From Octopus vulgaris (Eukaryota), in contig OX597825.1 in assembly GCA_951406725.2 (NCBI GenBank), forward strand, positions 11,036,001 through 11,100,000: a stretch of 64,000 nt of DNA, in the 5' to 3' direction. Position 1 is the first letter of the stretch. Every line of letters begins with the position of its first letter. The notes beneath the pieces are model-generated. The model had not been told where the DNA came from. It did no database searches and was given only the letters and a program-made list of their open reading frames with translations. Both the position numbers and the translations under genes were made by a program. This document shows positions 1-64,000 of this stretch, one piece after another.

Positions 1-250
1 TACGATGAGTCTACGATTTAAAAAAAAATTTACCATCATTTTTTTTCCATTTTAATGCATTTTTTCGCTATTATATAAGGGAAGTAACTCTCTAAAAATG
101 TCTACGATGAGTCAACGATTTAAAAAAAATTTACCATAATTTTTTTTCCATTTTAATGCATTTTTTGCTATTTTTTGGCTATAACTCTCTAAAAATGCTT
201 ATATAGTTATTTCCCTTACAAACCCGAGCAACGCCGGGCGATACTGCTAG
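1..250 (+). mobile_element. 3' end of a non-autonomous Helitron with ~102-bp internal tandem repeats
   Basis: The unit tacgatgagtc.acgatttaaaaaaaa..tttaccat occurs at 1 and 103. A GC hairpin CCCGAGCAACGCCGGG (223-238) is followed by CTAG (247-250) and T, the canonical Helitron 3' terminus. Confidence 0.75.
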
Positions 251-1264
251 TGTTGAATAAAGTTGTCTTACATGTCCTGCTCTTTTTATAGGGCTGTGGT
301 GTGTAGTTTCGGCAATATTTGGCTGCTATTTCTAACATGAGCATGATCATGTAGATGTTCTTGTAAATTCAATTGGTTCTAGTTCATTACTTGCACTTAT
401 TTATTTTTAATCATAAACAGTTATTTCTGATAGGATTTAAATTTAGAAACCTGACATGATATAATAAGGTTAATAAGTCACGGTCTGGTTTACTTTTGTT
501 TTTGCTATTCCTGTTATAATGATGAATTCCTAACTTTGGCAGAAGACCAGAAGTTTGTTGGAGGATGGCTAAAGACAATTCAATCAACTCCATCTGGGCA
601 CCTATTACATGTTAGAAACCTGTTGCACTGGTATGGACACAGGAATAGATGGTTCTAGTGAGATTAAAAAGTTACTGTGTACTGACAGTGGAAACTACTT
701 GTGATAGAGGGGGAAAACAAACATAAAAAAGACACGGGAAGATATAGTCAGGCGATTATAGGATCTGGGGGCCTCACAAAAAAGATGAAACAAAATTGAG
801 AGGAATAGTAGTGGTAAGTTGTACTTGAGGTCCATTTAGTTGCAGCACTGATGGTGATGCAGCACTGTATCATGTCATCACGGACAATGATGATAGTTAT
901 GATGTCATGACGATGATGACACCACTACTGGATTGGGGTTAAGAGCAACATGCAATATAGATAAGTCTAATAATGATCAATAGCATCAAATGATAACACC
1001 ATAAGAAGAAGAAACAAGAACAAAATAAGCGAACAATGTATAATGCTGCATGTGAACATCTTTGTATGTGTGCATGTGTGAGTGTGTATGCATGTGTGTG
1101 TGTGTGTGTGTATATATAGAGGTCTACATTGATACGTGTATAAGTAAACCTGTGTATGTGTCAGTGAGAGAGATGCTGATAAATCAATGTTATTCTTTCT
1201 TCTACTGCTTTCACTTTTCTGATCTTACTGCTGACAATAGACCACATTCATTTAAATCAACTTT

Positions 1265-1295
<31 letters not shown>

Positions 1296-1869
1296 CTCTC
1301 TCCCTCCCTCCCACCACAATTTCTATGTCTTACTAGACATTTTAACTTGCCTAATCAATGAATGTTTTTCACTCAAAATCATTATTCTCCCTGTCACTCT
1401 AAGGCTCGTTATGTAAAAGTAAAACTTCATTAATGAGGTCTAGTAAGACAGAAACATGTATAGATATATATATATATGGAGAAGTATCTTTTTGATTATT
1501 ATAGTCACAATGTTTTGATTGTTGTAAATCTTGCCTGTCCTACTCAGCAATGTTCTTTTAATATTAAATGAAGCACTTTATTAAATCCCCTGGATATTTC
1601 TCTATGTCAGTGTGTGTGTACGTCAAAAAGTCAACATTTTAAAAGTTTTTTTCTTAGAGATTTACAAAATGTAAACATTCGTACCAGAAGTTGACTCATT
1701 TAATGTCAGAATAGAATTTACAGAAAAAATAAGGGCTTAAATCTAATGAAAATTCAATAAAATCTAATCATAAGTGAGGGAAATTATGTTAAATACAACT
1801 AAATTGAAAAGCTTTTCCCTCTGGCCAAATTGGCAATTCTGAAAACATTTGTGTGTGAATTTTACATGA

Positions 1870-1980
1870 GTAGAAAATTTTTTTAACAATTTTTATCCTG
1901 AAAAATCACCTGTTACCTTTGTTTTAAAGTGAAAGAGAGGAGAAAGTGGAAGATGTATGAATGTGCATATGAAATGGACA

Positions 1981-2018
<38 letters not shown>

Positions 2019-2290
2019 CCACTTACACATACATGAGAACACACATGTTCACTAACTCTTTCTCACACACACATATACATGCACGCATATATACAAAAAC
2101 GATGTGCGCATATTTATTGATGTATGTACGTATACATGACAACACACCCATTCACTCACTCACTCACTCTCTCTCTTCCTCTCTTTCATACACACATCTG
2201 TTTCATATATACGCACATACATCTTTCACTTTCTCCTCTCTTTCACTTTAAAACAAAAGTAAATGAATTATAATTTTTTACAGAAATTAA
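1870..2290. repeat. Inverted pair of Helitron-related fragments around a (TG)n(AG)n tract
   Basis: 1915-1990 (tttgttttaaagtgaaagagaggagaaagtggaagatgtatg) is the reverse complement of 2190-2262. The same sequence recurs inside the Helitron at ~53245-53295. Confidence 0.55.
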
Positions 2291-2705
2291 TGAACTCTGG
2301 ATGATGAAATCACATTCAGTTAAAAATACTTCTAAATGATTAAAATATTGTGTATGTCAAAATGTCGAAGTTTTTCTTTCTTAGAGAGCGCAAAGACTAT
2401 GTGTGTATATATGTCACAGATAGCAGATGTGTTTCTGTGCTAATTGACATGCCATGACATTCATTATATGTGTGAGGTATTCTGTGTGTGTGTTTACATC
2501 ATGGGAGCCATGTATTTTTTCATCAAGAAATAACAAGCAAAAATTGTGTTTAATCGTTGAAATAGAGGTCCAAATATCACAAAAATTTGTACTGCACTGT
2601 AGCAGGTAAGTATGAAAATAAATATGCAAAAAACATTAAGATAAAATATACTATTTCTGATATAGTTTGGGTACACACAAACATCTCTAGAATTTTAGTA
2701 TTATT

Positions 2706-3127
<422 letters not shown>

Positions 3128-3156
3128 TATATATATATATATATTAAAATACTCCA

Positions 3157-3581
3157 ATGCGACCGTACGACAGGCACCCATGCCAACCCCCTTTGCTTGT
3201 GAAGACATGTTGGGGCAAGCGAAATCGAAATCGAATTGAACCAGCCAGGATCCCTGGTCTGGTGGTACGTAAAAGGCACTATCCGACTCGTGGCCGATGC
3301 CAGCACCGCCTCGACTGGCTTCCGTGCCGGTGGCACATAAAATACACCAATCTGACCGTGGCCGTTGCCAGCCTCGCCTGGCACCTGTGCAGGTGGCACG
3401 TAAAAAGCACCCACTACACTCACGGAGTGGTTGGCGTTAGGAAGGGCATCCAGCTGTAGAAACATTGCCAGATTAGACTGGAGCCTGGTGCAGCCTTCTG
3501 GCTTCCCAGAACCCCGGTCGAACCGTCCAACCCATGCTAGCATGGAGAACGGACGTTAAACGATGATGATGATGATGATGA
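3157..3581 (+). mobile_element. Retroposon family C (internal GCCGGTGGCACGTAAAA repeats, RTE-type 3' tail, (GAT)n end)
   Basis: GGTTGGCGTTAGGAAGGGCATCCAGCTGTAGAA...AACCCATGCTAGCATGGA..GGACGTTAAAC(GAT)n. About ten further copies occur in the window. Confidence 0.85.
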
Positions 3582-3639
3582 TTGTTCTGCTTCCACAATT
3601 CTGCAATTTGGTGTTTGTGCATACCTTCACCTATGATTA

Positions 3640-4040
3640 GGAATCTTGGGTAATGGCCAAAAAGAATACATGTGGCTGAGATGGGGTCCCTCCAAAGTGT
3701 CTTTGGAGTAACATTAACCAATAGAATATACAACTCAGAGATCAGAGGTGCTTCAAGTAGAGCTATTACTTCTCCAGATTGAGAGATCACAGCTCTGATA
3801 CTACAGACATGTAAGAATGCCTCAGAAAAGAATTACTGGACAGGTTTTACAAGCAAAACCAACTGGAAGGAGACCTAGGGATAGACCACAAGCAAGATGG
3901 TTGGATAACATCCATGAACTTGGTTGGCCTTACTTGGAGATCCAGCCAGATCAATTAGAGTTGGTTGCTTCTGACAGGAGCCAGTGGAATGTGTTCCCCC
4001 ATCACACTCTCAGGAATAAGTGAGCAAAAATGAGATGAGA
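3640..4040 (+). mobile_element. RTE-type LINE 3' fragment (pseudogenised)
   Basis: Decayed peptide NSEIR...IERSQL.YY.HV.RMPQKRITGQVLQAKPTGRRPRDRPQARWLDNI is typical of RTE ORF C-termini. Confidence 0.8.
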
Positions 4041-4784
4041 CTCTTCTCCCTGACAAATATAATACTTAAACCAGGTGTTGGCAGTTTAATAATAAACTAG
4101 GGCTGGAGAAGCACCATGGGTCTTGTATTATTTCTTAGAAATTTTTAAAGTTGAATGTGTTTGTAGGTGATTGAGTAATTAGTGGCTTTTGGTCTGCCCT
4201 TTGCGTCATAATTTGGTTTAAGTTTTGCTTATGTAAGTATTGTCAGTGATAGAAATGAGGTGATATATGGGAATAATTTCATGCATAAGATATGATATAT
4301 GAAGTAAATGTAATGTATATAGGTAAATGTAAAAAAGAAAAATCAAAACTGGACCTACGTATAAAAGAAGTTGCTGTTCCCTGACCTAAACAAACTGAAA
4401 AAAAATATTGAATAAAATGTTCTGCTCAGAAAAACAGTGAATGTCTATTTTATGAACTGTTAGTCCAATGTCTTATACACATGGCTATCTTTTCTCAAGT
4501 GTATGATTTCTCTTGAAAAGTCAAGAAGAGAAAACAAATTTAATGTCATAATTTAAGGATGATCCACAATTCTAACAAGAATGGCCAACTGTTTGAAATT
4601 TAATCTTTCATCTCCTTTGGATTGGTCACATAGGTAAAGAAAAACTTAGACCTTATTAGATGCTTGTATATCAAAAACTTACTAACAGACCATAATTATG
4701 ATACTACAACCTGTTAAATACTTTTAAGCTCATGATATAAACAATAAGTTATATAATGAACTTTAGTTTTCATGTGGTAATCAT

Positions 4785-5040
4785 CATTATCATCTTCATC
4801 ATCATTTAATGTCTGTTTTCCATGCTGGTGTGGATTGGAGGTTGACAGGAGTTGGGAAGCCAAAGAACTGCACCAGACTGCAATTGTGTTTTGGCATGGT
4901 TTCTATGGCTGGATGTTTTTCCTAATGCCATCCACTTTAGAGGGTGCTTTTTATGTGATACCAGCACAGGTGCTTTTTGTGTAGCCCTAGCACAGGTGCT
5001 TTTTATATGGCACCAACACATGGTTGCCAAGTAGTTTGCA
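4785..5040 (-). mobile_element. Family C retroposon, degenerate
   Basis: (CAT)n followed by TTTAATGTCTGTTTTCCATGCTGG, and TGCTTTTTATGTG repeats. Confidence 0.75.
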
Positions 5041-5616
5041 AAACAGAGACCTCGAGGCTGGAGTATATTAAATTAATACTGTGAATGTCTTTCTTACTAA
5101 CTCATCCAAACATCCATTGTTACTTTAATAAACATCAAACTATTTGCAGGAAACCACTTTGCTTATATTCATCTGAAATGTATAGATTTCAATAATAATT
5201 TGCTTTGTTGTTTGGGATTTTTTTTAGATGTGCTTTGAAAGTCTTTTTTTTTTATTTTTTGTTTTGTGCATACCATAAAAAAACCTGATGTAATAAAAAC
5301 AGACACTTTAAAAGATACACCCACCCACACATTTAAACATACTCACACACACACAACACACACTCACACTCACACACAACACACACGCACACTTTGTGTG
5401 TACACATTATACTGCAATAAAGTAACTTGTGGTGAGATATTCATCGACCTCTTTCTAGCTTTGTGCATACAAAAACACTGGTTGTTATGGGAAGCAGCAT
5501 GATAACAACTATCACATCAGTCATCGTAGGTTCAGTGAGTAAAGACAAAAGCTACAGGTGAGTAGCTTATAAGTTGGAAACACCAGTTGAAATATAACTC
5601 ATATAAAATTCTCACA

Positions 5617-5650
<34 letters not shown>

Positions 5651-7759
5651 TTGACAAGTTAAAAGTCACAACTTTTTTTTAGTATATGGTATCTTTGTTA
5701 CATCAGAAACCAAGAAAGAAGGAAATCTATGTGGTTGAATATTATTTTCTGTAATGAATGTTTGAAGTTTTAAGTCGACATAAACTGATATCTTTATCAG
5801 CCGAGACTATATCATTATCATCATTATCATCAACACCATGATGATGATGATTACTCATCAATATGATGATATTTGTTTATCACCCTCCTCTGCAGCATTA
5901 TTATCATCGCCAGTTTTTGACTTAACACAGGTGATTTTGAGAGAACTTATAAGTAATGAAAATTTTAAAACTAAATTTCAATATCCAAACCACTTTTATT
6001 GAAGACACACATTGGAAATTAGAAAATTGATAGTGTATTTTATCAGACATTCAGTTTATGTAGTTTTGATCAGGTGTGATTGTTTTGACACACACTACGT
6101 GATATTTAATCTGAAAATCATTGTATGAGTTGAAAACACCTGCAAGGTTTTGTCAACTTTACATTAGCAGACAACTGGGAGAATCATCCATAAACTATTC
6201 TATTTATCTCAACTATTTAGCTTTTAATGCCACAAATGCATTTGTATCATAAATAAACTCACAAAGAAAAATTAATCCATTATTATTTATGTTGTCATGA
6301 TTAAAAGATAAAAAAAATATTTTTTAAAGATGAGAAGATACCAGGCACCTGTATAAAGTTGTATGTCAAATTTATATAAAAAGCAAAACAAAACAAAACA
6401 AGATACAAGAAAAAATATGCAAATACACTTGTTATATTTTCTACCTTAAAACTAATTGTGGATTCCATGAAGCAAGCATATTTTGTTGCAAAAGAAGTAT
6501 ATTTAGAACCATTTAGCTCATACCATTACACACACACACACACACAACACAAAATATTGAACCAACTGTTATGTTTTGTAATAGCTAAGATCAAACTTCA
6601 AATGAATACCTCAAGTTTTAAATTATTGTCACGACCATCATTTTAGCTTTTGTGAAGCAGCATGAAAAACGATATGCTTACTTGTGTTTCAGGAACAATT
6701 TGCTCTAATTGATTTCTTTAGATAATAGGCATACATTGCTATATAGAGCAGTGTATTGATTAGTATTATCCTGTTGATATATTTTCTTTTTGTTTTTTAA
6801 TTTCACTGTTTTCATAACAGAACTGGTTAGATAGATCTTCAAATCTTGGATGACTTTTGAAACGGAACTGTTGGAGTTTGTCTTTTAACAAGAGGCTCTC
6901 CTGCTCATTACAATCAATCAACCATGAAGAAGCAAAAAAGTGAAACATTTTGGAGTGCCTACAAGAAAAAGAGATACTAAATATTTCAAAAAATTCTTCA
7001 ACAGCACACCGACTTATATTGTGCCTTATCTCTTCATTGAAATGAATATTGAGTCACACCAATATGTGTTCCTTTGATATGTAGTGGATTTATTACCAAT
7101 TCACCTATGGGAATATATTTAAATTAATCTTTGATTTGTTAACTGAAGTTTAGAGAAAAATGGTCACATGATGCTTTGTAGAGAAATTCAGCTGGAATAA
7201 GTGGTATACTTCTTGTTAACATTCTTAATTGTAACCATTCCTTTTCTATACTAATTTAAAATCTAATATCTCTGCTTTCTCAACTCAAATTGATAACAAA
7301 CAGATCAAACAGAAGTTATTGCTTTTATATTGACATACATTTTACCAGTCATATGTAACATTTTTAATGGATTTACAATTTGCTGATCTTTAGTTGGTAC
7401 AATAACACTATTGCTAAAGATTGTAAACATGTGACTGCAACAGTATTCACAGAAATTTACTATTTGGATGTTATATCTACTTTAAATATCTGCTGGCTGC
7501 TAATTACCTGCAGATGCACTTCACACACAAACAGATGCTCAAGTTGACTTGTTCAGTTCTTAAATCATGTGAGTAGAGAAGTGAGAAGTTTTCACAATAT
7601 CGGTTTTCATGTATCAATGTATCTTTTCACTTTCCACTCAATACTGTAGATCAAATGATGAGATAAAATTCTAGAGTTTTATCTAAAAATTAATTTCTCT
7701 TTTGTAAAAAGTTACAGCAACTTGGTATAAAATTGTAATAGTTTTCTTTTTGTTTTTGT

Positions 7760-7940
7760 TAAATCCCTGGTCATTTTTTATCAAGCAAACTTATGATCAG
7801 AGGCATTCTGGTAGTGAAATCTCATCTTTTTTAGGGCTATGTAAGATTATATTCTCCAGTGCGATCTTTCATTGTGATTTGAGAAGGAAGTAGTTGCTAT
7901 TTCTTGTAGGTTAAACGACATCGTGGTATAGCTCTATTGT
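7760..7940 (+). repeat. Old dispersed repeat (GATTTGGCTGCTATTTCTAGCAGG family), representative copy
   Basis: Related copies at ~300-365, 15810-16000, 24580-24650(-), 29290-29450, 46100-46220, 46920-47060(-), 49320-49500(-), 52960-53020 and 56260-56370. Confidence 0.6.
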
Positions 7941-8294
7941 GGCTTAAGAAAAAATGTTTAGTAAATTTACTCATTTTCCTATTTTCTTAAAAATGTTTAA
8001 GTTATTAACATTTTTAGTATAATTCAAGAATCATTTTTGAAAATAGTACAAATAAGAATTTGGTTAATCTTGTTCTGTTTATTTACATTGTTGAAGCACT
8101 AAAAACTGAAAAAACCCCCATATTTCTGTCAGATTCTATATCTATACATATAATATCACATGCCCATTATCATTTAACATCCATGTTTTATGCTGGCATG
8201 GGTATACATACATGTGTACATACATACTTACATAAGTTTAGAAATTGGCTCTTTCTCTATTGGTAAGAAATCTTGAAATAAACTGAACAATGAC

Positions 8295-8522
8295 ATACAT
8301 GTATACATGCATGCATACATACATACATACATGCATACATACATACATACATACATACATACGTACATACATACATACATGCATGCATACATACATACGT
8401 ACGTACATACATGCATGCATACATACATACATACATACATACATACATACATACATACATACATACATACATACATACATACATACATACATACATACAT
8501 ACATGCATACATACATATATAT
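8295..8522. repeat. (TACA)n microsatellite
   Basis: Direct inspection. Confidence 0.95.
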
Positions 8523-9803
8523 AGAGTGTTTGAAGTGGTATACAGATATTGTATATTTAGAAAAAGGGGACAGTCAGAATTTTGGATAATTCATTATTTT
8601 TGCACTTTCGTTTAAACAAACTCTTCAAGACAGGAATTAAAATCAAAATGATTATAATTCTTATCTTGAAGAGTTCATTTAAACAAACAAAAGCGTTAAT
8701 AATAAAAGAATTATCCAAAATTCTGATTGCCACTTTTTTCTCAATGTACATGTATGTATATATATATATATATACATACACACATATATGTATACACACA
8801 CACACACATGTCTGTGTGTGTGTGCGTACAGACATAGACATACATATATGTATATATATGAAATAATCTACTAGAGTACAAGTGGATAATAATGTCACTT
8901 GGATATTTTTATTGGTGTCTTATAGACAGGTTTATGTCACATTTAATGTAATAGTTCACTTTTTAGTTCTTCATTTCATGACTGTTTCTAGTTCCTTGAA
9001 GATTTAAATTTAGTATATGGTCATAAATCATTTTGATTTCATATAACCATCTAACCATAATAATATTCAGTTAATCTTGACCAGGGAAAGAAAGACCATT
9101 TCTTGATGTTAATTAGCAAGATAAATTGTTCAATTTATGATACAGGTCAAGCTTTTATTATTTTTACAAATATTTTCAGAGACTTTTTTTTTTTATCAGA
9201 CAGGATTTTCCAACTCTTATATTGTGGAGTACCAAACTGTCTCACGGTATTTAGTTTTATGCCTTTCTGAGTTCAAATTCCATTGTGGTTAATAGAACAA
9301 TCATTAGTCTTCTATTGAGATTAACTTAATTATCTTCCTGTACATATTTTTGGCTTTATGCCAGCATAAAATATCATGAGTGTAGCATAAATTTATAATC
9401 TTTAACAATATAATATAAATTTTACCTTTAGATATGCAACATTTATTAATATTTATATCTCCACTGTTTTAATTGGTTGATTTCTAATTATCCTCCAGTG
9501 TCTTAATGATGAATGCATATATAACATCAGACTAGAATTGAACTAGGAACCATGATATCTAAATTAGATGTAATAACATTTTTATGCACCTGGGCACTGA
9601 TGCATGTAGATGCATTTTCCAAGTGAGTGCATTAACATTCACTTTTCTACCATTGACTTGTGCACGGAATTGGATTGGAAAAACATTTCATGGATTCTTT
9701 TGTTGTCTGTGCATCACTGGTCTAGCGAATAAGAACATTGTCACTTTTTGTTTAGAAATAAAGATTCATTGTTCAAATGCAATCTAGCACTATTTATGTA
9801 CCT

Positions 9804-10140
9804 GAGACCCCCTTTGGTCACGACACTGACCATGGGATTGCACCTAGAAAGTTACCCTCCCAGGTACAAGTCCGGGCAAGGTTGTTTATGGAAGACCAGC
9901 AATCACCCATGCATACCAGCCTCCCCTCTCCACATCACCGATGTTATCCAAGGGAAAGGCAAGGGCTGATACAGCTTGGTACCTGTGACGTCGCAAGTCA
10001 TTTCTACAGCTGAGTGAACTGGAGCAACGGGAAATAAAGTGTCTTGCTCAAGAACACAACACGCAGCCCGGTCCAGGATTTGAGCTCACAACCACACGAC
10101 CGTAAGCTCGATGCTCTAACCACTGAGCCATGCGCCTTCA
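9804..10140 (-). mobile_element. tRNA-derived SINE, family D
   Basis: The minus strand starts TGGCTCAGTGGTTAGAGC...GAGCTCAAATCC, then TGTGTTCTTGAGCAAGACACTT. Other copies are at 15300 and 58718. Confidence 0.85.
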
Positions 10141-10891
10141 CACATTTATGTACCTAAGTATATTATATCTGATAGGAATCGGATAAATATTTTTAAATGT
10201 TTCATTTCTTAATATAATATGAAAACACAAAATCTTATTAACAGCAAGTCCTCTTGGACATTCGACAGTTAACCATTATTAATATTATGGTTATTCTTTT
10301 CTAGTTTACTTAACTCTGAATCATCTTATGTAATCTTAACAGCATATGTTAGTTTTAATTATTTCAAATTTTTTTGACCTTATGTATCATGGTTTATAAT
10401 AGGTCATGTTTTTCACATTGTCTTCTTCATTGCTGCTCCCATACAGAAGCTTTGGTTTTCTAAATATAGTGTATTACTCTTTTACTTGTTTCAGTCATTT
10501 GACTGCGGCTATGCTGGAGCAAATTGACCCCAGGACTTATTCTTTGTAAGTTTCTTTGTTGCTCAGGACAGCTGCCACAGTCATTAGATGTTCATGACAC
10601 CTTCATCAGCCTCACCTTTGTTGCTCACTAACACATAATGGTATAAAGATGAAATTCTCACTCCTAACTACAATCCCATATTGCCTATCAAGAGTAACAG
10701 AAGATTTTTTTCCCTTCCATATTACTTTCCGGCTTTTTTCCTTCTGAGCATGCTGATCTTTCATGCTCTAGTGTATTATTGTGTATTTGTTGACATCTTC
10801 CATCACTCTTGTTGCTTGGTCAGAGCAGCTTCCTTGCCTTCTTTTTAGATGATTCCTCTGGTTTCTCTCAGCATCTATTCCTCTATCTTTA

Positions 10892-11358
10892 ATAATAATA
10901 ATAATAATGATAATAATAATAATTGTGTACAGTGCTCAGGTGCACTACAACTCATCTAAAGTGTATATATAATCAGGTGTAGTTTCGGCGGATTTCGGAA
11001 AGCATGAGGGCCTTAAAGGATGCAGTGTCATGGCAGTCAACAACTGATGCAGGCAGTTTATTCCATGCTTCAGCAACTCTGAGCGTGAAAAAATGTTTCC
11101 GAAAGTCATGGGAGTTGTGTTGTTTTCTGACTTTGTAGGCATGTCCACGTGTGTTAGACACATGGAGATCAAAAAGGTGTTCAGTGTTGTTGTTGGTGAG
11201 GTGGTTGATAACTTTGTGGGTGTTTACCAAGTCCGTCGCCAGACGCCGGAGCTTCAGTGAATCCATGCCCAGGGAAACAAGGTGCTCAGAATATGGCAGG
11301 TGTCTGATGGAGGGTATGCGTTTGGTTGCACATCTCTGGACAGATTCCAGGAGGTCAA
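10892..11358 (-). mobile_element. CR1-clade LINE 3' end with (ATT)n tail
   Basis: The ORF reads IDLLESVQRCATKRIP...YSEHL..L.MDSLKLRR..DL...TRGHAYK...RKHFFTLRVAEAWNKLP, the classic CR1 ORF2 C-terminus. Confidence 0.9.
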
Positions 11359-11774
11359 TGCTTCTTCTTGTACTTGTAAAATTACTCAATGCTTCTTCTT
11401 GTACTTGTAAGAGCCTTGTAGTTGCAGCTGTTTTGCTATATCTATCATTATTATTGTTGCTATTTCTGTGACTGCCTTCAGAGGAAATTGAGCTGATGCC
11501 TGCAGTGGATGCAGTGGTGGTGGTGGTGGCATTGGTTGGAACTGTAGCAGATGGCTATGTTGCTTTTGCTTGGCTTCCATATTTTCATGTTTATTGTCTT
11601 GCCGGTGGTGGTGTTGCTGGACATAGCAATTGGTAACTTGTTGTTAAACTGGTGGTAGCAGTGTTATTTTTGTTGTGGTGCTGCCATGCTGATGATGTTG
11701 CTGCTGGTTTTTCTGTTGTTTTCACTGCTACTTACTAGCTGTTATTTTTTTCTGATAATTACTTAAACATCATA

Positions 11775-11920
11775 ATCATCATCATCGTTTAACGTCCACC
11801 TTCCACGCTGGCATGGGTTGGATGCTTTAACAGGAGCTGGCCAGGCAGGAGCCTGCATTGGACTTCTGTATCTGTTTTGGCAGTGTTTTTATGGCTGGAT
11901 ACCTTTCCTAACACCAACCA
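11775..11920 (-). mobile_element. Family C retroposon 3' fragment
   Basis: CATCATCGTTTAACGTCCACCTTCCACGCTGGCATGGGTTGG. Confidence 0.75.
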
Positions 11921-14900
11921 CAGAGAATCATTTCACCAATCCTTCAGAGGGACAACAAAATTTCAGAAAATTATTATATACAAATATCAACAACAAAAAG
12001 TTCCAAATATATATATATAGTATCTCTTTAATCCTATCTTTTTTAGATGGGTATTTAGATTGTAGTTAAGAACAGACTGTCTTTTCTCTTGCTTTGTTTA
12101 AATACAAGATTCATTAGAATAAACTAAATATGCTTCAAAACAGAATTCTGAATGTATGTAACAAACAAATTTTTGATGTGTATTTATAACCTAATAAAGA
12201 ATTAAGTATTCCATAATACATATTTAAAAAAAAAACATTGTGATCTAAGTTTGATGAGTATGCATAACCCAATAAGGATAATGTATTTATAGTTGAAAGC
12301 AAATTATAATCAGTATTTGATGTGTATTTATAAATCTAATATTATTCTCTAATACATTAAGAAACATAAACTTGATTTTCTGTATCTAACTCCTTCAACA
12401 TGTAAGAAGATAAAAACGGCAAGGGAGAATTTTAAACTTTACCTGAGGTTTCATTTCATTTCTATTTATAAGAAATTGTTTCAGTACCTAATCAAAATTA
12501 GGATTTTTTTTGTCATCCAAACTGATTAATTTCAAAGACATTCTTCAAAAATAATTATTTAATAGTCTTCACATTTAATCATTGATATAACAGATATTAC
12601 ATTTGAAATATTAGAATATAAAAAAAACTCCCCATTTAATCCATTTTATAAAATAATTGCTTCTCTCTTACTCATTAATAATTATTTTAATCTGAATAGA
12701 CTATTCTGCAGTTAATCAGCTTTTTGATGAATTGTCTGTATGAGTTTCAGCTAAGTACTTCCTTGTGTGTTGCTTCTCTAAGAAGTATTCATTGATCAAA
12801 AACTATTGTTCATAATAAGGTGTTCTGCTAAGATAACCAACCCATCTGCATATAGAGAATAACAGTCTTTCAATAGAAACCACCACCACTAAAGAAAACA
12901 AAAGCCTAACTACCATCTCAATCCTGTTGTCATTGATATTATTGCTACACTAGTCATTCTTTCTCTAGGCTAGTAATCAATCACTTATTGCTTACTATCA
13001 GTCAAGTATTGATTGATTCAAAGCAATTTTACTTCGCATAGTATGAAGTCATGTCAACAAAGCAGATCATAAAAAGGAAAAAAGGAAACCAAAACATGGT
13101 AAGCGTAAATTAGAGATTAAAATTAATTGCGATTTAAATATTCACAATTCAAAATTAACACTACACTTTAAACGCATGTTACATTCATTTTCTGTGTTTC
13201 TATTTGTCTGTCAGTCTCTCTCTTTCTTTCTCTCTCTCTCTCTTTATATATGTATATGAGAAATATATTAAGTTATGTAACAAAAGCAAATGAACCACTG
13301 TAAAATAAAAATATATGATCATCGTCTAAACTCGAAAATGTCAAATAGAAAATTTTATATAGAACTCACTTTAAAAATATACAATTTTTTGCACTAATAG
13401 AATCGTTAACTTCTGAAAAAGAAATTATTTTTTAAAGGAGCTAAAATATCTTTTTGTTTCACCATAGAGTTTAAAGAATGGAAGCAGTTCAAATCTGTTG
13501 CATGTATATATATATATATATAAATAATGTGTGTGTGTACACACACACACACACACACACACACAACAATAGATTTTAAGTGCATGTATATATAAATACC
13601 TCCCACATTCACACAAGAATTTGTTTTCTTTTCACTGTCATGACTAATTTATCTAAATAATTTTGATTGGTTATTGGGACTATGAAAACAACTCCCTCCC
13701 TTGATTGTCTGAATCTTGAATATATGCAGAGAGATTGTTTATTATTGTTTAGGTCTTATTATTTAGATTTTGTCATTTTTTTTTTCTTAAATAGGCATAT
13801 AATTTATCATCTGATTGGTTAATTATTTACTTCATAAATGAGATGATAAAAATATAATTCTTTAAGAAGCTTCTATGAAATATATTTAATATTGATTAAA
13901 GTTTGCTTAAATACTTTAAATTTACTTACAGTGGTACTTTCTTAATATATAAATGATCTTATGAGAAATCTTTATTTTTTGTTTCTCTTTCATTTTTATT
14001 AAAAATCCCTCTTGGTTAAGCATGTTACTCTTAACATAGATTTTTTTTTAACAATGAGTCTAAAAATGAAATCTCTATCAGTGCTTAAAAGTAATCTTAG
14101 TAATTTCTGCATGCCTATATTTCTGAATAACTATCTGAAGTTCAGAACATCAATTTATATTTAACCAATTGCCAGCTATAATCAATTTTTTTTATATACC
14201 AAATTTTACTATTTTATCAATTCCATAAAGGTTAAGAAGTTAGAATATTTTGGGTAGTTGACCTATATGTCAGTCATATGAGCATAACTATTCTGTTGTT
14301 ACCAAATTGATAACTGTTGCTTGAAAAGTAGTTATTCTCATTCTATGATTACTTGATGTTAAAAGAGTAATCATATTGGAGTCTATCTCCGCAGTAAATT
14401 ATGCAAATATATGGTTTTATGGTGCTATTTGATCATAGTTGCTATGAAAAGATTATTGTCTGAAAAGTAACAATTATCTCTTTTGGACTTAATAGAAAAT
14501 AGGATAATAACTTCATTCCCATTATTCCTAACCCAACATTTTATTGTTTGAATTACTTTATACTGCAGAGATAAAACTCTTTGGTGTGGAAATGTATAAC
14601 TTGAAAACTAGATTGTTAAGTGACAGAATTAGATTCAGTTATAAATTAACTGCAGTTGAGAACATTTATTTATGAGTCTGGAAGTGCTCATTAACTTAGT
14701 ATTTTCACTTAGTTTTGTTTATTTCATGTTTTGCTTGACACTTAATCTGATCTCTCAAAACTGCCTCTCACATCAGAGAACAGCCAGAATAAACTTGACA
14801 CTTTGTTCATGAAGCAGTTGATTACTCTGGTGTACAATTCAGTCTTCTCTCTCTTTTTTTTAAATTTAAGAGCACAAGGATCTTTAACAACATATGGTAA

Positions 14901-15299
14901 TTGTTATTTTTGTTTTTTGCTCACCTGTACCTGTATGTCCCTTTTTTTTCTCCACATTATATTTTCCTATAACAAACTAGTGATAACAGATCATATTGCA
15001 GTGTCTTCTCAGTAGGGGACCTAAAACAAGTTTTGGTTAAATTACCCAGAAGATACACTTCATTCCCTGTTGCAACTTTTCTTGTTTTCTTTCTTTACAG
15101 TTATTGATATCAGTCACATTTAATATCTATTAGTGACCTCAGTGGCCTCATTATTGGATGTTTTATACTCTAGTCTTAAATCTTTACTAATGAAAATGCT
15201 AATGATTCTTTTTAAAATTAATTTCTGCTGTTTTGTTCTGTTTTTTGTGTTTTTTTGCCACTGATGCTCTTTTGCAAACAATATCTAATAATGCAAATT

Positions 15300-15630
15300 A
15301 TATGCCATGTCTCAGTGGTTAGAGTGTCAGGCTCACAATTATGAGATAGTGAGTTTGATTCCCAGACTGGACTTTGAGTTGCATTCTTGAGCAAGACATT
15401 TTGTTTCATGTTGCTCCAGTTCACTCAGCTGTTGAAATGAGTTGCAACAACCCTGATGTCAAACTGTATCTGCCTTTGCCTTTCCCTTGGATAACATCAG
15501 TGGTGTGGAGAGGAGAGGCTGGTATATCTAGGTGACTGCTGGTCTTCCATAAACAACCTTGCCCAGACTTGTGCCTTGGAGGAGAACTTTCTAGGTGCGA
15601 TCACATGGTCATTTTTGATCGAAGGGAGTT
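15300..15630 (+). mobile_element. SINE family D, degenerate
   Basis: Collinear with 58718-59048. Confidence 0.8.
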
Positions 15631-17477
15631 TTTATGACAGGGTACTTGATGAAGTATTTTAATCTAGGGCCTTGACTTTGTATACATGCATGGCAAAGTG
15701 GCAAAATCAATGATCTTGAGGCTATACTGTGCAAATGATAAGAAATGATCTTTAAAACAAAATGCATGAAACATGTTTATTGTATGTGTAGTGTTTATTG
15801 AAGGTGGTCATCATTGCTGTTGTTAGCCTCAGGTTATCTCTTAGAGAAATCTATGTGACCATCCCATCATTTTTCAGATATAGCTTGGGCTACAATATCC
15901 AATGTGGCCTTCCTCTTTCTTAGATGATAGAATGTGGTTTGAAGGAAATTTTGTTGCTGTTTATTGTAGATGGCGTAACAGCATAGTGGCTCTGTCATTG
16001 GTTAGAATCTCAAGCTGGGTTTGTGACTATGTTATATAACATGCACACACATACATATACAATTGAACTTGAGAAATACAAAATTCAGGGCCATCCAAAG
16101 TACTCAATTTTAGATTAGTATTAATTTATGGTTTGAATAAATGCTTGCTACTCAGTAATGGTAAAAATACATTTATTGTTCTTCTATATCATTGTTCTGA
16201 AACAGTTTTCGTACTGCACAATTTAGGGAGCAAAGTTTTACTCTTATCACATACACCAAATTTAATGTGGAGGCACTGGAAGAAAGAGGACATTTTCCAA
16301 TTAAATTTGCTATGTTATTTTTATTGTTCTCACTTAAGATCCCTTTATTCTCTCAAATTTTGTCCTTCAAAAAAACCTTTTCTCCATCAGTCAATCATGT
16401 AACCACATGAAATACATCTGCACACATCTTGGAGAGATTACTCCACAGTTTAAAGAATAAGGCTGTATATCATTTTAGTGTCATATTTCAGTTTTGATTT
16501 GTTTTACTTTTATATGTAACTTTAAAACTTATATAACAATGCTTAATTTCTAATTCACTTAGAATTGTTTAACCTTGAAACATTTTGATTTGATATTGAT
16601 TGCATCTGAATTGTAAGTGTTGCTGGTATATCTGTGTTTGTGATATACATAAAGACACATCTACTCACATATGATACACTATATAAAAATGTATCTGGGG
16701 GTCAAATTCGCTTACATTAATACATACGTTTGCACACATGTACATGCACACATACACGTGTTTATACCACAAAATAAACAAAACAATACATACACACACA
16801 GTTATATAAAATACTGTTTGATGTTTTTGAAAATTTAAACACTGCTTTTTAACTTTAAAATCTATGCAGTTTTATGTTTTAGATACCACTTCTAAACTGT
16901 TTGGATAGGATGCTTTCATATAGTTCATACATTAACAATATGACTGAGGTAAAATATCTGAAAAATAGTCACTTTTATGGCAATATAGGAAGGAATATCT
17001 TTTAGTTATAAGCATAATTTCAGTTGCATACATATACTCACACTCATACATGTACACACATTGTCATTTTCCTAACTGTTAGAACCTAGAATTTTGGAAA
17101 AGAGCTACCAGTGATGTATATAATCATATTCTGTGTGTGTGTGTGTGTAGGTAATTGATATTATGTGGATACCATATTTTTCAAGCTGGTATCCAAATAG
17201 GTTTAATTACACAATTATCCCCTCTGTTCTACCCACACAGCACAAGCAGGTGTTCTTTCAGGGTTATGTTCTTAGTCTCATTCTATATATTGTAGTTTAA
17301 GTGTGAATATTTTTGAGAACTTTCCTATTGTGACAATCTATTGAATTAAAATATATTGAAGAACTGCAGAAAAAGTGATCTAGGGCCTAAAACTTAGAAT
17401 AGCAGATACCAAAATACTTATTAAAGAAGTATACCATGTGGGAAATGACATTTGTTGATATATATAAAGAAAATGGA

Positions 17478-17735
17478 AATTTCAATCCTGGGTTCACATT
17501 CCTAAGGTTTTTTTTTTCGATGTTATTATTATTATTATTATTATTCAGGTCACTGCCTGGAATCGAACTTGGAATCTTGGGGTTAGTAGCCTGCAATCTT
17601 AACCACTATCCCATATCCCTGTGGACAATTATGGAGTGAAATTTAGGGCTTATAAATCTAATATTTTCCTATCCTTCCTTAATTGCGAGTTCGATTTCAG
17701 GCTGTGACCTGATTAATAATAATAATAATAATAAC

Positions 17736-17772
<37 letters not shown>

Positions 17773-17963
17773 GTAATGATAACAATAATAACATCGAAAA
17801 GTACCTCAGGAATGAGAACCCAGGTTCGAAATTTCCCCAAGACACCTAATGAAGGCTGGAGGGTATATCAGCCGAAACGTGTTAACAACAAGTAAGATGA
17901 GGACAAATATCTGTCAAATGTAAATAATGTATATAATTCTTCATCTCTTAAATATAGAACTGT
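17478..17963. mobile_element. tRNA-head/hammerhead element, head-to-head inverted copy
   Basis: The minus arm (17478-~17622) has the tRNA-like head. The plus arm (17686-17963) has a B-box, (AAT)n, a hammerhead and a tail. Homologous to 24648-25101. Confidence 0.75.
17841..17883 (+). ncRNA. Minimal type-I hammerhead ribozyme, mutated (CTAATGA core)
   Basis: GACAC CTAATGA AGGCTG gagggtatat CAGCC GAAA CGT GTT. Confidence 0.65.
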
Positions 17964-18014
17964 AGCTCAGAGAGCTGTAACCTTAGTCTGTTGGCATTAA
18001 AGAATCTCTTTCTT

Positions 18015-18049
<35 letters not shown>

Positions 18050-18626
18050 AAGCCAGAATGTTGCTGCATGTAAATGAACATTGGCATTGAAGATGTAAGA
18101 AACACCTGTAAAAGCTTGAGAAATTATTCAGATATGATGAATAAGAATTGAAATTTTAATATATGTGAAGATCAGTGTGGTCAGCTGTAAGGGATTAAAG
18201 GTATCAGCCAATATATATATATATATATATATATATGGAAAAAATAAAAACATAAACAATAACAACAACATGGGAAGCAGTAGTGGTGGTCAGACCAGAG
18301 GATTTGGGTTTTCAAGGCCAGTGTATATATATATGCACTTCTCCCTCTGAATAGGACAGTTAATCTTTTCCAAGTAGCTTTCATCATGAGTGGAATTGAG
18401 CACAACGCTGCTAGCCAATGTTTCACTGATCAATTCTTTAATGCTGCTAGTTAATTTTTACCACCTGGGGTACCTATTTAGAACTAACTCCACTTGTTCA
18501 TTGAGAGTCATGTGTCTTCACCATGGATACAATATAGTGCAAGTGACAGAAATGAACTGTTGATCTTTTAGCTTGTTGTCCGGTATGCTATCAGCCCCCC
18601 CCCCATTCTCCATTATCTACTTAATG

Positions 18627-18672
<46 letters not shown>

Positions 18673-18796
18673 GAATATCTATTACTAATACTTGTATATG
18701 TATAAACTATCTATGCAATATTTGGGGTATTGCTAGTATAAGTGAGTACATTTAAGTATAGTATGATAGTCCCTCAAAATGAATACTGTTGGAAAA

Positions 18797-18892
18797 ATGG
18801 AGATGATACGGATGGATTCATCGCTAAAGGATATACCAATACCAACTAAGGACAATTATGTTATTATGGTTCTCGTTTTGTTAAATATATAA
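18797..18892 (+). pseudogene. Probable N-terminus of a Penelope-like element ORF (truncated)
   Basis: MEMIRMDSSLKDIPIPTKDNYVIM resembles the YS(L/T)KNIPIPS..Y motif I recall at the start of Penelope-like (Naiad-type) ORFs. It lies between (TA)n tracts. Confidence 0.45.
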
Positions 18893-18966
18893 ATAAATAA
18901 GTCAACATTCTAATATCCTAAACCTGATAAACCAACTAAATTGTTTCTCCATTTTCTTATTTGCAT

Positions 18967-19023
<57 letters not shown>

Positions 19024-19052
19024 GTATGTATGTATGTATGTATGTATGTATG

Positions 19053-19091
<39 letters not shown>

Positions 19092-19092
<1 letters not shown>

Positions 19093-19307
19093 AATGTGAC
19101 CTCGTGTGTACCGTTGGCAATTTTTTTTCCTCCGTCTTCCCTTCTTTGGATCTTTCCTTTTCCTATGTTTCTGACAAAGAGCTCCGCTCGAAACGTTAAA
19201 CCCTCCTTCTTTCCTTCTTTCCTGAGCGTCCAATAATACTATACTTCTTCCACGTCCTCGCATTGTTGTGTTTTCTCTTTGTGTTTTTTGTGTTTTCATG
19301 TTTGGAT

Positions 19308-19312
<5 letters not shown>
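19092..19312 (+). mobile_element. Hammerhead-bearing short element (PLE pseudo-LTR-like) in (TA)n
   Basis: ~220 bp, pyrimidine-rich, flanked on both sides by (TA)n, and carrying a hammerhead. Related to 57665-57830. Confidence 0.7.
19167..19201 (+). ncRNA. Minimal type-I hammerhead ribozyme (CTGACAA core, G8 lost)
   Basis: GTTT CTGACAA AGAGC tcc GCTC GAAA CG TT AAAC. Stem I is GTTT/AAAC, stem II is GAGC/GCTC, and stem III is the palindrome AACGTT. Confidence 0.7.
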
Positions 19313-19343
<31 letters not shown>

Positions 19344-19796
19344 GGCTTAGTAAAATAAATTACTTTGCATACTGAACTCATTAGAAATAGTATAAAAAAC
19401 TTTTTAAAACTATTTCTAATATTAAAGAAAATCTCTTCATATAGTGTTTGCTCATAACTATATGGGGGTAAAGACATTAAAAATCAAATGCAAAGGTTAT
19501 TAATTAATTAATTTTACCCTCAATTGTTGATGATGCTTCAATTGTACATACAGACACACACAAGTTCATGGTTCTTTACTTTATCCAAAGTGCTTAGAAT
19601 AGGAAGTGTTTCGAATTATGGAATGATTGTATAATTGCATTTATAAAATGGGATAGCTTGGAATGGAACTGAAACCTGAAAATGTCAATCATTTACATTT
19701 TGCAATACCGTTTATACATATACTGTGAAGATATTTTATATATTATTTAGTGAGTTTAAAACCATTTTGATAATTTTGTTTGTGTATATATACACA

Positions 19797-20201
19797 GGCG
19801 CAGGAGTGGCTGTGTGGTAAGTAGTTTGCTAACCAACCACATGGTTCCGGGTTCATTCCCACTGCGTGGCATCTTGGGCAAGTGTCTTCTGCTATAGGCC
19901 CGGGCCAACCAATGCCTTGTGAGTGTATTTGATAGACGGAAACTGAAAGAAGCCCGTCGTATATATGTATATATATGTATGTGCGTGTATGTTTGTGTGT
20001 CTGTGTTTGTCTCCCTAGCATTGCTTGACAACCAATGCTGGTGTGTTTACATCCCTGTCACTTAGCGGTTCGGCAAAAGAGACCGATAGAATAAGTACTG
20101 GGCTTACAAAGAATAAGTCCCGGGGTCGATTTGCTCGACTAAAGGCGGTGCTCCAGCATGGCTGCAGTCAAATGACTGAAATAAGTAAATGAATAAAAGA
20201 A
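19797..20201 (+). mobile_element. tRNA-derived SINE, family A
   Basis: GGCGCAGGAGTGGCTGTGTGGTAAG (A box), GGGTTC..TCCC (B box), CTTGGGCAAGTGTCTT core, internal TA/TG tract, and 3' GACTGAAA.AAGTAAA. Confidence 0.92.
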
Positions 20202-20551
20202 TATATATGTATATATATAATGAGGATAATCATGTTATAGTCACATAAATTTTTATGTGGAGCTAAAATTAAATGCAGTGATATCTGTCCTATTCACAAG
20301 GGTCTCCCTTTAATTTCACACATTTCTTATAATTTCTTGTTCTGAGATGCAAACTCACAACTAGAGTCATTCAGTTAATCAATCCATCCTATCATTATAC
20401 AATCAAGATTTTGATTTTTTGCTTTATGCAATGGTTTTATATAGTTTATCAACTTCAGATTATCACTTTCAGCAATTTTTTTTTTCTATTTTTTAGTTTT
20501 AATCTTTTTTATGTTACATATGTGAAGTTTTTCCAACATTTTTACTTCTTA

Positions 20552-20966
20552 TGCGCAGGAGTGGCTGTGTGGTAAGTAGCTTGCTAACCAACCACATGGT
20601 TCTGGGTTCAGTCCCACTGCGTGGCATCTTGGGCAAGTGTCTTCTGCTATAGCCCTGGGCTGACCAATGCCTTGTGAGTGGATTTGGTAGATGGAAACTG
20701 AAAGAAGCCTGTCGTATATATGTATATATATATATATGTGTGTGTGTGTTTGTGTGTCTGTGTTTGTCCCCCTAGCATTGCTTGACAACCGATGCTGGTG
20801 TGTTTACGTCCCCGTCACTTAGCGGTTCGGCAAAAGAGACTGATAGAATAAGTACTGGGCTTACAAAGAATAAAGTCCCGGGGTCAATTTGCTCGACTAA
20901 AGGCGGTGCTCCAGCATGGACACAGTCAAATGACTGAAACAATTAAAAGAGTAAAAGAGTAAAGAG
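20552..20966 (+). mobile_element. SINE family A
   Basis: Near-identical to 19797-20201, with a (GTAAAAGA)n tail. Confidence 0.92.
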
Positions 20967-21132
20967 TTATACATAGATACAATCAGTTTTTTCTTTTCAC
21001 TTTTATTATAACAATTTTCTGGAATTTTCAATTTGGAGCAATTCTCTCATTTCAAAAATTTTTGTATTTTGGAGCTTTCCTGAAATAGATTAAAGATTAC
21101 CAACCTTATGTGTGTGTGTGCATGCATGCATG

Positions 21133-21166
<34 letters not shown>

Positions 21167-21225
21167 TGTATGTATGTATGTATGTATGAATAAGTAGATA
21201 AGTCTATGTCTGGTCATAGAGTGAC

Positions 21226-21315
21226 CAATGGTTTTGCATCCACAAAGGGCTTAGCACCGTGAACATCTTGTCAGACACTCACAGAGCTAAGCCCTTTGTG
21301 GATACGAAACCATTG
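21226..21315. repeat. ~90-nt hairpin (30-bp near-perfect arms)
   Basis: CAATGGTTTTGCATCCACAAAGGGCTTAGC / GCTAAGCCCTTTGTGGATACGAAACCATTG. Confidence 0.9.
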
Positions 21316-21360
21316 ATATATATATATATATGTGTGTGTGTATATATATATATATATATA

Positions 21361-21771
21361 AAGGGTGGAGGAACTCTTGAGAGTCAACGGCCATCCAATA
21401 AATGTCTTAAGGCCGTATCATGCGCAGGGACATAGAAATAGCCGGACTGAATACCCGATCGCACAGTTAAACCATTGGGAGTGAAGGACTCCTAGCCTTT
21501 GTTAGGGCATCCTTCTAGGAGAAGGTAACTCATGTATCTGGGATAACTCCGATATAAAACCTGCAGCTCAGTGGTTACCGATGATGTTGACTTGTTCTTC
21601 TTTTCAGATTATGGCTGCTGTTGCTTAGTGAGTGGGATTGACTCAGTGCACAGCCTTTCCTCACTTTCAAAAAAAAATCTTCTTGCACAGGCATTGCATG
21701 ATAACAACATTGATTAAGCTTCGTGCAATGGCCATACTCGATAACGAGGGGGCAGCCACCATATATATGTA
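21361..21771 (+). mobile_element. (TA)n-inserted short retroposon with RTE 5'-UTR-like segment
   Basis: Contains GGGCATCCTTCTAGGAGAAGGTAACTC. Its 3' 160 bp recur inverted at 43459-43620, also in (TA)n. Confidence 0.65.
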
Positions 21772-21984
21772 TATATGTGTGTGTGTATATATATATATAT
21801 TATAATAAGAGATATATGTGTGTGTGTGTGTGTGTATGTATATATATGTACATATATATGATATATGTATATATATACATGTATATATTTATGACATATA
21901 TATGTATGTATATATGTATATATGTGTATATGTATATGTATGTTTGTATGTGTATATGTGTATGTATATATATATATATATAAT

Positions 21985-22365
21985 AATAATAAATCTCTGA
22001 GTGAGATATAAACAGTAACTGCTCTATAACATAAGGGGTATCAGCCATCTGAATGTGGCTAGGGACAGGGCGGGGTAGTGGGGGTGTTACTGATGAATTT
22101 AGCCCCAGGCGATCATCAACGTCACCAGAAGGGCTGACACCATCTCGGTGTCCTTGCCAGCCTGCAAAGGGAGATCAGCCTCCCCGAAGATACGGATACT
22201 ACATACAGATCGGTTTCGAGGTATTTGCCTATTACCAACGCATGGTAAGCACCGTTCTTCGTTGAGGGACTTCCTCTACAGGCTGGATATATATGGATTT
22301 TCACAGTAACCACAGTCACTGATGTAGAAAAACCGTTCGACAACAATAATAAATCTCTGAGCGAG
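21985..22365 (-). mobile_element. 360-nt hammerhead element, left copy (360+21 nt)
   Basis: AATAATAAATCTCTGAG(T/C)GAG occurs at 21985 and 22345, exactly 360 nt apart. It is the reverse complement of 22366-22770. Confidence 0.9.
22202..22244 (-). ncRNA. Hammerhead ribozyme, damaged copy
   Basis: Minus strand reads CATGCG TTGGTAA TAGG caaata CCTC GAAA CCGA TC TGTATG. Confidence 0.6.
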
Positions 22366-22766
22366 CCCTGTCCCTAGCCACATTCAGATGGCTGATCCCC
22401 CTTATGTTATAGAGCAGTTACTGTTTATATCTCGCTCAGAGATTTATTATTGTTGTCGAACGGTTTTTCTACATCAGTGACTGTGGTTACTGTGAAAATC
22501 CATATATATCCAGCCTGTAGAGGAAGTCCCTCAACGAAGAACGGTGCTTACCATGCGTTGATAAGAGGCAAATACCTCGAAACCAGTCCGTATGTAGTAT
22601 CCGTATCTTCGGGGAGGCTGATCTCCCTTTGCAGGCTGGCAAGGACACCGAGATGGTGTCAGCCCTTCTGGTGACGTTGATGATCGCCTGGGGCTAAATG
22701 CATCAGTAACACCCCCACTACCCCGCCCTGTCCCTAGCCACATTCAGATGGCTGATCCCCCTTATG

Positions 22767-22770
<4 letters not shown>
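22366..22770 (+). mobile_element. 360-nt hammerhead element, right copy (360+45 nt)
   Basis: CCCTGTCCCTAGCC...CTTATGTTAT occurs at 22366-22410 and 22726-22770, period 360. Confidence 0.9.
22552..22594 (+). ncRNA. Minimal type-I hammerhead ribozyme with U3:A8 core
   Basis: CATGCG TTGATAA GAGG caaata CCTC GAAA CCAG TC CGTATG. Stem I is CATGCG/CGTATG and stem II is GAGG/CCTC. The GUC cleavage triplet ends at 22588. Confidence 0.8.
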
Positions 22771-22809
<39 letters not shown>

Positions 22810-23203
22810 TCTTTCTTTTGTGTTATGCTAAGAAGCATGTGCAATACCAGATAAATTTATATATAGAAATTAAGACATGTGCTCCCAGTAATACATCCGA
22901 TATATCTGTATGATCACAAAATAATCCAAGAACATTTAGCATTAAGTCAGAATGTTCAGAGTTATGATAATAGTCTTCAGGATTGATATACCAATGTCCA
23001 ATATTTCAGAAATCTAACAAAAGAACTAACATATATGAAAATTACTTATATTTACTCGGACAGAATTGTTTTCCCCAACAGCAAACTTAACTAATTTCAT
23101 TAGCAGGCTTCAAAAAAAGTGATGTGGTGGTACACACATACGTGCATGATGGAATCTCCATCGGTTATTCAGTCAGGAGAATTCCTTCTTATGAGATTGA
23201 CAT

Positions 23204-23426
23204 CTAACTCCTTAGCATTTAAAACATCCATATCTGGCCAAAATATTCTGTTTTATGTTAAAACCTACTAGATCTGGCTTCTCACAGTTACCTACAATGT
23301 CATTCTAAAGAAAAACAATCACATCATTGGAATCTCACAACTATGAAATGATCCATGATTAATTCAAAACAGTGTGCATAAATAAACATTACATTTGACA
23401 GAGTAATCTGAATACTAAAAGGTTAA
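23204..23426. mobile_element. piggyBac-like MITE, degenerate
   Basis: (C)TAACTCCTTAGCATT ... AATACTAAAAGGTTAA form imperfect TIRs with TTAA-like ends. Confidence 0.5.
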
Positions 23427-23736
23427 ATTGCTTACTTTTCCACTGGCGTGTAGACTTAGTATAGCTCTTAGACTATACGACAAAGCTGGACCTTTCATTT
23501 GCAGTCTAGAGAGTTGGAGCAAGAAACATATAAGGAGAGACAGACAGACAAGTGGATGGAAAGGCAAACAGAGAAAGAGAGAGTACCAGTTCTGTACTGG
23601 GGTCAATTCTTTAGCTCTATTGACCTTGAAAGGTGAAGGTTGACATCATGAAGGTTTCATTCAGAATGCAGAGAGTATGAACAAATACTGCAAAATGTTC
23701 TATCCAATGCTCTTACACCTCTGCTAATTTACCACC

Positions 23737-23911
<175 letters not shown>

Positions 23912-24685
23912 AAATCATGACAAACTGGATATACTGAATATATATTCAGAAACAATACTCAGTATATCAAGCATTGTGATTGATCTGAAGTAATGAGCAC
24001 ACATTACTGATGAGATTGTAATCGGTGATGAAAGGATTGACAGACAGACTGATTGATTGATTGATTGATTAAGCAATTAGTTAATTTGATTAGGTAATTA
24101 GCTAATTATTTAACTAGTTGACTAGTAATAAAAGTGCATTTTTATTGGCAAAATGACCCTCCCAAAATACAATATCTTGTTTCAACACTACATCTCACAT
24201 CAAGATCCTACAAAGAAAATGTGTGTGTGTGAGTGAGTGAGAATGAGAGAAGGAGAGAGAGAGGGGGGGAGCATTTTGAAATATTTAAAGAAAACCAGAA
24301 ATGATGTTGATGTGTAGATATGAAAAGAAATATCTTTTGATGAACTGGAAGAGCTTCATGTAGTTATAAGTGGTATAACTCTAATCTTTCTATCTCCTTA
24401 AGACAGTAGCCATCTCTGTATGGAGATTAACCCCAAACTATAAAAGCGTATGATAGTATTCCCCATTTTCAAAAAGACAACTTCTCAAATGCTACAACTA
24501 TCAACTTACTTTTTATCCTGCAACTTACAGATGATGGAAATAGTTGTAAACAACCTCCTAATTTATCCATGAATGAGGCAGCCTCTACATGGATGCTTGC
24601 TCTTCTAGAAATAGCAGTAGAATCGTCCTCAAATCACATCCTCACCTTCATTTGATGGATATTTGTCCTCATCTTGTTTGTTGTT

Positions 24686-24731
24686 AACGCATCGTTTCGG
24701 CTGATATACCCTCCAGCCTTCATCAGGTGTC
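24686..24731 (-). ncRNA. Minimal type-I hammerhead ribozyme (intact core, altered cleavage triplet)
   Basis: Minus strand reads GACAC CTGATGA AGGCTG gagggtatat CAGCC GAAA CG AT GCGTT. Confidence 0.75.
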
Positions 24732-24787
24732 TTGGGGGAATTTCAAACCTAGTTTCTCATTCCTAAAGTTTTTTTTGTTATTATTTA

Positions 24788-24831
<44 letters not shown>

Positions 24832-25000
24832 TCACTGTCTGGAATCGAACTCGGATGCCATATGCCCATGGGCATATGGTGTAGTGGTTAAGAACGTGGG
24901 CTACTAACCCCAAGATTCCGAGTTTGATTCCAGACTGTGACCTTAATAATAATAATAATAATAATATCAAAATGAAAACCCAGGTTCGAAATTTCTCCAA

Positions 25001-25046
25001 GACACCTGATGAAGGCTGGAGGGTATATCAGTCAAAATGTTGTGTT
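25001..25046 (+). ncRNA. Minimal type-I hammerhead ribozyme (GAAA mutated)
   Basis: GACAC CTGATGA AGGCTG gagggtatat CAGTC AAAA TG TT GTGTT. Confidence 0.7.
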
Positions 25047-25487
25047 AACAACAAACAAGATGAGGACATATATCCGTCGAATGTAAATAATGTAAATAAT
25101 GTACTTGCATTTTTAGTTTTCACATATCACTCCCCCTATTCAAACTGAGTTAGACCACTTTACATTCAATACAATGTTTTCTGATCTTCATTGCTAACAA
25201 ACCTTTTGCACTGTAGACTTTGCTATCTAAATTTTTACATATCAAATTTTTCTATACATTCTGAAATGAGAAGTTGTTAAAATATTGAATTTCTCAATGT
25301 CATGCAGTCCTAAACATACAGTGAATTGGAGCAGCTTGCAAATTATATTTTGGATACTAAATTTCATATAGAAAATGCTTTCTATTTTGACACTGATTTT
25401 AGTATATTTAGATATAGTCTGTTCTACTCTAAGAGCTTCCTTCACACATAGATTTTTCATTGTCATTAGACAACAGAGAATTATAAA

Positions 25488-25870
25488 AATAATAATAATA
25501 ATGAAATTATTGTATACAGTGCTCAGGTGCACCACAACTTGTCAGAAAGTGCGTATAAAGAATATGCAGTAATGTACAAATGTCTGGAAAGCGAACAATG
25601 TATGAGTCAGATACATGCGTGTGTGTGTATGGAGGGGAGAAAATCAGGTGTAGTGTTGGCGAATCTCAGAAAGCATGGAAGTTTTGAAGGATGCAGTGCT
25701 CCAACAACTTACTGATGCTGGCGGTTTGTTCCATGCTTCAGCAACTCTCAACATGAAAAAATGTTTATGAAAGTCATAGGAGCTGTGCTGTTTTCTGACT
25801 TTGTAAACATGTCCACGGGTGTTAGATGGGTAGAATGAAAAAAGCAGAGTTGTTTGTTTAAGATCTTTGT
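25488..25870 (-). mobile_element. CR1-clade LINE 3' end, second copy
   Basis: Collinear with 10892-11200 (TACAGTGCTCAGGTGCAC, TTCCATGCTTCAGCAACTCT). Confidence 0.85.
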
Positions 25871-26226
25871 GATAAAGAAATTTTTAAAAATGCTTATGTG
25901 ACATCATCACTCTAAAGGATAAAAAGGTTTCTATTATTGAAGTGTTTGTGTGGCTTAGTTGTAAATACAGATTCAGATATATGTACATATTATAAGTTCA
26001 AGTATTTTAAAATTGAATACATTTTATCATTGTAGACTAATTTTTCCCAAGTTTACAGTAAGATACACCAAAACTAGGAAACAAAACAAAACAATGTACT
26101 GAATCTTTGATGTAGAGCCTCAAGCAAATTTTTGATTTGATTTCAACAGTAATATATAACAAACAGAAAGGCATGATCTGTTAGCTCTTTCCTTTATATT
26201 GGAAAATATATAAGTGCATATATTTC

Positions 26227-26645
26227 GGATCATTTCAGTTTGACCGGCAGTTTTTTCTAGCAGTGTCATATGAAATTGTCACCCATAATTATAACCCTAG
26301 TATCGATCTATTGCATTTCAATCTGTTTTAGGGTTAGTTAGGGTTAGAGGTGGGGGGAAGGGTAACTTTTTTTCTTCACAAATGTAAATATACCCAATCT
26401 GTTTCTTAAACGAGGGACATATTCATACGGCACAATGTTTTTTACCTCAATAGACGTCAGTGATTGGTTGAAATTGCAGAAATTGAAGAAAAACAACAAC
26501 AAATATCTTACAAACTATAGAATTTTCTCAATAAAGCCAAGAGAAAAAGATGTTTTATAAACACATTCTACCAGTGTACGAAGTTTAAAATTTTTTAGTT
26601 ACCTAGAAATTATGTTAAAAACTGCCGTTCAAACCGAAAAGATCC
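26227..26645. mobile_element. 419-bp MITE with GG..CC termini and 8-bp TSD (Merlin-like)
   Basis: TIRs GGATCATTTCAGTTTGACCGGCAGTTTT / AAAACTGCCGTTCAAACCGAAAAGATCC, with flanks TATATTTC / TGTATTTC. Confidence 0.8.
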
Positions 26646-27179
26646 TGTATTTCAAATCAATCCTAATTAAATTTTAGATGCACTTCTCAATCAGCATTTC
26701 AGTAATACCTTTCTGAGAGAAATTAGAATATTTTGTTTGTATTATCTTTTCAGGTTATGCTGAAAGTAACTTAACTGCACAACAAAGATCTCAGCCTGGG
26801 GGAAAAAGGTTACTACATGTTTTTCTTTCTAGATATGCATGCACTATTTAGTCACTTGAGCTTCAATATATACAGAGAGAAAAAAAAATCCAAACAGGTG
26901 GCACCTGTGTTAATAATACTTTCACATATTTAAAAAAAATGATAGCAATTTATCATTCAGCAAAAATCAAATCTATTAGGTGAGCTTACCTGTGGTCAGC
27001 AAATATTTGATGGTGGTTAAATGTTAGCTGCAGATCATTATTAAAAACTGACTTGTATCTCAGCAACTGCCTGAATAAGTAAGTTTTCTATCTGATACTT
27101 TGGACAAAATAATCAACAATTTCCTTTTTAATATCATTGTTTTGGTTGCATTCCAAATACTACTAGATTGGACTGCATT

Positions 27180-27180
<1 letters not shown>

Positions 27181-27267
<87 letters not shown>

Positions 27268-27370
27268 ATGCATGTGTGTGTGTATGTGTGTATGTATATG
27301 TGTGTATGTGTGTGTGTATGTATACGTGTGTATGTATATGTGTATATGTATGTGTGTATATGTACATAAA
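27181..27370. repeat. (TA)n + (TG/TATG)n microsatellite
   Basis: Direct inspection. Confidence 0.95.
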
Positions 27371-27554
27371 TGCATTGTATGTGTGTGTACATATGTGTTG
27401 TATATATTTTGTGCAAATTTATGTGTGTATTTGAGTAGGCATGTATATATATTCTTCAAAGCTGAGTTACTTCTCAGGCATTTAGTCTTATGGTATTTAA
27501 AGTTTTCATACACACACAGACACACACAGACACACAGACACACACAGACACACA

Positions 27555-27600
<46 letters not shown>

Positions 27601-27605
<5 letters not shown>

Positions 27606-28310
27606 GGTGTGATAAGTAAATTACAGCCATTTTTATATTTTTAATTTTGCACATGTGCATTGTTTGTTTTGATTTTGTCAACTACATAGCATTGTAGGGT
27701 CAGTTGGGCACTGTCAGTGAAAAACAGCACCATGCTGTAATTCACTCTGCCAGAAATTTGGAAATGACATGCTGTACTGCTTGGCATTTGCGCTGGAAGC
27801 TCCAATACAAGCATTTCAGAGTGCTAGGGTGTCAATCTGAGGACTTTTTGTGTCTCCAAAACATGTACTGAGAGGGATAAAAATCAAACGTCCAGTCAAC
27901 ATCATGATGTTTGGAGTGATCACTAGAGATGGTGACATTATGCCTCCATTCATCTTCCCACACAGCCTCAGACTCAACCTGGATTACTACATCATGTGTC
28001 TGGAGGAGGTAATGCTGCCCTGCGTCAAGAGGGTGGCTACTGGAAGACCCTATGTCTGGCAACAAGACTCTAGACCATGCCACACATGCAGGAGAACCCA
28101 GACAATTTCTGTGACCACATTACTCCTAACATCTGGCCACCTAACCCTCCAGACTGCAACCCCCTTGATTATTATGTGTGGGGTGTATTTGAGCAAGAGA
28201 CCCACAAAACTCTTTGAAATACCAAAGATGACTGAAGGGAAGGATTATGGCAGTATTCACCAACTTAAACAAGAAGACCATCCAGAAGAGTTGCGGGAGA
28301 TTCCAATCAT
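27601..28310 (+). mobile_element. Tc1/mariner (maT/DD37D-like) transposon remnant with frameshifted transposase
   Basis: IMMFGVITRDG..MPPFIF...YVWQQDSRPCH, then WPPNPPDCNPLDYYVWG in another frame (28134-28184). Confidence 0.85.
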
Positions 28311-30198
28311 GATTTTATTCTTTCTGATTTCCTCAGTCTGGGACATTTCACATCACTACTCTAGTATGTGCCTTTGTCCCAGCTCTTGATTCTGCTGCCT
28401 TCGTCTGCACCTTGTGCCAGGCTGTTGGTTCATCCAGTATTGTGGAAAGGAAGATGTTTAGTTCCTTTTTGAAGACATCTACTTCCACTTCTTAATTTTT
28501 GTGGCAGGGCATTGAAGAGCTGTGGGTCTCACAGCATCTTGCCCCTTGCTACAGTCTTTTGTCATCTAGTACGTAAAGCAATAATGCTTTATGGAGACTT
28601 CAATAACTACAGTAATATTACATTTTGTTTTATTTAAAAAAATAGCTGTTTTTAATGGTTTTTAGAAATGTGTAATATCAAGTATTTATACTATAATATT
28701 TATGACACCAAAGGTATATAATTTATGTTTTTCCATAAACTAAATTATTTTACTGAAGTAATTTTGACTAATTAGATACAGGATTATAACAGTATAAGGG
28801 CCTGTACTTGGAAAGGGATTCAAGTATGGAATATTTAAGTTTTAAGGGCATATGAATATATTTAATTCACATATGTGTTCTAAACAATTAATATTTGAAA
28901 AACCAATCTTAACAAAAGTGAAAGAAAAAGAGAGGAAGCATAAGAAAATTTTATATGTGTAATTTTTTTAATGTATGATTTTTTTTATTATGCTGAGCTT
29001 CAAGATATTATATTTTCTTTAAAATATCTCAAAATTGCAAGCATTCATGCAATGTATTCCCATGAGAGTGTTAGAGTTGTTGATTTAGCAGATTAACAAT
29101 TGAATTACTAAGTATGAACCAGAAGTCAAATACCTACACATTGAAGATAACACTACACAATTAGCATGCACTATAATAGAATAGGTTTGTTGTATTTGTT
29201 ACCATTTCCATTTAATCCTTGGGTTCTGGTTGTGGACCTCATGGGAGTGTGCAAGATAAACCCACCAGAACATAGTAGTGTCTATTCTACACTTTCAATT
29301 GTTGAGTTGGTATTCCAACTATGACCACCCTATCTTTCTTCCTGGCATATTGTTTTTAGAATTCTTCAATGTGTTTTTTTTATAAGATGGATATTTGTGA
29401 GAGATGTGACTGCTATTTTTAGCAAGTTAAGTAGCTGTGTAAAGGCTTTCTTTTCGGCAAGATGTGCATAGATATTCATTCACCTATCACACTGTTGTTT
29501 CAGATAATTTAGATTACATTTCTTCATGTACCTTCTTAATTTATCTCTTTCTGTTAAATCTATTTGTTTTCTAGTAACTTTGTGTTGAATTATTATTAGT
29601 ACTGACTGAAGAATGTCATATTTACATAAAATTGCTTGGAGTGGAATTGAACTCACAAACTTTTATTTCTTTTACACTATTCTTCTGATTTTATTGACTG
29701 TGATATTGTAGAAAATAATGAGGTTGTTTATAGATAACAACAATACATAATTATATATATAAAGGAAAATTTATATATAAAATTTCTTTTATTATTCACA
29801 TACCATCAGAATTATGTAGACCTTGTCCAGTTTAAATGGGTTCAATACTTAAAAATAATACAATAACGATACAACAGAATATCTTCTTATAAAGGTTGTG
29901 AATGTACAGATTTGAAAATGGACAGTAATTCAAGCATAAAAAAATATCAGGTTTCAAATCATAGCAGAAATGTTTGTGTAAAGTTAACCGAGTACTTGTG
30001 TGTTGTAGAACATGTGAAATGGTGTTCTTGAATTAAAGTTGTTTCTTTGAGTGTCATAGATATATAAATAAGTACTAGTGTTTCAACTTCAAAGATTTAG
30101 TGTCATTTTTATTACTTGCTACATAATGTTATTGACAAGGTTTAAAAAAAAAAGATCATATCGGTCAAAATTTCTTCTGATAACATATTACATATAAA

Positions 30199-30425
30199 TT
30201 AACCTTGTTACCATATTTGTGTTGAATTATACTACTTTTGCTTCAATTAATTTTGAAAATAATGAAGAATTTTGTAAAATAACTTTGTCATTATAAAGCT
30301 GGTGTTTGCAATATAAATCAACACACTCTCTTGATGAAAGGTTTTAATTTAGAGCACTTTAAAGCAGGAAATTTGTACTGTAAAGTAAAGGGTAATCTCA
30401 GGTAGGTTGATATCAAAAGGGTTAA
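30199..30425. mobile_element. piggyBac-like MITE, degenerate
   Basis: TTAACCTT... ...AAAAGGGTTAA ends. Confidence 0.4.
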
Positions 30426-30553
30426 TGTTTTTTTTTTTTTTGATGTAATGTTTTTAAACCTAGTGGTTATAGATATTGAAAAATAACTGATAATATTTCT
30501 ATTTTGTAATTTCACAGATTTGGTGCCAAAGTAGAAAAAAACAACCAAGCTTC

Positions 30554-30633
30554 ATGTCACAAGTACTAAAATCTGAGTTTGTTCCAAATAGGACATATAA
30601 TCGTAATACCATCACTGTGAACCCAGACTGCAG
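30554..30633 (+). CDS. Candidate first coding exon of an unidentified host gene (exon 30518-30633)
   Basis: Acceptor ttttgtaatttcacag at 30517, ATG at 30554 opening MSQVLKSEFVPNRTYNRNTITVNPDC, and strong donor CAG|gtaaga at 30633. The context is non-repetitive. Confidence 0.45.
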
Positions 30634-31293
30634 GTAAGACATACTTTAGATTTCATAAGAGTTGTTTGTTTTATCATCATCTATTAAAAACATGCTAAAT
30701 AATTACTAAGTGTTTTGCAAAATATCCTTTTTATTGTTTTATTAAAATCATTTATCAATGAGATCTATCAGACTGATTAATACTGAAGAGAACTGTACTT
30801 AGTTTCAACTCTCATTCAACAATCAGTAAATAGACAATATCAGACATTTGATGAAGTAATTAATTTTTACATACAAATTTGAAATTTTTTTTTTCATTAT
30901 TATCCAGTAAAAGAGAACAAATGAGATACTTTCCAAAGTCTGACAGTGTAATTTCTAGGGAACTACAATCCATTTATTATTATGCCTCACTTTCATGCCA
31001 CTTAACTTTTGGTTGTCATGTATTTGGTTAATCAATAAATATAGGTAAGATAATTAGACAGCAATGAGAAGTAGTGATAATGACATACATTGACCTTGAG
31101 ACACAAATCATCTTTTTAAATTAAGATAATTAAGTTAAGAGATCAGGTTGTCTTAATGTTAAATTGTGTTATAATGCTCCAGCATATTGACCTATAATGG
31201 GACAAACGTTGTGAAGGGATGGAAATATGAGGGTAATTGAGGAACCTGGCATGATATGTGTCAGTTTTTGATTAAAAATATATGAGAAAAAAG

Positions 31294-31347
31294 TTCACAT
31301 CCAAAATCACATCCAAAATCACATCCAAAATCACATCCAAAATCACA
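31294..31347. repeat. 12-bp tandem repeat (TCACATCCAAAA) x4
   Basis: Direct inspection. Confidence 0.9.
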
Positions 31348-31379
31348 AATCCCTTCAGAGAGATGGCTCTGCATGATAT

Positions 31380-31725
31380 GTAAGAAAAGTATTGTTAGAA
31401 ACCCCATACATTGTACACAGTGCAAGGTTTGGACATGTAAGAGGTGTAACAGTATCATAGGAATGATTAACAGAGAAAATAGTTTATGTGTGGCAAATGT
31501 GTGGAAACAATAAGCACTAAAACTGTGCTGACAATAGACTCCCTCAAATACTTGGGAAGATCATTAGAAGTAGCAGATAGCTCCCAAGTTAACACTGGAG
31601 GAGGAAGTTCTGAGAGTGTGGTTGCTAAAATGAGAATGGGCTGGGCAAAGTTCAGAGAGCTTCTACCTTTGTTGGTAACTAAGGGCTTCTTAGAGTGAAA
31701 GGCAGATTGTATGATGCTTGTTCAA
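31380..31725 (+). mobile_element. RTE-type LINE internal fragment
   Basis: CGKC...SLEVADS...GGGSSESVVAKMRMGWAKFRELLPLLVTKG is the post-RT region of RTE ORFs. Confidence 0.75.
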
Positions 31726-32485
31726 ACATTTCACATGACTTTATTTATTAAAACTTTCGTTGTTGAATGTTTTGTCTTCGAAATGCTGTCATTTATGCAG
31801 AAATTGCCAGCTTTCATATTCAATTTTCTGATCGGGTAAAAATTATCAAAATTTAAACCTCTGTAACATTTTTCTAATGTTTTTTTCTGGAACAAGTGAA
31901 TAACAGCATCAGATTCACTGTGAAAAATTACCAAATTTGAAAATTAATATACTAAATTTGATATACCAAATCAATATACAAAATTTGAAAATTCTCACTT
32001 AATTTTAAAATTTCAAAAAGTGAAGCCAATTTGAAAAGATCACAAACAGCAAGCAACTTGATAAGAGCAGAACTAATTAGAAATTGATATTTAGTTTGGT
32101 GGCTTGCAATACTTAGTTCAAACTTACATCGAATATCATATTTTATGATGCTTATGTAGCCAACATGGATGAGATTCACATGCAAACACATTGTTTTCTA
32201 ACATATATTTTAATATTATGTTTTTCACAATTATATGGATAATGTTGGACTAATTTTCATTATTGAGATACATGCCATCTGGTTGAAATCATGGCAACAT
32301 CTATGTATGATTCTGATAAAAGGAAAGTTGTTTAATTTACATTTACTAAATACTTTCCTGCAAAGGAATTTACAATTAGAGATAACAGTTTTTGTTTCTC
32401 TAGCCATGGTAATTATTTCTCTTTCATCTAAAAACTTTCTTTTGCTGTCTTCCATTTCTGTTTTCTTTTCTTTCATTTTTTTCAT

Positions 32486-32559
<74 letters not shown>

Positions 32560-35500
32560 CATATAAACTGAGAATTTGATGGTTGGGTAGTGTTGCCACT
32601 AAATTCTAAATTATTCAATCAATAATTATTGCTGACAATTTGAACTAAGATAGTTAGCGATCCATAAGCACCAGGCTATCATGATATCATGTTATTATAG
32701 AAGCAAATTATATTATACTGTCAAAAGACTAGATTACTAAAAATAAACAACTTAGTTGGCCAGCCACTCAGTCACATTGCCAACCAGCCAACAACTCAGC
32801 CAAGGCAGCCAGCCAACCAGCTGTTCCGTCAGCCTGTCAGCCAGTCAAGTAAATATTTGTTTGATTTGAACCTATACGTGTTATAACACCTTTATAGCAT
32901 TGTGCACGTTTGTTAAAAAAGTATAGTATTTACAAAAATACAAAACATTTCCATATGAATATACTTGGAAGTGCAAAATAGATTATAAAACTTTTGAATG
33001 ATTATATTCAAAAGTATGTGTCTGGTGGATAAATTATTGGTTCCTATTCAGACTGGCTCTTTATCGGTGCTGCAAATTTTGTTCCACCATGTTTCACTCT
33101 GATAGATAACTTAGTGCAGTGATTCTGCTGTGGACACAGAAAACTAATTAGAACCAAGCTGGTAGCAGGAGTCAAAAGGATTAGGAAAAAAAAAAAAAAA
33201 CCTTTGTTAAAGAACTGAAAGAACAAGTTTGAAAATTTCAGAAACTGTGTTTTAAAATAGATTTTTTTAAGTGGTAAGTACAAATATTTATTAGATGTAC
33301 ATTGAAGTTATATTTTTTTATTTTTTTGTAGAGCTATGCAAATTATTAATTTATATTTAGTTTTATGATAAATTAGTTTATTGGTAAATTTTTTTAGTAC
33401 CTATGTTCTATAAATGGATACATATAAATTTCAGAATAAAATGTTAAACATATCTTGATGAGAATATGTAGTGTAACTTTTCCTTCTAAGACTTCTCATA
33501 CCAAAATATTATAGCTGTCAAATTGTAGTCATATCATAGACTGTGTATGTATGTATGTATTGTGTTTTGATTTTAAATTTCTAAGATAAAGGTAGTAAAA
33601 TATATTTACATTAAGAAGTAACTAAAGCTATACTTCAAAATATACTCGGTAAATGTATTTTAGAAACAATATTCCAAAAGTGATGAGTGATTATCAGTAT
33701 AATAGACAAACAACTTTCTTTGTATGTTTACTATGTAATCAGCTTGGAAGTTACTTTGTACTTATGAACACGTTTTAGAATGAAGTTGAATATCTGGCAG
33801 ATGCGTCTAAAATGATAATTTTGTTGCTGTAAATAATTGTCTTTACTTCAGTTGTAAACTAATTAAATGATCATAAAGTATTAGTTCTAATTAGAACATT
33901 AAGTTTATTAATGATTTCAGATGAAGTTTGAACTACAAATCATCATCATCATCATGTTTAACTTTTCATATTAGTTTCTGTTATCATTGCTTTAATGATA
34001 ATTGATGAAAAATAATAAAATATGAAAATGCTTTTTTTTAAAAATGCTTTACATTTTAACATATTGAACTTTAGTTTTATTTTATTCTACAATATTTAAT
34101 TGTAGCCTCTTTCTTCAGAAATGTCACTTCTCCCCAACTGAGTTATACTTTGGTATTTGCTATAAATTTGATACCTCATTTTCTATCTCAATCTTAAATG
34201 TTAGACCCGTCTATATTTTCGTAGATTGGAAAGTTTTGTAAAATTCTTATGATACATGTATTACTTAACCTTCAAGATATAGTTAGATCATTTTTTTTTT
34301 CACCTGTCATTGAAACTTTGTATTAAAAACCAACTTTTCTATGTGAATGTAAATTAATCTTTCTTTTTTCTGCACAAGAATAAATAGGGTTTAATTATTT
34401 TTGTTGGATTTTATAGTCTTTTTTTTTTTAAAGTTTATTTGAATAAACATCTTTGTAAATTGTCATCATCATCATTTTAACATACTTTTTTTATGCTGGA
34501 ATAAGTTAGATGGGACTTTTTGAGGTTATCTTATAACTGGTTTTCTGTTTTGATGTCAACTTTTTAGTTTTTTCCTATGACATGCAGGGATACAACGAAC
34601 CAATTTTTAAAAAAACAAGATACACACAGAAAATTAATTCTTCAAATATATCACTATATTTCACTGAAAATACTTATACACATTCTCTAAGTGGATTTTT
34701 TAAATGTAAATATTGGATGTTATTCTTCCTGCTAGTTAACTATTCATCTGTGAAGCAGGAATAGCATATAATTCAGACAAACAGACAGATTAATGTAAAA
34801 GGCTTAGCTAATGGTTACAGACTTGTTTAGGCTCCTTGTTCATGTAAGATTGATAGTAAGCTAAAATCTCCTCTCCACTCTTTTACTGTACATCAGTAAA
34901 AGCTCTTAAATTGCAGGGAATATTTGATAGAAGTTAACAGACATGTGTTCAGCTTCATCTATTATTTGAAGATCTAAATATTGTATATTGTATAGAGTGT
35001 GTATTCTTTAAAATAATTTCAGAGAACTTTTACTCCTGATGACAAATCTTGCTGAATGAAGTTGTTTCACAATACCTGTGCTTAAAATTGTGTGATAATT
35101 CTTTCTACTGTTGGCACAAGGCCTGAAATTATATCAACTCCAGTGTTCAACTTGTATTTATTTTATCAACTCTGAGAGGATGAAAGGCAGAGGCACCCTC
35201 AACAGAATTTGAACTCAGAATGTAAAACTGGAAGAAATGCTGTTACACTTTTTGTATGGCATGCTAATGATCCTGCCAGCCTGCTGCTTTGTGTGATGCA
35301 TGATAATAAAAAGCAGACAGTAAAAAAAATATATGGATTTGCAAAGATTTTAGAAATGAAATTACATTGATTCCCTTAATGTATAATTGATTACTGGGAA
35401 ATATACTTATGGTTTCACAAGGAAACTATTTGATAGTGAAATGCAACAGTGTTAGAAACATTCAGCAAAAATGTAGACATGCAACTTGATATATGCTATA

Positions 35501-35799
35501 AAAGTTAGTGAGGAATTTGTTAAGATAGTTACAAAGAAACAACAAAAAAATTTAATTAGTGTCAATTAATCCCAGGATCTATTACTTAGGATGGTGTAAG
35601 GTCATTTAGTTTTTTTTATTTTTAATGATTTTCATTAGCTAAATGTACAAAGGAAAGTATACATGAAGTTACATTGAGAAATAGTTGATAAACTATTTAG
35701 TATTCAGTCTTAGATGTTTAAAGAAGTAAGCAAAAAAGTGCAAAATGTTTATAATTTTTAATGATTGAGAAATAAGGACCAACATACATGGCACCTTGC

Positions 35800-36130
35800 T
35801 GTACACAAGAAAACCCATCCTCCATAGCAGAAGTGTTAAGTTAAGGCCACACCCCTTGGCAAAGAGGATTGGACTGCAAGAGTCCTATGCTGGTGCCACA
35901 TAAAAAGCACTTGTGCTGGTTTCACATTAAAAGCAACCAGCGCACACTGTAAAGTGGTTGGCATTAGGAAGGGCATCCAGCTGTAGAAACCAAGCCAAAT
36001 CAGGCTGTATCCTGGTGCAGCTCCCCAGCTTGCCAGCTCTGGTCAAACCTATTTCTTTACTCAGCTGGTCAAACCGTCCAACCTATGCCAGTGTGGAAAA
36101 TGGACATTTAAGGACAATGATGATGAGGAT
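35800..36130 (+). mobile_element. Family C retroposon
   Basis: GGTTGGCATTAGGAAGGGCATCCAGCTGTAGAA and tail. Confidence 0.8.
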
Positions 36131-36789
36131 GAATGCATCTTGTGAATAACTGAAAAGTTGACTCAAATTTTGGATTTCAAATACAGGAGGCTTAATCTTG
36201 TTAATACCTTACTAATTGACAGTACTCTTCCATCAGAGATATACTTAAATTTGAACAAAAAGATCTAGCATAAAATCGAATAAATACAAATCTGAGATAA
36301 ATTATGAAAATAAAATGAAATGCTATTACTGAGTTACTATAAATTCAGAATTGTTAATGTCTCATATGCATAATTTTTCAGTAAAGAATGAAATTGCAAA
36401 ATCAGAAAGGTTTTTAACCAATTCTACAGACCCATATTATGCAATCTTTTTTTCCCTAAATTTCCATTCTTCTGTAACTTCTCTAATTTTGTGTTCTATC
36501 CAATCACTACCTTGTATATTAATTGCTTCAAATTTTACTCACTTATCCTTAGTCTGTAATATAGGAAATTCTAAGACAATAGAGTGCCAAAATTGGTATA
36601 CAGACAAAATGTCTTTCTGAGATGGGATTTAATTACATTCTTTTACATTCTAAGTTCAGATCTCACTGTGGTCAACTTTGTCTTCCATCTTCCAGGTTTG
36701 ATAGCATAAGTACTAATCATGTAATGAAGTTGGCTATATACCTCTTCCAAAAGAGTATGTTGAGTGCATGTGTATCTTCGATTATAATT

Positions 36790-39360
36790 TTAAAAGATAT
36801 ATGTTTTTTATGGACTTCCAGTAATGCATGTGCAATGATACACAGTAATTGACTGGGGTGTTACCTGCAGCGTACCTACACATATGTGCCCCATTGGCTT
36901 TCTTTCCTCTTAACTTTTAAAAAAATGAATATTTTTTAATGAAATTTTCTATTAGGTCATCTAGTATGAAATTTGTAGAAAAGAAAAGAAAGTTTGCTAA
37001 TGTTTGTTTTATAAATACAAGGAATAGTTTTATTCATCAAAGTATGCATCCATATTGTCAGTACACTTTTGCGATTTCAGCAGTAGCTTGTCCAGCCTGG
37101 AACTGTAAAAGCTTGGCAATCTAGAGTCAATAAAATCTTGGAAGGCCTGTTTTACAGCATCATCGAAATTAAATTTTTTTCCTATCAAAAAGTTATCCAA
37201 ATTCTGGAAGAAGTGGTAGTCAGTGCAGGTGAGTATGGTGGATGATAGAGAACTTCCAACTCCAACTCCTATAGTTTCGCCAATGTCATTTTTGCAATGT
37301 GTGGTCTGGCATTGTGTTGCAGTAAAATAGGAATGGATCTGTTGACTAATCTAGGTTGTTTTTTGTAAGCTTCTGCATCATTTGGTCCATGTTTTTTGTA
37401 AGCTTCTGCATCATTCGGCCATGATTGATGAGCCTGGTTTAATGAAATCATAAAGGATCACACCTGCACCAGACCACGAAACACACACCATCAGCTTCTT
37501 TTGGTGAATTCTGCTTTTCGGACTGTGTTTTGGTGGCTTGTCTTTGTCCAGTCATTGTGCTGAAGGTTTATAGTTGTTTATAGTTGGATCCATTTTTCAT
37601 CACATGTTACAATTCGATTAAAAAATTATTAATTTTTGTGATGGAAATGTAGCATAATGCAGGCTTTCAAACGCTGTTTCTGATTTTCATTGAGTTCATG
37701 TGGAACCCACTTATCCAACTTTTTCATTTTATCAATTTGAACTAAGTGAGTCAATATTGTTTGCTTGCTAACACCAAACAACAACAATAATTCATAGGCA
37801 CTTGGAGGTGGATCTGACTTGACGGTGGCTTTCAGTTCGTCATTATCCACCTTTGCTTCTGGTTGACCGTGTTGCTCATTTGTGCGGTCAAAGTTACCAG
37901 AACAAAATTTTTCAAACCAATTTGATACTGTCTGCTGTGTAATAACATTAGAATGAAATACTCCATTAATATTCCGAGGTGTCTGTGATACTGTATTTCC
38001 AAGAAAGAACTCATATTTCAAAACTGTACAAATTTCTGACTTATCCATCTCTAAACAAAAATAACAAAAAAAAGATTTATAAATACTTTATAAAGTACAA
38101 AATGAGTTATAATAAAAAAAAATAGATGTGTCAGCTTTCTAACAAAAAATATTGTAAAAATATAATAATGGTGCAAAATAAGCAGCTGTCAAAGTTTACC
38201 TCTCTAAAAATTTCATACTTGATGACCTAATACAAATATGTTTCAGATAGTGTAAATTCCAATTATAAGGGAATTTGTTGTGAAAAAATTTTCCAAAAAG
38301 AATGTGATGTATGTCAGTATATATGTAAGGTATTCCACCAATTTTTATTGGCATGCTAAATTTTGAAGTAATCATTATCTATATACTCTGAAAAAGTATC
38401 TGCTGAAATTTTCATTTCAAAAACCCATTTTCCCTAAGGTTATAAGGAACAAGGCTGATGTGTATGAAGCTCCTCTCTCCATTCATCCAAAAACATTTTA
38501 TTCACAACAAATTCTGATATAATCAGAATCTACACCATCTGAAGCATACTTGTGGAAGATTTCATTAAAAAAAAACAACATTTTTCTTGAAGTTAGGAGG
38601 AAATAGTTGGTGGTACACATTTGTGTATGTATATCCACTGCTTTAATATGAGCATCTTTGATTATAATTTTAAAAGATACATGTTTATTATGGACTTCTG
38701 GTAACACATGATATACAATAACAAGCCACAGTGTGGTGTTCATGATCAGACTGCAGTTTTTGTGTAATGTGTAGATTCCAGTAATATAAAAATTTGTTGT
38801 GAAAATATTTTTGTGAGGATAATGAGAGGAGTTTCAGAAAATTTACACGAGTTGGTTTTGTTTCCTCATGCCTTTCAGAAAAATTGATATTTTTTCATGA
38901 AGTTTTCTACAAATACCTTTCAGAATGTATGGATTACAATTATTTTGGAATTTAATATGAGAAAGAATTTGGTGGGATAGCACTTGTACATATATACATC
39001 ATGTATATCTACAAAATGAAACTTAGTTTCGAAAAAATTGTGATGTGTGTCAGTATGTATGTGTGTGTGTGCTCACTATTTTTTTCCACATCAAATTCCT
39101 ATATAATCATAATTTACGCACCCTGAAAGACATTCATAGAAATCTTCATTTAAAAATATCCATTTTCCCAAGAGTTATGAAGAAACAAAGCCAATTTGTG
39201 TGAATTTTATGAAACTCCTCTCCTCATTCTCCCCACCAAGAAATTCCAATATAATTGGAATCTACATCATTTGAGGCATGTTTGTAGAAAATTTCATTTA
39301 AAAATATCTATTTTTCTGGAAGTTACAAGGAAACAGTCAATAAGGCATATTTGTGAATAA
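36790..39360. repeat. Old composite direct/inverted repeat (foldback-like) interrupted by the mariner
   Basis: 36880-36951 joined to 38233-38270 is inverted relative to 38510-38630 and 39245-39355. Direct repeats: 38300-38480 ~ 39030-39230 and 36790-36850 ~ 38670-38730. Confidence 0.6.
36952..38230 (-). mobile_element. Full-length (1279 bp) decayed mariner transposon
   Basis: TIRs TTAGGTCATCTAGTATGAAATTT / AAATTTCATACTTGATGACCTAA with TA TSDs. The transposase starts at 38048 (MDKSEI..., WVPHEL, LLQHNARPH, HPPYS) with stops and frameshifts. Confidence 0.93.
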
Positions 39361-39629
39361 GTAATACTAAGATTACATTGCTATTATATATCAACATATT
39401 GGCTTATTTCAATTCACTTTCATTTAGTATGTAACAAAATTTTATTACATAACTGCATGTTACATATAAACAAAGAATATACTTCTTTCATTTTGTTTAC
39501 ATCAAAAGAGTGACAATAATGTGAATGAGATGAACTTAATTTTTCCCTGCACATAAGCATAAATAGAATAATGGCATTGTGTTTAGTAATGAAAACTAAC
39601 TATATTGAAAATGCATCGTTGTGTGTGTA

Positions 39630-39865
39630 TCTTTTATCTTTTACTTGTTTCAGTCATTAGATTGTGGCCATGCTGGTGCACTGCCTTGAATTTTTAGTTG
39701 AATGAATTGACCGCAGTACTCCTCTTTTAAACCTGGCACTTATTCTATTGGTCTCTATAGCCAACCACTAGGTTACAGGGATGCAAACATACCAACACTG
39801 GTTCTCAAGCAGTGGTAGGGGGACAAACACAGACACAATGACATGCACACATAGATACACACACA
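39630..39865 (-). mobile_element. SINE family A 3' half, degenerate
   Basis: TTTTACTTGTTTCAGTCATT...GGGACAAACACAGACAC. Confidence 0.8.
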
Positions 39866-40006
39866 TGGCATTTTTTACAGACTTTACAGTGTTCACAGAG
39901 CACAGAACAGCAGTCATGATGTTAGCAAGTTGATACCTGGTATGAAACATCTTGATATAAGTAATTTTTTCCCAATATTCAGATGGCTTCCAGTTCTCTA
40001 TGTCAG

Positions 40007-40040
<34 letters not shown>

Positions 40041-40057
40041 GCTGTGTGTATATATAT

Positions 40058-40240
40058 AGGGAGAATTCACAAAAATAAGATGAAGACAGGTGGTGTAGAC
40101 AACAAACAGATGTATTAGTATAATGCTTGAGAAGTGAAAAAATCTTTAACATTTCAAACCTACACTCTTCCACAAAAAGGAACACAGAAAGAAACAATGA
40201 GACAAAATAAAGAAAGTGTAGTGGCTAGCGACCTATATTG
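40058..40240 (-). mobile_element. Hammerhead-bearing short element (same family as 57665), degenerate
   Basis: Reverse complement of 57665-57830. The hammerhead remnant at 40144-40179 reads CTTT TTGTGGA AGAGT gtag GTTT GAAA TG TT AAAG. It abuts (TA)n. Confidence 0.65.
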
Positions 40241-40429
40241 GAAAAAAGTTACCTGTATCATGATGGTTCTTGCCTGGTATCAAAATGCCAACATCATGAC
40301 TGCTGGTTAATTCTATGTGATCACTGTAAAGTCTGTAAAACATGACATGGACAGCTGTAATGAATGTGTTGTATTGAATGTTTTTTTTTTTTTAATAAAT
40401 ATCAATAACTGTCTTGCAAGTTACTTGGT

Positions 40430-40792
40430 TACCTTGCCAGTGTTGGTGCCACATAAAAGCATTTGGAAGGGCATCTAGCTGTAAAAAAATGTGCCAAAAC
40501 AGATTTTGTTTGTGCTGGTACTATGTGAAAAACATCTGCTCCACTCTGTAAAGTAGTTGGCATTAGGAAGGGTATCCAGCTGTAAATACTATGCCAAACA
40601 GACCTTGCTGGTGCCATGTAAAAAGCACCTGGTACACTCTGTAAAGTGGTTGGACATCCAGCCGTGAAAAGCATTCCAAAACAGACAATGGGGCTTGGTG
40701 CAGTCCTCTTGCTTCTCAGTTCCTGTCAAACCATCCAACCCATACCAGCACCCATACCAGCATGGCAGACAAACATTAAATGATGATGATAA
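40430..40792 (+). mobile_element. Family C retroposon with three tandem internal units
   Basis: Repeated GCTGGTGCCA..TAAAAAGCA..CACTCTGTAAAGT..CATCCAGC units and a (GAT)n tail. Confidence 0.75.
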
Positions 40793-42135
40793 TTATAAAA
40801 AAATTCCTGACAAAAGAGGGTTTTAACAACCAATATAAATTTAATTACAGGATTTCTGGATTATTGTTACATTTTATTTTTGTGATGTTCACATTCATAT
40901 ATTTTGTTTTTATACCTCAGGGTTGAAGAAAACCTTTATTCTACTGTTACCCTTTTTCTGCATGACTGCACAATTTTGGTCTAAGTTCTGGATGTTTTCC
41001 TGTATTATTCAAAATTTTCAGGTGATGCATTTTATGGTTATTGCAATTCATTTATTGACAGTAATTCAATAAAGCCAGTCACTTCTAAACACAGCTGAGA
41101 GAAACCCCGATAAGTCAATACAGAACTTGTTTGACTGGGGAGTTTAAAAGAAAATACAATATTTTGTTTATATGAATTCAATATCATTGAGCATCATAGC
41201 TTTGGAAATCTATAATTGTTTACCAAACTACTCATGCATGAATTCTAGTTGCGAGTTAGCTTCAACTACTATTGTTTTAGTATATGTCACATGTTGTGGT
41301 TCAGGATTATATAAAAATGATATTTTTTTATGACAATAAATGTAGAAAAGGTCATCTTTGATCGGGCCAGAACATTATTGCTGTACATCCCTATTATTTG
41401 ATTAGAACATACAACATGAATAATTCAACAGGAAGTAGGGAATGTTTGTGGTCATTTGAAACACATAGTGTGTCATTTAAATTAGATGCACACTAATGGA
41501 TATTACAGTGATCCAAACATATATATTTATTTGCATTTTTTATTAATGTGAAGTTCACATCAGTAATTTTTAGAAGATCATTAAATAAATATTTTCTGTA
41601 TTCTTTTACTTGTTTCAGCTATTGAACTGTTGCAGTCTACCTTCAAGGTCTTTTTCAGTCTATCACATCAAGCCCAGTACTTATCTCAGTCTAGTAGTTA
41701 TTTCATTGATTTTTATTTATTGAACAGCTTTGTTACCTTTCAGCATAAAGGGATATAACTCAACAGAACAGCATACACAGATTTCTACACACACCTTGAT
41801 GTAGAGAACTACATGTCTTCTATTGTATGTGTGTATGTATATAAAAATTAATAAATGACAAAAAGGACAAGTTACTTAATTACCTTCATTAGCTTATAGT
41901 TGTTTCTGCTATAAGAAGTCATGCACTCAGAGCTAGTGCTCATGCAACATTATATAGCTTCCTTGAAGCCATTATAATAAAGTGTATATTTATTTCTGAA
42001 AGCAGTTAAATATATAAAGCTGGTTACATTCAGAACCATGAAATTATATATACCATTGACAGCCTTGTTAGCCTCTCACCCCTCTAACACATATCTCATT
42101 TACCACTCTGTTTCTCATCCTTTACATCACATATA

Positions 42136-42552
42136 GGCGCAGGAGTGGCTGTGTGGTAAGTAGCTTGTTTACCAACCACATGGTTCCGGGTTCAGTCCCA
42201 CTGCATAGCATCTTGGGCAAGTGTCTTCTGCTATAGCCTCGGGCCGACCAAAGCCTTGTGAATGGATTTGGTAGACGGAAACTGGAAGAAGCCTGTCGTA
42301 TATATGTATATATATATATATGTGTGTGTGTGTATATGTTTGTGTGCCTGTGTTTGTCCCCCTAGCATTGCTTGACAACCGATGCTGGTGTGTTTACGTC
42401 CCCGTCACTTAGCGGTTCGGCAAAAAGAGACCGATAGAATAAGTACTGGGCTTACAAAAGAATAAGTCCCGGGGTCGAGTTGCTCGAATAAAGGCGGTGC
42501 TCCAGCATGGCCGCAGTCAAAATGACTGAAACAAGTAAAAGAGTAAAAGAGT
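42136..42552 (+). mobile_element. SINE family A
   Basis: Near-identical to 19797 and 20552. Confidence 0.93.
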
Positions 42553-43357
42553 ATATCTCTTTTTCTCATTTGTCTATCTAGTGCTCATACTGCTATCACC
42601 CACGTCCTTTTCACCCTGCTTGTGTTGCTTGTCTTCTATTCACCATATGTCATCTTCTTTTGCCCATGTCTCTTGCTCATCTTTCACTCACTTCCTCGCT
42701 TTCTCATTTTTCACTGTCCTGTTTCCAGTATGACTGAGGATGGCAGTGGATCTCTTCTGTTTGTTCTACATTACTTCCAGTTAGTGTAACTAAGGATGAT
42801 GTTACATCTATTCTGACCCACTCCCCATCACTTCTTTGTGCTACTCACTATTGTAGAACCTGTTTAGTTTTCATCTGCCATGCCACCATCCTCATCACTC
42901 AACCCTTTTAACTCATCACATTGTCTATGTGTAGCTGGCTACATGGGTTCACTTTTGTCTAGTCCACCCTACCTTCAACTGTTTCTCCTGTACAGCCTAT
43001 CATCAATCCATGTCACTTTGCCTGTGGGCATACTCTTAATACTTTTCTCTTGTACACCCTAAACCACTGCCATTGCTCTATCCCTTGGCTTACATAAACT
43101 TCTGACAGTGACAGTGCCTTTTGTAAAGACTGCACTATAGCAAGCATTCTGGCTAAGTCTCTGATCTAGGTATTTCCCCTCTTCTCACCTCTCATGATAG
43201 ATCTTAAAATGATCATGGTTGCTGCTGCTTTTCTTTTTCTGACAAAATGCTAAAATCTGGTTAAAATGCTAAAGTGTTAAACAGCATTATTCTCACTTGT
43301 CTCATGACAAGTTCTGCAAGGGTCATGAGCTCTGTCCCTTCCTTCAGACTCAGCAAG

Positions 43358-43389
<32 letters not shown>

Positions 43390-43458
43390 CCATCATCATC
43401 GTTTAACGTCCGCTTTCCATGCTAGCATGGGTTATATATATATATATATATATATATA

Positions 43459-43620
43459 CATGGTGGCTGCCCCCTCGTTATCGAGTATGGCCATTGCACG
43501 AAGCTTAATCAATGTTGTTATCGTGCAATGCCTATGCAAGAAGATTTTTTTTTAAAGTGTGGAAAGGCTGTGCACTGAGTCAATCCCACTCACTAAGCAA
43601 CAGCAGCCATAATCCAAAGA
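43459..43620 (-). mobile_element. 5'-truncated copy of the 21361-21771 element
   Basis: Reverse complement of ~21605-21771. Confidence 0.85.
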
Positions 43621-43654
43621 GATATATGTATACATACATATATATACAGTACAA

Positions 43655-43715
43655 GACAATCAGTAAGTTGTCATAATAGGACTCTGAGTCCTATTATGAC
43701 AACTTACTGATTGTC
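43655..43715. repeat. Perfect palindrome, 30-bp arms, 1-nt spacer
   Basis: GACAATCAGTAAGTTGTCATAATAGGACTC t GAGTCCTATTATGACAACTTACTGATTGTC. Confidence 0.97.
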
Positions 43716-43789
43716 CTATACTATACATATATAAATTCCTGTATTTACCTAATATCGAGGTCTCATTCTTTTGTTGTCATTTCATTATC

Positions 43790-44100
43790 ATTACAGCTGA
43801 GGGTCTGTAGCAGACTCCAATCTGATTTGGCATGGTTTCTACAGTTGGATACCCTTCCTAATGCCAACCACTCCGAGAGTGTAATGGATGCTTCTACATA
43901 GGACAGGCATGGGTGCCAGTTATATGACACTGGCATTGGCCACATTGCCTCCTTGAGGCCCAACACTCAAGTGGTGCCTTTTACGTGCCACTGGTACAGG
44001 TGCCAGTTATGTGACACTGGCATTGGCCATATTGTTTTCATGAGGCCCAAGGCTTGAATGGTGCTTTTTACATGACACCAGCACGGGTACCAGTTACATG
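43790..44100 (-). mobile_element. Family C retroposon
   Basis: GGTTTCTACAGTTGGATACCCTTCCTAATGCCAACC plus ~90-bp internal tandem units. Confidence 0.75.
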
Positions 44101-45292
44101 AATATCTAATAACTAATATGGATATATGCCTGATATAAACAATAGATGAGAACAATACACACTTGTGGATTTAATAACAGCCTCAGTTTGAAATTTTGAG
44201 AATGTGGGGCCCTTGAAGAAGGGCAAAGGGTAGAATGGCCTAAACATAATAATTTTAATAACTTAGATAAGGACACAGTATAATAAGGATGATTTTTGTT
44301 AATCACACCACTTGGAAGGAGGAGGAAAAATTCTTGTCAATCAAGTTGTCTGTGACAGAGAGAGAGTTAAGTATCTTGCTTAAGTGCACAGACATAATCA
44401 TATGCTGTAATATATTGGTTGGCATTAAATAAAGCCTTCAGTCATTGCTAATGTTCAAATTTTGCAGGTGCATTAAACTCTTCCCTGCATGGAAGTAATT
44501 GGCATCATGTGGCCCCCTTGTTGTTTTAGATATTGTTCATCTCTGAAACATTTTCTGGTACTACTGAGAAATTAAGAATATATAATTCGTATTATATCTT
44601 GTGAGAAAATCAAAATATCTTTTAGTTTGAAAGTGGAAGAAAATAGACAAATAGAAAAGGGGGTAAAAAGACAAATGAGTTGCAAGTTACAGCTTGTTAA
44701 GTAGTTGATGTCAATTGGTTAGCTGAAATAAACTTGCAATTGTTTCAGTAGAGCAGATAAGCTGAAGAAGGCATTTTGGAGCCGCAACATTCCATTATAA
44801 AATTTATAACAGAATTTCCTCTATAAATAACTTGATATTCAAATTTATCAAGGCTTACATAATTTTCTTAGGTATACATTACATGTAACATTAATTATAA
44901 TAATTTATTGACAAGTTTACCTCATAAATTTTTGAAATATTTCTTTGTAAATTTTTTAGGTGACATTTTCCTGTGTATCATTCATGAGAAAGTCGTGTAA
45001 AGAGAATTTTAATATGTCTAGTATTTAAGCTGTCTAAATTTAGTATAAAATGTTTTACAGTTCATCTATAATATAAAAATATATATTTTCTCATTCTGTG
45101 ATATTTGACCATACATTAATTAGTTTCATGTTATACTTCTTCAGACAACATTTTGTTTTGTATATCATTGTGACTTTACTGCTGGGTCGTTATATTCTCC
45201 TTATTGTTGTCAGCACTACTACCTCTGTGATTAATAGGCTGACCAAGACACTCTCATGGAATAAGATCAAATATTTTTCTACATAGCCCCTC

Positions 45293-45739
45293 TTGTAGTA
45301 AAGATTGTTTGCCAACATAACATGGCAGTCCTGTTTTAGGACTAATGTTGCTGTAATTTAGCCCCAGGAGGCATCGTCTCCAGCTGGCTATAATGACACG
45401 ATCTGTGTCTTACATTTTTGAACAAGGGAATCTAGCATCCCCACTCAACTCAAAACAATATGTGTGTATCACAATATCTGTGTACCCCAGAAATCACGAT
45501 ACACAGATATTGTTTTGAGTTGAGTGGGGATGCTAGATTCCCTTGATCGAATATTTAAGGACACCGATTGTGTTGTATATAATTAAGTCCTACTCAACCA
45601 ATTACCTGAATATTTTTATACACTGCTGTTTATCTTAGATCACTTGCACCCACCTTACATCTTAATGGGGCTAAATTACAGCAACATTAGTCCTAAACCA
45701 GGACTGCCATGTTATGTTGGCAAACAATCTTTACTACAA
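45293..45739. mobile_element. Foldback element with nested inverted arms and a captured local segment
   Basis: Outer arms 45293-45366 / 45666-45739 (74 bp, 1 mismatch) and inner arms ~45390-45470 / 45498-45578. 45580-45667 duplicates 46464-46552. Confidence 0.85.
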
Positions 45740-47059
45740 AGTACTATTGCTGAATATCTCACGTTGTGAGATTTGAAAATAGTAATTTTTTTTTTTATAG
45801 TCCCTCTTATAGTCCTCACACTTCCTCCATTGGTGTTGCAGTGCTTGAATCCCATTGGTGAAGAAGCTTTGTATTATTTTGAAAACTAACACACCTATTA
45901 CAAAATATTCATGTTTTTTATCCATATAACCAGTGTAATTCATACAAAACATTGGGTTGAGATTCATTATTAGATTCTGAATCTGTTTTAAATATAAAAA
46001 TCCCAAAACTGGTTTCTGTACAAAAAAAGCATACAAGATTTAAGTTTTTTTTTTAATGTAATCAGTTTATATGAACAGAAGTATTCAATGCTTGACAATC
46101 CTGTCTCTCGTGGCATCTAAGACATTATCCAATGTGTCCTTCTTTTAAGATGATAGGGTATTATTTGAGAGAGTTTTAGTTGCTATTTTTAGCAGGTTGA
46201 ATGACTATCTAGAGGTGGTTTCCTATAATCTAGATTGGATGTTAAGCTACCAACTCAGTCCCATAAAATAACACAAGTGTTAGAAAGGCCAACGATGCAA
46301 GATATACCAAGTTATATGCACCTTGAAGCAATTGGTCTAAGAATGAAAGAACTTCAATAATTTTGTTTTGGTTCTAATCAAAAATATTTTTTTTCAAACA
46401 ATGAAACACATCATCATCATGGTTGTATATTGTGGCGGTAATTTGCTATTTTACTAATTTTTCTAATTAAGTCCTACTCAACCGATTAGCTGAATATTTT
46501 TATACACTGCTGTTTGTCTTAAATCACTTGCACCCACCCTTACGTCTTAATGTTCGTATCGAATGTCTGCATTGTGTGTATTGAATACTTAGTAGAATTA
46601 TATTCAACTGATATTTATCCAGTCTTGGTAGATTTTCTGCATTCATTGTCCATATTTCATGACCATTCTACATAACACTGCTTACACACATTTCATATAA
46701 TCTTTCTATTGCTTGGAGAAAGAAACACTTTGCTGTCAACTACAGTAATAACTTCTTTTTTCTTTTTGTTGATTGGGTTGGGCTGGAGGAAGGGGTTGTG
46801 CCTAAGGCTTTTGCAGATCTCCTGACGCCAGATTCTTGAATTCCTCTTCAATACTCTAGTTACTATATATTCAGTGCAACCACTTCTATTATTAACTAGG
46901 TAACCAAACCAATAATAGAGTCTCTATGAAGTCACTTATTCTGTCAGAAATATGATTTAAATCTCCCTCAAATCACACCCTATTGTCTTTAAAAAAAAAG
47001 GATACATTAGATAATGGTCTTAGATGCTTCATGTGTGAATCATAAAACAAGGCAATCAT

Positions 47060-47312
47060 GGCTAAAACATCTTTAATTGTATGTCTGAACAGAAAATATT
47101 TACTGTCTCCAACAGAGTTAGGAGGCACAAGCACTTACACACACATGTACACACATGACAATAACTTTGCCTACCAAATTCAATTACAAAGCTTCGGTCA
47201 GCTCGAGGATATAGCAGAAGACACTTGTGCAAGGTGCCATGCAGTGAGACTGAACCCAAAACCATGTGGCTAGGAAGCAAACTTCCTAACCACACAGCCA
47301 TGCCCGTGCCTA
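47060..47312 (-). mobile_element. SINE family A, degenerate
   Basis: GAAGACACTTG...GACTGAACCC..AACCATGTGG...CCACACAGCCA. Confidence 0.75.
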
Positions 47313-47458
47313 CAAAAATGTATATACATATGTGCAGCACTATTTGTGTGGCAAGAGCCGAATGCTCTTCCTGTCCCCAACCCTCACCTGTTGCCTAGTT
47401 TTTTCTCTCTCTGTTAAGAGAATATCTAATTCTAACATTTTTCAGTAAGTATTAATAA

Positions 47459-47623
47459 GGTGCAGGAGTGGCTGTGTGGTAAGTAGCTTGTTTACCAACC
47501 ACATTGTTCCGGGTTCAGTCCCACTGCGTGGGACCTTGGGCAAGTGTCTACTACTATAGCCTCGGGCCGACCAAAGCCTTGTGAGTGGATTTAGTAGACG
47601 GAAACTGAAAGAAGTCCGTCGTA

Positions 47624-47678
<55 letters not shown>

Positions 47679-47885
47679 GTATGTGTGTGTGTGTTTGTGT
47701 GTGTTTATGCTGGTATGTTTATGTCCACGTCACTCAGCGGTTCGGCAAAAGAGACCGATAGAATAAGTACTGGGCTTACAAAGAATAATTCCCGGGGTCG
47801 AGTTGCTCGATTAAAGGCGGTGCTCCAGCATGGCCACAGTCAAATGACTGAAACAAGTAAAAGAGAGTAAAGAGTAAAAGAGTAA
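47459..47885 (+). mobile_element. SINE family A (internal deletion)
   Basis: Same head and tail as 42136. Confidence 0.92.
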
Positions 47886-49560
47886 GTTTTCTTGAGTTTT
47901 ATGTTTCATTTTCATATAAAATTTCACACCTTAAAAGTAAAACTTTTCATGGTGGCTGAAACTTTAGCAATCCTTTCTGTATTTTATATTCATAAAAATA
48001 TTCATCTATTCATTTGGTGGGACATATAACTCTAATTCATTATAAACCATTCCTTCTTTTTATGTCTTCCTTAGTTTTCTTATGCTATAGATACCTTCTG
48101 CTGTCAGCACAAGATTCTTTTTCTTTTGGCTCTGATAGCTCTAATAGTGCATTTACATTGTATGTCCCTACCCGTAAAGATACTTTCCCTTATCATTTGA
48201 AACCTCATCTTTTCTATAACTTTTCTGTGCTCTATTTTCCAGATGTTAATTTTATACATCCACAGATTCGTATATGTCTTATACTTGTTCAGTTTTTATA
48301 GATATTCTACATGCTATGTCCACATCTCCCTACTATGCTGCACCACCTACCGACATAACACTTTACATAGTCTGGTTTTGCTTGGAGAGATAAACCCTTT
48401 GATGTCAACAAAGATAATTGTTTATTAAACTTTTTCCACCCTTTAATATTCTAGTTGCTCCATTATTGACTAGGTGACATAGGTATCTTAAAGAAACTAT
48501 CCATCTTCTATAGAGAGCAAGCCATTTAAAGCATTTTATTAGTCTTCCTACTAACTGATTCTCCTTCATATCTAATTCCTTTGAAGTTCTTTTCTGTTAA
48601 TTGAGTCATTTAGTAGTTCTGTACAAGTACCATCCCACTGTGCTGTATTACTTCAGGTATCATAGTAAACTGTACTTAGCTCTTCCCTATTTTCCTTTCA
48701 TTTCTACTAGCCACAGGTTCAGTCTTTTCTCTCTAAACTAGCATGTACAATATTTGCAAAGAATGATAAATTATTGTATAAAGTAGTTAGACTGTCAATT
48801 CAGTGTTACAGTACATTAAGCACTTTATTACTGAATAGCTCTCTGAATTAGCTAAAATAATTGAAAAGTGAAGACAGTAATGCTGTGCAATCAATATCAA
48901 ATTACCACAATTAAAATGATTTGGTAGACAAAAGTTGAACAATTGCATATTATCGCCTTTCCATACACAATTCAATAATATCTGAAATTATTTTTACAAA
49001 CAATATTGATTGGTTTATGTTTTTGTAACAGAAAAAATTGAATGCAATATCTTGCTATACAGGAATATCTTGTTACATTGAAGGTGATATCTTACTATAC
49101 AGGAATTCACCCACATATCTAGTGGTGGTGATGGTGTTCATGATGATGGCAGTGGTAGTGTTGGCAGATTTAGTGTGTTAATTATTATATATTTCTGGCT
49201 TATTACCATTTTGCATATAAAATATGTGTAGAAATGTTCATTTGCTGACAAAGTGCTTACTTCATCAGGAATATGGCATTTGAATTTACTCCATAATCCA
49301 ACTGTATGTATATGAGCCAATGTGTGTGCCTCTACATAGTTGTCCTACATTCTAGACAGAGTAACTAAATTTTCCCTCAATTTATTTTTTAAAAAAAGAA
49401 CACATTGGATAAGGTAGTCCCAGCTGTATAGGGTGATTGTCATTGAAATGCCTTTGGTCATAGATCTGCTTGGTGTTGTCTTTGGACTAAGCAAGAATTG
49501 TTAGCAGCTTATCACCATATCTGCCATGGTTTCTAGTTTTGATATAATAAAAAAAATTAA

Positions 49561-50052
49561 CATCATCATCATCATCATCATCACCGTTTAACGTCCGCTT
49601 TCCATGCTAGCATAGGTTGGACGAATGACTGAGGGATGGCGAACCAGATGGCTGCACCAGGCTTCAATCTTGATCTGGCAGAGTTTCTACAGCTGGATGC
49701 CCTTCTTAATACCAACCACTCTGAGAGTGTAGTGGGTGCTTTTACATGCCACCGGCATGGGGCCAGTCAGGCGGTACTGGCAACAACTGCGTTCAAATCT
49801 TTTACACATGCCACCAGCACAGGTGCCAGTAAGGCGATGCTGGTAACGATCATGCTCAAATGGTGTCTTTTATGTGCCACCGGCGTGGAGGCCAGATAGC
49901 CACTCTGGCAACGATCATGCTCGGATGGTGCTCTTAGCACCCTACTAGCACGGGGCTCAAGTGCCAGTAAGGTGATGCTGGTAACGATCACGCTCAAAAG
50001 GTGCCTTTTAAGTGCCACTGGCATGGAAGCCGGTTAGCCGCTCTGTCAATGA
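49561..50052 (-). mobile_element. Family C retroposon
   Basis: (CAT)n GTTTAACGTCCGCTTTCCATGCTAGCAT and multiple ~60-bp internal units. Confidence 0.85.
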
Positions 50053-50261
50053 TAATATCACAGGAGATGTTTATATAAACACTATTAATTGGTATTTGTA
50101 AGCAACAGAAGGTTTGCTAATGTTGGTGCTCCTCACCTACCTTGTTTCTTCAAGACTTTCTTAATAATAATAATACATATATTTTTGAGAATTCTTGTAG
50201 AGATACATTTTTTCTAAGGTATAGATTATAATTATGTTAGTGAAAGTTTTATAGCATGTTA

Positions 50262-50921
50262 AGTGTAGTGAGACAGGAAAGATCTGTTTCGTTACTGTGG
50301 CAGAGTTCAGTTGTGCTGTGGAAGATTCCAGCCAATCAGAGCTGGAAGTGTATGAATAAAACAGCAGTGATCTGCCTTAGCTGAAAGGAATTCACTACAG
50401 CAGGGAAGTGGCAGTTTCAAACCAGTTGCTGAAAAGACTGCCCAGAAACAACATCTCTTCTTCTGACATGCCACAATTTTTGTGTCCACCACTAACTGAG
50501 TGCAACTCACTTGAATGATATCAGCTACAACTCTGCTTCAAACTGAGCAGTACATTCTTGTTCTTAATCCTGCATCCATTTTCAGCACATCAAACACACA
50601 CTTCTGTCACAGCCACTTTCATGTCCCCCTTCTTGTTTATATCAATCATCTTGCAGTCTGCAGTGGGGTAGTGTAGTGAGACAGGAAAGATCTATTTTGT
50701 TACTGTGGCTTAGTTCAGTTGTGCTGTGGAGAGGATGTTGTTTCTGGGCAGTCTTTTCAGCAACTGGTTTGAAACTGCCACTTCCCTGCTGTAGTGAATT
50801 CCTTTCAGCTAAGGCAGATCACTGCCGTTTTATTCATATGCCTCCAGTTCTGATTGGCTGGAATCTTCCACAGCACAACTGAACTATGCCACAACAAAAT
50901 AGATCTTCCCTGTCACGCTGC
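50262..50921. mobile_element. Foldback/MITE with ~195-bp inverted arms and a duplicated terminus
   Basis: 50262-50457 is inverted at 50730-50921. 50262-50321 is also directly repeated at 50670-50730. Confidence 0.8.
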
Positions 50922-52344
50922 AGTTTTGTAAAATCTAAAAAAATATTTTGATTACAAAAAAAAGAAATCTGTACCCTTTTTTAACCATTCAATGACTTAT
51001 CATGATTGTTTTACAACACAAAAGAAATCTATATTATCCTGCTTAATGTTACTATATATTTTGCTCATATTGATAATGAATTTATTCATTATTGACATGA
51101 AATTGAAAGACATGATAAAAATATTTTGCAGTTTAAGTTTAGTCAACTACAATACAAACTAAAAGTATTCATTGATAATACTTTCACAGTAGGTTATCAC
51201 CTGAAATTCAGAATTTTTTTTCATGCCTTCCAGTATCAGGATAATGTCATAGATTTTTTTTTATGATGGACAATGATTATGAGCAAATTATTGAATGGAT
51301 TAAAAGGTTTGAACTTCTTATTTTTATGAGTAAATTTTTTTAATAAAAAACAATTTAGTATAATCACAATCTACACATTTCAAAATGTATCTGCAAACTT
51401 TAATAAAAATTATTTATTATTAAGAAAGTTATAAAAACAAAACATCTGTAGAGAGTGAGGTGCATCAACTGTAGAATGTGGAATGGAAATTCCAGCATCT
51501 TCTTTGAGAGAAATTGAATTATGTATTTCTTAATGACAATGTGCTAACAGCAGGAGATAAATTAAATCTGTGGTATAACAGTTGATTTATATTATGTATA
51601 ATTTCATTCACACCTGAGAAGATAAAAACTGTTTTATTTTTGAATTTTATTATTCACAAATGAAGACTGATGGGCCTGTTTATTATACACCAAGAATACA
51701 TTCATAAATTCCCATTTAGTGTTTCTTTGTAGTATTGCCCTCACTGTGATAATGTCCAAAACTTTTTTTTGATTTTAATTATGTCACTGAAATTTTTATG
51801 AATATACTTCTATTTTTTTGAAAAAAGAGAGAAAAAAACAACCTAAAGTAGTAGTTTTTTCTGTCTGACTTTGATTTAAAAGTCAATTTAAAATAATAAT
51901 GCCTTTAGGAAATATGATTGCATTATCAAAGTGATTTCAAGCAGTAGTATGGCATTAAATTAAGAAAGAAATGTTGTAACGAAATGTTGTCTCCTTTTGG
52001 GGGATCAATTTTCAGCCCATTATATTTTCTGCATAACTGGCTATATATGCAGGCACAGACAAACTTTATATACATATACACACAAGCATGTATATCATCT
52101 TCATCATACATTCATTTTCCATACAGGCGTAGGCTGGACAGTTTGACAGGAACTTGTGACTATGCCAAGCTCTGCTATCAGCTTTGGGCTTGTTTCTATG
52201 TCTGGAGGCTGGATGTCTTTCCTAACAACAATGTGACTTTCCTACTACTACAGTTTTCTTGCCTGAAGATTGTAGTGACATGAAACTGGAGTCACAAGAT
52301 AAACATAGTTTCAATAAACCATATTCTTTACAACTTATATTCTT

Positions 52345-52578
52345 TTATTCTCTTACTATTTTACTTGTTTCAGTCATTTGGCTGCAGCACCACCTTTAAT
52401 CGAGCAAATCAACCTCAGAACTTATTCTTTGTAAGCCTAGTACTTATTCTATCAGTCTCTTTTGACGAACTGCTAAGTTACATGGGCGTTAACGCAACAG
52501 CATCGGTTGTCAAGTGAAGTTGGTGGGGGGTGAATAAACACAGACACACACACATATATACATACATACATACACACA
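52345..52578 (-). mobile_element. SINE family A 3' half (split by Helitron)
   Basis: TACTTGTTTCAGTCATTTG...AAACACAGACACACAC, continuing at 54379. Confidence 0.85.
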
Positions 52579-54378
52579 TCTTAATATATAAAATCTGTTC
52601 CGTCTGTCTGTCTGTGCACTTATAACTCAAGTATTGTTCATCTGATTGCGCTGAAATTTTAAACATGGATACATGAGAGAGCTGGGCGTTCTGAAATCTA
52701 AAAAAATTTCCAAAATCGTTAGTATCAAGGTGAGAATTGCTATTTTTGTAATCCTTAATGTCCTGTTTGTTCCACCATTAAAACAACCAGTTGCTCAGAC
52801 AGCTGGCCTATATCATTTCACCAGCAACAAGGGGAGTACAGGATGCCAGTCAGCCAAAAACGTTGCTGTGCTGTCTCTCTTCTTTCCTCTCTCTGTGGGG
52901 TTAATAATCTTAATCTTTAGTTACAGTTTCTCATTCAAACTACATAATAGGCAGAATTGTCAGATTAAGACAGTAGGTTGTTTTGAGGGAGATTTGGCTG
53001 CTATTTCTACCAGGTCTTATGCCTGTATGATGTAACATACTGTCCTATATATTATATATTCCTTATGCTTTCCAAAACTTAGTTACAGATTTTGGTGTAA
53101 GGGGTATCATAAAAATTTTAAAAGGCATCAATCATCACGACACACACCTTCACTCACTCTATCTCTCTTTCTCACCCTCTTTCTCTCCCACATACACATG
53201 CGCAAGCATGCACACATGCACACACACACACACACACACACGTGCACGTCCATTTCATATAAACGTACATACATCTTTCACTTTCTTTCTCTGTTCTTTT
53301 CAGTTTATCTTCTTTCAATTTCTGCTCTCTTGAAATAAAATTTTCACGGATACAACTGCTTACAAAAATAGGGATTAATGTATAATTTCTTTCTATCTTG
53401 ATAATTTTTTGTTAACAATATTGGGAAAAATATGCCACCAAATAAAAGACGTAATCTCTCCAGAAACAAGTATAAAGCAAGGAGGATTGTGGAAAACCGA
53501 AGGCAGGAGTCTGGAGAGAGAAGCTAGATGAGATTTTCTCAACATCAGCAAATGCATGTTGCAGCACTTAATGCTGGATCATTAAATCAATGTTTTAATG
53601 ATTAGACAGAAGTCCAATAGAATAGCTCTCAGAAACAGACTATGTACAAATTCGTTCTTCACAACTCCTGAAGCTATTTTCAGATATGATCCATCCCATT
53701 CTTATAAAAATAATAACTCTGTCCAAATTGGTGTGCTAAACACAAATTGTCTTTTCTGTAGAGCTTTCAAATTTTCAAATGAAACAAATGGTATGTGCTG
53801 CTCAGGCAGTCAGGTAACATTGCCAGCAATATCAGCTCCTTCTCAACCTTTTAGGAATCTTCTAGAAGGCACTTCCATCCAGTCAAAGGATTTTGTGAAC
53901 AATATCAGACAATACAACTCTGCAAATGATATCATTTGGTGCATCTAAAAAGATAGATAAACATGAATTTATGACGTCAAAGTTCAAGGGCAAGTCTGTC
54001 ACCTCATTGGTTCCCTGTTACCCACAAATGAACAACCACAGTTCCTCTAAATTTACTTTGAGTGATGTAGGACAACAAACTCGAAAGAGGTGTCAACATT
54101 TCAGATGATGGGTCGTGTTAGACACAGCACTGACTGCTGCAAAAGAGTGTATATCCACTGACAGCTTCTCGGTGCATTCAAAAATCCCATAACCCTCACA
54201 GATTAGGGCCTGAAATACTCCAAACAGATGCATGGTATGTTGCTTAGTTGAATTAGCCCATCAAATGTTTTGTTGTCAATGCTGCACTTTCCCATATCAC
54301 CTGTTTCAACATAACTGTAATATATTATATACAAACTATGCCATTTTAATCCCAAGCAATGCCAGGTGTCTCTGCTAG
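52579..54378 (+). mobile_element. Internally deleted Helitron (1.8 kb)
   Basis: A|TC start at 52579, decayed hairpin CCCAAGCAATGCCAGG plus CTAG|T end at 54378, no TSD, and a RepHel fragment inside. Confidence 0.85.
53432..54105 (+). pseudogene. Helitron RepHel N-terminal fragment
   Basis: MPPK.KRRNLSR...FRYDP...IG.L...CLFCRAFKFSNETNGMCC.G.V.LP...NNIRQYNSA..M.SFGA...KVQGQVCHLIGSLLP...QFL.IYF, with frameshifts. Confidence 0.88.
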
Positions 54379-54552
54379 TATATATATATGATAGGCTTCA
54401 TTCAATTTCCATCTACCAAATCCACTCAAAAGGCTTTGGTCAGCCTGAGGCTATAGTAGAAAACACTTGCCCATGGTACCACGCAGTGGGACTGAACCGA
54501 GAACCATGTGGTTGGTAAGCAAGCTACTTACCACACAGCCACTCCTGCACCT
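54379..54552 (-). mobile_element. SINE family A 5' half (split by Helitron)
   Basis: ...GTGGGACTGAACC...TTACCACACAGCCACTCCTGCACC. Confidence 0.88.
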
Positions 54553-55028
54553 ATATCATTTCTATCATTTCTTTGACAAAATTCGAAGTTTGTGTGTGTA
54601 TGTGATGTTGTATACAAAAACAGTTTAATATCAAACTGAAGGATTATGCAATACTTTTTAGTAAAGTACATGTTTATTAATTTTTTACAAGGAAAAAGTT
54701 GATAATGACTTCGAAATTTCAGCCTACCAGCCATCATCACACAGTGGTTTACTTTGGTTTTTCTGTCTTATATGGTTTTTTGTAGTTGGTGGAATAATGT
54801 GAAAGAGAATTAGGTGTGGTGTAGGTAAACAGGAAAAGTGATTGTGTAGGAAAATGGAAGAATGGAGAAGGAGAGGTGGAAAATATATGCTTATAGGGTG
54901 TCGAGTGAAGAAAAGGGATGAAGGAAAAATGTTATTCCAGGACTGGAAGTAAAACCTGGAATCAAAAAGCCTTAAGCTTAACTTAGTAAAACCAGTGTTT
55001 TAGCAAGCAAGAAAACAGATGTAACTGT

Positions 55029-55396
55029 AGGCGCAGGAGTGGCTGTGTGGTAAGTAGCTTGCTTACCAACCACATGATTCTGGGTTCAGTTCCACTGCGG
55101 GGCATCTTGGGCAAGTGTCTTCTAATATAGCCGACCAATGCCTTGTGAGTGAATTTGTATGTGTGTGTATATGTTTGTGTGTCTGTGTTTGTCCCCCCCC
55201 TAGCATTGCTTGACAACCGATGCTGGTGTGTTTACGTCCCCGTCACTTAGCGGTTCGGCAAAAAAGACCGATAGAATAAGTACTGGGCTTACAAGGAATA
55301 AGTCCCGGGGTTGAGTTGCTCAACTAAAGGCGGTGCCCCAGCATGGCCGCAGTCAAATGACTGAAACAAGTAAAAGAGTAAAAGAGTAAAGAGAGA
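55029..55396 (+). mobile_element. SINE family A (internal deletions)
   Basis: Same head and tail as other copies. Confidence 0.92.
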
Positions 55397-55745
55397 GTAC
55401 TCCCTTCAAGAAAATTACCCTGCTTGATATGTAAAGAAACTGAAAATAGAAATGCCAAGTAGTGTACTACTGACATGTAAGAAGTGCAGTGGAATCATGG
55501 GAAAGTTTACATAGAAAGTATTCATTGTATGCGGCTGATACACAGGAGCAATAAACACTACAAACACATGAAAATAGATTTTCTTTAATGCTGAGGATTA
55601 AAGAAAATCTTTAGAAGGGTCCTTAGAGATTGTAAATAGTTTCTATTACCTAGGTGATGTAATTAGCAGCTAAGGATGATGTTCTGAAAGTATAGTCGTA
55701 AGAAAATGAACTAGCCTGAGAAAGTTCAGAGATCCTCTTGTTATG
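55397..55745 (+). mobile_element. RTE-type LINE fragment, highly decayed
   Basis: LEIVNSFYYLGDVIS at ~55622-55668. Related to 31380-31725. Confidence 0.55.
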
Positions 55746-56962
55746 ACTAATGTCTCCTGTTTTTGAGTAAATCATTGTCATTCACAGGGATTTTAGAGAT
55801 AGCTTTTATTTCCATAACTGGCAGTAATCTGTGAGAAGGGTGCTGAAGATGATCTGTTTTGAAATATGTTTTAAAGAGAAACAGTGTTTAAAGAGATTGT
55901 ATGCAAAAGTGATGATATGCTACTGCTGATGCATAATTACTTCATCAATTGATATCAGTCAAATTAATAGAATACTTGAGATGTTAATGGAAGTGGCTTG
56001 GACTAGTAGTGATAGCTAAAAAAAAAAAACGATTTACGCAGATGTAAAACTTTTTTTTTTTTTTACTTTCTGTTTGCTTTTTATGATGTTTTCCAACAAG
56101 CCAATCACTGATTAACTGCTTTTATAATGGGGAGTTTGATAGAGGAACATTTGTGCAATTTGAATGAAAAACTACCACATAAATTATTTTTGTTTAAAAG
56201 CGCTGTTTTTACTGTAGTTTACATTTCTGCTATGAAGTTTCCTAACTTGCATTATCATAGTAGTGTTCTTGCCAAAGCCTTGTTGCTGTAGTTTGGGCTC
56301 AGGTCAGTCATGGTTGAGTAAATCTGTGCTTCAGGGCATTCAAACCATGACAATTCAGTTGTTGCTAAAGATATATGTAAATGAGAAAAAGACAGTTACA
56401 AGATTAAAAACTTTTTACAGCCCTCATAATTTGTATAATTTTACTTTGTTATATTTTAATTTTTTGTTATTGTTACATGCAGGCCAACCATCTGTTTACA
56501 CAGATCTCAGATAAAAAATATTATTCTTTCATATTTATGTTCATTTTATATTTATGAATGGGATGGGCTAATAGCTGTGAATACTAAATCGTGTCCTGGT
56601 GAAGAATTTATCACTCAGTATAATCTTATCTATCAGAATAAGAGTTATACAAACCCAGAAGCACAGAAACTGATAAAAGATACGGAAAATGAAAGATCCC
56701 TCAGTCAAATACAGATTCAAAGAAGTACCTGATGATATGTATGTCAAAATGGAGGAGAAGGAGATCTATAGTACTGAAGGTAATTGGGAGATTAAATGAA
56801 ATAACCTACCATGAACTCCAGAATAGATGTGTAGATGGAGTAAGAAGGTGACATGGTGGTAATATAATTCTGTAGACAAAGATGTGAAAACTAAAAGGCA
56901 GTGATTTGTCTGTAAGAATAAGGTCATCAGTGTAGAGGAGCTACCATATAATTATATACATA

Positions 56963-57168
56963 TGTGCTGGTGCTATGCAAAAAGTACCTATTCTGGTGCT
57001 ATGTAAAAAGAACCCAGTACAAAAGTGATAGGCATTAGGAAGGGCACCCAACCATAAAATCCATGCCAAAGCACAATTAGAGCCTGGTACAGCTCTCCTG
57101 TTTTCCAGCTCCTGTCAAACCATTCAGTTCATGACAGCATGGAAAACAGATGTTAAATGATGATGATT
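56963..57168 (+). mobile_element. Family C retroposon, degenerate
   Basis: GGCATTAGGAAGGGCA...AGCATGGAAAACAGATGTTAAA(TGA)n. Confidence 0.75.
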
Positions 57169-57664
57169 GCAGTTATAGCCCTTACTAGCTTTTAGATTTT
57201 TTTTATTTAGTATTGATTGCTTCAATAATCTCAGTTGATCAAATTTTTCAGTTCACTATATCACTTTATTAAATTGATGGTGCTAGCAAACAAGTGGATG
57301 TCCTTATAAACACACACCAATGATTGGTTATTATGTTAGAAATTTTTTTTATAGATTAAGTCAGTGGCTCATGAAGAAACTGTTGATGAAATAAGGGATA
57401 CCTATTGATTTTTTTTTTTCTAAGTAACTACTGTAGTGTTGTAATTTATGGATAATTAGTGCAGAGTTATTGTTATATCGTTGGTGTGACTATGTTGAAG
57501 AAATGAAAGTGCTAGGAGTTATATTTATTAATATATTTTTGTTAATTTGATTATTTCTGTGGTTTGATAAAACTGACTTTCAAAAATTGTCTTAAGGTTG
57601 TTTTTGTGTATCTGTACATGAAACCCTAAATAGACTTATTGAATCGTTATTATTGTTATTATAT

Positions 57665-57826
57665 CAATGCCCTCTCCTTGTTTCTCTCCTTGTGTTTTCT
57701 GTGTCCCTTTCTGTAGAAGAGCATAGGCTCGAAACGTAAAAGACTTTTTCTTTTCCTGAGCATTATACTAATACATCTGTTTGTTTTGTACACCACCTGT
57801 CTTTGTCTTTTGTTTTTTTTCATAAA

Positions 57827-57830
<4 letters not shown>
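57665..57830 (+). mobile_element. Hammerhead-bearing short element ending in (CT)n(AT)n
   Basis: Hammerhead followed by CCTGAGC..TAATAC and a T-rich tail, as in 19092-19312 and 40058-40240. Confidence 0.7.
57707..57742 (+). ncRNA. Minimal type-I hammerhead ribozyme (CTGTAGA core)
   Basis: CTTT CTGTAGA AGAGC atag GCTC GAAA CG TA AAAG. Confidence 0.7.
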
Positions 57831-57880
<50 letters not shown>

Positions 57881-58717
57881 GTTTGGCTACTTCTATAGCT
57901 TGTAAACAATTTTGATATGTTAAGTAGAATTTTATAACTTTCAGTATGTATCTTTGAATGAATTTATTTATTAGTGACAGGGTTTTATTTGAGTTACTTG
58001 TTTTTATAGAGTTGTATAAATAATAATTTATTTTATATCACATTTTGTGGACAGCAATGTTATTGGACCAGTCACTAGTTCACTGCAGTTAGTGACAAGG
58101 GTCCATCTTTCAAAAGTATTGGTTTTTATCAGTTTACTTGATAATGTTTTTGCTACCAGTGTATACTAGTGGAAAATAAACATACACACACATGTTGTGT
58201 GTATGTCTATACAATGAAACTATGAAGAAACTAAAAGAAGATTCAATATTTGTATAGAGAAGATGTTTAATATGTTGGTCATAATACAATTTAGTCTTTC
58301 ATTGCTTCAAATTTCATATCTTTAAGCTGATTGGATGAGATTGCAGCATCAGAATACTGAACTCTGCAGGTTTCTGCACAATTTCCATTTACCATATTCC
58401 ACTCATAAATCATAGCTTGAATAGAAGACACTTACCCAAGGTGCCATGCATTGCACTAAACCCAGCATCACATGGCGATGAACCAAACTTCTTAATGATG
58501 CATTTCTATATCTGCTCAAAGGAATTTTTTAAAAAATTATCTTTCTTTACCTAAATATTAAATTTAAAGATTATGTTGACTTTCTTTCTTTACCAGTCTA
58601 TTTTCAATCTAATTTGGGAAAAACATAATTGCTGTCCCTTAATTTACTTGTTTATGTCCTCCTTTCCTACTTGTTTATGCCCTTCTTTCTTAACTGAAAA
58701 TGTAATTGCTGACATGT

Positions 58718-59048
58718 AATGGCTTAGTGGTTAGAGTGTCGAGCTTACGATCGTGAGGTTGTGAGCTCGAATCCCGGACCGGGCTGCGTGTTGTGTTCTT
58801 GAGCAAGACACTTTATTTCACGTTGCTCCAGTTCACTCAGCTGTAGAAATGAGTTGCGACATCACAGGTGCCAAGCTGTATCGGCCCCTTCGCCTTTCCC
58901 TTGGATAAGACTGGTGACGTGGAGAGGGGAGGCCGGTATGCATGGGCGTCTGCTGGTCTTCCATAAAACAACCTTGCCCAGACTTGTGCCTCAGAGGGTA
59001 ACTTTCTAGGTGCAATCCCATGGCCAGTGTCAGACCGAAGGGAGTCTC
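58718..59048 (+). mobile_element. tRNA-derived SINE, family D
   Basis: TGGCTTAGTGGTTAGAG (A box), GAGCTCGAATCCC (B box), ending in (CA)n. Confidence 0.9.
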
Positions 59049-59529
59049 ACACACACACACACACACAATTGCTGACATGAACTGTTGATTGGTGTCAATT
59101 TCTTTTCTCATCCATATATTTATGACCACACTAACTTTAACCTTCCTCTGTGCATTTGGCTGCATGTATGTATGTTATGTATGCATGTTTCCTTGGGATT
59201 TATTTAAATTTTTCTTCACAGGTTTCAAGCTGGTCACTAACAAAGTGACAAGCTTCATCACCATGACAGCTCCAGGGATTTGTGAATATTTAAACATGGG
59301 TTCTTGCATGCATATACCTGTGTGTGTGTGTGTGTGTGTGTTGTTATTTTATTGGTATTTCTGTACTTGTGAATGTACTTACACTCCTGTCTCTTTTATG
59401 CTTTTATGTATGTGCATGTATGTGTGTGTATGTATGCTATATGCACACATCATGATGTGCATATCTTCATTCGGATAAAAATGTCTTGGAATATTTTTGT
59501 AAAAATCTACACCATATCATTAATTGATT

Positions 59530-59880
59530 ATTAATGGAAATTGTAGTTGTGATATCAGTGCTGGTGGCACGTTAAAAGCACCATCTGTTCGTGGCCTATG
59601 CCAGCGCCACTTGACTGGCTTCTGTGCCGGTGGCACATAAAAAACACCAACCAATCGTGGCCATTGCCAGCCTCCCCTGGCACCTATGCCAGTGGCATGC
59701 AAAAAGCACCCACTACACTCACGGAGTGGTTGGCGTTAGGAAGGGCATCCAGCCGTAGAAACACTGCCAGATCAGACTGGAGCCTGGTGCAGCTTCCTGG
59801 CTTTCCAGACCCTGGTCAAACCGTCCAACCCATCCTAGCATGGAAAATGGACATTAAACGATGATGATGATGATGATGAT
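59530..59880 (+). mobile_element. Family C retroposon
   Basis: Collinear with 3215-3581, with a (GAT)n tail. Confidence 0.88.
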
Positions 59881-60011
59881 GTGAATGAGTTTTGTTCTTG
59901 AAAAACCTTAACATTTCCAGTATTTTATGTAAATCTCTTGATATAACTAGGAAGCAAGAGCCATATATGTTCTATGTAAGTGATGGATAGATGGATGGAT
60001 GAATGGATTGG

Positions 60012-60045
<34 letters not shown>

Positions 60046-61167
60046 CTGCTCATGATCAAAGTTATTAATTTGTCACCTGGAGAAATGGAAAAAAACTATG
60101 ATCTGTCAGGCATTTGTCCTTCTTCAGGATATGGTTATGTAATGGAACAGCAAAAGGAAAGTTAAGGAAAACCTATCTACTTGGTACAAAGGACTGACTG
60201 GAAGTAGGAAATGGTTGAGTATGACTTTCAGAAACAGAGGAGTGGATGAAAAATTGTAGGTGTGTCTGTGGGTATATTAGTGTATGTGTGAAGGGTGTGG
60301 AAAACTTGTCATCTGCTTGTGTGAATGTGTGAGACTTTTTTGTGTTATGAGTGTGTGTATGTGTGTGTGTGTGTTTGTTTATACATGTCTGTTATTATCA
60401 GTACATGTCTGTTATTAATACATTTGTGGACATGTATACATGTGTTATATTGTGTTGTGACTGTGTGTAAGTGGTGTGTAGACATGTTTCTTATGATATA
60501 AATATTGCTTGGGTATCTGTGCACTTTGCTTGATCATGTGTGCATGCATGTGGGCATGTGTATTAGTTGCATTATATTATGTTAAGTAGTTATGTGAAAA
60601 TGTGTATGTACATAGATAAGTTAGTGTGTGTATGTGTATATTTTGCAGTGCGCATAATGTGGTGTGTTTTTGTGTGTGGAGGGGGGGTTGAAGGAGGTAT
60701 TAAGATATTTGTGGAGATTTTTTTTGTTGTGCATATGTGACATCAGGTTGAGTGTGTGTGAGACATGAGGGTGTGTGCATGTGTGTGTATGTTGCCAGGG
60801 TGTGTTAGTGGAAGTGTTAAAGAGGATGAGAGGTACATTGAAGCTGAAGAAAGCTTTTTCATGAAGGGAATTTCAGTTCATTTTTGTTGAGGATCTTTTT
60901 GAATTGGTTTCCACTGAGCCTTATGGAAATTTAGGCTAGGCAGAGTTTGAGTATTCTTTGTGAGATACATAGCAATAATTCTTAAATTGTCAATTCATTT
61001 ATGTTATGGTGAGAGAAAATGATAGGCATTATCTTCACATTATAAGTGAGACCTTGTTATTTGTGAAGCAGAGAGCTAAAGCATTCTTGTCTCTGGCTGG
61101 ATGTTTGGTACTCAAGAGAAGTACATTATTAAGTTGAGGTAGTTTAATATTTCTATTTTTCTTTAAG

Positions 61168-61565
61168 ATGGTGAGCTAGCAGAATCATTAGCATATCAGA
61201 CAAAATGCTTAGCGGTATTTTGTCTGCCGCTACGTTCTGAGTTCAAATTCCGCTGAGGTCGACTTTGCCTTTCATCCTCTCGGGGTCGATTAAATAAGTA
61301 CCAGTTACACACTGGGGTCGATATAATCGACTTGATCCATTTGTCTGTCCTTGTTTGTCCTCTCTGTGTTTAGCCCCTTGTGGGTAATAAAGAAATAGGT
61401 ATTTTGTCTGTCTTTATGTTCTGAGTTCAAATTCTGCTGAGGTCAACTTTGCCCTTCATCCTTTAGGGATCAATAAAATAAGTACCAATTGAGCAGTGGG
61501 GTCAATGTAATTGGCTTACCATCTACCCTGAACTTGCTGGCCTTGTACCAAAATTTGAAACCCAT
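61168..61565 (+). mobile_element. SINE family B with tandem second (diverged) unit
   Basis: 61168-61397 matches 2897-3127. GGTATTTTGTCTG...GTTCTGAGTTCAAATTC restarts at 61398. Confidence 0.88.
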
Positions 61566-62564
61566 ATTTCTATCTTTCTGAGGCTTTTTCGGATTTTCTA
61601 TCCTGATTTGAGGCATCTGCAAATGAATGATATGTGGTACAAGTAACTACATCAAGTTGCTTCACATATGCTATAAGCATGCTACAAGACATATTTGTGT
61701 TTTGATACTAGAACTACAGGTGCGACATCTTTGTGGCTGTACATGACAATTCACCATGATTTCATTGTTTCCTGTCAATATGAAAGATAACATAATTTGA
61801 TATGTGCACTTCTACATCTATTATGTTTGTTGTTAGCTGGAAACGCCATGCCAGTGTTTGGTTTATATGTGGCAAGATCTCTTCAGTGGAGAATTTTAAT
61901 TATGTTACTAAACTGTAACAGAGCAGAGAATCGATGTGACGTTAGGATTAGTTTTTCTGATGGTCATCTTGGGTTTTATTATTAGTCATAACTTGTATGT
62001 TGATGTAAGTAATTTTGTATCTTTTGACTACCGTTACTGTAATTTAACATATCAACATCACATTTACTATGGCTTTCAAGTTTATTGTTTCATTTATAAA
62101 AGCATTTGTTGTTTAAAATTCTTTTAGAAATAAGACCCTTTGATGATTGTTTCATTTTCTTTTAATATCTTTGTAGGGCAAGGTAAAAAGTGTTGAACAT
62201 TATGATTAGAAAACATTCTCTTTTATAAATTTTATTCACATCAGTACACACAGAATGTGTTCTCAGACTGAAGCATTTGGCTCAGATAATTTATGTTTAA
62301 TATTGACTTTATATCCCCTGTTCCTTTGGTCTGTCAATATTTGTGAGAAGGTATAATAAAATATCAATTCTTATGATGAAATTGTTTGCTCTGGACATTG
62401 ATTTTATTCAGGTATTTTGTTTGGTTGTCTGTTGATTTATTGATAAGATGTAAGTTACATCAAAGTTGTTTTACATCTTTACAAGCTCATTGTTATCTAT
62501 TTTTAATGATAAAATTAAATACTGGAAAGATACTTGAGTGTTAAGAATTTTTGTGGTTACTGTA

Positions 62565-62597
<33 letters not shown>

Positions 62598-62776
62598 GCG
62601 ATCACTTAATTGTTCATAAGTCAGTAAAAAAAAAAAGGACACTCAGTACGAGTAACAGAGAGCTTCAGGTAAGCATATCTCTGGAGTCATCAATATTACC
62701 AAGTGCAATAGTCATTGTGAAACTGATGGTAATATCCTGAACAGTTGTATGGTATGAATAGCAATATTCTGCTCAA

Positions 62777-62883
62777 CTATGTATGTATGTATGTATGTAT
62801 GTATATATGTGTGTATGTATGTATGTATGTATGTGTGTGTATGTGTATGTATGTATGTGTGTGTATGTGTGTGTATGTATGTA

Positions 62884-62923
<40 letters not shown>

Positions 62924-63080
62924 TGTGTATGTATGTGTGTGTATGTATGTATGTATGTGTATGTATGTATGTGTGTATGTATGTATGTGTGTGTGTGTAT
63001 GTATGTATGTATGTATGTATGTATGTATGTATGTATGTATGTGTGTATGTATGTGTATGTATGTATGTATGTATGTATGA
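62777..63080. repeat. (TATG)n/(TG)n compound microsatellite
   Basis: Direct inspection. Confidence 0.95.
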
Positions 63081-64000
63081 ATAGGTTTGTGTATACGTGG
63101 ATATATTTATGTGTATACACATTTGTGTATGTATGTGTGTGTTGGCTGCCTTATGACCATGTTTTTTGTCCTTGTCCAAGAGTGGGGGTCTTATATTTTG
63201 TTGGTCTCATATGTTAAATATAAATAATCACCACACTCACCCACTTTCCTATCTACTATCTTTTGTCTGCACACGGATGCACACGCACATACACACGCAA
63301 GTTGGTAATACCTTGTCCAACATTTGCAAGATTTTTTGAGCTTAAAAAGTCTTAATGACATGTATCTGTCTATAATGTATGTGTGCGTGCACTTGTGTGT
63401 GAGTCTGTGTGTGCATGTGTACACGATTCTCTGTCTGTGTGTCTGCATCTTTTTTCTGTGTATATGTATAGTGTGTATATATGTATGTCTGTAGGTATAT
63501 ATTATATATCTATACATGACTGTATATATGCATGTATATATGTGTGTGTGTATAAATATATATATATATACACACACACACACATATGTGTAAATATATA
63601 GATATCAATAGGATGTGTTATAATACTATTCCACATATACAATAACAACCATAACAATATTATTTAATTCTATTTGATTATTTATTTAACTATTATTGTT
63701 ATTATTGTTTACCTGAGGAGTGACTATAATTTGTAATTAAATTGTTTTTCGATTGAATTTAAATTTAATTGTAATTTGAATTTAAATTATAGCCATGGAA
63801 TGTACGTAAGTTTGATTTTTAGTGCTCTCAAACTTAAATTTAATGAAATCTTGTGCTGATGAAAAGAATATTGGAATAGGGTTGTATTTCTAGCATCTCT
63901 ATATCCAGTTAACCCAGAAACGCATTCACAAGTGATGAATCTTTCAAGTGAACTTTCGTTATTTTTCCCTCTATACCGGCGTGAAATGTTTTTGAGTATA

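Follow-up and report, generated by a model that had tools for sequence, protein, structure and literature searches.

Non-LTR retrozymes were defined in animals by Cervera and de la Pena (2020; PMC7229834), who demonstrated that the 350–390 nt units of mussels form circular RNAs and who name Penelope-like elements (PLEs) as likely helpers. A preprint (Li et al. 2026, 10.64898/2026.07.22.740005) has since classed these retrozymes, mainly those of vertebrates, as non-autonomous PLE derivatives on the basis of co-occurrence and pLTR homology. The PLEs themselves leave characteristic insertions. Craig et al. (PMC8557442) reported partial tandems accompanied by a 5'-truncated copy in inverse orientation, a tail of 30–40 bp that is often confined to one end, and a preference for (TA)n; Arkhipova et al. 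(PMC3846280) reported the same structure, with duplications of 8–10 bp. In vitro, the PLE protein PAc, for which a dimer is predicted, cleaves AT-rich DNA on both strands and extends each of them, starting at two internal RNA sites that bound the tail, and ribozyme cleavage is dispensable (Frangieh et al., PMC11167929). For the hammerheads, the U3-A8 variant occurs in Schistosoma PLEs, and short palindromic helices function as dimers (PMC4209133).

Here we describe a family of 360-nt units in Octopus vulgaris, starting from one locus in a 64,000-nt stretch of contig OX597825.1 (the window). We hold it likely that the family is a non-autonomous non-LTR retrozyme whose genomic copies are made by the reverse transcriptase (RT) and GIY-YIG endonuclease of a Neptune-type PLE. 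It is a real, new family of a known kind, for which the insertion evidence is unusually clear, while the architecture itself is already known. The literature on octopus or cephalopod hammerheads, retrozymes, Penelope and satellite DNA did not describe it; Repbase, Dfam, subscription journals and supplements lay outside that search and may hold it.

Like the metazoan non-LTR retrozymes (PMC7229834; 10.64898/2026.07.22.740005), the family has a non-coding tandem unit of a few hundred nucleotides with GC below 50%, a single type I hammerhead in each unit, pronounced self-pairing and co-existing PLEs, the mussel units being 350–390 bp long. At 360 nt and 48% GC, non-coding and arranged head-to-tail, it lies within the bounds of that class (150–450 nt, GC <50%). 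Unlike the published retrozymes, to the extent that those accounts describe them, its copies are mostly short, dispersed inverted pairs. Circles and cleavage have been demonstrated for the former, whereas the present family is known from genomic sequence alone; conversely, the published link to PLEs runs through shared ribozymes, co-occurrence and pLTR homology, whereas here it runs through the anatomy of the insertions.

The inverted pair in the window

The features of the locus, in window coordinates, are as follows.

21761..21982: left target flank, a TA-rich microsatellite
21982..22365 (−): left arm, 384 nt or 1.07 units, 5'-truncated, from unit position 66 to 3' end B (unit 86–89, the tailed end)
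22202..22244 (−): decayed hammerhead motif in the left arm, with core A6 altered and three further substitutions
22365..22366: 5'-to-5' junction of the arms, with one shared base
22366..22771 (+): right arm, 406 nt or 1.13 units, 5'-truncated, from unit position 1 to 3' end A (unit 46, the untailed end)
22366..22725 (+): a single 360-nt non-coding unit; 22366 is unit coordinate 1
22375..22394 (+): hairpin directly upstream of end A, retained by each of the three lineages seen
22412..22454 (+): 43-nt 'tail' separating A from B, the two sites at which 3' ends are fixed, with two short predicted hairpins
22552..22594 (+): type I hammerhead motif of the right arm, U3-A8 core, predicted cut after 22588
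22768..22806: right target flank, (TA)n

The first-pass annotation had described this locus as two inverted copies, ~98% identical and joined 5'-to-5' at 22365/22366, each longer than one unit with an exact period of 360. This description was borne out: the arms are 97.66% identical over 384 nt and differ at nine sites, and 360 is the best self-period in both, with 46/46 matches in the right arm and 22/24 in the left. Also as described, both 3' ends merge by microhomology into TA repeats, with a few bases in common, and the unit is GC-richer than its surroundings (48.3% vs 33.8% for the window). The earlier statement that it holds no credible ORF agrees with the four to seven stops per turn counted in each of the six frames; an endless frame on the 360-nt circle was looked for as well, and every frame has stops. 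The unit folds strongly, both as a linear molecule (−123.2 kcal/mol, z −5.1, none of 100 shuffles equally good) and as a circle (−116.6, z −4.6 against 60 shuffles), the latter being a check that the annotation had suggested.

The window locus is typical of the family in that its right arm ends at A and its left arm at B. The 43-nt tail is the part of the unit best conserved across lineages, and the hairpin at 22375..22394 (+) is a candidate RT-recognition element. Both hammerhead motifs are mutated, that of the right arm by one substitution that breaks the stem III palindrome; therefore, the locus is probably a dead product rather than a source. Two consecutive intact hammerheads ('active' in the sense of Li et al.) are absent here, where each arm has one, but are seen at other loci, e.g. 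L023, L024 and L139.

Several other repeats lie in the window. A mariner transposase remnant occupies 37632-38087 (−) (Pfam HTH_48, E 2e-12). The frames 27841-28389 (+), 53586-53948 (+) and 10973-11554 (−), for which the Pfam search gave no match, we take to be Tc1/mariner, Helitron and LINE remnants from their resemblance. Short copies of one repeat, possibly a MITE or SINE end, stand at 20091-20219, 20848-20953, 42439-42545, 47763-47865, 52354-52447, 55276-55380 and 10461-10550, and it also occurs twice, inverted, in L328. The segment 23200-23430 is a high-copy repeat matched by very many contigs in all four sequencing runs compared, and 45351-45399 is a short piece of the 357-nt sister family described below.

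Ends, pairs and hammerheads across the family

The genome searched comprises 2.80 Gb in 227 contigs. A similarity search returned 1,892 candidates, of which the best 40 were scored; exact matches numbered 808 for a 24-mer of the unit, 156 for a 35-nt piece of the tail and 62 for the ribozyme pattern. For an unbiased sample, we took the distinct places among the first 100 of the 808 24-mer matches, which gave 63 loci and, minus two segmental duplicates, 61. The 24-mer lies upstream of both ends A and B, so that neither is favoured. A second set of 60 further loci was chosen by tail (34), by ribozyme (20) or from the similarity lists (6).

The first-pass annotation had read the two copies as differently permuted, and a tabulation of copy ends had been expected to give scattered permutations. 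This holds for the 5' ends, which in the 61-locus sample are dispersed round the whole unit, and fails for the 3' ends. Thus, 85 of 97 arms end at one of two fixed sites 43 nt apart, A (n = 51, unit 40–49) or B (n = 34, unit 84–95), and 55 of those 85 run into (TA)n. In the second set, 91 of 95 arms end at A or B. The copies are therefore not freely permuted integrants of a circle, for which scattered 3' start points at a fixed period would be expected; their 3' ends are PLE tail sites. In length, 25 of the 97 arms exceed one unit and two exceed two units (720 nt); the longest arm known to us has 5.5 units, and tandem loci range from 2 to 5.6 units. At ten of 98 loci screened, all ten outside microsatellites, the insertion is flanked by repeats of 11–14 bp, a count that includes chance matches. 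Two apparent features of the 5' ends were discarded: a pile-up at the hammerhead cut in the first set (8 vs 3.9 expected, p 0.04) was unreplicated in the second (1 vs 1.4), as was a peak at unit 275–291. On contig C31, one insertion has been amplified together with its flanks at seven places (L003, L004, L005, L008, L009, L010 and L017).

Inverted pairs are present at 32 of the 61 loci, and their composition is strongly biased: 23 join an A end to a B end, one is AA, none is BB and eight have one or two atypical ends (p 1.5e-6). The 60 further loci gave 30 AB, no AA, no BB and three others, with the reservation that among the 34 chosen by tail AA, although not BB, was excluded by the choice itself. 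Furthermore, arm lengths within a pair correlate (rho 0.53, p 1e-4, in the 48 of 73 pairs unselected by length), to which subfamily differences could contribute in part.

It has been proposed for rotifer Penelope (PMC3846280) that the inverted arm results from fold-back self-priming on the first strand, with no second priming at the target. Such a process would explain the head-to-head geometry, the near-identity of the arms and the short overlaps at their junctions (0–8 nt in 46/57). In pairs shorter than one unit, however, it can be checked whether one arm could have been copied from the other, and in 26 of 34 such pairs neither contains the other: the A arm extends further 5', whereas the tail is on the B arm alone. 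Fold-back copying is thus ruled out for those pairs, which point to two primings, and as an account of the family we consider it improbable. Taken with the A/B pairing, the correlated arm lengths point to an asymmetric RT dimer.

The hammerhead was identified from its anatomy and from covariation. Rfam returned no hammerhead at the window locus, neither at the gathering score nor at E up to 10, and its miRNA matches reflect the inverted repeat. The earlier claim of one hammerhead per unit stands on the anatomy and covariation of the motif, and is qualified by the lack of an Rfam match and by the mutations in both window copies. The family motif is of type I, with a 6-bp stem I, a 4-bp stem II, a palindromic stem III and a U3-A8 pair (dimer-type). 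Of 25 recurrent variants, 18 have U-A as the 3:8 pair, three C-G, one U-G and three C-A, so that 21 have U-A or C-G, and the pairing of stem I is preserved via G-U, A-U and C-G changes. A palindromic stem III is seen in 239 of 262 occurrences, a count that includes duplicated loci; the palindromes are of five different sequences, and the ribozyme fold therefore appears, as judged from these variants, to be under selection. Cofolding of two copies fits a double hammerhead (−28.5 vs 2 × −10.3 kcal/mol).

The short palindromic helix III and the U3-A8 variant are shared with the minimal, dimer-type hammerheads of PLEs (PMC4209133). Unlike the hammerheads in that account, those of the present unit include C3-G8, C3-A8 and U3-A8 forms within a single family tree. 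A subfamily with the C3-A8 core mismatch, which looks like an intermediate between C3-G8 and U3-A8, has spread, contributing 24 of the 62 exact ribozyme-pattern matches.

Relatives of the family extend this picture. A sister lineage ~79% identical to the unit is seen at L021 and L298. A second, older one (L205-L234, e.g. L232:1288-1728; 2,605 search candidates) has a 357-nt unit with 234 matches over 360, or ~65% identity, a canonical C3-G8 hammerhead with a different palindrome, and the same tail. A third family (L329-L356) has a 362-nt unit whose similarity to ours is weak yet above shuffles, a U3-A8 hammerhead (191 exact ribozyme matches), and two 3' ends ~60 nt apart in (TA)n; its pairs are mostly AB, with at least one BB (L333), which counts against a strict A/B rule. 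All lineages preserve the length, the two ends and the hairpin before A.

Penelope-like elements and the mode of insertion

The genome contains PLEs with intact RT/GIY-YIG frames, in families encoding proteins of 781 and 775 aa. In Pfam, GIY-YIG was above the cut-off for both, and RVT_1 scored 28.9 bits (just under) and 40.2 bits (above), respectively. The 781-aa protein carries ahead of its endonuclease the CxxxxCxxC motif that is given for Neptune and Nematis (PMC8557442). Both families end in (TA)n, at two sites that lie ~30–35 nt apart. A U3-A8 palindromic hammerhead stands ~75 nt before the end of the 781-aa family, while the scan found none in the 3' region of the 775-aa family. Both (L091-L104, L295-L324) are young with many intact frames; in the 781-aa family, the 5' region is long and contains internal repeats. 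The host PLEs and the unit thus have in common their target and two-end habit and no sequence: among 74 PLE loci (from the best 150 of 6,136 and the best 120 of 25,319 candidates), none showed similarity to the unit, whether as pLTR homology or at the terminus of an autonomous family. A PLE partner is therefore inferred, and from a small share of the PLE candidates.

The family units themselves bear the marks of PLE-mobilised elements, namely two fixed 3' ends with a 43-nt tail, an inverted truncated partner and an AT-rich target with a duplication, which makes the unit a likely parasite of PLEs. They resemble the insertions of EN+ PLEs (PMC8557442; PMC3846280; PMC11167929) in the partial tandem, the inverted 5'-truncated copy, the AT-rich or (TA)n target, the short duplication and the one-ended tail, but the unit has no frame and its tail is 43 nt rather than 30–40 bp. 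In addition, a near-strict pairing of one A with one B, with correlated arms, is counted here, whereas the start site of PAc was equal between strands in vitro (PMC11167929). Like non-autonomous Chlamys elements such as MRC1 (PMC8557442), the units are non-coding, multicopy, head-to-tail and apparently PLE-mobilised; unlike them, they have a hammerhead and no detected similarity to a partner, whereas the Chlamys elements are described as sharing 3'-end similarity with autonomous partners and as belonging to a clade without canonical hammerheads.

Given that the PLE termini have the same ends, targets and hammerhead type, the unit might be merely the 5'-truncated pseudo-LTR of an autonomous PLE so far unseen. 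The first-pass annotation had named an origin of the copies as the pseudo-LTR of a long coding Penelope element as one finding that would overturn its reading, and no such element emerged: with three PLE proteins as tblastn queries, no PLE frame adjoins a family unit and no RT and GIY-YIG frame is joined to the repeat in 190 locus records (duplicates and the sister family included) and 60 more, and the PLE pieces near units are separated from them by a TA run or at least 240 nt. Moreover, head-to-tail units reach 5.5 per arm with no frame in between, and the sister lineages (~79% and ~65% identity) and the distant one retain a non-coding unit of 357–362 nt. A pseudo-LTR origin is thus very improbable. 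Less credible still is an assembly artefact, a MITE or a DNA-level satellite. A long inverted repeat flanked by microsatellites would suit any of these, but the same architecture recurs with different breakpoints at more than 70 independent loci, target duplications are present, and the arms at the window locus differ at nine sites.

Several candidate partners were rejected. The tail match in L098 is a separate short insertion; in L200, L245, L298, L308 and L321, the two are neighbours within a common TA tract or lie further apart; in L350, the 3.9-kb spacer of a pair contains no PLE frame; and the tail, when aligned with 30 PLE termini, gave an unconvincing z of at most 3.7. In L232:879-1728, a PLE RT fragment and a copy of the 357-nt lineage are fused directly, at the 5' end of the copy, within one TA-bounded insert; this chimera is possibly a template switch that names the helper, although it is a single case and could instead be a nested insertion. 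At L331:840-1900, a third-family arm abuts a fragment of an N-terminal PLE frame, and the same junction recurs, inverted, ~900 nt off.

The insertion we propose would run as follows. The endonuclease would nick both strands of an AT-rich site, ~11–13 bp apart, and two RT active sites, probably in one dimer, would prime at the two nicks. Copying would begin within the RNA, at A for one active site and at B for the other. Each would then move backwards on a template that extends unbroken beyond one unit; the two would stop at about the same time, and the ends would be joined via 0–8 nt of microhomology. It speaks against this scheme that both ends share a few bases with TA, whereas PAc starts at a site non-homologous to the cut DNA (PMC11167929). 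The first-pass annotation had an RT prime on both strands of a broken TA tract. Priming on two strands and copying past one unit are upheld, most likely by a PLE enzyme; the break is better ascribed to a PLE endonuclease, given the 11–14 bp duplications, than to chance. Its further suggestion, that a retrozyme-like unit was mobilised by a Penelope-like RT, is likewise supported as likely, now from the anatomy of the insertions.

Circular or linear template

The locus had also been called the footprint of a circular RNA, which by itself it is not: arms longer than one unit are expected from a linear multimer as much as from a circle. The template could be a circle, arising when dimer-type hammerheads cleave the RNA and it is ligated, or a head-to-tail transcript that stays uncleaved, with about even odds.

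That the same enzyme reads a monomeric circle round more than once has, in our judgment, not far from an even chance. Predicted cut sites are crossed at least once by 88 of 145 arms, at least twice by 21 and up to six times, and deletions at the cut site (15/1,210) compare with 377/50,035 overall. Such crossing, with no replicated accumulation of ends at the cut, suits a circle and an uncleaved multimer alike. Stopping rates of 0.41, 0.67 and 0.30 per 100 nt in the first turn, the second and beyond reveal no hard cap, and the mussel retrozymes of 350–390 nt form circles (PMC7229834). Subfamily variants are in all units of an array, and units within a locus differ by a median of 1.6% compared with 5.3% to a typical other locus; this uniformity calls for some monomer-to-multimer step. 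Yet the difference to the nearest other locus is 1.4%, and that within is the lower in only 10 of 34 loci (L021 and L129, double insertions, excluded). Similarly, ten locus-private variants are common to units at six loci, but 93 outside L021 are unshared, and a two-base variant of L139 is in two of seven units that are non-adjacent, which a single circle would not give. PAc, furthermore, did not require hammerhead cleavage for insertion in vitro (PMC11167929).

The unit-specific pattern in L139 is instead what would be left if a tandem source were transcribed into a linear head-to-tail RNA that stays uncleaved, with the hammerhead weak or acting at another step; we hold this template a serious contender, at somewhat below even chances. 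Tandem sources of 2–5.6 units are present, most arms are shorter than two units (only 2/97 exceed 720 nt), and the C3-A8 mismatch subfamily has been able to spread. Against it, 5' truncation alone would shrink arrays in each generation, so that a rebuilding step is required; there is no fixed 5' limit marking a transcript start; and the five stem III palindromes speak for a ribozyme fold under selection. A-to-I editing of a circular template was considered and dropped, as the shared private variants have no A>G excess. The unit is covered by assembled contigs from sequencing runs presumed to be RNA, two of which bridge the 360 junction, fitting circle or tandem alike; the unique flanks have no cover in three presumed-RNA runs and are covered in a DNA-like run. 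This cover reveals nothing of expression level, strand or circularity and is given no weight here.

Whichever template is used, animal retrozyme insertion has so far been a proposal, with PLEs a 'strong candidate' in the words of PMC7229834, and in the family described here a hammerhead unit that has no frame bears every mark of PLE insertion. The family further offers two countable rules, one tailed arm paired with one untailed arm and correlated arm lengths, which are testable in the existing in vitro PLE assay. A bolder reading, which we put forward tentatively and regard as rather unlikely, is that the octopus harbours a long-lived superfamily of 357–362 nt circular RNA replicons, of at least three lineages diverged to 65% identity and beyond, that was never the pLTR of a present helper; it would depend on nothing but structural mimicry to recruit the Neptune-type RT dimer, and rolling-circle reverse transcription would proceed from two asymmetric starts, one per strand, on a shared clock. 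If that were true, the A/B rule would be a general, hitherto uncounted property of PLE integration.
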